Shown: positions 1 through 62,586, counted from the whole stretch's first letter. The stretch: DNA of 62,586 nucleotides, filler included, from Rhabdomonas costata (GCA_019059605.1; 37 parts of 37 records of this genome joined end to end with filler, not necessarily neighbours in it); one strand, 5' to 3'. Program-made: numbers and translations. Notes: generated by a model not told the origin, from the sequence alone.

Positions 1-1595
1 TTTTTTAGATATTTTGTATAAAATGAATGTGAAAAACGCAAAAAAAAAATTCTCGGCGAAAACAACAGGGCTTGCTTGCACAAATGGGGTGCCAGTGGTT
101 CAGGCGACCGACAAACAAAAAATTACACGTGGATACAAAGGCTGATGTAAATAAAGATTGGTGACAATTTGAGCAATTTGGGTAATTTCTTGTAAGGAAA
201 AGGCCGCCCCTTCGCTTCGGGTGCCTTCACACGGTTTAAGGCAGCTCCACGGCTGGTGGTCGGTGCTGTGAAATCCATATTTATACATCACTTCAGAGTT
301 AATGGCACTCGGTTGGTGAAATATCCTCGGTAGGAAAATCATATCCGGTCAGGTTGCTTGCCGCAACCTATCTGCCGCTTGGGGATTCGGTTGATTTGCT
401 TGCTGTTTCAGAGTGGGGGCATCGCTCTCGCTCCCATCGTCTCCCATCCGTCGACTGCAAAGGGCCCCCGCCCGTCCTCTTTGAGCCTCCCTGCGCGCTC
501 GGTTACTCTGCCTCAGATAGAGGTGAGTGATAGGTCCCCCAGATTCTTTGTGTTCTCCTCTCTTTGCATTTTGGTCCTCCGGTAGCAGCGCCGGTGATAG
601 ATGACCCTCAGACAACAAACAGCTGTTTCATGAAAATCAGTGAGGAGTAGATGAGGAGCGACGCGGTTGCTATTGATGTCCACTGGTGTTTATGAGCCAC
701 TCTCGCCCATTTCTTTTACTGGGAAACTCCGAATCACCCAGCACAATCATTGTATGTCTGTATCTCTCTAGCGAAGCAGCGCAGGACCTGCGTTGTGGGT
801 GGATCTCAAGACATTTCGGGCTTGTGAATATTTTTATCAAGGCCACCTTGGAAATGGCTTGCCGAATCTCATTTCAGGACAGTAATCAATATCAACCTTT
901 TCTTCCTTGACTTTTGATTTTGGAGTGGCGGCATTGCTGGAGGGATATGCAGGATTGCAGAGAAGAGAGATGTGCATTTGGACAGGTTACCTCGCCTTCT
1001 CCGCGCTACTTCCCCAGCCTCGGGAGCAGAGCCTCCCGGAGCAGGCGGAAAATGGGCTTGTCCCTCCCTCAGGCTGGTGTCGTGGATAAAGATCGACACC
1101 CCGAAAATTCTAGCTTCCCGTTGAAACCCATTTTGGTGTAGTACTCTCCTTTTTCTATAGCTTTATTAAATAAAAAACCACTGCACCAGAAGGCGGAGAA
1201 CCACTAGCAATGTTCCTAGACTTTCTATGGGTGGTACTGGACAAACGTCGAACGTCGAGGGCAACTCATTCAGGCACACCAAAAGGAAGCGACTTATTTC
1301 ATCAGACAAGGACCAGTGTAAAGGAAATCAAAAATCACCGCAAAAGACGTGAAGCTTTTCCTGCTGAGCAGGGCGACAACAATCAGAGCACTTTGGTCAA
1401 CTCCAGAACCTAAAGGCGACAGTGAACTAGGTTCTTAAACTTCTTCTTTGCGACAGAATGGACAGAAAACACTTACTCCCACAGAAAGGGGCGTGCCCAA
1501 GGCAGTGTTTAAAGAAAGACGAGCATCCCGCACACAAGCACACGCACACACATACCTTTTACATCACCCTCATGCCTACAAATTCCCACACAACA

Positions 1596-1695
1596 NNNNN
1601 NNNNNNNNNNNNNNNNNNNNNNNNNNNNNNNNNNNNNNNTTAATTAATTAANNNNNNNNNNNNNNNNNNNNNNNNNNNNNNNNNNNNNNNNNNNN
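1596..1695. other. Artificial contig spacer (first of 36)
   Basis: 44 N + TTAATTAATTAA (stops in all six frames) + 44 N recurs about every 1695 nt. It separates 37 contigs of about 1590-1596 nt (1-1595, 1696-3288, 3389-4983 ... 60993-62586). Adjacent contigs are not genomic neighbours. Confidence 0.99.
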
Positions 1696-2158
1696 GGTGG
1701 TTGGTTTCTCCCTCTCTCTCTCTTTCTGCTCCAATGCGCCAATTACGCTGTGCAGCAGATCTTACCAATCTCAGCTTCTATGCCGCTCCCCCTCCCCCTC
1801 TCACACGAGTTTTCCGGCTTGTGGAAAGCGACGCTCACTTTGTTATTGTGGTTGGTCTGAAATCTCTGGTTGCATTTATTGGAATTAACTCCAAAGTTTC
1901 TATTTCCAATCAGCTCCGTCTGACTCCAGGGAGCGTTGCGAGATTCACTTTTGCGGGATTGGTGAGCGACACACTGGGGAAGATCGATGGGAAACATCCT
2001 ACCCACTGCCACATGCACGATACGGGGGAAGTCATTTACCAAGAAGGTACATGTCAGCAAGCACAGTGACACAACAAGGTAATTAATGAACAGAAAACAG
2101 CGGACAAACAGCCGAGACAGCGCAGTTCTTTATGCACGAGTACGCGCCCCTTCCCTCC

Positions 2159-3010
2159 TTAATCATTGGCTTTGAATATGAGGAAAGCAACATCTCCAAT
2201 GAAGAAGTACACGAAGGACTGCAAAAAAAAAAAGAAGACATTGAACAGCACTGGTGTGACACAACGAGGGTCATTGGGGAGGTTGGGGAGGAAATGCATG
2301 CCAAAATCTCCCCGGAGACAATAATCCCAACAGAACTGACGCATGCGCAACTAAGCGGTGTCCGACAATTGCCTCCTTTTGTGATGACAAGGGAATCCGA
2401 CAGCCGCTGCAATTTGGAGAACCGCAGATTAAATTCCTCATGGTTGCCCTGGTTTTGGGTCAGATGCGCAGAGGCACAAATTCCCTGCCAACTTTCAACA
2501 CCAACGTAGTCCAGTCCTGAAGACCACAACACACAACTCTCACCCGGCATACGTGTGTCTCGTACTCGACGTAGGAGCCGAAATGGCGGCCAACGATGAC
2601 GTGCCATTTTGGATCGTACTTGCGATCAAACTGGGGGAAGCAAGCACAACGGAACAGAGCAACGGCCGAAAGTACAGCAGAAGAAACACCAAAGACGGCC
2701 ACGCCAAAGGTCAAAGTAGGGCAGAACAGGGATCAGAAGGGAGGGACACCTCCTTCTTGATAAACTGGGCCATATCCTTCTGCACTTTAAACCTCGACAT
2801 TGCTTCCCATGCGCAGTCCACGGCATCTTGGGTCATATCCTCACTCATGTCAGCCTTACACACACGAGCCTGAAGCAAGAACGAGCGAGCAAGAACATCG
2901 TGTCGTCCCAGTCAGTGCACCACAGCAAGTGCGGTTTCAGTGAAAACACACGAGCAGATTGGGAGCAGCTTCACCTGCTGTGGCGCCTCAGCTTCACCTG
3001 CTGTGGCCAT
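2159..3010 (-). CDS. Dynein light chain, LC8/DYNLL family (4 exons, probably complete)
   Basis: Exons 3010-2975, 2869-2750, 2630-2553 and 2218-2159, joined by phase-0 GT-AG introns. They give [97 protein letters not shown], matching the LC8 motifs ADMSE, IKKEFD, WHxIVGRxFGSYV and FxYF. The first exon is the least certain. Confidence 0.95.
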
Positions 3011-3388
3011 TCCGGAGACCTCCAAAAAGCGTCAGGCAAGCAAGCGCTCCACCAATCCACTCTCACGGAAGCAGTGGAATACAAAACACAAAAACAGTAC
3101 ACCTGAGACACGAAAAGACGATCGCATCCATCCGTGAAAGCAAAGAGCAAAATTCTCCCCAATGCTCGAGCATCTTTAAAAAGCGCCAGAAGTGCTTTTA
3201 ACAGTCACTTGCAGTGGGATCTTCCCAGTTTCAGTTTCATCAAAGATGAAAACAAGCAATCAAACTTATGCAAACGGGAACTAGATGTNNNNNNNNNNNN
3301 NNNNNNNNNNNNNNNNNNNNNNNNNNNNNNNNTTAATTAATTAANNNNNNNNNNNNNNNNNNNNNNNNNNNNNNNNNNNNNNNNNNNN

Positions 3389-3792
3389 GTGGTGGGTGTG
3401 TTTGGTGTGGTGTGTAACGAATTGTACTGGAACCCGCCCTGCGAGACCAGAGAGACCGGAATCTGTACCCAGGTTCCCGCCATTAGGGCTGCCCGAGGCC
3501 ACTGCATAGACTTGGTACGGAGCAGGACCACCACAGAAACGACGCAGGTCGCCGCCCCGAGGAGGTAGTACGCCAAGGAGAGCATGGGGGCTGCGGTTAG
3601 GGCCCAGCGCTGGGCCCACCACGACAGCACTGCGTTGAGCAGCGGCCACAGAAAGCCCCCGGACAGCAGCGCCACAGAGACCTTTTGTCGCCGTACCATG
3701 GAGGTGTCCTCCGGGACGCACACCGCGGTCTCGACCCTGTGCTGGAGGGAGAGCACATGGCGAAGAAAGCACTCCGAAAAAGACTTGGCCAT
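3389..3792 (-). CDS. Multi-pass membrane protein, N-terminal part (3' truncated); possibly the membrane anchor of a receptor-type cyclase
   Basis: GC-rich codon usage. ATG at 3792 lies 27 nt after a polypyrimidine-CAG acceptor. PEDTSMVRRQK is followed by 3-4 hydrophobic segments. The family assignment is inference. Confidence 0.6.
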
Positions 3793-6777
3793 GTCCCCAG
3801 CAAGGGAGATCAGATGGCGCTGTAAGAGACAAAGCCAAAACCGACCGAAGACCCTCTAAGAGGGCCTTGCCTTGCAGTGACAAAAAGGCAGCAGGGAAAC
3901 AATAAAAAAGAGGGGAGGGAGAGTACACACAACAAGGATGCAAACTGTGCGGAGAGGAAAGCGAATGATAAATCTCAAACAATTCTGCATCTCCCTCCCG
4001 TCTTCCCCTGACGGGTCAATGTTGGGACCAAATTATCTGTGGGCCTGTCTCAGCAAATGGCTTTGAGGGTAATAAATAAGCTAATCTCCTTCTTTCCAAC
4101 TGCAACTCACCACACTACCCAGACAGAACCTTCAGTGCAATCTCCATATCAACCCAAACAACAAACGCGCACAACACGACGGACGACGGGATGACAACCT
4201 GAATCGGGATGAAGGACAACGTTCGGAAATCGGCATGTGCCGTTAGCTCGTGTGTGCGCTTCACTCGGAAAGCCAAGCAATTCCGGATAATGACCTAGTT
4301 GACCTGGTTGAAAACGGACGGCCATTCCCCACTGATGGAGTGCACTTGCTCCCCCACCTTTGCTTGCTAACAGCAACACATGCACACGCAGACAATAAGT
4401 AGTACATGCAAGTCACGGGGCAGACGATATGCAAAAAGAGAGCAGAAAACCCAAGAGATGGTTCGCATTTCACATCACCCCTACCCCCACACTGCACCCC
4501 TTCCCTCCCACCATCGTACCCTCGTGGCTCCGTGCAGAAAAATCACGCGAGCGAAGGTGAAAAGAAGGGGACCTGGGAGGAGCAGTCAGCCACAGTAAAA
4601 ACCGACCAGTGCCGTTGACCAGTGCGCACGGTTGAAACCGAAGCGGTACAGCTGATTCTTATCCTCCGCCCTATCCGCCCCCCCACTCCCGTTCCTTCAA
4701 AGGGACCACTTTCAGCTCTTCCCCTTCTCAGCATCTCAGCACTCCTTGTGGGCCATCCTTTCTCTCCTCGTCAACCACAATCCCACTCACACGCACACCC
4801 GCGCAGGTGAAAAGCTTTCCCCTTCATAACCACACCCCTTCTCTTCCCTTCCATTCAGAAGCGAACCCCAAATCCGATCACAAGAAGCCTCCCACATCCA
4901 CCGCCGACATCACTACTGCCCCTCCGTTACCGCGCACACAACCCCCAGATCGCCCCGTTCGTCATGAGGTTGCGGCTGCGCGTNNNNNNNNNNNNNNNNN
5001 NNNNNNNNNNNNNNNNNNNNNNNNNNNTTAATTAATTAANNNNNNNNNNNNNNNNNNNNNNNNNNNNNNNNNNNNNNNNNNNNTTTTGTGTGGTGGTTGT
5101 TCAATTCCATTATGGAAAACGTTGCCTTATCTGGCGTAGGTGGCCGAAAAAAGCGTCGAAAACCACCCCCGGGTGCAGCGCCAATATCCCGCGGGTTGTA
5201 TGGGCTGACCAACGCCCCGAGGAGCAGAGACTTGTAAATCATGACGCGTTTTTGGAATCAGATCAAAGAAACCAAAAAAAGACGGTTCTGAGATATCAAA
5301 CCCGCTGAAAAAAGGGGATGCAACGATTGACTAATAAAGAGGGCAACCCAAAATGGATTCCGGTCGAAGCGCCCAAACGCTCCCGGGCAAGAGCGTCAGA
5401 GCAAAGCACAAGGGGGACAATCGAAATAAACCTTGCAAAAAAAGCGGCCGCGCAAGCACAAACAGGCCGATAAGGCAGCCCAGAAGAGTGATGCCACCGG
5501 CCCCGGGGACCAGGGTGGTGACGCAAAACGGGTTAGCGTCCGGGGGCCAGAGGAGCCCAGAAACAGCGCACTTCGAAACAATGAATTGGGAGCGTGTATC
5601 CACACCACGTTGTTGGACGAACCGGCGCCCAAGGCCACCCACATATATACGACGCAACCCGGGGCGATGCGGATGACTGGCACGTTGTTTTGCTTTACAT
5701 ACATTTGTCGTTGTGAGCCATGAGATGGCCGGAAGATGACTGACGAAAGGCGGTGAACGGACGATTGCCGGTAGAAAACGCGGTTGACGCTCAATGTAGC
5801 CCGTCCTTTGGCACGGAACTCAAATGCCACATTTCAAGAAGCTCGCTCAAGACTTGGCGGGCAACAGTAATCCGGGGTGAAATTAGACAAATGTAGTCAC
5901 ATAAGGTGAAACCAGACAAAGATAGTGGTCATATTAGGACATGGCATAGCGCCATGCGTCACCACGGAGTCTGAAGGCAAACTTCTCTCTAAAGAGTCGC
6001 GCGTAATGATCTACCTCCGCAATGATATTCAGTTATAACAAACAGCGGTGGCGTCCAGATAGCTATGCTGCACTTTGGCTTGGCATTTGAAGAGAAGGTT
6101 ACCATTTCTAAGAGTTCCTAGGAAGAGCTTCGAGTCTGCTGGCAAAGGCCTTGAAGGAACCACACCACAACCACAACGTCATAAGGCGTCAAAAACGGGC
6201 ATTTCCTCTGTTTCAATGAAACACTACAGCACAAACATGTCAATAGAGCCGGGCCAGATTCCGTCGCTGTATTGCTGTATTGAGCAAGAAAATTTCTGTC
6301 CTTGCCAACCACTCCGCTGCCCCTTTGCGCTCCTTACATCTGGTGGTCATCACCATCAACTGTCTCACGCAGCAAGCGAAGCCTGCTCTGCTCCAGAGTC
6401 GGCACACCGCATTGCCGGGTGTAAAACTGATCCAGATACCGAAAACCGACAGAGAGCATCCTTCCGTGGGCACGGTACCTGATGATGTGGCAGTGTGCAG
6501 TCGTCATTCCAAGCTTATACGAACAAAGGGTAGAAGCAAGAGAGAACGTTTGCACACGTACACTCACATGCTCTGTAGACGAAGACAGTGCACGATTTGA
6601 ATCAAAGCAAACTGACAGTGACAAAGGCAGGAAAACACAATGCATATTCAGCAAGGGACCTGGGTGGCTTGCAAGGTNNNNNNNNNNNNNNNNNNNNNNN
6701 NNNNNNNNNNNNNNNNNNNNNTTAATTAATTAANNNNNNNNNNNNNNNNNNNNNNNNNNNNNNNNNNNNNNNNNNNN

Positions 6778-7395
6778 CGGGAAAGAACCTCTTTGCACGG
6801 GGTGACACTGGTGCCGCTCTGGCAGAGCTCCTCCTCCTCTTTCTGTGTGTGCTCCCCAGATTTTAAGACGCCGCACCTTTGTGGTGCATGCCTTTCCTCC
6901 CCTGTGCTTGTTGCGCATGTGCCCGCTTTGGCTTGCCCAGGAAACGGAACTGGGTTTTCATGCTGTCTCTGCTGCTCGCAACGTAGATGTGATTCTGCTG
7001 TCACGGGCCTGACTTTGCCCAGCAAGTGTGCGAATAGTAGTAAGTCTGAATCCTTCATCCTCCCCTCCCTACCATGCACTTCCCTCTTTTTGGTGTGTTT
7101 GTGTGTGCGTGTTTTGTGCGGGGTCGGACTAAAGTCCGGAGTGTGGTTCAAGATCTCAAGGAAACCATGGGCCAAGGGGTAGTGAACGAGGAGGAAGGTT
7201 TGACGCAAACCGGTCTCTAATTGCGCCATTGCAGGTGGATCAGGTGGACCGTTATCCTCCTTCAGGGAAGGGGGAGCCCAGATTTTGGCAGAAAAGTTCT
7301 CATTAGTTTGCCAAATGCACGAATGTGTATGCATTTTTTGCTTGTGTGCATGCATCACAGGAGGTTACACGGCGTTTTATGATTTAGCATTGTGA
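6778..7395 (+). CDS. 3' end of an unknown spliced gene
   Basis: Phase-compatible exons 6778-6810, 7135-7197 and 7361-7395 read GKNLFARGDT-VRSVVQDLKETMGQGVVNEEE-GGYTAFYDLAL*. No family recognised. Confidence 0.35.
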
Positions 7396-8010
7396 TCTGC
7401 CTGTGCCTGTGAGGTGAGCGCCAGCTGCCTTTCGCGTTCGGTCCCTCACCAGTTTTTGTTAGCTTGTGTCTTTGAGTCCGCCCCACCACTCGTCAGCTGC
7501 CACCTGCAGCTATCCATTCAGTTCGCTGTTCGTTTTGATGCTTTGGGCAGCCCACCAGTTCACCCGCCCCCTTGTCCAGGCATCACCATCCGAGACGAAA
7601 ATTCAAGGCAGGAATTTGGTGTCGCTTACCCCCATTCTTAATTTTTTGCTTGTGCTGCAGTTTTTTTCTCCTCTTCTTGCCTGCACCCTCCCAAAGTATT
7701 TCTGAGCCCGCTTCAGCCTCCGTTGTGTGGTTTGTGTCTGCTCCTTTGTGGTTTTGTTGTGCTTTGTTTCCCCACCGGTGTCTTTTTTTCTCCTTCAACA
7801 GCGCTCTGTGTGAGCGGACTTCAAGATTTAATCTTCCCTCCACCTTACGTTCCTTGCAAGTGTTGCTTCACTACTTTTTCTTGGATGCCTAACGTCGGTG
7901 GCGTGCGCAGTTGGCTTTTCTTCCTTTCGCCGTGGTGTTTACGGGGCACCCAATGCCGGGCCGTCGGACGTGTTTGAGGTGACCTGCGTCGGGTAAATGT
8001 TCAACAAGGC

Positions 8011-8371
8011 TTGTTTTTAGTACCCCTTCCATTGTCGAGGTAACTTTTAAGCATGTGACTTATACCATCTGCTTTGTAGTCGGTTGGAACGCAGTAATAT
8101 TTGCAGGTTGCGGCCAGATTGGAGACTGGCCATGTTTTCAGGAAATGTGCAGGAAGCGCCTAAACCACACGTTGAGCTGGCAGCGGCCACCACGCAGCAT
8201 GACGGTGAATAAAAAGGCTAAGTGAGAAATACCCTGAAGGGATGATTCCTGCTTGATTGCCTTCGCAATCGACTCAGAATATCCTCACTGCGTACCAACC
8301 GACTACAAAGCAGATGGTATAAGTCACATGCTTAAAAGTTACCTCGACAATGGAAGGGGTACCAAAAACAA
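8011..8371. repeat. 85-bp inverted repeat at contig end (probable amplification fold-back)
   Basis: 8011-8095 is the reverse complement of 8287-8371 with 2 mismatches. The right arm runs to the contig end. Confidence 0.9.
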
Positions 8372-8480
8372 CNNNNNNNNNNNNNNNNNNNNNNNNNNNN
8401 NNNNNNNNNNNNNNNNTTAATTAATTAANNNNNNNNNNNNNNNNNNNNNNNNNNNNNNNNNNNNNNNNNNNNTTGTTTGT

Positions 8481-8626
8481 GTGAGGTTGAAATGTGAAAA
8501 GGGAAACTTACCCTAAGAACAGAATTATGAGAAGATAAGAAGAGTTTTTCAAACATCTGCACTCACACATCTGCTCTCACAATTCTGTTCTTAGGGTAAG
8601 TTTCCCTTTTCACATTTCAACCTCAC
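8481..8626. repeat. 52-bp inverted repeat at contig start (probable fold-back)
   Basis: 8481-8532 versus 8575-8626, with one mismatch close to the loop. Confidence 0.9.
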
Positions 8627-10167
8627 CCATAACAAAAGGTTCTCCGCTGGTGAACTCGAGATGTCCCCACTCCACCAAAAAAAAAACAAATGGGGCACTT
8701 TCGGGTGAGAAGGGTCCGCTCGTTGGAGATGGTGCGGTTATGCCACCGCCGGTAGCTGTCAAAGATGGGCTCCATGTTGGTATCCCACGAAACAGGAGGA
8801 GCTTGGAAAGCCTTAAACTTCTTGGCCGCCTTGGCCTTTGCTTTCTTTGGCCGAAGTTCGGTAACCGGCGAGGAGGCACCCTGTGGATGACCCTGCGAGG
8901 CCGCACACCCCTCTCCATCGTTCCCCGCAATGCAGACGGGCTCACCGCTCATCACTGCCCACAGATCAGAAAAATCCACACCTAAAGCCCATACACACCA
9001 AGGGTATTTTTTCGGAGAGGAATCGGAAAAATCCCCTGCACACTGTACATAACAATATCGCGGTGGACACTTGTTGGCGAACTCAAGAAGTCAGGTCAGG
9101 TCAATGGAAAACACCCGCAAACCGGTTGTGGACATTTTGTGCACCAGAGACCTAATTTGATTTCTGGCGAGTACAACACTACTTGTATTATGCCTGTTTA
9201 CGTTCACAGTTGTCAGTGATACAGGTGATACAGGGATGATTGACCCAACTAAGCATTCATCAACTGTGTCATTTCGACCTGAATAGAGCACCGATCATTC
9301 ACCATACATACCGTACATGAGAAATACACCTCGTTTTCCAACATGATCAAATATTTTTTTGCCTATGCCACCCATGCCACATGAAAACTCTCGGCACTGA
9401 CTCCACAAGCCCGTCACAGCGGCACGGCTGACGAAGACAGCTGCAGCGATACTCCAATTTTAACGGCAAACAGAGCAAAAACACGCGGCAAGCACGGTAA
9501 AAAAAGGCAAACTTGGGCTCATGTGTGTGTGGGCTCCGTCACGCTGGACAGAAACAGACGCGGGAGGAGTGGCAGGCGCCGGACGAAAAAAAAATCGCCT
9601 GAACAGCTGTACAAGTCGCCGCATATGCCCACATACACACACGCACACGGGGGGTAGGGGGCCGGCAATCCGAGCAATCCCACCACGGCACATCGTATTG
9701 TACGAAAGGTGATGGGTAAAAAGAAAAAATGAGAACCGAATCGCACAGAAAGGCTCACAAACCTCACAAACCAAGCATCCAAGCAAAGCACAACCACCTC
9801 AGACTCTCTCTGTCTCTCTCTCTCTCTCTCTCTCACTTGCTGCATGTCTGCATGTACGCGGGCAGGTCGTGGTCCCGCATGTGGCGCGTGCGTGGCGGAA
9901 CCATCACAGCAAAGTGAGAAACACCCCTGGCGTTGAGTGCACAGCCAAACACAATGCACCACGCTTGGGACCACAAAAGAAACGACAAAGCGAAGAAAGC
10001 AGGCTGCTTTGTGTTGTGAGGGTGGCATCACCATCCAGCCGGACGTCGAAACCCAGGGTGACCAAACNNNNNNNNNNNNNNNNNNNNNNNNNNNNNNNNN
10101 NNNNNNNNNNNTTAATTAATTAANNNNNNNNNNNNNNNNNNNNNNNNNNNNNNNNNNNNNNNNNNNN

Positions 10168-11762
10168 GTGTTTTTGATATGATCCATAAATCCATAATAT
10201 TATTACTATTAAATTGAGTTTGTAATGTTTTATTTTGTTTTATAAAATGTGTATAATGATCTTTAAAAAATTTTATACAATTACACCATTGAATTAATTT
10301 TTCTTTTACAATGTTTACATGATCTGTATTAAATTTAACATTTTCTCCTTTTACTGCACCAGAACTTAATAAATATAATCGAACAGAATCTGCACCGTAT
10401 TCATTAATTACATCCATAGGATCTTTAAAATTATCTAATCGTTTTGACATTTTTTTACCATCTTTTGCCAAAATTAATCCAGCACATAATACATTTTTAT
10501 AAGCTGGTTTATTAAAAAGTGCAGTTGAAATAATCATTTGTGTATAAAACCATCCTCTACATTGATCAATTCCTTCTGCTATAAAATCAGATAAATATTC
10601 TAATGAATTTATTAATTTTTCATTTTCAAATGGATAATGTAATGATGCGATAGGAACACTTCCTGATTCAAACCATGTATCAAGTGTAAATTTAACGTTC
10701 TTTAATATTTTATTATTTTTTATAATCTGTATGTCATATATATTTTCAGGATGTAGATCATATAATGGTTTCTTTAAATCTGCTAAAATAACAAGTTCCT
10801 GTATAGATCCAACACATACAATTTCAGTTTCATCATCAGATACCCAGATAGGAATAGGTGTTCCAAAATATCGAGTTCTTGATATATTCCAATCTCTAGC
10901 TTCTGCTAACCAATTATAAAATCTATGTTTACCGATATGTTCAGGTACCCAATTGACTTTATTATTATTATTTATTAATTTTTGTTTAAATTCGTCATCT
11001 ATTTTTACAAAAAAACCATTTTGTGCTCTGTATATTAATAAGTTATTTGATCTTGGGCAGATTTTACAAGTATGAGAAATTTGTTTTACTTTGAAAATTT
11101 TATCTCCTAAATCATTAATAATATTTTTATTAGCATTAAAAATATGTTGACCATAATAAGACGTTATAATATTTGTATATTTGCCGGAATCATCTATTGG
11201 ATTTAATTCTTTCATAGTTTTTATATTTACTAATTTATTTTTTATACAAACATCAAAATCAATTTCACCATGAAATGGACTTAAATGAACGATACCTGTA
11301 CCATCTTGACCAACAAATGAATCTGTAATTATTTTATATTTTCTATTAAAAAAGTTAAAAACTGCTTCATATTCAGAATCTTTCAAATATTCACCCTTAA
11401 ATGTGTCTATGATTGTATAATTTTCAAGTTCTTTTGTATAATGTGTATTAATGATAAAATAATTATTATTGATTTTTATAAGATTATATAGTTCAGTAGG
11501 ATGAACACATAATGCAATATGTGAAGGTAAAGTCCACGGTGTAGTTGTCCATGCTATAATATATATATTATCTATATGATTAAATAAATTTGTAATAAGT
11601 TTAAATTTAACATAAATTGATTTTTCTGTAATAAGTTGATGTGAATCTTCAAGTTCTGATAATGACAATGTTGTTGTACATTCAGTACAGTATGGCATTA
11701 CACGAAAATTTGAATAAATTAAATCTTTTTTCCACATTTCTTTAAATATCCACCACACAAAC
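10168..11762 (-). CDS. ileS: Isoleucyl-tRNA synthetase, eukaryote/archaeal type (IleRS2), partial at both ends; non-host, probably giant-virus origin
   Basis: One uninterrupted frame spans the whole contig. Motifs: WTTTPWTLP, GTGIVHLSPFHGEID (editing domain), DWNISRTRYFGTPIPIW, LDTWFESGS, EGIDQCRGWFY, KMSKR and YGADSVRLYL. No introns, GC roughly 20-30% by eye, and N/I/K-rich. Confidence 0.97.
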
Positions 11763-11862
11763 NNNNNNNNNNNNNNNNNNNNNNNNNNNNNNNNNNNNNN
11801 NNNNNNTTAATTAATTAANNNNNNNNNNNNNNNNNNNNNNNNNNNNNNNNNNNNNNNNNNNN

Positions 11863-13062
11863 TGTTTTGGGTGCCGTGCCACTCGTAGGGGACCTGCGCC
11901 CGCTCCACTTTTGCCCCAATCGCGGAGCTTGTGGTCTGAGCCGAGGGCGAGGGCGGAAGCGCGGTGTGTGTGTCTGTGTGTGGAGGGGAACGTACCGGGG
12001 CGAGAGAGAGAGTGTGTGTGTGCGTGTGTGTGTTGGAGAGGGAGTGTGTGTCCTGGTGTTGGTTCTGATGACCAATACTCATGCAGGTGGCTAGGCTCAC
12101 CTACCGCGTAATTTTGGGATACTTCCTCCCCCTGCACGAAAAGTTCCTCTGGTAGTGGTTCTTGTAATAGCCGTTGGAGTGGGAAGGCTACTTCCTGTGT
12201 CTTGTGCCTAAAATTTTATAAGCAGCTCCGATCCCTTCTGGCACCAACCCTTTGCTTCTGAGAAGAGTGTCACGTGTTCTGCTATCTCTTTCTGTACGTC
12301 TTTCAGCGCTAATAGAGAATCATTTTTGTGCCATTTTTGTGAAAGTAAGAATGCCACCTTATGCCTTTTTTCCTCTCCCCCGTCACCTCTAAGGGGGTGG
12401 AGAGGCTCCATTCGCTTTCCCGAGCTTGTACCACCCCATTTCTCATCGTCCCTTTAACACGTTGTGTGTGTGTTTCACGTCAAACCCTCAGGGAAAGAAA
12501 TGGCACAAGAGAATGGGTGAGATAAGAAATCCACCTGAAGGGCCACTGCCAGGGCGTCAGGGGGTGCAAGGACAGCCTCGTTTGTACAGTCAAAAATGAA
12601 GACCCGAGGAGCTTTGACTTCAGCCCCCAGGAGAAAAAATGCCCTTTTGGGAACGAATCCTAACCCTTTCATTTCTCACATCTGCTCTCAGCCCCTCCCA
12701 CACTTTCAGTAATTCTTGCTGTGCTTCCCGAACGATAGCCCTATCGCTAAGGATGAACGCATGTTGACAGGGCTAAGATGTTCTTCTTCTTCTTTCTCGA
12801 CGGTAACCACTTCTTCCCCTCATTCCCGCCACAGCAAGTTGAGCCCCGTGTGATGAGTTGGCCTACATAGCGGATGATGACGTGCCTTGTAGGTGGGATG
12901 GACAGGCTTCTTCGTGGCCTCGGGCAGGGGAGGGAGATCCTCGGGGCGCATCAGGGCCAGGTTCACCGTGGAGCGCGCCGGGAAGTGCCCCTTGCCCTTG
13001 CCCCCGCCCAGCACGCTGGCCCCAGAGGTGTCGTCAGCACGGGTCCGAACAGGCAGCGACAT
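11863..13062 (-). CDS. PIERCE1/2-like (DUF4490) axonemal microtubule inner protein, 5' part
   Basis: Exon 13062-12886 ends ...KKPVHPTYK and exon 11935-11863 reads TTSSAIGAKVERAQVPYEWHGTQN. Joined, they resemble the PIERCE motif HPxYxTTxxxxG...PxxxHxxxNxF. This requires a 950-nt GC-AG intron. Confidence 0.6.
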
Positions 13063-13998
13063 TGGGTCGAGCGAGCGAGCGAGAGAGAGAGAGGCGATGA
13101 AGGAAGAGGAAAGTGAGCCCTAGAAATGAAAAGGGAAGAAGAGGGAACGAGATGCCGAGGGAGTGCGAAGAATCGGAATGAGGCTGCTGCTGAAATAAGA
13201 CCCCGAAAGCAGGAGAGAAGGACCGTGTCTGCAACCCTCCAAGCAATGTGAGTACGTAAACACTTCATTATGGCAATAATTCTTCAAAAGAACGAATACA
13301 GCCAAAAGCGGGCTTTCTGCTAAAGAGCCTTTCCATCTTTCATCCCTTCCGATAAAATACCGGTAGGACGTAAACATAAGGAGGGGAGCTGGTGTCAGGA
13401 AAACTGCTTGACAGACATGCGACCATTGCAAAAATCCTCCATGATACAGAGAGTCTGNNNNNNNNNNNNNNNNNNNNNNNNNNNNNNNNNNNNNNNNNNN
13501 NTTAATTAATTAANNNNNNNNNNNNNNNNNNNNNNNNNNNNNNNNNNNNNNNNNNNNGGGGGTGTGTCTTGTGTGGGATGTGTGAGGGACGGACCGTGGA
13601 GGGACCGGCCACGTTTCGGGCAGTCTACCATTTCATGCCCACAGAACCCCAGCTGTGCTTCGGCTTTGCTCTCAGGGAGACGCAATTACTTGGCTTCAAC
13701 AGTGGTTTGACTTGAATCAATTCCACACTCGTGGACAAGATCCGGACAAGGAAACTCCTCTTCCCACATTCAGAGCACGGCACTGTTTTCTTTGCCCCCG
13801 CTGACTGCTCTCAAACCATTTTCGACGACTGTGGATTTGGACATTGTGAGGGTTTTGCTCCCCTAATTCTTAATCTACAAATCACTGTGAATTAAGTGAT
13901 GACAGCGCAGCGTGAATGCAGTTGTGCATAAGATGTTCAAACCACCGTGAACATGCACTGTCTTCCACGTCTTTCCTTTCCTTCTTTCCCCTTCCCAG

Positions 13999-14690
13999 CT
14001 GGCGCAGTGGTACCATCGCTACCTCACCATTGTGCAAGACAGCGTGAACTCCAACCACGGCATGGTGGACAAGGTGATGGGGGACCGCGTGGTGTGCCTG
14101 TGGAACCTCCCGCGGCGGTGCGCGCGTGCGGAGTACTTCGCGGTGAGAGCTGGGCTGGCGGTGGCGAAGCGGTGGGCTGAAACCACCGCTGATCTCTCCC
14201 CCTCGGCCGCTTCCACAGGTTTCCTTGCTGGCGAACTTTACGCTGCCCTATGATTTCGATGCCCTTTCGGTTCTCGAAGCGCAAACCGTCGCCGGGATGT
14301 GGTTGAGGGGTGTTACCCAGTGTTTTTTTTCTCACCGCCTGCCCATGCTGAAACACGGCTTTCTTTCTGTTCGCTCTTGATTTAGTCTTTGCCTTGGGCT
14401 TCGCGGGCGTTTGTTAGTGGTTGTTTTAGAGACGCTTTGCTATGCTGTGGTACCCGCTGAATGCACATTTTCCTTTGTTTTTTTGGGGGGAGTCCGGTTG
14501 GATTCTTTGCTGTGGATTTTTAGACGCCGTGGCGTTTCTGCTTCTGGGGTTTGAGCGGGCTTCGTTCTGCGTGCACACAGATGATGTGAGCGGCGCCCCA
14601 CTGGGTGCGGTGGCAGCGGTGTTGAAGGTTCGGATCGGGATTGCCAGCTCCATGGTGACCTTCGGCAACTTCGGCAGCGACACCATGAAA
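13999..14690 (+). CDS. Class III nucleotide (adenylate) cyclase catalytic domain, internal exons
   Basis: Exons 13999-14218 and 14581-14690 (phase-1 GT-AG intron). HGMVDKVMGDRVVCLWNLP matches G.VDKFIGD.VMA.WNAP, and LKVRIGIASSMVTFGNFGS matches RIGI..G....GN.GS. Confidence 0.88.
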
Positions 14691-15252
14691 GTGTCCACAG
14701 AAGCTCTTTGTTTCTTTTTCCCTGACATTCATTCCTACGCAACACTTCCAAGTTTCATGTTCATGGGTTCCTATGCCCTATACCCAAAGCTGAATGGTGA
14801 TGTGGGAGCCAAGCATATAGGAACAGCCCGTCTTTTGCTCAATGGGGTTTGGAAGGAGGAGAAATTTTACCTTACAGATTTCAGATAGGGATATGACGCA
14901 AAGCTAAGAAATAATGAACCTCGCCTAGAAATGGGAATTCGGGTCACCTGCAGCTCAACACCCCCCCCCTCCTTATCGGCGGCCTAGCGAATGGAGGGCA
15001 CGCGAAAACAATTGATTGGCTCTGGAAACCGATGTCACTGAGCTCATTTAAGCCCAAGTGCCACTACAAATAAAAGGAAATTTCGTGGTGGGTGCGCGCG
15101 CGCGTGTCCGCACATCAACTCCACTTCCGAAGTTCAAGTCTTTCATGGCACGNNNNNNNNNNNNNNNNNNNNNNNNNNNNNNNNNNNNNNNNNNNNTTAA
15201 TTAATTAANNNNNNNNNNNNNNNNNNNNNNNNNNNNNNNNNNNNNNNNNNNN

Positions 15253-16416
15253 TGTTGGGTTGTAGCCGGGGCTTCTCCAGTACACCGTCATGCACCGACG
15301 CAGGACAAACCACATCTGCGCACAGCAAAAAGCGAACGGTGCGAAGCAAAACGAGAAGCGACGAAAAGGATGAAAAAAGTTACACAGCAGGCAAAAGGTG
15401 GGCGGACAAAGCGTTCAACCCAACAACGCCGAACCCCATCATCGCTCAAAGCAGGCCAAGAGCCAGTTGCCGCCTTACGGCGTGAGTTAGTGTTTTGTAA
15501 TTACGTTGTGGGTGCTGTCATTAACCTCCGCTGCGTGGGGCAAGAAGCGGCGCTATAGGAATACGATAGAGCCGCCAGGGTTCATTACAACCACCCGAGG
15601 GTGAAAGGTCGCGAAACGCCTGATCGGCCACGCAGCGCTTCGGGAGGCCTGCTGTATATACAAAAGTCACCATGCCTTGCTTTGACTTCGCCTTCTAGAA
15701 TGTTCAAATCGAAATCAAAGCAAAAAAAAAAAAGGCGGAGTGCACTCAAATTCCAAGTCACGTCTCCTTTGATGCGCTCCCGAGGAAATATTACACTCGG
15801 CACAGAGAGAAAAAAACCTGTGTTGCGTACGAGGCTGCGTAGCATGGGGTCGCGGTGGGGCTCGCGGTCTTGCTGACTGTCCCTCGCTGACCCCGGCCAG
15901 CAGTTGGACAGGGATTTCCAATGAGACCCTCCATCTCCTGTAGCATCTCCTCCCTCAAGAAATGGGCCTCGAAGGCGGAGACCAGCAGCTCTTCACGGTC
16001 TTCCTTCCTACCCGTGATTCCTGATTCGAGATGCAGCATAGAATTTGTGAAGCTGAAGCACATGGCAGAGATATGAAGAGACGAAGGACAGCAATCACCA
16101 AACGGCCCTTCGTCGTTTTCATGTTCGCCGGGGTTCAACGAAATGAAGTACACAGAAAGTCTTTTGTAAGCTGCTGCTAGGTGGGTAGGTGGTCTTCCCT
16201 AGAAGTCACGCCCACGGTTGGGTGGAGTTTCCGACCTCCGACGCTCTCCTCCATCATCCACGTCGCAGGGTTCATTCCGGGCTGCAGCGGGGTGATCCCC
16301 GGGATGGCCTCGAAGTACCGCGTCACCAGAAGGCTCTCCGCGCCCACCGGGCCGAAGTAGATCTGCTTCCCACTGTGGTTCAGCAGCAGCAGGTTGTCAA
16401 ACATCGCAAACAGCTC
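15253..16416 (-). CDS. Full-size ABCG/PDR-type transporter, end of NBD2 to start of TMD2
   Basis: Exons 16416-16236 (ELFAMFDNLLLL...GKQIYFGPVG...YFEAIPG...GMNPATWMME), 16020-15818 (...YAASYATQ) and 15315 to contig start (MWFVLRRCMTVYWRSPGYN). GT-AG introns with consistent phases. Confidence 0.93.
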
Positions 16417-16954
16417 CTGAGCGACCCCCACACACAATACTTATGCAAGGAAGGAAAACGGAGCCGGTACCCGGTGGAAAAAAGTTGCGTAAAAGAGGCC
16501 CAGCACCAGTTTCCTCTAGAAATTTTGTTTAAAAGAATTCCTAATTTCTTCCGTGTCTCTCTCTCTCTCTCGAAACTTCCGCAATTATCAAAATGACCCC
16601 GCTAAGGATATCAGGCTCAAAAAAAAAAACAGAGCAATCGTGCCGAAATCGACATTGGGCCGAATTAGCTGCAGGTCCAGGAATTTCAGTAAGGTGATTG
16701 TCGGATTCCTAGCTGAACCCTGTTCCTGCATTTGGAACGCTAGGTGAACAGTGAGCCGGTACCCCTCGGCACTATTCGGTCCGAAGGCACCTCTCGCAAG
16801 TACCCATGGCCACGAGTGCACCCGTCATTCCACAGTGGTCACAAAAANNNNNNNNNNNNNNNNNNNNNNNNNNNNNNNNNNNNNNNNNNNNTTAATTAAT
16901 TAANNNNNNNNNNNNNNNNNNNNNNNNNNNNNNNNNNNNNNNNNNNNGGTGTGG

Positions 16955-17016
16955 TGTCAGTTGGATTTTGTGCTTTGATTTATTTTAAAAAACCAAAGCA
17001 CAAAATCCAACTGACA
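16955..17016. repeat. 23-bp perfect inverted repeat at contig start
   Basis: TGTCAGTTGGATTTTGTGCTTTG at 16955-16977 and its reverse complement at 16994-17016. Confidence 0.9.
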
Positions 17017-17232
17017 GCACAGACCAACATTGAACAGCACCCTCGAAATTAGAAAAATAGCGCGAGGAGGGTGAAAATCCTGAGGCACTTTGTACAAAAT
17101 CATCAATGGTGATTGTGGTCAGACTTGTGGTCTCGACTTTCAATTGGCTGAGGTTTCTTCCACCGCGCTTTTTCGCGTTGGTTTAAGTAAGAGTTTATCA
17201 GAGCTGGGGCGGAAAGGCAATGGCACACGGAC

Positions 17233-17965
17233 CAAAAAGAAGATCAGCAGCGCAAAAAGGGTGCCGATGGGGACGTGCACCAGAGGGCCGCATAGGCTGA
17301 TCCGTATTTGGTCACAGGGTTGGCCAAGGTGCCTTTGAAAAAGGAGACGGTGAGGGTAAAATCAAAGGCAGCGTCGGGATATCCTCACCGACGACTCACA
17401 ACTGCAGTGAAACCAAGTCACACGAGGCCACAGCCCGAGGGGAAACCAATTGTCTCATAACAGGAACCTGTTTTAAAAAGTACACCGCAAAGTCGATTTT
17501 GATAACCCAGTCATGCATACAGTAGCCACCCCAACCGAAGTACAAACGCAATTTGGGCCTTTAGACCGTGCGTGACATCGGGATAAGAAGTGGTCCTGAT
17601 AGTATGGTTGTTATCTTATCCTATCTCTGGTTGTACCTCCAGTTATGGCATCCTGAGGGCCCGTTTTGGCTTTGTTGGTCTTCCCTAATCACAAAAACCG
17701 GTATTCATGTTTGGTGGTACATCGAACAACACCAGGAGCAGAAGAATGCGAGTGGAGCTTAGGTGGGACGAAAAGACGCGCTCCAGCGGACCGGCAAATG
17801 GCGAAGCCCCCGAGAGGCCACACGACGATCTCGGGGACCACCCCGCCGACGGCCTTGGTGGCGTAGGCGTGGCCCAGCTCGTGCGCCAGCGTGCTGAGCA
17901 CCAGCACCGTCATCTGCACACAGCTGTACATTAGCCAGAAGTCCCGCGGGTCCTGAAGGACGTAC
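17233..17965 (-). CDS. Peptidase M50 (site-2 protease family) internal exons
   Basis: Exon 17965-17792 has STLAHELGHAYAT (HExxH) and WPLGGFA. Exon 17332-17233 has IRISLCGPLVH (ISLAGP motif). A phase-2 GT-AG intron joins them. Confidence 0.9.
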
Positions 17966-18370
17966 CTGGACCCCCACACCACAACCATAGTAGCTTACGT
18001 AGCAGATATAGTTGAGCCTGAAGTCTGGAAAATTGGGCAGACAAAAATGGCGCACAGCAGAGAAATTTTCGAAAATTATTTTCGAAAGACTGCCGCAGCA
18101 CAAGCCACGCATCCGCCAAGAAAAAGGCAGCTGATGTCACCTCTGAAGTATAAAAATGATGATCGGTTCTAAAATGGTATAATGCATCCACTTGCGAGCT
18201 GGTGACCACAGGGTCTCCGTAGCAGATTTCAGTACGACACAACCTCAGAAAATGGACCCAAGTTTACAATTTAGATTCTGTCAAAGCCCAATCACCTGGT
18301 GTTCACCACATCTCCTTCTCCCCAGCACACAAAAACGGGGGCACAGAAATTTAAATACCAGTGAAAGAAA

Positions 18371-18424
18371 ACAAGCACAAGCACAAGCACAAGCACAAGC
18401 ACAAGCACAAGCACAAGCACAAGC
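18371..18424. repeat. (ACAAGC)9 microsatellite
   Basis: Nine perfect hexamer units. Confidence 0.95.
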
Positions 18425-21400
18425 CAATTGAGCCACAGACCATGTGTCTGCCTGCCGCCCCTCTTTGCCAACGCACACCTCTTTTTATTTTCGCTTGCTC
18501 GCTCACTCTCTTCCTCTGCTCCGTTGCATGCACCCCCACCCACNNNNNNNNNNNNNNNNNNNNNNNNNNNNNNNNNNNNNNNNNNNNTTAATTAATTAAN
18601 NNNNNNNNNNNNNNNNNNNNNNNNNNNNNNNNNNNNNNNNNNNGTGTGACGGGAGTGAGAGAATGAGGTAGCGCCAGAACAGATGGGGAAGAGGGTTGAA
18701 GATGAGGGTAATGAGAGAAAGCATATGCGGGATTAGAAGCGGAGGGAGGGAGAGCGAGCTGCATTTGTAGGCCATGAGCAAGACACAGACGCGAGTTGCG
18801 ACGAGGGAGACGCACGCGTGCCCAGACCCGACCGGAAACTCTCCTTGTGAGGACTCTGTTGTAAGCTGCCTCGGTGTATACAAAAACGTGAGACAGGCCA
18901 GAGAGAGCAGTTTGGCGGAGACAGCAGAAGAAGCTGTAGAGCTCTGCTGTAGAGCTTTGGTGGGATTCCACCCAAGGGGGTGCCTGCACAGCCATAGGAG
19001 AGGGGCCGCACACAGGCAGCGAAGAAGCCTGATTCATTGGCAGGGGGCAGCATCACAGAACGTAACGGGCTTGCTTACGGGAGGGGAAGCACGCGACAGA
19101 ATAGAGGTCCCACAGCGGAGAGGCATGCGATGAGAAGAGAGTACCAAATCCGGCAGGAAGGAGAGCCTGACTGGAGAAGGGAGGCGAGAAATGGCGCAGA
19201 AGGAGAACATGGGGCAAGGAGCCATTGCAAGAACGAGGAGGTGTTGCACAGTCGGGCGGAGAGGCGATGACAACGAAGAAACCAAAGATTTTAAAGAGCC
19301 ATGGCAATACGAGAGGGATTGTTCGAGAGTCCCATGGTGGATGCGCTTGCCAAGCGAATCCACCAATGATAATGATGGACTGCATAGGAACGTACGGAGA
19401 GCTTCAGAAAAGGAGAGGGGCCAGGGGAGGGCAAGCGCGCGAGAGTTTTGTGCAAGGAAAGGAGACCAGGATCCAAATGGAAGTCGACGACAGTCAAAGG
19501 TGCGGCTCCCAGCCCATAGAACACAACAACCACACCAGGTAAGGAAGGCGCAGAGACCAAAAAACTTGGACATCCTACTTAGTAAAGCGTAGCGGGAAGC
19601 ACGCGGAGAAGCAGGCCGAAAGATGCCCACAGTTCAGCGGCACGGCTGCGCTTCGGACGGGGCCCAGGACCTGGCAGAGGCTCTCCGGGGGGGCACCCGC
19701 CCGCGGGATCCCAAATGACCATAGCGACGAGAAAAAGACAAAAAGACAAAATGTCGATACCGAACGTAGCCACGCTATTATTTCGTTATTTTGACCTCCC
19801 TATCACCCGGGAGGGGGGGAGGGACGGACCAGAAGGCAGCAGATGCTTCACCTTCTGCTGCTCCCGGCGCTCTGCCGCCAAGCCACAGTCGTGAGTGAAG
19901 TCACCTGAACAATATGAAAATTAGGAAAATTAGACATTCTCATTCCCTTTTCCACCGATGTTCCGGACAATACCCAGCACTACTACCACATCCCGCGTGG
20001 GTTCATGTCCACCACTGGTCGGGGTGTCACCTCCAGCCACTACTAACGTATGAAGTATGAAAATCAGGGGTTGAGTTTTGTGCCACATAGCCTCACCGTG
20101 GACAATTCTCGAACCATGCAATCGTTTTTGAAATTCTTCTCCTACTTTCTCGTTCACCCTTTGTTTTTTTAATGTTCCTCCTCCTCCTATCTGTTTCGTG
20201 TTCCTTCTTGTAAATGTTTCGCTGTTGCAACCAAACCCNNNNNNNNNNNNNNNNNNNNNNNNNNNNNNNNNNNNNNNNNNNNTTAATTAATTAANNNNNN
20301 NNNNNNNNNNNNNNNNNNNNNNNNNNNNNNNNNNNNNNGTTTTTGGGGAGGGACTTTTTTGATCCCAACTAATGACAGCTACTAATTCACATTTGTTACT
20401 TGTTCACAAGGGAAGGTGCGCCATCCCGTACTGCCCTCAATTGTTGGCTCACCGTCCGCCTCCAGTTGATCTGTTGAGCCTTGACAAACGTTTCCTGTGA
20501 ATGCAGCGCACGCTGAAAATTATGTACTTGACGGGATACGCAGGAGGAGACCAAGCGCTTCAAAATCAAGCCTTGAAACCATCTATTCATTCCCAAAAGC
20601 TTACCGCTTTGTGCACTGTTAAAGGGTCTTCGAAGGAGTTTTTTTTGTCCGAGCGTACCCGAGCGTGTTTGCGGGAAATGTGAAATATACCCTGTGTTTG
20701 GTGTGCACACGTGGACGAGCACTTAACAGAGCGCAGTGTATATAACTGTTGATGGAGAATGTTTGCAACATTCCCAGTCGACCTTTGCTGGAAGCATCAA
20801 GTGTTCAAGATAAATTGTACTTTCTATAGGTATTTCATCACAAGCACCCTCCTTCTCAGGTTTCCTTCCTTCCTTCCGCGTACTGGCATCCAGCGTCATG
20901 CTAATTTGGGGGTATGAAACATGAAAAAGCCCCTTCCTCTGCTATCCTTTCTGTCCTCTACTTCCGCCTGCCCCGTATCTGCTGATTCGAATCCACATTA
21001 TGGTTCAGCAGAACACACACGAGCTTCACATGACCTCAAGGGAGAAAGCCCCTACCACCACACCACACCCACAGGCACCCACTGACAACCTATCTCGGGT
21101 GTAGGCATGTAGGCGGAGCGTCCCGAGAAGACTGACGCCTCCAGCAATCCGAGGTCCGACTTCATTCCTCTAAACGTGGGCTGGTCATGGAACATGCATG
21201 ACGCAACCTTTTTTTGGTTGAGTTACTTCCTTCTTGAATTGGTGGTTGGGTGTACTTTTTTTCGCAATGATGACAGCGAATCGCAGTGCTCCCCTGGTTT
21301 CTCCACTGGAAGTGTCGCTCCTGTTTCTGTTTCACAGTCCTTTGTTGTTTTTGATTTATGCCGTGGATTTATCACTGCATCCCCTTTTTATTGCTTGTTG

Positions 21401-21720
21401 TGCCTTGCCGTGCTTTTTTATCTTTGCCCGTTTGCACCCCACCCCTGTGACAGTTCGTATGTCTCCAGGCGTCGCGTAGGCGCCTGCTTTTTCCGCTTGT
21501 TTTGGGAGGCCTCACCAACGGTGAGAGCTCCCCCCCCCCGTTTCCCCTCCCTTGTGGGCCTTGTCTTTCATTTTTTAGGCTTCCCCCGTGAAGTACATTC
21601 CGGGGCTTTTTCCTCTGAGGCCTTGCCGGTTCTGTTCCAGTGTGTGTTGCTTCGTGTCCTGAAAAATTCCTCTTGCAAGGCCCCCTCCGGGAGGTGGGCT
21701 GATGTCCTTCCCCATCACAG

Positions 21721-21932
21721 TGCAGCGTCCGGGGCAAGTCTCGCAGAGCCCCCCGGACAGCTGCGACACAGTGATGCCGCTGGGGGGCGGCTCCTCCTCC
21801 AAGATGACCCCAGACCCGGTCGCCGCAGCACCCTCCGCCTTTGCTCTGATTGAGCAGCACCGGAGGGGGAGGATAATCACTCTCGCCCAGGCCTCAGTGC
21901 TGGGCGCGATGGCCGTGGTACTGTTCGTGATG
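21721..21932 (+). CDS. Exon of an unknown membrane protein (3' truncated)
   Basis: CAG acceptor at 21720. The GC-rich open frame ends in the hydrophobic segment IITLAQASVLGAMAVVLFVM at the contig edge. Confidence 0.5.
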
Positions 21933-22256
21933 NNNNNNNNNNNNNNNNNNNNNNNNNNNNNNNNNNNNNNNNNNNNTTAATTAATTAANNNNNNNNNNNN
22001 NNNNNNNNNNNNNNNNNNNNNNNNNNNNNNNNGGTTGGTTTGCTCAACTTATCAATGTTTGGGTTTAAGTGGCCTCATGCCTTTCACCTGCCAGCAAAAA
22101 CCTTGTAGGTGCGATGGTCAAACCCTCCAATGGATGGATGGGGTCAATGCAAGAGTAAACCACGAGTCCCATTGCGCTTTGTTCAGTTATGTACGTTTCG
22201 GGCTAGCGTTCACGATTCGTTTCCATGAGTGTATGTGGGTGTTGTTGGGATTCAAG

Positions 22257-23017
22257 CCTTGATGGGGGTAACGTCCTGGACAACCCCCTGCGCAACGGGG
22301 TACTGCTGTGCACTGTGGTCAACGCCCTGGAGACTGCGCAGCGGGAAAACCCCATCCCGTCTGTCCCCGGTAATCCCTTCCTCAGCAGTGGCAGTAGCAG
22401 CAGTAGCAGTAACACCCCGCGCTGCGGCCCAGAGGCTTGTGGCACCCCGCCGGTGGGCCCAGTGGCGGGGCCCGCGGAGAATCTCAGCCTGATCTCGGCG
22501 GGCAGCGGTAGCGGGGTGAGCGGGTGCTCGGTTCGGCCCTCGGTGGCCTATCACCGCCGAGTGAGAGCGCTTCCTCAGGCACGGGAGAACCTTAGGGCTG
22601 CGGTCGCAGCTCTGCGGGTGAGCCTCTCCCCCAATCAGGCCTCGTGCCTCTTTTTTCGTTTAGTCTGGTCTTCAGGCGGTGCAAAACAATTTGCTTTGAA
22701 CGTCAGCTCGTTGAAAGTGCCCTACTTCGTTGAAAGCATTTCCTCTGGTCTCACCTCAGTTGGCGTCCGTGGGATGGTGTGCTGTTCAGGGTACGACTGT
22801 TCCGGAGGCCCTTCTGGACTCCTCCGAGGAGGTCCTGAAGGGCGATCCCGCCGTGGTTTGGGGGCTGCTGTACCATGTGATCCAGGCCTACCCCACCCCT
22901 CCTCCGGAGATGCAGTTGTCGTACATGGACCCGCTGTCTCGGCTGCAGGGCTACACCCCGCACCTGATGCACGCCTTGGAGCAGGACCTGCTGCGGTGGA
23001 TCACCGAGATGGGCGTG
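22257..23017 (+). CDS. Calponin-homology (CH) domain protein, internal exons
   Basis: Exons 22257-22617 (LRNGVLLCTVVNAL...ARENLRAAVAALR) and 22790-23017 (SEEVLKGDPAVVWGLLYHVIQAY...LEQDLLRWI) carry CH signatures with a Ser/Pro-rich insertion. Confidence 0.8.
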
Positions 23018-23735
23018 GTGTGTGTATGTGGGGAGGGGGGCTGTCCTGAAATGCCCCCTGTCCGGTGTATACGCTGATACTTTCCTCTGCGCTTTGGCAT
23101 TTTTTCTCTCTGAGAACCCGTACGTCAGCAACTTCTTATATATATTTTTTTGGCAGCGTTTGTTTGTTGTTATGCAGGTTTTTTCTGTTTTGGTATCGGT
23201 TACCCTGATGAGGATAGTTTGTCTTGATTGTTTTGGTTCGGTTCCCTTTCTTTAAGAGGGATTCGAAAGTTGCATGTTAACGGAAGACAGTAAGTAATCT
23301 TGATTACACCAAGTAGGACGAACCCGCGTGGTCTCGGTATAGCTCGCTTTCCACCCTGTCTTTCGACGCCTCCAGCATGTTTTCCACTTACCTTGCCCCT
23401 CGCCCCACTTTTGTGCCCTGCTGCACGGAGTGCAATATAGCGGGTGCAAGGCACCTGGTCTATGCGTGTTTTCCTTTTTACCACAGTGCAGTGACTATAT
23501 TTTTTGATATGCGCATTAAAAATCTGCTGACATGCTGCTGATTCTGCTGACATGTCTCCGCCTTATGGTTATTTTGTTTTGAACGGCAGTGGCATGAATT
23601 CCTGCCGTGAAGGCGTCCTTTCCTGCTNNNNNNNNNNNNNNNNNNNNNNNNNNNNNNNNNNNNNNNNNNNNTTAATTAATTAANNNNNNNNNNNNNNNNN
23701 NNNNNNNNNNNNNNNNNNNNNNNNNNNTGTTGTTG

Positions 23736-23774
23736 TGTTCACAGCTTTCCCTTCGAAGAGGAAAGCTGTGAACA
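23736..23774. repeat. Short hairpin at contig start
   Basis: 15-bp arms TGTTCACAGCTTTCC and GGAAAGCTGTGAACA around CTTCGAAGA. Confidence 0.85.
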
Positions 23775-24048
23775 AAGCAACAGCAGTCAGCAGTCAATTG
23801 CAGGAAACACGACTCACAGGCGTGCGCAGCAACCAAACTACATCACCCAGCCACTTGAAACCATAAACTTTTTGAAATGTGCCACCGTCGAGGGGCCACC
23901 GTCGATCCTCTCCCGCCCGCAGCCCACCTTTAACTCAGCGCGAACGCGAGCCCAACAACAATGCGAGGAGGTGGAAGTCCACTGCCATTGATGTCAGGTC
24001 CATCAGCCCATTAACCCAACATAAGCAACTGAACAGGCAGCTACATAC

Positions 24049-25141
24049 AGTGAGCGTGACCATCCGGAGACCCTGCAGGTCGGTGGGGAAAGCTAAGCTC
24101 AGGTTCACAAGCACTCGCTTGCCCCACTCCACGACATATAGGGAAGGCCCGCTGATCAGTGGCGCAGCGTAGTCCGCTGTGCGCGTGTGTGCGTGCGTGT
24201 GTGCACGCGAGTGTGTAAATGCGCACGTATTGTGGTGGGAGGTCCTCCAGCCCTCCCCTGCAAAAGCGTCTACTGGAATCCCAGGGGACACGTGAATCAC
24301 CCTCCGAACCTCTGCAAACGTTACGATCTTTATGCGATGTCTGTAAATTTAATTTCCAATATTTATAACGATCATTATTACCAACTCTTTAGCGATCGTT
24401 TTAGGGGGGGGGGCGGATTATTGACTGATCCCTCAAATCACTTTAGGTCAGAAGGCGACGCAAGTGTGCAAGTACTTTTCCCAACAATCGTTGAAGGTTC
24501 GTCATAACAATTTAAAATTTCCAAACTATAGCAATCATTAGAAGATTCAAGTGACTATGATCCAAAAACACAACCGTGCGGGGAAAGAGTGGCGCAAAAG
24601 GGTTGCGCAGACCACCTTAGAGTCCAAAGTACAAAATCCAAAATCGTCCACTCATAGATGCGTCCCTTGTTCGACCACCGCAGCCCCTCTCAAATAGTTA
24701 GGGAGGTCCAAGCTGCACGAGAACCACCTACTAGACCGTATCACCAGAGAAACGTACATCCGCTTGTCTCTACGCACACGTGTCGACTTGTTTTTGTCGG
24801 CGTCTCGCGACACCGGTGACCTGCCACCCACCAGAGTGCCATTAAAGGAAAGCTGATCAAAGCCAAAGTGCGGTCTGTTAGGTGACCACACCAGCTGGGG
24901 CAAGGTCTCCAGCATTTTGTCAAGCATAACATTCTAACCGATACTCCGCCTTGGAGTGTGTGCGAGAGTGCGCGCGAGCCATCTCAAACCCGTGACATTG
25001 ACTTGGAAGGTCACCGTGGTGACCATGTTTCCTCCAGGGCTGTAGTAGTCTTGATCATCGACCGTGAGCTGCACCGTGTCAATGCCAACAAAGTATGGAT
25101 TCGGGTTGTACACCAGTACCTTGAGCGCAGGGTTCAAGACC
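24049..25141 (-). CDS. Cadherin-like/bacterial Ig-like repeat surface protein, internal exons
   Basis: Exons 25141-24990 (VLNPALKVLVYNPNPYFVGIDTVQLTVDDQDYYSPGG...FQVNVT) and 24176-24049 (ADYAAPLISGPS...), phase-1 GT-AG intron. Matches the LNxAL..L.Y.P...F.G.D.....V.D pattern. Confidence 0.7.
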
Positions 25142-26635
25142 CTGCAAAAACGGAAGCCAAGCAGTGGCCAAAGGAGTACAAAGAAGAAGCAATGTGTGAA
25201 AATCTTTTGAAAACCACGTCCCGAAAACAACCATCCAATCCAACGCAGTGATCAGCAGCGACCATACCAGTGTGAGGACGTGTATGGGGCAGGCAACCCA
25301 CAACCCCACACACACCCACCACNNNNNNNNNNNNNNNNNNNNNNNNNNNNNNNNNNNNNNNNNNNNTTAATTAATTAANNNNNNNNNNNNNNNNNNNNNN
25401 NNNNNNNNNNNNNNNNNNNNNNTTGTTTTTTGGGGGGGGGGGGGATGAAATTGTCGGCAGAGGTGCTTTGTGAGCACATTTTGCCCATTTTTGCCTACTT
25501 GGGGCTATTTTTTCCTAATCTTTGGCTATTTTTGAACCCTTTTTTTGTGTGTGTTTGAGGTCATATTTGACTCTTTTCGGGGGGCCTCCTGGAGAGTTTG
25601 CCAACGAGCAAGGGAAGATCATGGGGTACTGTGTCAGAATCAAAGAGAGTCCTAGGGCAAGGAAGGGATGCCAGAAAGTTTTATTTGCCATTTTCTACTA
25701 TGGAGAGTTTGCTTTTTGACTTCCTTTTTGTAATATAAATTGAGTATCTTGTGCTCAAATTGCACAGCGTAGTTTTTGTTATTTGTTTCCATGCAGCGTC
25801 GCTACGCTCCATGCGAATCGCCAAAATTACCGCAATACCGTTCTTCCTCCTGTACAAAGCTGTCGAAAGGCCATTTGAAAGGCAAATCCAGAACCACTTT
25901 GACATTACACTGGACCACAACCGCGGTCAGAGGGCGAAAATTGTACCTGGAAAGTTATTTTAGCATTGGAAACTTTTGTGCCACGCGTTTTGCAGGAATT
26001 AAGGCAGGAAACCTTTTATTGTGGCTTCAGTTGGGCTTCAGCGTGGCTTCAGGAGAAAACGTTTCGGGACCCTGGGATGAATAGGTTACCCCCGCAAGTA
26101 AGGCAGTCACCAAACAACCCAGATCCTGAGATGATGCCGCTAAGGCTGTTCAAGCATATGAACGCCATCCCTCCCCTCCCACCCCCCCTTTCTTCCCAAG
26201 AAGGATCCGTGGCCTGCAACCGCTGGCCCAACCAGCGGTGCGGTGGAGGCGTGGAGATACACCATGGGCGAATTAGGCATTTGAAAAATTTCCTGGACTA
26301 CATGGTTAATGATGGTTCATTCTCTTTCTTCTCATTATAGCCTCACCTCGCCTCACAGCCTCCTGAAATGACCTTGCTCGAGGAAAGTATTGACTTTTTG
26401 ATCTTAGCCCAGCCTCGGAGACACTTCGACATCCCATTGGAATGAAGACAGCCACCGTAGACTGGCCGTTGGATTACCCACTTGCTCGCTTCTGAGCGCT
26501 GTGACAAAAAGCAGACCTTCATTCCACAAACAGCTCTATTTTCTTCCATTTTTGCAGGGCTTGGTTCCGCCAGGAAGCTTTGGGAGGTCACTGCTCTCGA
26601 CAGGCCGCCACGTTGCGCACTTCTTCACTGCCCAG

Positions 26636-26835
26636 ACTATGAAGCCCTTCATCTTGTCTTCAACTTCCTGGCCCATCACCTCAGGTTCGGGCTGACGCTG
26701 GACGTGCGCACCATGCAACTCGGGAAGATGCGGACAGCCATGGCGCAGCCCGCCGACCCAGCCCTACAGTTCCGCAGTCATCCTTTGGACGTGGTGGTTT
26801 TATTGGACACTTCAGCCTCTATGCAAGATGCCTGA
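26636..26835 (+). CDS. Exon entering a von Willebrand A domain (MIDAS DxSxS); 3' boundary unresolved
   Basis: CAG acceptor at 26635. The frame ends PLDVVVLLDTSASMQDA followed by TGA. Confidence 0.6.
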
Positions 26836-27436
26836 CAAGCAGTTTCTGCTCAAAACTTGTGTGGTTTCCTGCCAGCGTTTCTTTCCTCTATCTTGTGTTG
26901 TGTGTGTTGTGTGTGGGAGAAGTTATGGAACGGGAGGCGAGTTTGCGCGAAGGTTCGTGATTTCGAGCTGCCCGCACCCTTTGCGCTTTGTGCTCATGTT
27001 TGCTGTTTCTGGTACTTNNNNNNNNNNNNNNNNNNNNNNNNNNNNNNNNNNNNNNNNNNNNTTAATTAATTAANNNNNNNNNNNNNNNNNNNNNNNNNNN
27101 NNNNNNNNNNNNNNNNNTTTTGTTTTTTATGTCAGAAAAATTCTTTGTGGTTTAGGTATTTTCTTATTTAGTTGTTTCTTGCAGCTGTGTCTCGCCCATA
27201 CATTGGTAGTAGCTACTTCGATTTCCGTTGTTCACGCGTTTGTGAGGTGTACGTTTCCCTTTTCGTGTCTGCGCCCTCTTCTGCTGTTTGTTTTGGGACA
27301 TTGGATTGCAGTGGTGTTTGGTTTTTGTGTTAGGTTTAAGTTTGTGCTTTTGCCCAGCGGCGTTTGCTTCGTTTTGCGTTTTGTGCTAGTTTGTGCATTG
27401 TTTTTCGAGTTCATTTCGGGGTCTCTACGTTTTCAG

Positions 27437-28389
27437 ATGAGCTGGACCTGTCCTACCTCATGCCCATGCTGCTGGAGTGCAAGGAGTACACCGGAGGAGA
27501 GGCCCAGATCCGGGAGTGCATGAAGGAGTACCAGCGGTTCCTGAAGCTGCACTTCGAGACGCACGAGCTGAAGCTGGTAGGTCCACTGCCGCTCCCTTGC
27601 TTGCTTCTTGGTTGGTGCGAACAAATTGAAGCTGTTTTCTCAAGTGGCAGTTGTTTGTTTTAACCTCACAGCCCACACATGCTTTTTTTTCCGTCAGGTG
27701 CCCTCCCGGCTGGTGGACTTGGTGTGGCATGCCCACGCCCTGCACACCCACCAGTACTTCCAGGACTGCCACGCGCTGTTCGGAAGAATGTTCTGGCACT
27801 TCCCTGAGTATGCCCTCCCTCTCTCTTCGTGGTTATCTCTCGGGGCGCGTTTCTCTTATTTCATTTTTGTGTTATTTTTGTGTTCACCCCATTTTCGTTT
27901 TTAGTGAGTCCGAAGGTATGCAGGTTTTTCTAGGGAAGTTGGGAGGTCTTGTCCCTTGTTTTCATTCTTTTTTTGGGCGTTTTTGCTTTCCTTGGAGTTG
28001 CCCGTCAAACCCTCCGGCTGCAGCGGGCAAGAAGCGGCACAAGATTGTACAGTATATATATATATGAGCCGTCAAAAATGGAAGTGACTGGCCTGGGGTG
28101 CAAGGACCAGCGCGCAGCCGTTTCCTGTGCTTCGGCTTAAGCCCCATCACATGTTGCCCACGCACATCTCTGTCAGGCTCCAGCCACCGGAATCGGAGGA
28201 TACCCCTCCCCCCATCCGTTCTGCTCTCTCAGGTACATTACGCTGCCCCCTTCGCAGCCCAGTGGGATCCCCGAGACAAACGAGCTGTACGCCAAGGTGT
28301 ACGGCGAGGAGCCCCCCAAGGCCGTCTGGGGGCCCGTGCCCCAGCCCACCCCAATGAGCCCGGCGAATTCTGAGAAGCCCACCAAGGAG
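27437..28389 (+). CDS. Glycine-rich-domain protein (GRDP/TIGR04222-like), internal exons
   Basis: Exons 27437-27576 (EYQRFLKL), 27698-27807 (VPSRLVDLVWHAHALHTHQYFQDC...WHFP) and 28233-28389 (ETNELYAKVYGEEPPKAVW). All GT-AG with consistent phases. Confidence 0.85.
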
Positions 28390-29242
28390 GTATCGTTGTG
28401 CTCTGGTGAACGGTAGAGAACACGCGCTTCGCGCAGAACGGTCTCTGAAACTGCACGCAATGATCAGGACAAAAGTCGTGGGCGGCAGACAGGAACGGAG
28501 AACGCGGAACAAACATCAAACAAACAATGGTGGTGAAGGGCAGACAAGAGAGAGAGAGAGAGAGTGTGTGTGTGTGTGTAAAGAAAACTCTGTGAAGGAA
28601 GTAAGGCTTGAGACGCGCATGTGGAGCCCGCGGAGCAAACGAAACGCATCTACAAACGCATTTTCCTTTCTTTTCCTATCCTATGCTCACTGCTGACCAA
28701 AACCCCAAAACCNNNNNNNNNNNNNNNNNNNNNNNNNNNNNNNNNNNNNNNNNNNNTTAATTAATTAANNNNNNNNNNNNNNNNNNNNNNNNNNNNNNNN
28801 NNNNNNNNNNNNGTGTTGCGGAGATGTTCACTTTACTGTCCAATCACCGCTTCCTTCTCAGGAGATTCCCTGTTCTACCACACTAGATTGCTGTCAACGG
28901 TGAACACACAGCCCACACAAAGAGAAGGGGTGGTGACAGGAAGTGTTGGAGACTCCACATGAATCAGCACCACTCTACGAGCCCCCAGCTTTCCCAAACA
29001 CGGCGCGCCTTTTCACAGGCTCACAGCAAATTACCCTCCCATACTCCCCATCGGCGCGACTCGCTCCTTCCGAAGCAGGAGGCAGTCAAAAAACACCAAA
29101 GGCGCAAAAGCGGGAGTGAGACGGGCGAAGCAGAGCGAAGAACAGGAGGGCCGTTAGAGAAAAATGACACAAGCGGAATGGGCATGGGACCCCAAAAAGA
29201 CGGCACCAATTCTGGGAGCACGACAATGTCCAGCACCCATCT

Positions 29243-30363
29243 CTAGCCGGAGGCGTTCTCCTTGCAGCCGACAACGGCCTCCTCGCCCATCGCCTGCCCA
29301 AAGGGCGTAGCAGCAAGCAAGGCAAGAACAAAGAGAGAGAGAGAGAGATGTGATGTGATGGAGGAAGCAAAGTGAAAGACTTTGCATTCCAGGGGCTCCT
29401 AACGAGAGAATGCACCACACATTCCCTTCACATCTGACGGAAATGCACCCCCAGCCCCACCACCTCCCAGGCATTAAGGGAAGGAATCAGCACCGTTTCT
29501 TCAACTCAGGACTTATGTTGGATGTTTCGAGAGAGAACTGGTACCTTCCTTCAACCCAACACTAAAACAAAATTCCCTTTTGCTTGCAATGTTTTGGTGC
29601 TCCAATAGCTGTTTTCCTTTCGTGCATTTCACACGGCAGCGTCCCAAACTTTCAGCCACCGTTAAACCCCTGCCTTCTCAACCATTAACCCAATCAACCC
29701 AATCAATACTGTTATACGCCATTCAAAGTCCTTCCCAGCTGCTGAATTTCGCCTCAGTCCCTGGGCTGAGAGTCATAGGCCAGCTCGAGGCTCTCGGTTG
29801 GCTCTCGGTTGCATTTGCTACCGAACCGGGTGGCGTTTTCTTTCAAGCACTCGGTAGAACATGCGACCATGGCCACGGTGAGCTCTGGGTGCAGGCAGCC
29901 GGATGGGTTTGGGCAATGACCTTTAAGAACAGGAAAAGGCATTCCCAGCATGAGTACGGATGAGCACGGATGATGCGCTATATGTTCGCTGCTTTGTATT
30001 TTTTACTCTCTTCTCCTGAACACATGACATGCTGTTGAAAGTTACCATGACCAGACAAAGACGATACGTGTGCGCATGTGTGGGTGGATGTTGAAGAAAT
30101 TTGGCTGCCGTTCGCAACACCCCCGCACACCTTGATGACCGAGATGGTTAGATCTTTTCCGCCGTCAAAGCCCTCGCGGATCTGCTTCCCCAGGTCTCCT
30201 GCTGGAAGGCGGACATCAGATTTCTCTGCGTTGGTGTTGTTGTCCAGCAGCACAACGAAAGGAGGGTCGTCGGTGGTGATGTCCATCAGAGAATACTCCG
30301 TGCGCACCACGTTGGGGACGTCAATGTTGTGCGAGGTGGGGCACAGCTCTTCCAGCTTCTTGC
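29243..30363 (-). CDS. eIF5A: Translation factor eIF5A, last two exons
   Basis: Exon 30363-30131 reads KKLEELCPTSHNIDVPNVVRTEYSLMDI...DVRLP...DLTISVIK. Exon 29293-29243 reads AMGEEAVVGCKENASG*. The GT-AG intron is 837 nt. Confidence 0.96.
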
Positions 30364-31198
30364 CTGAGGGAGCAGAGGAACGGTTGAAAAATTGAGCCCC
30401 ACCACCCNNNNNNNNNNNNNNNNNNNNNNNNNNNNNNNNNNNNNNNNNNNNTTAATTAATTAANNNNNNNNNNNNNNNNNNNNNNNNNNNNNNNNNNNNN
30501 NNNNNNNTTTGTTGTTGCAACCCTCGGAGTTGAATCATGTTGTGCTTCGTCGGTTTCAATTCACAATGGCCTGTTCTAATGCCCTGAAATCTGGAAGGGG
30601 GGCTCAAAAAAATGCCATTTCAACTTGCAAGCGACGATCTAGCCCGAGTTTTTTTCTTCTGCGTCTTCGTAGATTCCTGATACGTCACCTGTCAATGGTC
30701 TGTTCCTCCAAATTTGTGCTCCAAATGTTCAGACTGTACTACTCTCTTTTAGAATCTCTTTACCCTTTTTTTTTCACAACGCTTGCAAGCATGGGTATGG
30801 GTGTGATCGTTGCCCTTCCGAAACTCCTGGGACGCCGCCCCGCTGTTTCACTGCCTCACGCCCCTCCCCGTGGCCTTTTGATGATTATTCGGGTCTTCAG
30901 CAGATGAACGGAGACTTACCTCATTCCTCATCTTTTGACCGTCTCTGCGACAACTCATGGAAAATCGTATGGGAAAGGGGGGCGGCGATACATGCAGGGC
31001 ATACAGTGGCACCGCTTGGGCGCTTGGGCGATGCCATTCGGTTCAATGTTCTCTAGGAGTTTACCAGTAAAGTGATATATGTCTGTAATATTCAATACCC
31101 AATACCGACATCGCGCTACAGATACCTTGCGTGGAACTGTGAGAAGTCTCAGGCAATCCTCCAGTCTTCTGAATTTCATTGTTGTGTGCTGCCTGCAG

Positions 31199-31871
31199 GC
31201 CGCTGTGCTCCTCTCGGCCTCCGAGCTGGCTGTGCCCATTGGGCAGGCCCTGTTGCGGGGACTGCGCCCTCGCCCCGGTGCTGTCGTAGCCTCAAACCGT
31301 ATTCAGGTGTACGCTGCAGTGTCTGCGGAAGGGAAAGCTTCGGCTCTCTTGCGCTGCGGTTGGGCAGGTCCCAGAGCCTGCGATGATGGCATTCCCGGTG
31401 AGCGTGGAGCTGGCCCACCGAGGGGCGCCCCGCAGGCCTGAGATTCCCCTAAATGCGGTGATCTACGGAGGGTATTTTGATTTTCTGTTGGAAATGGGCA
31501 GAGTTGGTCATCTTGTTTGCATCGTGTTTTGTAGAAGCAGGTGAGACTACCGAGGGACACATGATAATATCCGACTGCACCTTGAAATTCAATAACAATA
31601 CGTTAACGCAATACAATGGATTCCTTTGGATGTTTGTATTTCTGGAGTGTGTGGGAGGATTGGGACAGTGACCCGTCCTACTCTAAGTGGCACCGGTGTC
31701 ATCAGTTGGGCACACGCAGGGACTAGACGGGCACCCTCGATCGTGGCGCTTGGCTTTTTCAGAGATCCCGTTTCGAAGGAGGCAGATATGATCTGTGTCA
31801 TCCTCCCTGCACGTATCTACGGCACCTCTGCTGCCGCCAGCGCGGCACTTTCCCTTCGAGCCTTTCACACG
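31199..31871 (+). CDS. Two exons of an unknown protein
   Basis: 31199-31397 and 31669-31871 are both open and joined by a phase-1 GT-AG intron. No family recognised. Confidence 0.45.
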
Positions 31872-32450
31872 GTGTGAGCTGCTCGCTGCATGCATCCTCT
31901 TTGCGCATCCTTTCTTAGTTTTCTAGTCATTGTTGTGGGCTGATTCTGCAAAGGTGGTGATCAGTGATCTCGAGTTCACAATATAGAAGGACGTTTCCTT
32001 CAATGATCGCACTCCAGGGAGCGAGGCGCTTGTGCTCACCTCTGCATGCCTGGGTACGTAACGCGTTTGTTTTCTCTGGGTCAAGAAACGGACCACACCC
32101 CCNNNNNNNNNNNNNNNNNNNNNNNNNNNNNNNNNNNNNNNNNNNNTTAATTAATTAANNNNNNNNNNNNNNNNNNNNNNNNNNNNNNNNNNNNNNNNNN
32201 NNGTTGGGGGTGGGACCCCCAACGGCAGTGTGTGTGTGCGTGCGAGGGGGGGGGGCAGCAAACTTTTCCTGTTTCCATCTTTAACGTTCTCTATTCCGCC
32301 TGTTCCATCAATTTTTCTCATTGCTGTCTCAAGTCAAAACATGCCCACCCACAACAAAGCAAAAACTGGCTTTAACCACTAACTTACCATGCGACTTCCA
32401 AACAGAAATGCGACGCGATCATAAAAATTGTCTCGCGGCAAAAACAATAC

Positions 32451-33783
32451 CATCAGCTTGTCCACCATCGTCCCAAAGAACGCCTGAATGTCCGATATCT
32501 CCTTGAAGCGGCTGGGCTTCTGCTGGATCACGTCCAGGTTCATCTCTGCAACCTCCTCCATCTGGTGGCTGAGCCGGATTAACGGCGCCGTCACCAGGTA
32601 CGAGATCAGCAGGCCGGCAGCCACGGCGAGAACGGCGATCGCGGTGCACGTATAGGCCATCATTCGACCAGCCGCAGCGTTGACGTCAGCGAACAGCTCC
32701 GTCAACGACATCACCACACTGACCTCCCAGACGAGCCCGTAGGGTAGAGTCATGGCCTGCCCGATGAGCTCGTACTGCTTAGCGCGATGGCTGAAGGTGA
32801 ACTGCGTGGTGGTGTTTGGGACGCCGCTGGCTGGTAGCCCTGTAAAAGCACAACAGACCATCGATTGCAAATGCAAGAGGGAAGATAAATGCAGCATCGA
32901 GTGAAAGATGCCACTTACACAAAAAGGAAAGAGAGAAACCCTTACCGTAATTTGACATCCGTTGCCCAGAGCGGAGCAGCTCCCCTGCACCGGCAATCGT
33001 CCCGTCATCGCTCTCCAACACCACAAGGCGAACATTGCTGCCGTCGGGTTTGGTCACAAACACCGACCCGTGGCTGGCCCCCGTCAGAAGGCCACTCCTC
33101 TCATAGCTGAAAATCCGACCCCCTAGGGAGAGCAGGCTGCTCTGCGTCACCAGGTTGTGCAGAAACTCCCCCAGAAACTTCAGCAGAAGGTCCTTCCCCA
33201 GCTGCCCCACACACCCCCCGTGGTCCCCCAGCACGCACACGTTGCACTGCAGGATCAGGAAGGTGGGCAGGGTGGGGGTGAAGTAGATCTCGGAGTACCC
33301 CGGGTTGAAGCGGTGGTTAGGACTGGACCGCCACCCCACGCTGCGGGTCAGCGCCCCCGTGAGAAGAGAGGGGGTCTGCATGTTGTCCACGTCGGGAAGG
33401 AACAATGCGATGTTGTCCCACTGGGGCATCAGCGTGAGCGGGTCCAAGGGATAGATCTCCTCCCCCATCAGACTGCGGAGAGGGAAGGGTTCAGCATTGG
33501 TGGAAGGGAAACATATATCTCGCTGCAGTCACTCTTGTGCACGCTCTCTTTCCGACTACGCAGAGAAAAGAATGGGTACACGCTTTACTGCGCACCGCAG
33601 GAGCAACGGTCTAGCAGACGGACGCCCACCTGCAGTTGCTGCCCGGGAATGTCGCCGTATCATTGCACACCGTCGCGTTCAGAGAGAAGAACACTCCAAG
33701 CCCCGCGGAGGGGTTGAAGGCCACCCCTCGCCCATGCCCAGGAACCCCAGGCCACTGCAGCACCGTCCACACGTACGTCCCCA
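32451..33783 (-). CDS. Receptor-type protein: Cache-like extracellular region, TM helix and HAMP domain (likely receptor nucleotide cyclase)
   Basis: Exons ~33783-33630, 33472-32946 and 32839-32451 with matching phases. The TM segment TAIAVLAVAAGLLISYLV is followed by HAMP TAPLIRLSHQMEEVAEMNLD...SRFKEISDIQAFFGTMVDKL. The output domain is not on the contig. Confidence 0.82.
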
Positions 33784-34287
33784 AACCACAAACACAANNN
33801 NNNNNNNNNNNNNNNNNNNNNNNNNNNNNNNNNNNNNNNNNTTAATTAATTAANNNNNNNNNNNNNNNNNNNNNNNNNNNNNNNNNNNNNNNNNNNNTGT
33901 GTAGGCGCGCCCTTGACCAGCAGGTTGCCGGCTTTGCCTTCGGCTTCTCTGCAGCAATTTACGGCGCGCAGAACTTTCGGGAACCTTTCCTTTTATCCTC
34001 CCAAGAAGCCCGTGTGTCGTCACAGGTTTTGTCCTGCTGTTTTGGTCTGTTTTTTTATACATCGCTGGCATTTAAAGTGCGCATCAGTGTTATTTAGAAG
34101 GTAGTGGGTGGGCATGGGTTTTTGTGCATTTGCCTCTGAAGTCTTCGGATAATTTTCTTCTTGTCGCTGATGCTTTTTCCACTCGCTTTCTCTGTGTAAG
34201 TATTCCCCGTCTTGTTTGCCTGAGCGGTTTGTTAGGTTTAGGTTGTTTTCTGTGGAGGGTTTGTTTGTTTTGTTCTCGTCATCGCAG

Positions 34288-35076
34288 AAACACCGGCGCC
34301 CACAAGGCTTCGGCGTTTGTGAATTATGGCTCCACAGCGGAGGCGCAAATTGCGATTGACAATTTGCACAACCTGCACGTTATCCCTCCAATGACGACGC
34401 CGCTTCAAGTGAAGTTTGCTCATGTTGCCGGTACGTTCTGTTTCGGGTGATGCCACGATTGTCATCCGTCAACTGGATGATTGAGAGCAGTGGCATTTGA
34501 AGAATAGAAGATGTTCCTCCGAACGTCTGTCTTCGACGCTGTCCCTGTCAAATGACGCAGTTCACGGGAAGTCTCCGGTTTGAATTTTGGTCCAAGGTGA
34601 GCAACTGAAGAGGCACCGAGCAACTTGGAGCGATTCATGCTGCATAAAGATTACCTTTCGAACAATAATCTTTCCACACGACGGGTAATTCCCCTGCTCC
34701 CTACTTTTTGCTCCTCCCACGCAGAGCCGAATGCTCACGGACACGGCCAGCGCAGCCCCAGTGGAATTAAGCTGTTTGTCGGGTCTTTGCCCCGAGAAAT
34801 GGTGCTTGATTTTCATTCTTGCGGTTGCATGAAAAGAAGCATTTTCGGGGATTTCGTCCCATTCCCTTCTCGAATGTCTCCGTGCAGCCCAAGGAAGAGG
34901 TGGAAAAGATTTTCAGCAAGTTTGGAGAGGTCGAAGAGATCCACATTTTCACCGAGAAAACCAGTGGGCAGAGCAAGGGTGCCGCCTTTGTGTACATGAA
35001 GGACCAGAAGTGCGCTGAGGAGGCGATGGACGCGCTCCACAACAAGCACACCGTGGCCCCCATGAACCGACCCTTG
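34288..35076 (+). CDS. CELF/Bruno/FCA-type RRM RNA-binding protein, internal exons
   Basis: Exons 34288-34430, 34725-34801 and 34888-35076. Motifs: HKASAFVNY...AIDNLHN...PLQVKFA, KLFVGSLP (RNP2) and SKGAAFVY (RNP1)...AMDALHNKHTVAPMNRPL. Confidence 0.92.
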
Positions 35077-36430
35077 GTTTGTGTATTGGTAACTTATTGT
35101 TGGAATGAAAAGGAAAAAACTCTCCGGCACGCCATGTTTTGCATTGTAAATCACCTGGAAAGCTGAAAGATGGAAGAGCTGAAACAGACCGCTTTGATAT
35201 GAGAAGCGTGAGTGGTGATGAGGCTTATGGAAAGAGAAATCATTCACCAGAAAAGCAAGCCTTCCGGATGCTTCCTGGATATCGGGCAGCTTTATCAAAT
35301 ATTTTTGTGAAAACCACCAGCCCCTAGAGAAGAAAGGGAAAGCAGAGCGCAGTGCCTTGGGGGTTGGCAGCGTCAGTGCATTGACATGGCGAGTCCCGGC
35401 GCAAGGGGGATTCGCTGTCGCCAGGGTTTGGACATTTGCGCCAACCCACCACCGAAACGCCGAGTATGTTGCTGCACAAAGGACCAAAAACANNNNNNNN
35501 NNNNNNNNNNNNNNNNNNNNNNNNNNNNNNNNNNNNTTAATTAATTAANNNNNNNNNNNNNNNNNNNNNNNNNNNNNNNNNNNNNNNNNNNNCCCCTCCC
35601 TCCCTGCGCTCAACAACAGGAACTTTATGTTCTGAGCTTGTGATTAGTATGAACATTCGTTTGACAGACGTTAAATACGTTATCGCACAATGCCGATTCC
35701 AACAGGTCCACGTGCAACCGTAAAGAAGCAAATAGCTAACATCAAAAAGGAATGAAGAGCGGCTTTGATAAAATGGAAAGAAATACTGACTTGGGAGGAG
35801 ATATGACACTTGATGGCATATGGAGAGGCGACTAACGAACGGGAGGGAGCGTTCGGCTGTGGGAAAGGGCGGCAAGAGCGTGGTTGAGGGATGAGGGATG
35901 AGCGGCCAGAGAAGGTACGCGCCGCCTTCACCGCCCGCCCTTCGGCACAGCTGAATTTCACGTTACCTTTTTCACGTTTTTCTCACTCTCTGGGAATGCA
36001 AGGGCAAATCTAAGAGAAATGCAACCTTTTGAGGTTTCTGCTGCGAAATCCTCAACTTTTATCGAAGAACGGCTTTGTCTGTGCAGAAAGGCATCCGCGT
36101 CCTGTGAGAAAAAAGGAATGTAATAACCCCTCCCTCCCTGCTTCTTATCAAAGCCTGAAAAAACAAAAGCAAGGCGTAAACCTGGCGGCAGCGCGAATGC
36201 AGTTTGCGCACGTTGATTATCGCAGCTTCGATTTTCGCAGTCTGCCCTTCAATATCTTTGCCCTTGGACCGCTCCGTCTGGATAGCACTTCTACGCAGGA
36301 AAAAGGGAAAATCCCCCCCCCCCACACCCCAAGTACGCGCGCTCCTGACTGTGACGCCAATGTGCGGAGGGGCGGGTCTGAGAAAGGGGTTTTAGTTCCC
36401 TTTGATGACTTGGAATTCTCAGCGGAGTCG

Positions 36431-36836
36431 AAAGCATTTGCTAACACTGACGCCACGGTGGTCCGATAGCAAAAAAAAGCTACCGAACCCTGACAGTCCG
36501 GTCGAACTCGGTAGCATTTGCTGTCGGACCGCTGATAGCATTTGCTACCGTCGGGACTTCGGGTGGGTAACAAAGGCTACCTACCGAGGTCGGGGCCCAA
36601 TAACGGATTTCACCCTTCAAAGTTTAATTTTAAAGTTCAAACCAGGGTTTGCCCCAAAGCACACGGAGGAGGCTTTCGCCGCGGCCGCCTTATCCAGTTT
36701 TTCAAACGTGATGCTCTTCGTAGCACATGCAACCGACGGTTTGAAAGCCAATGCTACCACGCGTCTTCCGGAAACAGGTCAAAAAGAATACAGAGCTCAG
36801 TAGCATTTCTCAGCGATTCGGGTGCTACCGAGTTCG
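36431..36836. repeat. Cluster of palindromic GTAGC-N4-GCTAC-like motifs with a 14-bp perfect inverted repeat
   Basis: About 9 full or half copies (near 36433, 36466, 36511, 36535, 36567, 36720, 36746, 36800, 36823). CGAACTCGGTAGCA (36503-36516) is inverted at 36823-36836. Confidence 0.8.
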
Positions 36837-37670
36837 TACAACAACAGTTAAGGATAAGAAAAAGCATCTTTTTCAACAGACTTTCACAGACGTTTTCAAC
36901 AGAGATAAAACAAGGGAAAAAGAAGGAATCAACCATGCTTAGATTCAATGGGGGAATTCATAATAAGAAGACTGTCTTGGGCTTTTCAGCATGTTATGGT
37001 CAGGAAATTGTTAGTGCTTGCCGGTAGAAAAAATTGAACGTTTTTTTATTTTTCAGCGTTTCCAACTCATTGGGAATTTGACATTCAAATTGGGAATTTG
37101 GTAATTGGACGCAAGCTCCAGCGAGTACTCGACGACGATCACCCCAGTTGGCACATGCTGCAAATAGACCTTTCCATGCCTTTAACNNNNNNNNNNNNNN
37201 NNNNNNNNNNNNNNNNNNNNNNNNNNNNNNTTAATTAATTAANNNNNNNNNNNNNNNNNNNNNNNNNNNNNNNNNNNNNNNNNNNNGTGTTCTCCGTGTT
37301 TTTCTTTCTAGATTCCCTCTATGATCATTTGACCTCCACGCATTCTCCACCGAACGCTTTTCCTTCGTTGCCAGTGTAAGTTATTGCATTGCCTATGGCC
37401 CGGACCATGAACAACCTGTGCGCCTATCTGCCGGAGTAATGAGAAAGTCTGGAAGCGGTATCGCAGGTGCATAGTCTGCTGCATATTTTCCTGCGCGCCT
37501 GGAATCTGCAGTATTTTAGCTTGTGGCCATTGGTCCTTTACCGCATCATCAGCTGCATCGCCCTATCCACTCATAATTTGGTTTCAATAAATTTTGCTAC
37601 AATCTTTTTCCCATAACTTTGCCAACAAACTTTTTTCCATGCCCCATTGCAGTTGTGCCTCTCCTCACAG

Positions 37671-37838
37671 ATTCTTCTGCCTCCCAACTCCCACTTCCGG
37701 GTCACCAACTTGTGCATTGTGCACCCCACGACGATCACTGGGGAGGATTATGGGATCTACGCTCCCTCCCAACAGCTCACCGCGGAGCAAGCCTCTTCCT
37801 CGAGCTCCGTGATTGTTGTGATGGAGGAAGTGGCGTGA
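37671..37838 (+). CDS. Terminal exon resembling the C-terminus of an ADP-ribosyltransferase (ART) domain
   Basis: CAG acceptor, then ILLPPNSHFRVT...VIVVMEEVA*. This resembles (ExE)VLxPPNxxFxV...IxxxE of R-S-E ARTs. The catalytic ExE would be in a missing exon. Confidence 0.55.
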   Translation: MLLPPNSHFRVTNLCIVHPTTITGEDYGIYAPSQQLTAEQASSSSSVIVVMEEVA

Positions 37839-38984
37839 CGCTCCCACAGATAGAAAAGAGGTATTTTTCCGCGAATGTGGTGGTGTCCTTTCCTTTCCTT
37901 TTTGTGCACTGGTGCTCTGCGATGCGAAGTCACGCGCCGTTCTGAATTTGTTTTCGTTTGATTTGGTATCGATGGCTTTCTTCTCAATCCTGTACGGAAT
38001 CCGACCTGGTGTTTTGCTAGAGAGTTCGTGGTGCAAGCTCATCCACCCTTCTTTTTTCTCATACATTGAGAGGTCGAATTTTCTCCCCACGAATAGGATT
38101 GCTGCATATCCGTGCCCCTCCACCACTCTGCCTCTGCGATGCGTTGTGCTCTAAATTCCAATGGCATGGACAGAAATCGACTCTCTCCAGAGGTGTTCGC
38201 CGGTACTTGTGGCAAAACGGAGGAAACTGCGTTTCTTGGTTCGTATTTGTGGCCGAAATGACAATGGGATCCATCCGTGGGCCTGTGCTTTAGTGCTTTA
38301 GGCCGCATCGGGTTGCCTTCCTGCGCCTTACGTTCCAGTTTCCGCCCATCACAATTCTGTGTGTGCTTTTTGGTGCGCTGCTTTTCAGGTCTCCCTGCCT
38401 CCCCTGGGCGGCAATTGCCTTCCGCCGCCGAATCCGTGCCCTGGTGCTTTGAGTCAGAGCAACCGTTTCCCTCAACACGCGGTGCCTCAAGGCGGCCTTC
38501 CAGCGCACCCTTCGGGAGACAGTAACATTCGCTCTTTTTGCCTTCCCCATGTTTCCGTTCACGGATGTCTCCCCATCGGTGCCCATCTTTCCCGTGAGGT
38601 GGTGTTCTCCCTGCTCTCTCATTTGTGCCGGGGGGGCGCCGTACTCCCTCACATACTTTTCGCCGCCATTCCCATCGCTGTCTTACTCTGTGGGTCAGTC
38701 TGTACATGCCGGTTTTTGGGTTTGCTGCTGCTGTTGCTGTTCTTCTGCATCCAACCTATCTGCCCCCCCCCTTCCCATTCACCCCATCTCCAGGTACATA
38801 GCGCACTTGCACCTGTCTCTATCTTTTTCGCTTAACCCTGGCATCCGACCCTACTGTTTCCTACCACTTTCCCCCACCCCNNNNNNNNNNNNNNNNNNNN
38901 NNNNNNNNNNNNNNNNNNNNNNNNTTAATTAATTAANNNNNNNNNNNNNNNNNNNNNNNNNNNNNNNNNNNNNNNNNNNNTGGT

Positions 38985-39086
38985 GTGGTGGCGACCGGGG
39001 TACTACATGGCACAATGTAACACGGGGGCCACAATATTGCAGCCCCCGTGTTACATTGTGCCATGCAGTACCCCGGTCGCCACCAC
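38985..39086. repeat. 102-bp loopless palindrome
   Basis: 51-bp arms centred on CAAT|ATTG (39035/39036), with 3 mismatches, all transitions. Confidence 0.9.
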
Positions 39087-40972
39087 GATCACCATGGCTC
39101 CCCTCCCGTCGCTCACCTTCGGTCTAGCTGCTCAGTCGGACCCTGCGCTGAAGCCCTCCTGGGTAACTCCCCCCCTCCGAGCGTCACTTGCACAGTGAGG
39201 TCCAGTTGAACAAAATGTACACACAGCATCAAGCAAGGCGGAGACGAGACTAAAAGACAGGACTCCGCCCATAGGGCGAGCGGGGAAGCCCCGATGCAGT
39301 GTAGTCGTGCATCTTGACATCGAGCTACTTTTCTTCGTCAAATAATTGCTGTCTGCCGGTAAAGGTTTTTTGCAGTCCTATTCATCAGAGGCACAAACAT
39401 TGACATCATTGTTCACGGTTTGTTGGAAAGGAAAAGGGCAATAATTTACAGAAAAAGAGGAAACTTTGTCGCCAACATAAAGTATGTAAACAATTGCTCC
39501 TGTGCAGTGGTCACCATGCAGCGGAAAAAGAACCGTCAGGCAGAAGCAGTTAGGAAAGTCTCTGTTATTTAAAAAAAAACGACACAGTAAGCCGTACAAA
39601 AGTGGAAACTCGGCAAAGGCGACCGTGGAAATGGAAGGCAGCAAAGCAGTGGAAAGTGCGTCGGGCCTAGGGGTTAGTGGGGGTGATTTTAACGGGAGTG
39701 TAGGTCGAGAGAGACCTGAATCTAAGACCACCTGGGAAAGCGATGGAACACGAACAAGACGCTAAACTTCACCATACACCAAAGAATGCTTTTCGCAGTC
39801 AGAGAGGGGAATGGTCTGCCAGGGAGCAAAAACATCACTGTCCGACAGCTGCTAACAGATGGTATACAGGCACAGCTTCTTCACGACAGCTTAAGCCTCC
39901 CTGTAAACATGTTGAGTATGTTTTCGGCACTTTCAACGAGGGTTTTATAGCTTTTTTCTTTGAGGTGAAAGTCTGAGTGCGGAGATTCGACAATGACAGC
40001 CCCCCCCCCCCAATTTTCACTGTTTTGAAAAACCGCTCAAGCGATCTTTGAAGCAGCAGATTTCATATCGATTATTATAGATTCAGAAAATGAAAACGTC
40101 CGCGTTGGCGTTTATTACCGACGTCTGTTACAACAACCCTCGCTGCAAACCGCGGTCGATAACATCTTCATTTGACGCCTTTTCGCACGACCCCCCACAC
40201 CATCCTGAGATACCCAACACAAGTTTACCTCAGCCCCCTGCTGCAAAACAGACCTGCTCCGACCCATTGCTTCAGGAACGCTTTATTGTTCGTCATGAGA
40301 TTCGATATTTTGATAAAACGATTGCCCATGGTGGTCTGGGCCATTGGGGTTTTCCTTATCAGGACCTTCAGCTATACCCTGGTGCTGCGGGGCCATCCCC
40401 AGCCAACACGACTGTGTCTGCACCGGAAGGTGCACAGCCCCTTCCTCCTTGGTCGCCACCCACAGGTGGAGTGACTCCCCCCTCCTGCGTGCGCGCAACT
40501 CAGCGCTCTGTGAGCACACATTTTTTCGCCTTCTTTGCGGGGTGAGTCATTACTATTCAGTTGCAAACAAAACANNNNNNNNNNNNNNNNNNNNNNNNNN
40601 NNNNNNNNNNNNNNNNNNTTAATTAATTAANNNNNNNNNNNNNNNNNNNNNNNNNNNNNNNNNNNNNNNNNNNNGGTGGTTGAGTAAAAGAACGAGGAAG
40701 GGGGGACCGCATTGGCGATACCGCGGAGGTCCGGACTAATTACAGCGGGGTCCTGTGAAGTACGCTATGTTAGGGAGAGGGTTCTGCTTGTTTCGCGTTA
40801 GGTGCCCCTTGATGCGCCCCTTATTTCCCTACTTTTGCTAAACAAACTCGTCTTTCGGTGCACATAACGGGTCTGTACAGTTGAGTTTTGCACCATCATG
40901 TCATCGGTGTCATCGGTGAAGCCTATATCTTTTTTTTCAGCATTGTGCTTACCCTGCCTGCTGCCTGTTTGC

Positions 40973-42268
40973 TTAATCTCCTCCAGGCAGCATAGCATGG
41001 TACTGCTGTACCTTTGGCACCTCCGCTTGTGCCTGGCAGGACACTGAGTCCTCAACCGCTGGGAACCTAAAAACAACCACCGCACAAAGTAAAGCTGCCA
41101 AGCACAACACTGTTAAACCTCGTCGACGACATCTGGCACGACCCGAGGTTGCTGTATAGGGGGGCCCGAGAGAGTTGCATGGTGGGCTAGACCGGCGAGC
41201 GCCACTGGGGGACTTGAGGTGACCACTCGTGGACCAGAGAGCGGGGCCGCCGTGATGTGCTGAGGCTCCCGTGGGTCAGGCATGGCAACATTAGACCCGC
41301 TGCCCCTCCTGTGGATTGGAGGCATGCACGGAAGACCACACCCACACACTCATGCATTGACTGCCCAAAGGTTATTATCAAAGCCACGGCTGGGGAGGGG
41401 TTGGGCCAACATGCACGATCCTGCCGCGTGGCATATATATGTCTCATTGCACACAACGTGGTAGTTCAGCTGTGTAGTCGTGCTTGTTGTGTGGCTGCCC
41501 AGTGCATGCCGTCGAACAGGTAGGAATGCTGGGCAGCTTTCAATGTGCAGCGTATGTCTGCACCCACGCTGTATGCATGTTCGCACCGCATCGCCGACTC
41601 AACAGTTCCCAGGAGACCCACATTAACACCCACATCGTACGGGAGATTAAAACGCAGAGTTCGGAGTTGTGATAGATCCGAAGGCCGAGAAGCGATTCAT
41701 TAATACTCATTAATACGAACAAAACAAAAACAAAATGTGGGTCCATCAATAAGGTGGTTAGAACCAACTCACCACCACTTATGAGCCCCCAGTGACATCT
41801 TGGCTCGAGGTCCGAGGTGAATGTTCGACTTCCAAATGGTCCGGAAGTGGTATGGTCCCCATTTTATCGGGTGACGGTCCCGAAGCCGAGGCCGAAGCCA
41901 AGGCCATGGCTGCAGAACTAGATCGCCCCTAAGGAGTAATAGATGTAATGGGAGGAAGCACCAAAACGCAAGCAAGGTGAACAGATGACAAGAAACGAAG
42001 AACGACAGAGAAAGAGAAGAAAGCAGGAGCGGGGAGCAACGCAGGCCCCAGCCAAGCACAGCGCAAACCTCCCGGTGCTCAGAGTTGGGCCGGCGGTCCC
42101 CCGGGGGGTACCCCTGCCGGTCCCCGCGTCAGCCGCCGGAAGGGCAACCGGGAGGGAAGGCTGAGAGGGCACCCCAACCGCTCCATAAGACCGCTCCTCC
42201 GTCGTTGGGGTCTGCACATAGATCGCAGGTGGGCGCTCGGCGTCAGAAGGACCATCCACAACACCCAC
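40973..42268 (-). CDS. Pro/Ser-rich C-terminal exons of an unknown protein
   Basis: Phase-compatible exons 42268-42069, 41308-41119 and 41032-40973 (AQAEVPKVQQYHAMLPGGD*). Confidence 0.4.
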
Positions 42269-42398
42269 NNNNNNNNNNNNNNNNNNNNNNNNNNNNNNNN
42301 NNNNNNNNNNNNTTAATTAATTAANNNNNNNNNNNNNNNNNNNNNNNNNNNNNNNNNNNNNNNNNNNNGTGTTGGGTGTGGTTGGGGGGGTGGGGGGT

Positions 42399-43370
42399 GG
42401 CACCAAGGAAGAGATGTACCGGGAACAAGTGGCCGCGATGGAAGGTATTATTTGCTTCGATTAACCATGAGACTAACTAGTCGGACCATGTTTTTAACTC
42501 CAAGGTAGCCCGTGCGCACGGTAGCCGTTGTGGAGGTTGCCGCATCGTTGACCCTTACCCTTCTGCGTCGTTGTTAGACTCATCTGATGACGAAGAGGAA
42601 GATGACGATGACTTCGAGGGCAGTGTGTCTTCTGACTCGTATGTCTGTGAGAGCAGAGTGTGGATATAAGTGTATGACGGTTCTGGGCGCGTTTTTTCTG
42701 GGTGGGTCATTCATCACCATTTGCCGCTGTAGCTCTGCAAACGTTGACGACGAGCAGGACGAGCAAGAAGATGAGGACTCCAAGGTCTGTGTGCAGATGG
42801 ACCCAAAAACTGGCGGCTTCGTACTCTTTAAAATGCCTCGCATTGGGTCTGTTATGGATAGCGAATTGGAGATTGGCCGAAAGCACCCGGATCGTCGGGG
42901 ATGGGAGGGGTAGCAGGGATGCCTAGGATAAGGCTGCAGGCGAGGAAAGTTGTGCCTCCTGAGTTACGTGGTTAGGGGAGCTCTGTTGTCACCTTGCTTT
43001 ACCCACATACCTCCCAACTTGGAACACTTCCTTTATAATCCTGTATTTGTGTGGATTCACAACACCCGTGTGCTCTGAGGTCTGCCTTCCGCCATCTGAG
43101 AGGTTTGATATTTGGAAAGATGAATAGTGCTTCTTTTTCTTTTTGTAGAAGAAGAAGAAGGAGAAGAAGCACAAGGAAAAGAAGGAGGACAAGGACAAGG
43201 AGAAGCACCACAAGCATCACAAGCATAAACACCACAAGGACAAACACAAGCACAAGCATAAGGATAAGGACAAGTTCAGCAAGCACAAAAGCGCGGGGGA
43301 AGATGCTGGGGGCAAGAGAGCCGCGGAGGAGAAGGCTGAAAGCCCCGCCAAAGCTGCCCGAACTGAATAA
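42399..43370 (+). CDS. C-terminal exons of a protein with an acidic tract followed by a Lys/His-rich tail (chromatin/nucleolar-type)
   Basis: Exons ~42399-42444, 42578-42626, 42733-42784 and 43149-43370 read TKEEMYREQVAAME-DSSDDEEEDDDDFEGS-VSANVDDEQDEQEDEDSK-KKKKEKKHKEKK...HHKHHKHKHHKDKHKHKHKD...AARTE*. The ORF track missed this gene. Confidence 0.7.
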
Positions 43371-44063
43371 CTGGCGCGATAGTTGCAGTTTGCGGGCACT
43401 TGTGCTTTTTTGCCGACCATTTTGTATTTGTGTTACTGCCATGCGGAGGCTTTTTAGCCTCCTTGCTTGTACGCTTTGGCTTCGCGTTTGCATTCATGGA
43501 GGTTTTAAGCACAGTTGCCACGATGTTATCTGTCCAATAATAGGGAATTCGTTTGAACTTCTGCATGATTTGGTGTTTGGTCGGCGTCAAATGAACAAGC
43601 GGATTTTTCGATGATAGTCTCTTGATAAATGCCAAAATATGCGGGTCGCTTAGTGGATCGTACTGACGTATTTATTCGCTCATCACCTGCATAATTGTCA
43701 TGCCCCAAGCCTCATGTCCTTCCGGCCTCCAGGTCTTGATCAGCCTCTGAAAACGTTTGCGGCCAAGCGACTTGTCGCAATTCTTGCCCACCCCGATTGT
43801 CTGGGCTGCCTTGGTTGTTTGTACTATGTATCGACCTTTTTGTCTATTTTCGGGACAGTTTTCTCGACTGCAGTTGCCTTTGGCAATTGTTTCGAATGTC
43901 TGCCGACGCTCTTGAGGAAGAATTCTCAGGTTTCTGTCATACCCGCACTGTAGACCCCAACACNNNNNNNNNNNNNNNNNNNNNNNNNNNNNNNNNNNNN
44001 NNNNNNNTTAATTAATTAANNNNNNNNNNNNNNNNNNNNNNNNNNNNNNNNNNNNNNNNNNNN

Positions 44064-45157
44064 GGGTTGGGAACTCGTACTAAGTCTGGGGCTGCTGGTT
44101 TGCTCGGGGTTCTTCGCGGGCCTAACACTGGGGCTGATGGGCCTGGACACCACCTCGCTCCGCGTGGTCGCGACCTCTGGGCCCCCGCAGGAGCGGAAAT
44201 ACGCCCAGAGGATCCTCCCTCTCCGGGAGAAGGTGTGTGTCTGTGTGAGTGACACATCCGCGGTTTTCTTTTCAAGCGGAAACAGCTGATCTGCCAACGA
44301 TCCACTGTTAAGGTGAAAGAGCGGGCTGGCATCAGTTAGTTAGGATTCTTTGTCGAGTTTGCATTAGGTGGGGTCTTTTTGCATAAGAGGTTTTGTTCAG
44401 CCGCGGGTTGTTCATGTCAGACGAAAAGAGCGACTTCTCTGCGAGGTCGCAGCACTCTTTCCTAAGAGCTGGTCTCGCTCAGGAGTGAGGGTAAAAGCCA
44501 CTCTGGCCATCCAGCCCGGAATTCCTCTGTGAACCTTGGGGGGCAGCAGGTGCCTGGTTGGAGACACAAGTTGATTTAGTGTGGGCGATTGACCGGAGTC
44601 TCGTTCAATGGGGAAACGTGAGATGATGACTGAGAAGGGTCCCACACACCCCGCTCAAGTCTTGACGGCTCTTCCATCGTGGTGGACCGTGAATATGGAT
44701 TTGATCCGATTTCGGTGCTTGATAGTACCCGTACCAGTGTCTACACTTTACACCCTACTCTGTCAGTGTGAAGAGAGCGCACGTTAATACCGTTCGTGGA
44801 TCCAGGGTCCATGTGTGACGATGCTTTTGGGGTCCCCCCTTACACCCCAGTCCCCTTTCTTGGATTGACGCGCCCCAGGGTCCAACAAAATCGAGGGGTG
44901 GGGTTTTAAGTTTACCTGGAGCCCAAGCAAGACCTTGAATGGTCTCTTCAGTATTGTCGTTTTATCACAGGACCTATAGGTGGTTTTGAGTAGGTTCGAG
45001 GATGAATGTGCAGAGACCTGCCTGCATGTGTTGTGTGCACATCTGAACACAAACCCAGGGAAATCAGCTGCTTTGCACGCTGCTGATCGGCAACGTCATT
45101 GTGAACGCCTTCCTGTCAATCCTCATGGCGGACATGACAGGAGGCCTTATCGGCCTG
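44064..45157 (+). CDS. CNNM/DUF21 metal transporter, N-terminal TM region
   Basis: Exons 44064-44232 (SGFFAGLTLGLMGLDTTSLRVVATSG...ERKYAQRILPLREK) and 45059-45157 (GNQLLCTLLIGNVIVNAFLSILM) carry classic DUF21 motifs. Confidence 0.95.
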
Positions 45158-48100
45158 GTTAACCCACACACACACACACACCGCTGTCCTTCAATTGCTC
45201 CCTGTGTGAGCACAGCATCTCAAAGAAGCCCATTATTGAACTCAAAATATGTCGCACCTTCGTAGGGAACCTTTGTTGAGGCCCGGAATCGCAAGATGTG
45301 GTCTTCTGCTGTAATTCACCTTATGCGAATTGCGCCAACTCTTTCACGTGGAGGAATCCAGCAAGGCACCGTCAGAACATCGAAAGAATTCTGAAAAAAG
45401 TCCGGAGCTACCTCATCTTCACAATGCAGCCCGGTTATTAAATCGTTGACAGGTCGGACCAAGCCAGACCGTTTATTCAGGACACCTGCCAATTCCGACT
45501 TGACACGACTTGACCCACCCTTCCATCGCCCCAAACTCTTGGGAGCTTATTCTAGATGTCATACCCAGATCCTCACCATCATACATATCGCGCTTTGCCT
45601 CCCAACCCCCTGCTACTTCTTCTGATTAAAACACGGTGGGAACATCTACCCACCACCNNNNNNNNNNNNNNNNNNNNNNNNNNNNNNNNNNNNNNNNNNN
45701 NTTAATTAATTAANNNNNNNNNNNNNNNNNNNNNNNNNNNNNNNNNNNNNNNNNNNNGGGGGGGTTGGGTGGCTGCGTGTGAGGGTGTCGATGTTGCGGA
45801 GGGTGGTGTGTGCGTGGGTGGTCCTGTGTCTTCTGCGTTGCTGGGCGTGTTCGATACGATGGGTGGTGAGGGTGCTGCAAAGGGGTCGTTGTCGTTGTTG
45901 GGTGGGTCCATGGGTGTGGAAGGTGCTTGGGGTTCGTTCAAAAGCTAAGTCACTCGTCGGCAGCGGCTTCAAGGCTCCAAAAATGAGTGGCCAGGTAATT
46001 GAGGTTTGAAACGCCTTCAGGTCGGGCAAATTTGCTTGTCCAGTCAATTCGCCTCTCAATAGCCAAGGCAGTGCAGTCAGTCACTGGGCCCTCCGGAAAA
46101 AAATCTGGTGCAGCATGAAAAGAAAACTTTAACGAGAAAAAAGATCTGTCAAAAGTGGTTTGTCTGGAACTCTTTGGTTCAAGAAAAACCCTTGCAAAGG
46201 GCTGGTAACTGAAGCTGTGAAAGTTCTCTTGTGTGTGTGCGGGGAGGGGGGTCAGCGGCTAAGTCCTTTCCAAGCCTTTCATGTCGGTCGAAGGGAGTCT
46301 CTCCTTCCCAAGCAACAGCTGAACACCAAGATCACAACAAGCCAGTATATTCCCACGGCAATGTTGTATAATTCACACAAAGCGTAAAGCTGCTCCCTCG
46401 TTCCCGTTCTCCGACACCACCACCTTTCACCCCTCCGGCTGCTTTGCTTATTATTATTGTCACTTTTCAAAAAGAGAGACCCGATCCGCAGGCTCTCGAA
46501 GACTCTTCTGAGATCGCACGTGCCTATTTCGAATCTTCATATTCAAATCTCAAGAAGTTTCAATCTTCCTGGCCTCCCTACTTTCGCCACTCACCATTTG
46601 ATTTCTTGTCGTTATTGTGTGCGAAAATGGAGACCGCCGAGGAGAGGGCTGCCTCCTTTCTCGTTTGCGGTTTCGGAGCTTCGTGTTGTTTTTAGTAAGC
46701 TCGCAACGAACCGTGTGTAACTTCCAAGCAGCACCTGGACAACGAATTGTAAAATATTCCATCGCCACCATCGCCAAACAAGAAATGTATTTCAAGCGTC
46801 AGGACACGCGTCAAGTCGACGTTACTTGCACAGACAACAAGCAACCCATTCTTCCTCCAACGACGTTTGCATGCAAATTGTGAATTGTTACATGCCAGCT
46901 CGAGAACAGTAAGGGTTTTGAAAATAAACGGAGCAAAAACAACGAATTTCGAGCCCACTGGTTTTTCAGACGCTTGCATTGACATCCTACAGAATTCTTT
47001 TTTTTTAAACTTTTTTCATTTGAATCAAGCATCATCTCTTTCATCAGCCAACTAGTCACGTTTATTCAGGCGTAAAGGGTAGGTCCGGCACTGCAGCGAC
47101 GCAGCACCAGCCGTTTGCAGCACTCCAGCTGCTGCAAGCTTCGACAGATGGCATGACCTTGGGACCGCGGAACCCAAGCCGGAAGCGCCCCACATCGGCA
47201 GGGTCCCACTAGGTCCCAAGGGATGGTTGCTGGGCAAAGAATCGCCTCGGCGAGTTTTCTCCCAGCAAACCGCAGTCGTCTCCACAGTGACAGCGAATTG
47301 CGGTGCCCGCCCAAAAGGGCAGGCCAATCAGCGCCGCCTTCACCCCCCACCNNNNNNNNNNNNNNNNNNNNNNNNNNNNNNNNNNNNNNNNNNNNTTAAT
47401 TAATTAANNNNNNNNNNNNNNNNNNNNNNNNNNNNNNNNNNNNNNNNNNNNGGGGTTTTGTATCCTTTACACCGGTGCACCAGCACTGATTTGTAGTTTT
47501 AGTCATTGGGGTGTTTTTGAGCCCTTTTGAAATTTCCGGAACCTGCTTTTAGCCCTCTTTCCCGTGCTTACTTTCGTGCATATTGCGCGCGAGATGGGTT
47601 TTTGGCAGACCACCACTTCGCGCCAATTCTGGCGAACTGCACCCGAATGGAGTTGAATGGTGTTTGTGGACTTGAGTGCAGTTCTGATAGAACCTAACGG
47701 AATCAAATGGACTGCTCGCCGCGTAGATGAGAGGAAAAGGCAGTAATTTACTGCAAGACCCGAAACAGAAAGACGGATAGGATACAAATCGGGACTGCGA
47801 GGGACGGACAACGGAAACAGTGGCAATAAAGGGAGCCGTTCGAGTTGTTTGTCTTGCCCATTTTTTTGGCTTTGTCACGTGTAATATATTGATGTTCCTC
47901 CTGAATCGCTTTCTTGGTCTCTGTCGGCTCATGGGTAATGGGTTTCGAGGCGAGCGTGGGGCGAAGCTCTCCCCCCTTCCATCCCTCGCCCAGCTGAGCC
48001 CCTGTGGTGTATTGCAGAACAATGAATTTCGGTGAGTGGAGAAGGGGAGTAGTGCACACGCGAAAAAGAGCCTAAACACAAGCAAATAGAAGCAAAGACA

Positions 48101-48218
48101 AATGGAAATTGTCATGGAATACGAGAAGGTCCGCAAAGAAGCGTGGGGGAACTCCTTTTCGTCGCTGCCTTCTGTTGCAGAGACTTTTCTTCCCCTTCCC
48201 CTTCTCCTCCCCGCGCAG

Positions 48219-48634
48219 GCACCTATCGCACCCCGGTCTTCGAGAACTGCCTCAGCAAGATGACTTCCTCGCCCAACTGGCAACTGATGGAGTGCCAGGG
48301 GCTGTCCGAGGGCGGGGCGTCGTGCGGGGGGACCAACCCGTGCCAGACCGCCGTGCTGGTCTTCCGCACGGTGGACACCAGCAAGGGCGAGCTGGGCAAC
48401 GTGTGGACGTACTACAACCAGGCCCTGGAACACTTCGTGCCTCCCCACACGAAGGTCGATCCAAAGGACATGCGCTACCACGCCGCGGTGATGGTGACGC
48501 GGGGTCCTCAGCTGAAGGCCACGCCCTCGCTGCTGTATGTGATCGTCTACGCGCCTGTGGACGAGGGCAAGAACAATGGGCTGGGGCGTGGGCACTTCTT
48601 GTGCAGCGGCAAGGAGGGCCAGGGCCAATGCTAA
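48219..48634 (+). CDS. Terminal exon of an unknown Cys-containing protein
   Basis: Strong polypyrimidine-CAG acceptor, strong GC3 codon bias, and a 416-nt open frame to TAA. No family recognised. Confidence 0.8.
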
Positions 48635-49268
48635 AGGGGCGGCTTAAGGGATGACCCAAAATGCCGGAGAGGAGCTCTGCGCTCTCTTTCTCAAGTTCGT
48701 TCGTTTGTGGGTTCTGTGGGTGTGGGCTGTGTTCCAGTAATGGTCCCGCCGTTCTGCGTGCCATCGTGGAATCCCAGTATTGTAACCCCGTAAGAGTACC
48801 GGTGAGAGTGCTAATGATGGATCAGTGCAACTAAGGAATCCAATCTTTGACGATCTATTGTTGCCATAAAATTGATGCAGCGCCTGGAGTTCAACCCCCT
48901 GGAATACTCAGCGGACCAACGGACAGGTGAGGAAGACGCGAAAAGAATGGGTTCTCAGGATCCGTTGCGAGGGGAAAGGGGAGGGCATGATAGCCGTCAC
49001 GTCAAGGGAAGATTTCTCTAATTCGTCGTGTAATCCAAAACCCCNNNNNNNNNNNNNNNNNNNNNNNNNNNNNNNNNNNNNNNNNNNNTTAATTAATTAA
49101 NNNNNNNNNNNNNNNNNNNNNNNNNNNNNNNNNNNNNNNNNNNNTACGTGGCGTGGGGAGGGGGGGCATAAATGCACTCATGCCGTCTTGGGCTTTCTAC
49201 CTATTCTTCGGTTCTTCCCTTCTCTGCTTCCCTTTTGCCTTTGCGAAAATCACAGACATAGGCCACAC

Positions 49269-50596
49269 CTCGCGGCGCTTCTGGGTCTCCTCCTCCTTGG
49301 CCTTCTTCACCGCGGCCTCCTCGCTGAGCTTCTTGGCCTTGTCGCTGCGCTTCGGGACGTACGTGCTGTGCTCCAGCCGCGCGCTGGCTTGCTGCTTCGA
49401 GTGCTTGCCGCCCTTGCCTGCCTTCGCGGGCATGGAGGCGGCCTTGGACTTTTCCCCATGGAACTCCTCCTCGTGGGAATGCAGGGCCTGACGGCGCCCA
49501 ACCACAGGAGTGAGGGACTCATAACACCACTGCGCCCACCACGATTCAAACCTCTACGCAAACTGCTGGTGCCAACAGGATTCCGAAGGGTCAAGAGAGT
49601 AACTTTGGCGAATGTATCGATTCATATGCTTTCGGAATCTATCAAGAAAAATGCCACCTGAGCATTTCAGCTTTAAAAAGGCCTTTGTCCAGCATTCGAG
49701 TGCTTCACTGCATTGATGCGACTCAATTTCTGTTTAGGAAGACGATGCGGAAAATAGCTACTCGCGACTTGGTGGCGGATGGCGGATGGATGCAAATTAG
49801 TCTTTTTCGGTCCGGCTAAAGACTCGTTGCACAAAGAAAAGATGCCCGCTATTCCGGCCCTCGCACAGCTCAGAGTCAAGGTATGCACGCTGGGGAATGA
49901 GAGAGTACAGCGGCGCAAACCTATGGGATGGGGGAGACAAAGCTGGAGCCTTACAATGCTAATCCTACGTACCTTGAGGCGTTTGGCCTCGTAGGCAGCA
50001 TGGACGGCCAAGAAGTTGTCCAGATCTCCCATCCACATCTCCTCCGGGGAGGTTCTCAGCAGGATCTCCAGCTCTTTCTCCTTTGCCGCCTTCTGCTGCT
50101 GGAGCTTCTCCACCCTCTCCAGCGCCAGGGACCACATCTTTTGATTGGTCCACGGGGCAATGGGCACTGGATTCTCTTCAAGACGCTTGCATTGCTACAC
50201 ATGACGACGCTTTGTAAGGACTTCTGCCCGTGAGATCTGAGTTTCAAACCCCCAAGCTGCTCAAGTGCCTCGAATGCTGACAGAACGAGGTACTGCTTTT
50301 CTTTTCAGCTAGTAATCCTGCTAGTCACGCTGTTTGCTACCACGCATGAGCTCTGCGACAAAAAAGTGGCGGACGGATGCCTTCATTCCCAGTAAATAGT
50401 CGTAGTCCCGGGAGGACGGGTCGAGCTCCTCCTCGCCAGCACCAACTGCCGCTTCCTCGTCGCCCTGGTACGCCACGGCACCTTTAGCCACCGTGCGGCT
50501 GCCCCTCGGAGGGAAGGCCTTGTACCCCCGCTGCCTCAGGTCAGCAATGATCAGGCTGGACTTGCGCTTCATGATGTGCAGCTGGTTGTTCACCAC
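49269..50596 (-). CDS. TOP2: DNA topoisomerase II, C-terminal region
   Basis: Exons 50596-50381 (...DYDYLLGMK), 50137-49973 (MWSLALERVEKL...SPEEMWMGDLDNF) and 49487-49269. Matches the Top2 motifs YLLGMxxWSLT.E.V and W..DL..F. The first intron is GC-AG. Confidence 0.93.
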
Positions 50597-53500
50597 CTGA
50601 AAAACGAACAAATATCTTTTCCGCAATCTGCTGGAGCAATTCAATCCAGGAGGCAACATCTACAGATAAGCACCCAATGCTCTTTTCACCACCAAAGTGC
50701 CCCCAACCGAAACAAAACCACCAACCACACCCAACACNNNNNNNNNNNNNNNNNNNNNNNNNNNNNNNNNNNNNNNNNNNNTTAATTAATTAANNNNNNN
50801 NNNNNNNNNNNNNNNNNNNNNNNNNNNNNNNNNNNNNGTGTTGGGTGTGTGTGGGGGGTTGGTTTCAAATGAGGCAGCAGAGCAGTCCACCTGCGGAAGA
50901 TGCAGGTCATCTTCTGGCCCGCGGTGCTGTGTGGTGCTGACGCATCCAAAGATGAATGATAGGGCCTGAGCAGAAGGAAGGAAGAAGGAAAGAACGACGT
51001 GTCAGGTTCACAGCTAGTGTAGAAATATTGCAGGTATATCACTTCGGCCCCTTTTTCTATGTTCAGTTTTCAGACCAGATTACTTCTTTGTGAGGAGTTA
51101 GGTTTGTCCCTCCAGTACTTTCAGCCAACTACATTTTGAAAAGCTTGGGGTGCTGGACTGCAGCAACGATTTGATCACTTGTTCTTGGGGAGTACAACTT
51201 GGCATAGTTTTAAGATTGATCCTCTTTTAAGCTAATCCCTTTCTCAGTTTATTTGTGTGCTTCGGTTTTCATCATTGCTTTTTCTTTGGCCCTCGTTTTG
51301 TGCCTGTGCGATTCCCACCCCTTGTCTCCATTTTTACTCACCACCTGAGAGAATGCCTTCAGCTGTGGAAAACACTGTACTGCCCCAGTTGAGCCTCAAG
51401 CGAGGAATCCTCCTGATGGACTTGTCCTTCGAGAGCGATCAGGTGTGCTCACGTTATACCGCCTCTCCGCATTATTTGGATTCACGCTTCAAAGCTTGTT
51501 TGTTGTTGACTGCTCATAGCCTGTTTCTGAAGTGAATTCCTCCCCAACCGCACTGCGGGACCGTTCATTTTTTACCTGCTGCCTTCACTCCAGTGATGTT
51601 TACCTCGCTTGCTGAAAGTCACTTTCGCAAAAATGCCGCACCTGCGTGCGTTTGCCACATTACCCCAGGTGAGATTGAGTTCTTGAGGGCTTGATTTCTT
51701 CCCAGTCCCCATTTTGTCCCAATTTGTGAGATCGGGATCCGGAGTATTTTTTTTGGGGGGGGGGGGGGTGAATGATAAAAGGTGAACGTCTGTAAATGGT
51801 GAGACGGGGGCCACTTGCCCATCAAATCCCAACACCCAAGAAATGTTTTCCAACCGGCCCAAGTAGTCCGCAGCAAGACCGATGTCTGGATGCCTATGCT
51901 GCCGCTCCTGCTTCGATTTTTGGCTTCAGAGCTCTTCGCGGCCATCCCTGCGGAAGCTTGAAGTGCCTATCTCTCACCGCTCGGCGGTGTATGAAGAGCA
52001 CACTTCTAAGGTGGGCCCAGTCTTCCTTCTTTTTTCAACTCCTGAACCACGCCCATCACGCAACTCTTCGGCTCGGAATCAGGCTTACGGGTCCCCTGCG
52101 GGTTTTGGTGCAATCTCTCCGTATCTCTCTGTGGCGCAGTTACCACTAGATTTTGCCCCATATCAGTTGTGTTTTATTTTCTCCCGGCACCTCGGCTTTC
52201 TTCTTCGGCTACATTTTGACACCCCTGCTTGTTTTTCGGCTTCGGCTGCATCTGGTTTGAGATTTGCTACATGCCTTGGCCTCTGCTATGCGGCACCGAA
52301 ACACTTGGTCATTCTTCCCCTGTCTGTGTGATTTGGGTTCTGGGCGTGTGGGTGTGCCGTCACAGAAGTCGCTCCTGTATATGAGCTGTGCGGACAGCGC
52401 CGACCAAAACCCCCAAACACACCTAATACANNNNNNNNNNNNNNNNNNNNNNNNNNNNNNNNNNNNNNNNNNNNTTAATTAATTAANNNNNNNNNNNNNN
52501 NNNNNNNNNNNNNNNNNNNNNNNNNNNNNNTGTTGGGTGTGTGTGGGGTTTGGGTAACTGGGACAGTGTAAAATTGTTTAAGCCGCCTTCTTTCTTTTTT
52601 ATTACGAGCTGATGCTGTCTGCATGTTCTCAGGGTTCCTTGGCAAAGATATTTTGTGTTTTGGGAGACAGAGTGGGCTGAAAGAAGAAAGGTAGGAAGTG
52701 AGAAACCAAACGATGGATGAACAATAAAGGTGTCACCAACTTACGTTATGAGCCGCAGAGCACCGGTTCACCACACAACAAGGAATCTTCCCCTGCCCCT
52801 GCACCAACACTGGTTGCAATTCTTTAGTGGCATCACCCCTTTGTAATGTATTTTCCTTCGGGAGCAGCGTTTCTGAAGGAAGAAAAAGGACGCAACCACG
52901 GAAACACCAAAATGCAGATATTTCCTCGTCGTAGTTTTCCTTTCAGCTTACACGTCCAGGGAAGTTTTTATTCTTGAACCGGATACGCTGAAAGAAGTTT
53001 TCGCCGTTTTGCATCACGGCCATTGTTAGAGAAGCATTTTGCAAGTGTACTTGCGAATTCTTGAGAAAACGCACTCCAAATGTGACCGAGGGTTTTGGTC
53101 AATTGCTTGATGCCCTGCAGCTGCAAAACACGGGTGCCCGCGCCGCGGACTTCCACCCAAACAAGAAGAGATACCAACCCATCCCTGTACCCTTTACTGG
53201 TGTGACCCGCCTGAAACCGGTAGACCAAAGATATCACAGCTGATAAAACTTGCTTCCAACGAGCAAAATTCCAACCTAGACCAACGAACTGTCCCCACTC
53301 TCATCTGCCCCCTGCACTCAACCAAACGTCACCACCACCAATTCGTACAGGGTATAAAATCGATCTCGGCGGTTGCGCAAACACAGACCCAGTACCGAGA
53401 GTTTCGAGGTTTCAGTCAACGTACAGCGAAACGCGTACAAAAATTGCTTAACTGCAGACCGAACTTTGCGGGTTCTTGAGAGATCTTCCCCCCGCACCCC

Positions 53501-53831
53501 TCTTATGACGAGGGTCCAGCGCCACGTTTCACGGCGGTGCCCAGGATGTGAGGCCGAGCAAGGCCCATGAACAGCCATAGCTTCCCGGGGGCCAGAAACC
53601 GGCGGTATGTCACGTCAAAGCCCATGCCACGGAGGCCCTCGTAGGTCTCCCACAGGGGAAGGAACCGACACCCCCCGCCACAGGCGCTCCAAAAGGGACC
53701 GATCAGAACTTGCAGCGTGCAGTGGGGTAGGGGGTGGAAATGGAGGCACCGCTTTCATGCAAAGATAGTAGATATATCTGACCACTTTCGAAAGTACCAA
53801 TTTTTTTGAAACCCCACAATGGAAGATCACG

Positions 53832-54087
53832 CGGCATGCCTACCGCAGTGAACCTTTTTTTCGGGGATAGCTGCATCGCTCCCTAACCCCATGCGAGACT
53901 AATTATCATGTTCCAGGGGACACGTACATCGCTTCCTAACCCCCTGCGAGAGGAAATAAAGGAATAGCCCCTTAGCCACTCCCGAAGCTTGAAATCATCA
54001 CTGCAGAGCTCCAAGACATCATAAATAGTGATCATCCTCAAGAAGGAGACATAAAGGGAAAAAAGGTTCACTGCGGTAGGAGTGCCG
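53832..54087. mobile_element. Candidate MITE-like element with 29-bp terminal inverted repeats
   Basis: CGGCATGCCTACCGCAGTGAACCTTTTTT (53832-53860) versus 54059-54087, 27/29 complementary. No clear target-site duplication. Confidence 0.4.
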
Positions 54088-55075
54088 ACCACGCAAACCA
54101 CCATAACCCGGCACGATCATNNNNNNNNNNNNNNNNNNNNNNNNNNNNNNNNNNNNNNNNNNNNTTAATTAATTAANNNNNNNNNNNNNNNNNNNNNNNN
54201 NNNNNNNNNNNNNNNNNNNNTAAACGGCAGAGCTAGACTATGGTACGTATGGTAGTAATCCTTAGTTCTCCCCTGGGCTAAGATGTGCAGCCTGAAAGCT
54301 TTAATTCGATCTGAACAGCCCAAAGGGCATGAGGTAGGAGTACGTAATAGAAAACCAACGGTCGGGCGGAGGGGCAGACCCACTGAGCATATGCCAGGTG
54401 CCTCGGTCGAGATCGAGAATACAAATGCTTGAGAGAGAGAGAGAGACAACGCACACTGGACCGTCAAGGGTGTAAGGTCCGATGGGACCTAACCCCGTTC
54501 AAGGTTGGGAGCCCAGGGGAAAGTGGACCTCGAGTTCTCCGAAAAGAAATTCAGCACTTCCCAAGTGCGCAAATTGTGTGCAAGTGTGTGCGTGTGTGTA
54601 AGTGGGTGGTTGGCTGGGTGTTTGCGTGTTGCATCTATCCGATTTCAATCCCATTTAGGCGCAATGGATGTCCCAGACCGATTAAGGGCCATCGGAGAAC
54701 ACGAGAGCCCCCCAGGGGGATCGCATGAATCATTAGAGGATGCTTGGTTGCAGCAATGTGGAGCCACAACGTGATCAGTGGGAGGGGGGTGTCTAGAATG
54801 AAACCACTCATAGTTGGGGCACCAAGACGGGAGGTGTGCTTTCTGTGTCTCCCATAACGAGTGCTCTAGTTTTTTTTTCGGCTTCTCGACTTTATATATG
54901 TTTTGCAGCTGTGTTGGTGCTTTTGTTGTTTTGTTGCTGTTGTTCCCCCCGTTGCTGCTGCTTCCTCGTTTTTCCTTTTGTGGTTCTCTTTTGTAATAGA
55001 GGAGACCCCCTCGCCAACAACCTCTCCTTTTCTCCCTCATTTCCACCGTTCTCCGGAAGCTCGACACCCAAGAAG

Positions 55076-55595
55076 ATGCAGTTCCCTGCTGCTGCTCAGG
55101 CTGCCTTCGCTCAGGGCCAGGCCCGCGGACTTCCCGGCGCTGCCGGTGCTGCCCAGCCGCAGGGCAAGCCCTTCCCCACCCCCTTCCCCTCGTAATCGTT
55201 GCGGAAGTCATTCTCCACCGATTGTCGTGTTTTTTTTGGGGGGGGGGGGCGTTCTCTCTCTCCTTTCTTACTGTGAATGGCAGTGCCGAATCTTTTTTCG
55301 GCATTCTGCCATACACATAATTGGTACACGTGAGACTGGAAACGATTTCCAAATTTCCCTTGAACACTTACCACTAATCCCCATAAAATCAGTGTTGAAG
55401 TCTCATAATCAAGGTGTTTTTTCAAAATTGATTTTGGAGGGAAGGGGTTTCGAGGTAAAGCGTTCACGCTTTATGAAAATCGTTGTGGTGTTTGAGGTGT
55501 GCTGGCAACGAAGGCACGATGTGGCGCTTGTGTTTGCAGCTCTTGGCCAGTTGGACCCGACAGCCGCTCAGGTGTACGCCCAGCAATACTACCAG
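55076..55595 (+). CDS. 5' exons of an Ala/Gln/Tyr-rich low-complexity protein
   Basis: MQFPAAAQAAFAQGQARGLPGAAGAAQPQ (55076-55163) and ALGQLDPTAAQVYAQQYYQ (55540-55595). The phases fit with a GC donor at 55164. Confidence 0.6.
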
Positions 55596-57010
55596 GTGCT
55601 TGCTTTCCCTTCGAAGCTCTCTTCCTCCTTCCCTCGACCCACTTCTGTGAAGTTTCGGGATACTGTTTACACTTGCGGTAGCGATGCTTGTCGATCAGCC
55701 CTTCAACACCGCCACCTTGTTATTTAGCGCGGGAGAAAAGGGGTTGCGCAGATCACTTCTTTGTCAAAGCCCGCTTGAATACATCCAGCAGGGTACGACG
55801 AACATCATTACCAGNNNNNNNNNNNNNNNNNNNNNNNNNNNNNNNNNNNNNNNNNNNNTTAATTAATTAANNNNNNNNNNNNNNNNNNNNNNNNNNNNNN
55901 NNNNNNNNNNNNNNGTGGTTGTGGTACGCCAGCAGGTTCTATGCGCTAAACGATGTGAACATGTAGCTAATGCACTCACATGTGGCTAGATTGTCACAAC
56001 TACATAGAGCGTTACTCAATAACGACTGATTTGGATGTTCTGAAAGAGCGTATTTACATTTTCAAGATATTAGTTTGACCTTGACATCGTCGATAACTTC
56101 CATTGGCCAATTGTGTCAAAACGTATACGCGTGGATGCATCGATCTGAAAATGTGTATTACTGCTCTAATTGATCTCAGTTTGCGTGAGTCTCCAGTTTA
56201 TTGACACAAAATACAGTGTTTTGCGATTTAATTCAATGGATATGTTTAGCTTCTCTTCATAATTGGACACACGGACACGGATTTAATTTAGCCAGAGCAA
56301 ACGTCATACGCTAGCTTTTTGACACTTTTAGTTGTTGTTGATGCGCCCCAGCGCACGCTCCACATAGTGAACCATTTCCACTTGAGACTAAAGTATGAAG
56401 CACCAGTGGATCAAGTGGATTAATCTCTTATAAAAACCAGTATATTGGTAAACAATTTAATGCAAGGGACACTGTTCAGTCTTTACATATTCCATCCGCA
56501 ATTGAGCAAATTGTTATGGCTGAATGTGCGTCAGAGAACCTCAGGGACTACACTGTATCATCTGCTAATCGAGTCCACCATTTACTAGATGTTTCTCTCT
56601 CATTTGGAAGCAGAATTTGGTCTTTAAATGGGCTTGCTTGTGTCTACAAAAACGCAGTAATAGAATAGGTAATTACGTTACGACACGTTTGAATAACTAA
56701 CCTTCTAGTGGTGAAATGTGTGGCTTACATGATTGGTTCATATTATAGCTAATCCCCCCACATTATGATGCCCAAACAGTGGATTTATGGGTAAATGTTT
56801 TCACAAAGATTACGCTGACCACCAAATCTTAGAAAATAACACAAGTGGGTGACAATTTCTTTTTGATTCCGGTGAGCATGTTGCTGCGATGCTTTTCTGG
56901 CTACTTATATTTAGTATTTTTGATGTATTATCTTTGGCTTTTAACAAAAAAGTAACAATTTAGCATTGTTTTCCCAAATAGATGGTTTTTAATCAATTAA
57001 AGTCTATAGT

Positions 57011-57050
57011 TTTAGTTTAGTTTAGTTTAGTTTAGTTTAGTTTAGTTTAG
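57011..57050. repeat. (TTTAG)8 microsatellite
   Basis: Eight perfect pentamers followed by degenerate units. Confidence 0.95.
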
Positions 57051-57607
57051 GTTTGTTTAGGTTAGTTTAAAGATCCAGAAAAACAAGCACCAAAAGGGCA
57101 TTTATAAGCGCTTTTAAGCACAGCAATGGATACGCTGGAAGTGTCCGGCAGACAAAAAGACGTGCGCCTTTAACGGAGCAACGGCCATTGAGATGCCTCA
57201 GATACGGGATCCAGACACCAAACAGTTTTCTGTGCCGTGGTATGACATAAATGAGCTCCAGCATATAGCCGCTTAAACAATTTTCAAACACCAATCCGAA
57301 AATATTGTGAAGATGCCCGCTTTTTTGTATGGGAATACGTTGTTGAAGTCATGGATAATTTAAACTAGGCTAGTGAGATGGCTCGGTTTCCAGAACCGCG
57401 TACTTGGCTCAGGGCCCGGTTTACTGATACTAACTTACTTACTTTACAAAATACTTTCCTGATTAGGTGGAAATTAAGTCGAAACTCCATCTCTTTCCCA
57501 ACCAACANNNNNNNNNNNNNNNNNNNNNNNNNNNNNNNNNNNNNNNNNNNNTTAATTAATTAANNNNNNNNNNNNNNNNNNNNNNNNNNNNNNNNNNNNN
57601 NNNNNNN

Positions 57608-57850
57608 GTGATTGGGGTGGATCTTCGTCCACGTCAGGGCGTCCAGCTGGAGCAAGCCCCCGGCCTGGAACAAGTGCAGCACCGCCACGCAGAACACGAG
57701 CTGGACCAGCGTGATGGTGGAGGGCAGGGGAAAGAAGTGCAACGCCAGCTTGTTGATCAGGAGCATGCCCCCCGAGCAAGCGGAATAGCTCGCCACGGAG
57801 AGCATCACCGTGGTGCGGGAATACTCCGGCTCTCCTATACCTTTCATCAT
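57608..57850 (-). CDS. Nucleotide-sugar transporter, SLC35/GONST-VRG4-like (GDP-mannose/fucose type), N-terminus
   Basis: VASYSACSGGMLLINKLALHFFPLPSTITLVQLVFC...GLLQLDALTW matches the Y..CS..M..INK...FP.P.....Q pattern. Truncated at the contig edge. Confidence 0.85.
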
Positions 57851-58740
57851 TCACGCACTCAAAATCACTCAGCTCGCTAAAAAAGGCAGTCGCATACGAA
57901 TGAAGGTGGAAAGTGCAAAGAAAAAAAAATGTGAGGACCTGCAGAGAGCCGACGAGATGATGACACAGTTAACAAACAATGCAAAGATACCCAAACTGGG
58001 CTCGGTGTTTTTCCGGGGTGTCACAACAAAAGTCCAGACAGCAAACCCCAATGCTGGGTGCGTTGTTGACGTTAACCAAGATCCCCACATATAATGGTTC
58101 ATAGTCCTCCACTGACAACTGAAAAACAAGTTGCTCTCCATCAATTGTGGAATATCTGAGCAACAAAACACATAATAAGGGGCCGACATAGGAATGAGGA
58201 GTGTAACCGTTAGCGGTGGAACGACGCGTGGCCAAGTGGGTTCAACAATTTTGTCACTCCATGCCCACTCCGTGACAATGGGCGTTCCTCCTAACCTCAC
58301 CCACTAGAGGGCATCCATGATTCAGTACACACCTCCTGGTCACACTGTGTCATCCGATGTCTCGGGGGCTTTATAGGCAAGTAAATGTCATGCCTGTATG
58401 TTCCCGTTTCCACGGTATTGGAGATGCGTCCCCATGAAAGCTGACAAAATCACTTTCACGGTACCACCACTTCATTCCACTTGCCGTGCATGGGCTCCAG
58501 CTTCAGATGCTGTTCTCTCAAGCCAGTCCACAGTCCGAAAGCAAAGCGAGTACAATCGTTCATCACGCACGCTACGCGCTGCGGGTTCAAACAACAGCGC
58601 GGGATGGGGGGCCATTTCCACAACGGTGGCCATGCGCTGCGCGAGCACAAGGTAGCGGACCAACGTACACGATCTTGGGCATATCAACGTGTCGGAAGTC
58701 GGGGAAAGGAAAGGAGAATCTTGTCATTAAACCGAGCTCC

Positions 58741-59199
58741 CTACTCTCCACAAGGTTTTCGGAAATAGTTGTGGTGGAGGTGAGCGTAGCTGAAGTTGCA
58801 GAACTTCACCACCTCCCGCTTCCAGTCCAGCCCGGTCATCACTTGGTAGTACCGCAGCGGAGAGTCCCCCCACCGGTGGGTGTGGATCCGCTTGCTCTTC
58901 ATCACGCGATGCTCAAACTCCGTCAGAAGGGGGTCGCGCCGGAATCGCCGCATGTCCAGCAGCTCGAAGTTGGTGTACATCATGGGCGCCTGGTAGTCCT
59001 TCCGATCCTCGGGGGGAGGCAACTCCAGCTTGTTGAGCTCCGCTTTGCTGCGGCCTTTCATGTCGCTCACGAACTTCTCCACGAACTCCATCAGCCCCAC
59101 CGTGACAAACGCCTCGTCCGGATAAACCGTGTAGTACCCGTACGCATACCCCTTGCGCATCATCAGACGGAAGAGGTATGCGTACGGGTACCACACCCC
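58741..59199 (-). CDS. Glycosyltransferase family 15 (KRE2/MNT1-like alpha-mannosyltransferase), C-terminal part
   Basis: YLFRLMMRKGYAYGY, MYTNFELLDMRRFR, IHTHRWGDSPLR and FSYAH match the GT15 motifs F..M....Y.YG, NFEI, RWGDAP and Y.H. Confidence 0.88.
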   Translation of the reverse strand, partial: GVWYPYAYLFRLMMRKGYAYGYYTVYPDEAFVTVGLMEFVEKFVSDMKGRSKAELNKLELPPPEDRKDYQAPMMYTNFELLDMRRFRRDPLLTEFEHRVMKSKRIHTHRWGDSPLRYYQVMTGLDWKREVVKFCNFSYAHLHHNYFRKPCGE

Positions 59200-59304
59200 N
59201 NNNNNNNNNNNNNNNNNNNNNNNNNNNNNNNNNNNNNNNNNNNTTAATTAATTAANNNNNNNNNNNNNNNNNNNNNNNNNNNNNNNNNNNNNNNNNNNNT
59301 GTTT

Positions 59305-59362
59305 TGCGGGTGCGGGTGAGGGTGCGGGTGCGGGTGCGGGTGCGGGTGCGGGTGCGGGTGCG
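59305..59362. repeat. (TGCGGG)n microsatellite
   Basis: About 9 hexamer units with one variant, at the contig start. Confidence 0.9.
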
Positions 59363-60992
59363 AGAGGTGCGAGAGTGTGGGTGCGGGTGCGAGAGTCTGG
59401 GGTGTGCCTGTGGCTCCTCCCTGCTTTTTACTGCTGTTTTTCTGTTTGAAAGTTCTAGCGGAGAAAGCGCCATTTCGATCTTTCTAAATGGTATGCGCGA
59501 GAGTACGCTGAAAGGAACCTCCATCACACCGCTTTCGCTCACTTTCGACACAGTACGTACTTTCCGCACCGCTCAACAATTTTGCTGCTGTGCACAAATT
59601 TTCATGTCTACCCCTTCGAACCAGACACTATAAAACGAACCCCTCCGTTGGAGGCATCAACCCATCAATGAGCGAAAGAACCGCACAGAAAGGAGCACTT
59701 CAGCCCAAAGTGAAGAGTGTCCCATGCTGCTGGTGCTCAAAGAAAAAGAAAGGAAAGACGCGAAAGAAAGAGACATACCGAAGAATACGCAAACCACCAC
59801 CCCATTCCACTCCACCCTCAAACATAAACAGACTCAGGCCGCAGCCCAAACCCTCCCCGCCGCGAGGAGGAAAAGTGGGCGAGGGTTTTTCAGTTCAGCC
59901 ACGTCATTCTCGCTAGCAAGCAGTGTAGCGAAGAAACGTCAATGGAGACGTCCACGATGGCGGCCCCATCGGCGGGGGCCCACCAGGTGGTGACGCCAGA
60001 GGTCCAGTGCACTCCCTTTTGGAATAAATTTCTCCAAGCATTGCGGCAACAACGAGTGGCTTGGCAGAGCGCTTTTCGCATTAACAGCTCCACAAGGTTC
60101 CGCGAAGCAGGGAGCAACCGAACAGCTTCAGACTTCAACATTCTCTCTTTCTCTCTCAGCGGTACCGCAGTTTCTCAGGCCGCCTTCACTGCAAGCAAGG
60201 GCAAGCGTCCGCTGGCAGTGAAGGCACCCTGCTGAAGCAGCAGGTGGGGAAGAGCGGGCATGGGGAAGAGCGGGGGACTCCCCGCGGTTAGACCAATGCC
60301 TTGAGCTGTTACGAGCGAGGATGGTGGGATGCGCTCAGCCCCAAACTCAGCCCATCCCCGCCACAGGCTGGCCACTCCAACTAACAGAGCAAAACATATG
60401 GTGAGCGCACAGTGAGAGAGGCCACAGGCTACACAGGAGAAGAGGAAGACGAAGAGAAGAAAGATGCAGAAACAAACACCCAGACAAAAGGAGTGAAGAC
60501 GGGGGGTTTTCCTGAGGTATAGTACACAGCAGGGGGCGGGGGACCCGGCACGCCTTCACCGCAGCACATGGCGTGCGCGCACTCTCTTCTCCACTCTTTC
60601 TCCCACCACAGTACGTACCCCTCACCCCTTCCCTACCCTTCCACAGACTCGCAAAAAGGGGATTGTCGCTCGAGAGTCCTCTCCTTCTCTCACCCTCGGA
60701 CCCCCTTCCACGCAGACCCAGCACGCGAGAGGGAGCCGTAGTGTACAACGCAAACAGAGCATGAAAAAACAGCAGCCTCTCTTTTTTTTCCTTCGATGCA
60801 CATGACACATGGGGAGGGGCACACAAAGATGGAGAGAGAGCGATAGAGAGAGAAAAGAGCAACTCCGGCTCCCATCTTCACCTGCAGGCTTTNNNNNNNN
60901 NNNNNNNNNNNNNNNNNNNNNNNNNNNNNNNNNNNNTTAATTAATTAANNNNNNNNNNNNNNNNNNNNNNNNNNNNNNNNNNNNNNNNNNNN

Positions 60993-61198
60993 CCCGATGT
61001 GATGACTCCGCCCCCGCCACCGCTCCCGTCCGCCGGCTCGGGGTAGCCGCTGGGGGTCACTCGCATCAGTTGGCCCGTGTGCGGGTGGTTGAACAGCGCC
61101 CCCACCGTGGGCCGCTCCCCGGGGCCCGCACGTACGGCCTTGCCGTCGGGCCCAATCCGCACAAGCTCGTGGGTTACAGGGCAGAAGTACGTGGCCAT
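60993..61198 (-). CDS. Unknown 137-aa Gly/Ser/Tyr-rich protein, 5' half (one repeat copy)
   Basis: ATG at 61198: MATYFCPVTHELVRIGPDG...FNHPHTGQLMRVTPSG...GGGGGVITS. It continues in the copy at the other end of the contig. Confidence 0.8.
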
Positions 61199-62251
61199 TC
61201 TTTCTCTCGCAAAGCCTCAGGCGGCTCACAGAATTGGAAGGGGGGCTGCCGCAGAGGAAAGCTCACACAGCAGCGGACAAATACAAACGGAGGCGGCAGT
61301 GAGGTGGCCAAGACGGATATGGAAAGATGCCATTCGCACGGCAAGCCGCGCGCGGGCGGGAGGAGGGCATGAGCAGTGATGGGTGACGTGAACTCAACGG
61401 AGAGGGCGGGGGGTGGGATAGCACCCGAAACGTCTCTAAATCTAAGAGTGCGCAAATTTTGGCGCCCCCCCTCACCTGCAAAAAATGGTCAAGACTTCCG
61501 CCCCTTCAGAATTTCAGTCTGCAAGGGTGAATCTCAGGGCCAAAATGCTCTGGCTAAGACCATCCTCGCACTTTTGTGCCACGAGGATTGCTCCTTCAGC
61601 ACGATTCGCCAGACTCCGGTTGACCTGGGATACGGTTTCCTTGTGATCACGCCGCAGTCATTGAGAAAAGGATTTTATGACCACGGTGGCATTCTGGAGC
61701 CACCTTTCCACAATCTCTGGTACAAAAATCTGGGGTGTGGAAAAAGCCGAAAATGAATTGACTGATCCCCCGATGATACGACATTCCCCATCCTCTGCGA
61801 GAGTCCCGCACCTCCCGCTTCCCTTTGCCCACTTCCTTTCGTCCACCACCACCACCACCACCGTTCACCATTGGAGCCAAATCAACCCCGCACAAGGCAC
61901 GGAGTCTTCTCTCGGCAGTGCAGTTCAAAGGGGCGTGCGCAGGAAGTGCCTTCGCCGCGCACCGCACAAAAAATGTACGAAAGCCATAAAGGAGTAATCC
62001 TCTTTACCGAACCCTCCCTTCACCCCCAGAGACGGAAAGCCCAGAAAGACCCAACAGCAAAGAGCTGAAACAGAGACAGTGAAAGAGAGAGAATTGCAGC
62101 AGTGCAGCTGGGAAACAGATACTCATCCGCGGATGACGACAATGAACGCGGCGGAAAGCGGGCAACTCTTACCCTGCTACTTGGTAGCATACTATGTCTC
62201 GGTTTCTCCCCACCCACCTCCCCACTCGCAGAGCCTATCTCTCACACAACC

Positions 62252-62586
62252 TTACCATCCTCCGACGCTGGTGTACGTGGTGGTGGTGGTGGTGCCAAAG
62301 CCACTCCCAAAGCTGCTCGAGCCGAAGCTGCTTGTGGCCGCAGGGTAACCGCTGTAGCCGTAGCTGTAGCCGAAGTTGCTTGCGGCGACCGAAGGGATCC
62401 CTCCGGTGCCGCTGCTGCTGAGGTATCCCGTGGGACCCGCATTATAGCCGAAGAGGCCCCCCGAGGTGATGACTCCGCCCCCGCCACCGCTCCCGTCCGC
62501 CGGCTCGGGGTAGCCGCTGGGGGTCACTCGCATCAGTTGGCCCGTGTGCGGGTGGTTGAACAGCGCCCCCACCGTGGGCCGCTCCC
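62252..62586 (-). CDS. Same unknown protein, 3' half (adjacent repeat copy)
   Basis: ...GALFNHPHTGQLMRVTPSGYPEPADGSGGGGGVITSGGLFGYNAG...TTTTTTYTSVGGW*, with the stop at 62252-62254. Confidence 0.8.
   Translation of the reverse strand, partial: ERPTVGALFNHPHTGQLMRVTPSGYPEPADGSGGGGGVITSGGLFGYNAGPTGYLSSSGTGGIPSVAASNFGYSYGYSGYPAATSSFGSSSFGSGFGTTTTTTYTSVGGW

Follow-up and report, generated by a model that had tools for sequence, protein, structure and literature searches.

A giant-virus-like isoleucyl-tRNA synthetase gene fragment co-amplified with a probable phagotrophic euglenid

A short and very AT-rich contig among amplified protist DNA encodes part of an isoleucyl-tRNA synthetase (IleRS) whose phylogenetic place is among giant-virus IleRS genes, and this contig was co-amplified with the other contigs around it. 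The contig is probably a piece of an IleRS gene of a giant virus (Nucleocytoviricota) that was physically with a single protist cell, probably a phagotrophic euglenid, at the time of amplification. Judged from sequence, its source would be a virus and not some cell whose genome includes a virus-like gene. The fragment is a probable divergent giant-virus IleRS from a subclade so far known only from metagenomes, here found together with a probable phagotrophic euglenid.

Composition and ends of the contig

The window (the whole stretch of DNA that was analysed, 62,586 bases) consists of 37 contigs of 1590-1596 bp each, with runs of N and TTAATTAATTAA linkers between them, and is not a single locus. 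One of these contigs carries the IleRS fragment, and it is a separate contig with exactly the limits (10168-11762) that the initial annotation had given it. Its main features are the following.

10168 to 11762, no strand assigned: stand-alone contig of 1595 bp and 24.3% GC, with N/TTAATTAATTAA/N linkers on both sides
10169 to 11761, minus strand: open IleRS frame of 531 codons with 0 stops, an internal fragment cut at both ends
10168 to 10176, plus strand: G/T-only run of 9 nt at the 5' end of the IleRS contig, primer-like, as on most contigs
11750 to 11762, plus strand: A/C-only run of 13 nt at the 3' end of the IleRS contig, primer-like, as on most contigs

The GC content of 24.3% stands against 48-60% in 35 of the 36 other contigs and 38.7% in the remaining one, and GC3 of the IleRS frame falls to 10.4%. 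Given the base composition, the chance of a 531-codon open frame is about 4e-24, and the other five frames of the contig contain 25-79 stops each. The contig is coding throughout, with neither a hallmark gene nor any host flank or host-like sequence. A search of the whole window against Rfam gave no match, and neither rRNA nor spliced-leader RNA was found in it. Over the 37 contigs the median terminal run is 10 nt of G/T at the 5' end and 10 nt of A/C at the 3' end, and runs of at least 6 nt occur at the 5' end of 28 contigs and at the 3' end of 23. Such G/T-only and A/C-only ends are presumably remnants of the G/T-rich primer of a whole-genome-amplification kit. As the ends of the IleRS contig are like those of the other contigs, it went through the same amplification. 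The initial annotation had described an AT-rich, intronless frame unlike the host contigs in GC, bounded by the same primer-like ends, and both parts of that description are borne out, by the composition and 531 open codons on the one hand and by the 9-nt and 13-nt runs on the other. The A/C run at the 3' end also overlaps the codons of a conserved VWW.

The encoded enzyme and its relatives

On the strength of profile and structure matches, the fragment is identified as an internal piece of a class Ia isoleucyl-tRNA synthetase of the eukaryote/archaeal type, in agreement with the earlier description of a eukaryote-type IleRS. The Pfam family tRNA-synt_1 (PF00133) matches at 6.5e-77, with 259.5 bits against a cut-off of 22.7. 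Among NCBIfam models the ileS equivalog TIGR00392 ranks first (2e-140, 469.6 bits) with the valS and leuS models behind it, and its score lies below the cut-off of 621.4 set for whole proteins, since the fragment spans just positions 156-703 of the 861 in the model. The best match in the PDB is the cytoplasmic IleRS 9w01 (7.8e-129), with 6ldk and 7d5c also found; all three are colinear with the fragment over query residues 2-529 and share its editing and catalytic motifs, and isolated editing domains in the PDB align to query residues 43-227. The fragment corresponds to approximately residues 160-700 of relatives sized 1050-1260 aa, and begins where the first half of the Rossmann fold ends, takes in the CP1 editing domain and the rest of the catalytic core, with its KMSKS loop, and stops at the start of the helical region. 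The HIGH motif, the anticodon-binding domain (PF08264), and the C-terminal domain (PF19302), all carried by relatives, lie beyond the contig ends.

The motifs of the enzyme fall at these positions.

11531 to 11551, minus strand: WTTTPWT, the threonine-rich CP1 editing motif, intact, with T72, T73, T74, W76 and T77 invariant in 14 sequences
10439 to 10453, minus strand: KMSKR, a KMSKS-type class I signature, intact, at residues 437-441, with K437 and K440 invariant in 14 sequences
11048 to 11074, minus strand: HTCKICPRS, in which CPRS is common to the nearest relatives and TCKI unique to the query
10538 to 10567, minus strand: DQCRGWFYTQ, in which DQCRGWFYT is common to P0002-P0006, P0008 and P0009 and the final Q is unique
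11651 to 11668, minus strand: LSLSEL, private to the query, where relatives have LSNFE or LSNSE

A further editing motif of the GTGxVH type, GTGIVH, is likewise intact, and its columns are invariant in the 14 sequences. The gene encodes an IleRS core that looks functional and includes an editing site. The last three motifs had been quoted in the initial annotation as signs of divergence at normally conserved sites. All three are present on the minus strand, and the interpretation holds for TCKI, the final Q and LSLSEL, which are private to the fragment, but not for CPRS (in place of CWRS) or DQCRGW, which are typical of its clade. The counterparts of HTCKICPRS are HSYPHCPRS in P0002-P0006 and HRYPFCPRS in P0007, and the LSNFE site also varies in Orpheovirus, P0008 and P0009 (LSASE, LSISE).

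The main protein search covered candidates longer than the fragment, of which 7,998 were scored and the best 120 listed. The closest were unnamed metagenome proteins (P0002-P0006) at 50-54% identity, which are intronless, 1061-1108 aa long, and encoded on contigs of up to 152,939 bp. Identity to named giant viruses in the same search was 47% for Mimivirus LCMiAC01, 46% for Orpheovirus, and 42% for Hyperionvirus; a protein labelled as from a Magnetococcales MAG reached 45%, and nine named metazoans 39-43%. A search at fragment-like lengths, which takes in partial proteins, gave unnamed proteins at 44-45% as its best and named Cryptosporidium, fungi, plants, a nematode, a sponge and others at 37-41%, and no near-identical copy of the fragment was found among proteins of similar length. 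An alignment-based scan of IMG/VR showed that 135 of 160 pattern matches encode relatives, with a top identity of 47% among the best 80 that were kept, while a single-protein scan of IMG/VR yielded no relative. Bacterial and archaeal genomes contained at least 599 relatives (599 of the 600 matches listed), the top identity being 41% among the best 80 kept. A metagenome scan gave nothing closer than 48% among the matches listed, and the ESM Atlas returned generic IleRS fragment clusters, mostly labelled bacterial, that are uninformative on origin. The composition of the relatives differs as well: on the best 80 IMG/VR loci the IleRS genes have a median GC of 30.4%, with 37 of the 80 at or below 30%, and on the best 80 bacterial loci a median of 50.5%, with none of the 80 at or below 30%.

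The genomic surroundings of several relatives have a direct bearing on their nature. On a 29.5-kb contig whose IleRS is 47% identical to the query (L002), an NCLDV capsid gene (5.6e-40) and VLTF3 (8.1e-35) stand beside the IleRS gene; an A32 match on the same contig is weak and below its cut-off. A 587.7-kb bin (L017) that IMG/VR classes as a giant virus bin holds two capsid genes, and a search of it for VLTF3 and A32 gave no match. The flanks of L064 encode U-box/ankyrin, LRR, helicase, and AAA proteins, which are compatible with a giant virus and not diagnostic of one. The "Magnetococcales" contig (L006, identical to P0053) spans 137.6 kb at 23% GC, and its IleRS has replication factor C, N-myristoyltransferase and a C2H2 zinc-finger protein as neighbours; capsid, VLTF3 and A32 were searched for on it and none of the three was found. 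To judge from these neighbours, it looks like a misbinned virus or a eukaryote-derived contig and not a proteobacterium. P0002-P0007 and P0020 would be viral, as their tree position, protein length, and contig size suggest.

Phylogenetic placement

The initial annotation had called the gene giant-virus-like and had proposed a tree with eukaryotic, bacterial, and giant-virus IleRS sequences as the check. Such trees place the query with giant-virus and unnamed rows, its nearest identifiable kin being giant-virus genes and neither bacteria nor sampled eukaryotes. The broadest was a FastTree analysis of 281 rows (the query, the 120 listed proteins, and 160 loci, with the duplicate cluster members P0122-P0124 left out), in which the query belongs to an 8-row clade with P0002-P0007 and P0020 at a support of 97. 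This clade is nested in one of 115 rows (support 99), of which 85 are unnamed, 28 come from IMG/VR or named viruses, and one is the "Magnetococcales" row. The metazoans and 80 of the 81 bacterial rows lie outside it, and two IMG/VR rows (L077 and L080) lie among the bacteria.

Subsets picked by hand after the 281-row tree was seen were analysed in IQ-TREE under LG+C20+F+G4 (PMSF). With 90 rows the 8-row clade was recovered at 97, and the clades enclosing it, made up of virus and unnamed rows only, at 96 and 98. An 82-row set added 14 eukaryotes, including Cryptosporidium, two plants, Tulasnella, Dimargaris, and the EukProt entries Paradermamoeba, Sanchytrium, Amoeboradix, Pleurobrachia, and Ephydatia. 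Here the 8-row clade was supported at 99 within a 35-row clade (97), in which the query is joined by 19 unnamed rows and 15 that come from IMG/VR or named viruses; the 13 bacteria formed one clade at 99, 18 eukaryotes fell in a 22-row group at 90, and both of these lay outside the 35-row clade. Within the 35-row clade, Orpheovirus, Mimivirus LCMiAC01, Hyperionvirus and unclassified IMG/VR contigs are intermingled, and its internal order is weak. A specific placement in Mimiviridae or Klosneuvirinae is not supported. With a midpoint root, 8 of the 25 virus rows fall on the eukaryote/bacteria side, one IMG/VR row (L074) being inside the eukaryote group itself, and on these trees giant-virus IleRS genes evidently do not form one clade. 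All of the trees are unrooted; the rows include no euglenozoan, ciliate, dictyostelid or Plasmodium IleRS and no Bodo saltans virus, and the bacterial sample, drawn from among the matches listed, has no Rickettsiales or Dependentiae.

In a 36-row tree the eukaryotes (99) and the bacteria (96) are separated from 18 query-side rows with an SH-aLRT of 100. A tree forced to unite the 12 eukaryotes with the query's 6-row clade is worse by 121.07 lnL (p-AU 9e-68), and one forced to unite the 6 bacteria with it is worse by the same 121.07 lnL (p-AU 1.4e-67). The two forced groupings follow the placements, with bacteria or with a eukaryote, that the initial annotation had named in advance as counting against a viral origin, and their membership was fixed after the trees were seen; a grouping with the sampled members of either is rejected at p ~1e-67. 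Several tree rows, the query included, were flagged for unusual amino-acid composition, and because AT-rich genomes skew amino-acid make-up, the 36-row alignment was recoded into six Dayhoff classes. In the recoded tree the query remains in an 18-tip clade (SH-aLRT 99.8) with no eukaryote or bacterium in it, and a composition artefact as the sole cause of the placement is rejected. Finally, six alignment columns set 12 virus rows apart from eukaryotes and bacteria alike. At five of them the query agrees with the viruses, for example in having F against the W of cellular enzymes in the RYWGTP stretch, and at one it has the eukaryote state.

These results define how the fragment stands to the three groups of known enzymes. 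It resembles the IleRS genes of Nucleocytoviricota (Mimiviridae, among them Bodo saltans virus and Cafeteria roenbergensis virus, klosneuviruses such as Hyperionvirus, Mimivirus LCMiAC01, and Orpheovirus) in enzyme type, in being intronless and very AT-rich, and in its region of the tree, but it differs from the named ones in an identity of only 42-47%, in its place within an 8-row subclade otherwise represented by unnamed metagenome proteins alone, and in that about half of the gene is present. Its colinearity with eukaryotic cytoplasmic enzymes is offset by an identity of 37-43%, by the rejection of a joint clade and by the virus state at five of the six diagnostic columns. Similarly, it has the same architecture as the eukaryote-like (type 2) IleRS of bacteria, with matches to MupA (8.2e-96) and MupB (4.1e-85) that are both far below cut-offs and to the Priestia structure 8c8u (7.7e-91), whereas identity is at most 41% among the matches listed, the bacteria group separately at 99, and a joint clade is rejected. 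The protist host's own IleRS gene is rejected as a candidate, on a GC content of 24% against about 50% and on the AU rejection of a grouping with eukaryotes.

The accompanying protist and the origin of the probable viral DNA

The identity of the cell is indicated by a single marker on another contig of the window.

30122 to 30367, minus strand: eIF-5A exon (OB-fold domain), a host marker and not a viral gene, 56% identical to residues 67-144 of Dinema validum eIF-5A

The other contigs have 149 ORFs of 109 aa or more, and two of these match Pfam, one to eIF-5A (1.9e-15) and one to RRM (5e-12), and the ten longest ORFs outside the IleRS contig have no Pfam match. The eIF-5A ORF (29981-30406, minus strand) has five homologues among 30 candidates in a search that depends on 5-residue words in common; an unnamed JGI protein ranks first at 71%, followed by the EukProt entries of Dinema validum (56%) and Anisonema acinus (50%). 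The match to Dinema is 82 residues long, against about 155 aa for the protein, with unrelated sequence flanking it on both sides, and an alignment of this length with such flanks fits an exon. This serves as an indirect check on the intron-dense host genes described in the initial annotation. Dinema and Anisonema are phagotrophic euglenids. This one short exon points with moderate confidence to a euglenid host, and so lends some support to the initial annotation's guess of one.

The proposed sequence of events is that viral DNA sat with the protist cell when the DNA of that cell was amplified, having reached it by infection, by ingestion of virions or infected prey, or by carry-over. Since the nearest host relatives are phagotrophs, ingestion or carry-over would be somewhat likelier than infection. 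Indeed, ingestion of virions or of infected prey, or simple carry-over, would take up most of the probability that is left when infection, integration, and a non-viral source have been given their shares.

A productive or persistent infection, with the virus replicating in the euglenid cell and the contig marking a true virus-host pair, is possible if doubtful. It would agree with the co-amplification of the IleRS contig with host contigs that have the same type of ends, with the intact frame and its conserved motifs, and with the expectation that euglenids have viruses, of which none is verified according to the section of a 2021 review concerned (PMC8061765). On the other side, only one of the 37 contigs in the window is of this kind, and phagotrophs such as Dinema and Anisonema, the nearest relatives of the host, take up both particles and infected prey. 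It is unlikely that the fragment derives from a giant virus that was multiplying in a phagotrophic euglenid not yet in culture, a reading under which P0002-P0007 and P0020 would gain a first host for their subclade.

A cellular source, either an AT-rich bacterial endosymbiont or an AT-rich eukaryote present as prey or contaminant and possessing such an IleRS, is quite improbable. Its appeal is that eukaryote-type IleRS is widespread in bacteria (the at least 599 relatives, 599 of the 600 matches listed, in bacterial and archaeal genomes), that one row of the virus clade bears the label of a Magnetococcales MAG, and that the nearest relatives are unnamed metagenome proteins. Against this, the AU tests reject the sampled bacteria and eukaryotes and Dayhoff-6 recoding keeps the placement; in two database searches named bacteria reach at most 41% and named protists at most 43% identity among the rows listed; replication factor C, N-myristoyltransferase and a C2H2 zinc finger are not a bacterial set of neighbours for the "Magnetococcales" gene; and the IleRS genes of the 80 best bacterial loci include none at or below 30% GC.

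The least probable reading, and a very improbable one, is that the IleRS lies within a viral insertion in a protist chromosome: giant endogenous viral elements are known in Euglena gracilis, according to the part of the report concerned with them (PMC12455990), and host flanks may lie past the ends of so short a contig, but a GC of 24% and GC3 of 10% against about 50% in host contigs give no sign of adaptation to host composition, the 1595-bp contig includes no host sequence, and the frame is intact and free of erosion where the Euglena elements are described as eroded and belong to Asfuvirales.

An enzyme of this type activates isoleucine, loads it onto tRNA-Ile, and hydrolyses mis-made Val-tRNA-Ile in its CP1 editing domain. 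In a virus with extremely AT-rich genes, which are for that reason rich in Ile codons, a copy of its own would be expected to help in keeping tRNA-Ile charged during infection. Bodo saltans virus offers the closest parallel. In the passages of the report that deal with translation, just two of its synthetases are complete, those for isoleucine and phenylalanine, its codons lean heavily towards A/T and towards Lys, Asn, Ile and Leu, and IleRS is described as present in all Mimiviridae (PMC5871332). By analogy with that virus, a role in charging tRNA-Ile for an Ile-rich viral proteome is suggested here. Table 2 of a further paper lists IleS for many giant viruses (PMC6401483). The background offered in the initial annotation, that AT-rich Mimiviridae and Klosneuvirinae, Bodo saltans virus included, encode a eukaryote-type IleRS, holds in the relevant portion of Deeg et al.

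Most metagenomic giant-virus lineages have no known host, and single-cell genomes are among the few ways to propose one. If a coherent viral bin exists in the full assembly, the present contig would be a useful host lead, and if replication in the euglenid is true, this would be the first giant virus to be linked to Euglenida in exogenous form, next to the kinetoplastid virus of Bodo saltans and the integrated Asfuvirales relics of Euglena gracilis. As things stand, it would be another giant-virus gene picked up with a phagotrophic cell, a common outcome of modest interest unless a viral bin turns up or the association proves to recur.

The initial annotation had seen in the contig a possible new link between giant viruses and euglenids. 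The link itself stays at most a candidate, the contig being coding throughout with neither hallmark gene nor host flank, and it would be less new than was assumed, because giant endogenous elements of Euglena gracilis have already been published: the part of a 2025 report that treats them describes eight eroded, integrated Asfuvirales elements (PMC12455990). The present case resembles that one in that giant-virus sequence occurs together with euglenid DNA. It departs from it in that the Euglena gracilis elements are, in the same part of that report, integrated and eroded and assigned to Asfuvirales (PMC12455990), whereas the frame described here is intact and its kin are mimivirus-like and pithovirus-like entries. 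The relevant section of the 2021 review names Bodo saltans virus as the only DNA virus documented for Euglenozoa and treats infection of euglenids as unverified (PMC8061765). A literature search joining phagotrophic euglenids with Nucleocytoviricota found no report. The one published euglenid link that came to light consists of the integrated Asfuvirales relics in Euglena gracilis, as described in that part of the 2025 report (PMC12455990).

A probably misbinned record and the spread of IleRS types in IMG/VR

The IMG/VR contig L006, which extends over 137,643 bp at 23% GC, encodes an IleRS identical to the homologue P0053, a protein labelled as belonging to a 'Magnetococcales bacterium' MAG. 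In the tree this IleRS falls within the giant-virus clade, and beside its gene lie those for replication factor C, an N-myristoyltransferase, a C2H2 zinc finger protein, and a DEAD helicase. A check of the L006 record for capsid, VLTF3, and A32 gave no match to any of the three. L006 is probably misbinned and not proteobacterial. Elsewhere among the IMG/VR loci, the IleRS proteins of L077 and L080 are enclosed by bacterial clades, that of L069 pairs with a bacterium on a long branch, and that of L074 lies inside the eukaryote group. Judged by these tree placements, the giant-virus type is not universal among IMG/VR IleRS.

Inserts among the IleRS homologues

Intein or homing-endonuclease Pfam domains (PF14890, PF14528, PF05203) occur in six homologues recovered with the query (P0013, P0031, P0048, P0073, P0075, and P0087), which are 1400-1637 aa long. 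An insert of approximately 420-510 residues, which occupies one or the other of two different sites, interrupts the alignment to the query in five of these (P0031, P0048, P0073, P0075, and P0087). Within the subclade of the query, P0020 bears a much shorter insert in its editing domain, a K/D/E-rich low-complexity stretch of 20 residues immediately ahead of the GSGIVH motif; this stretch is missing from the query and from the six remaining members.

Other contigs of the window

Besides the IleRS contig, only one of the window's 37 contigs is of lower GC, that at 55915-57507 (38.7%), in which a search for ORFs of at least 100 aa found none. It may be host intergenic DNA or derive from another organism, and it contains a short repeat:

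approximately 57000-57065, tandem copies of the 5-nt unit GTTTA

Two genes of the window are assigned to the host side, one of them an ORF with an RRM domain and the other represented by an exon whose closest counterparts are in the euglenids Dinema and Anisonema:

29981-30406, minus strand, ORF with the eIF-5A exon
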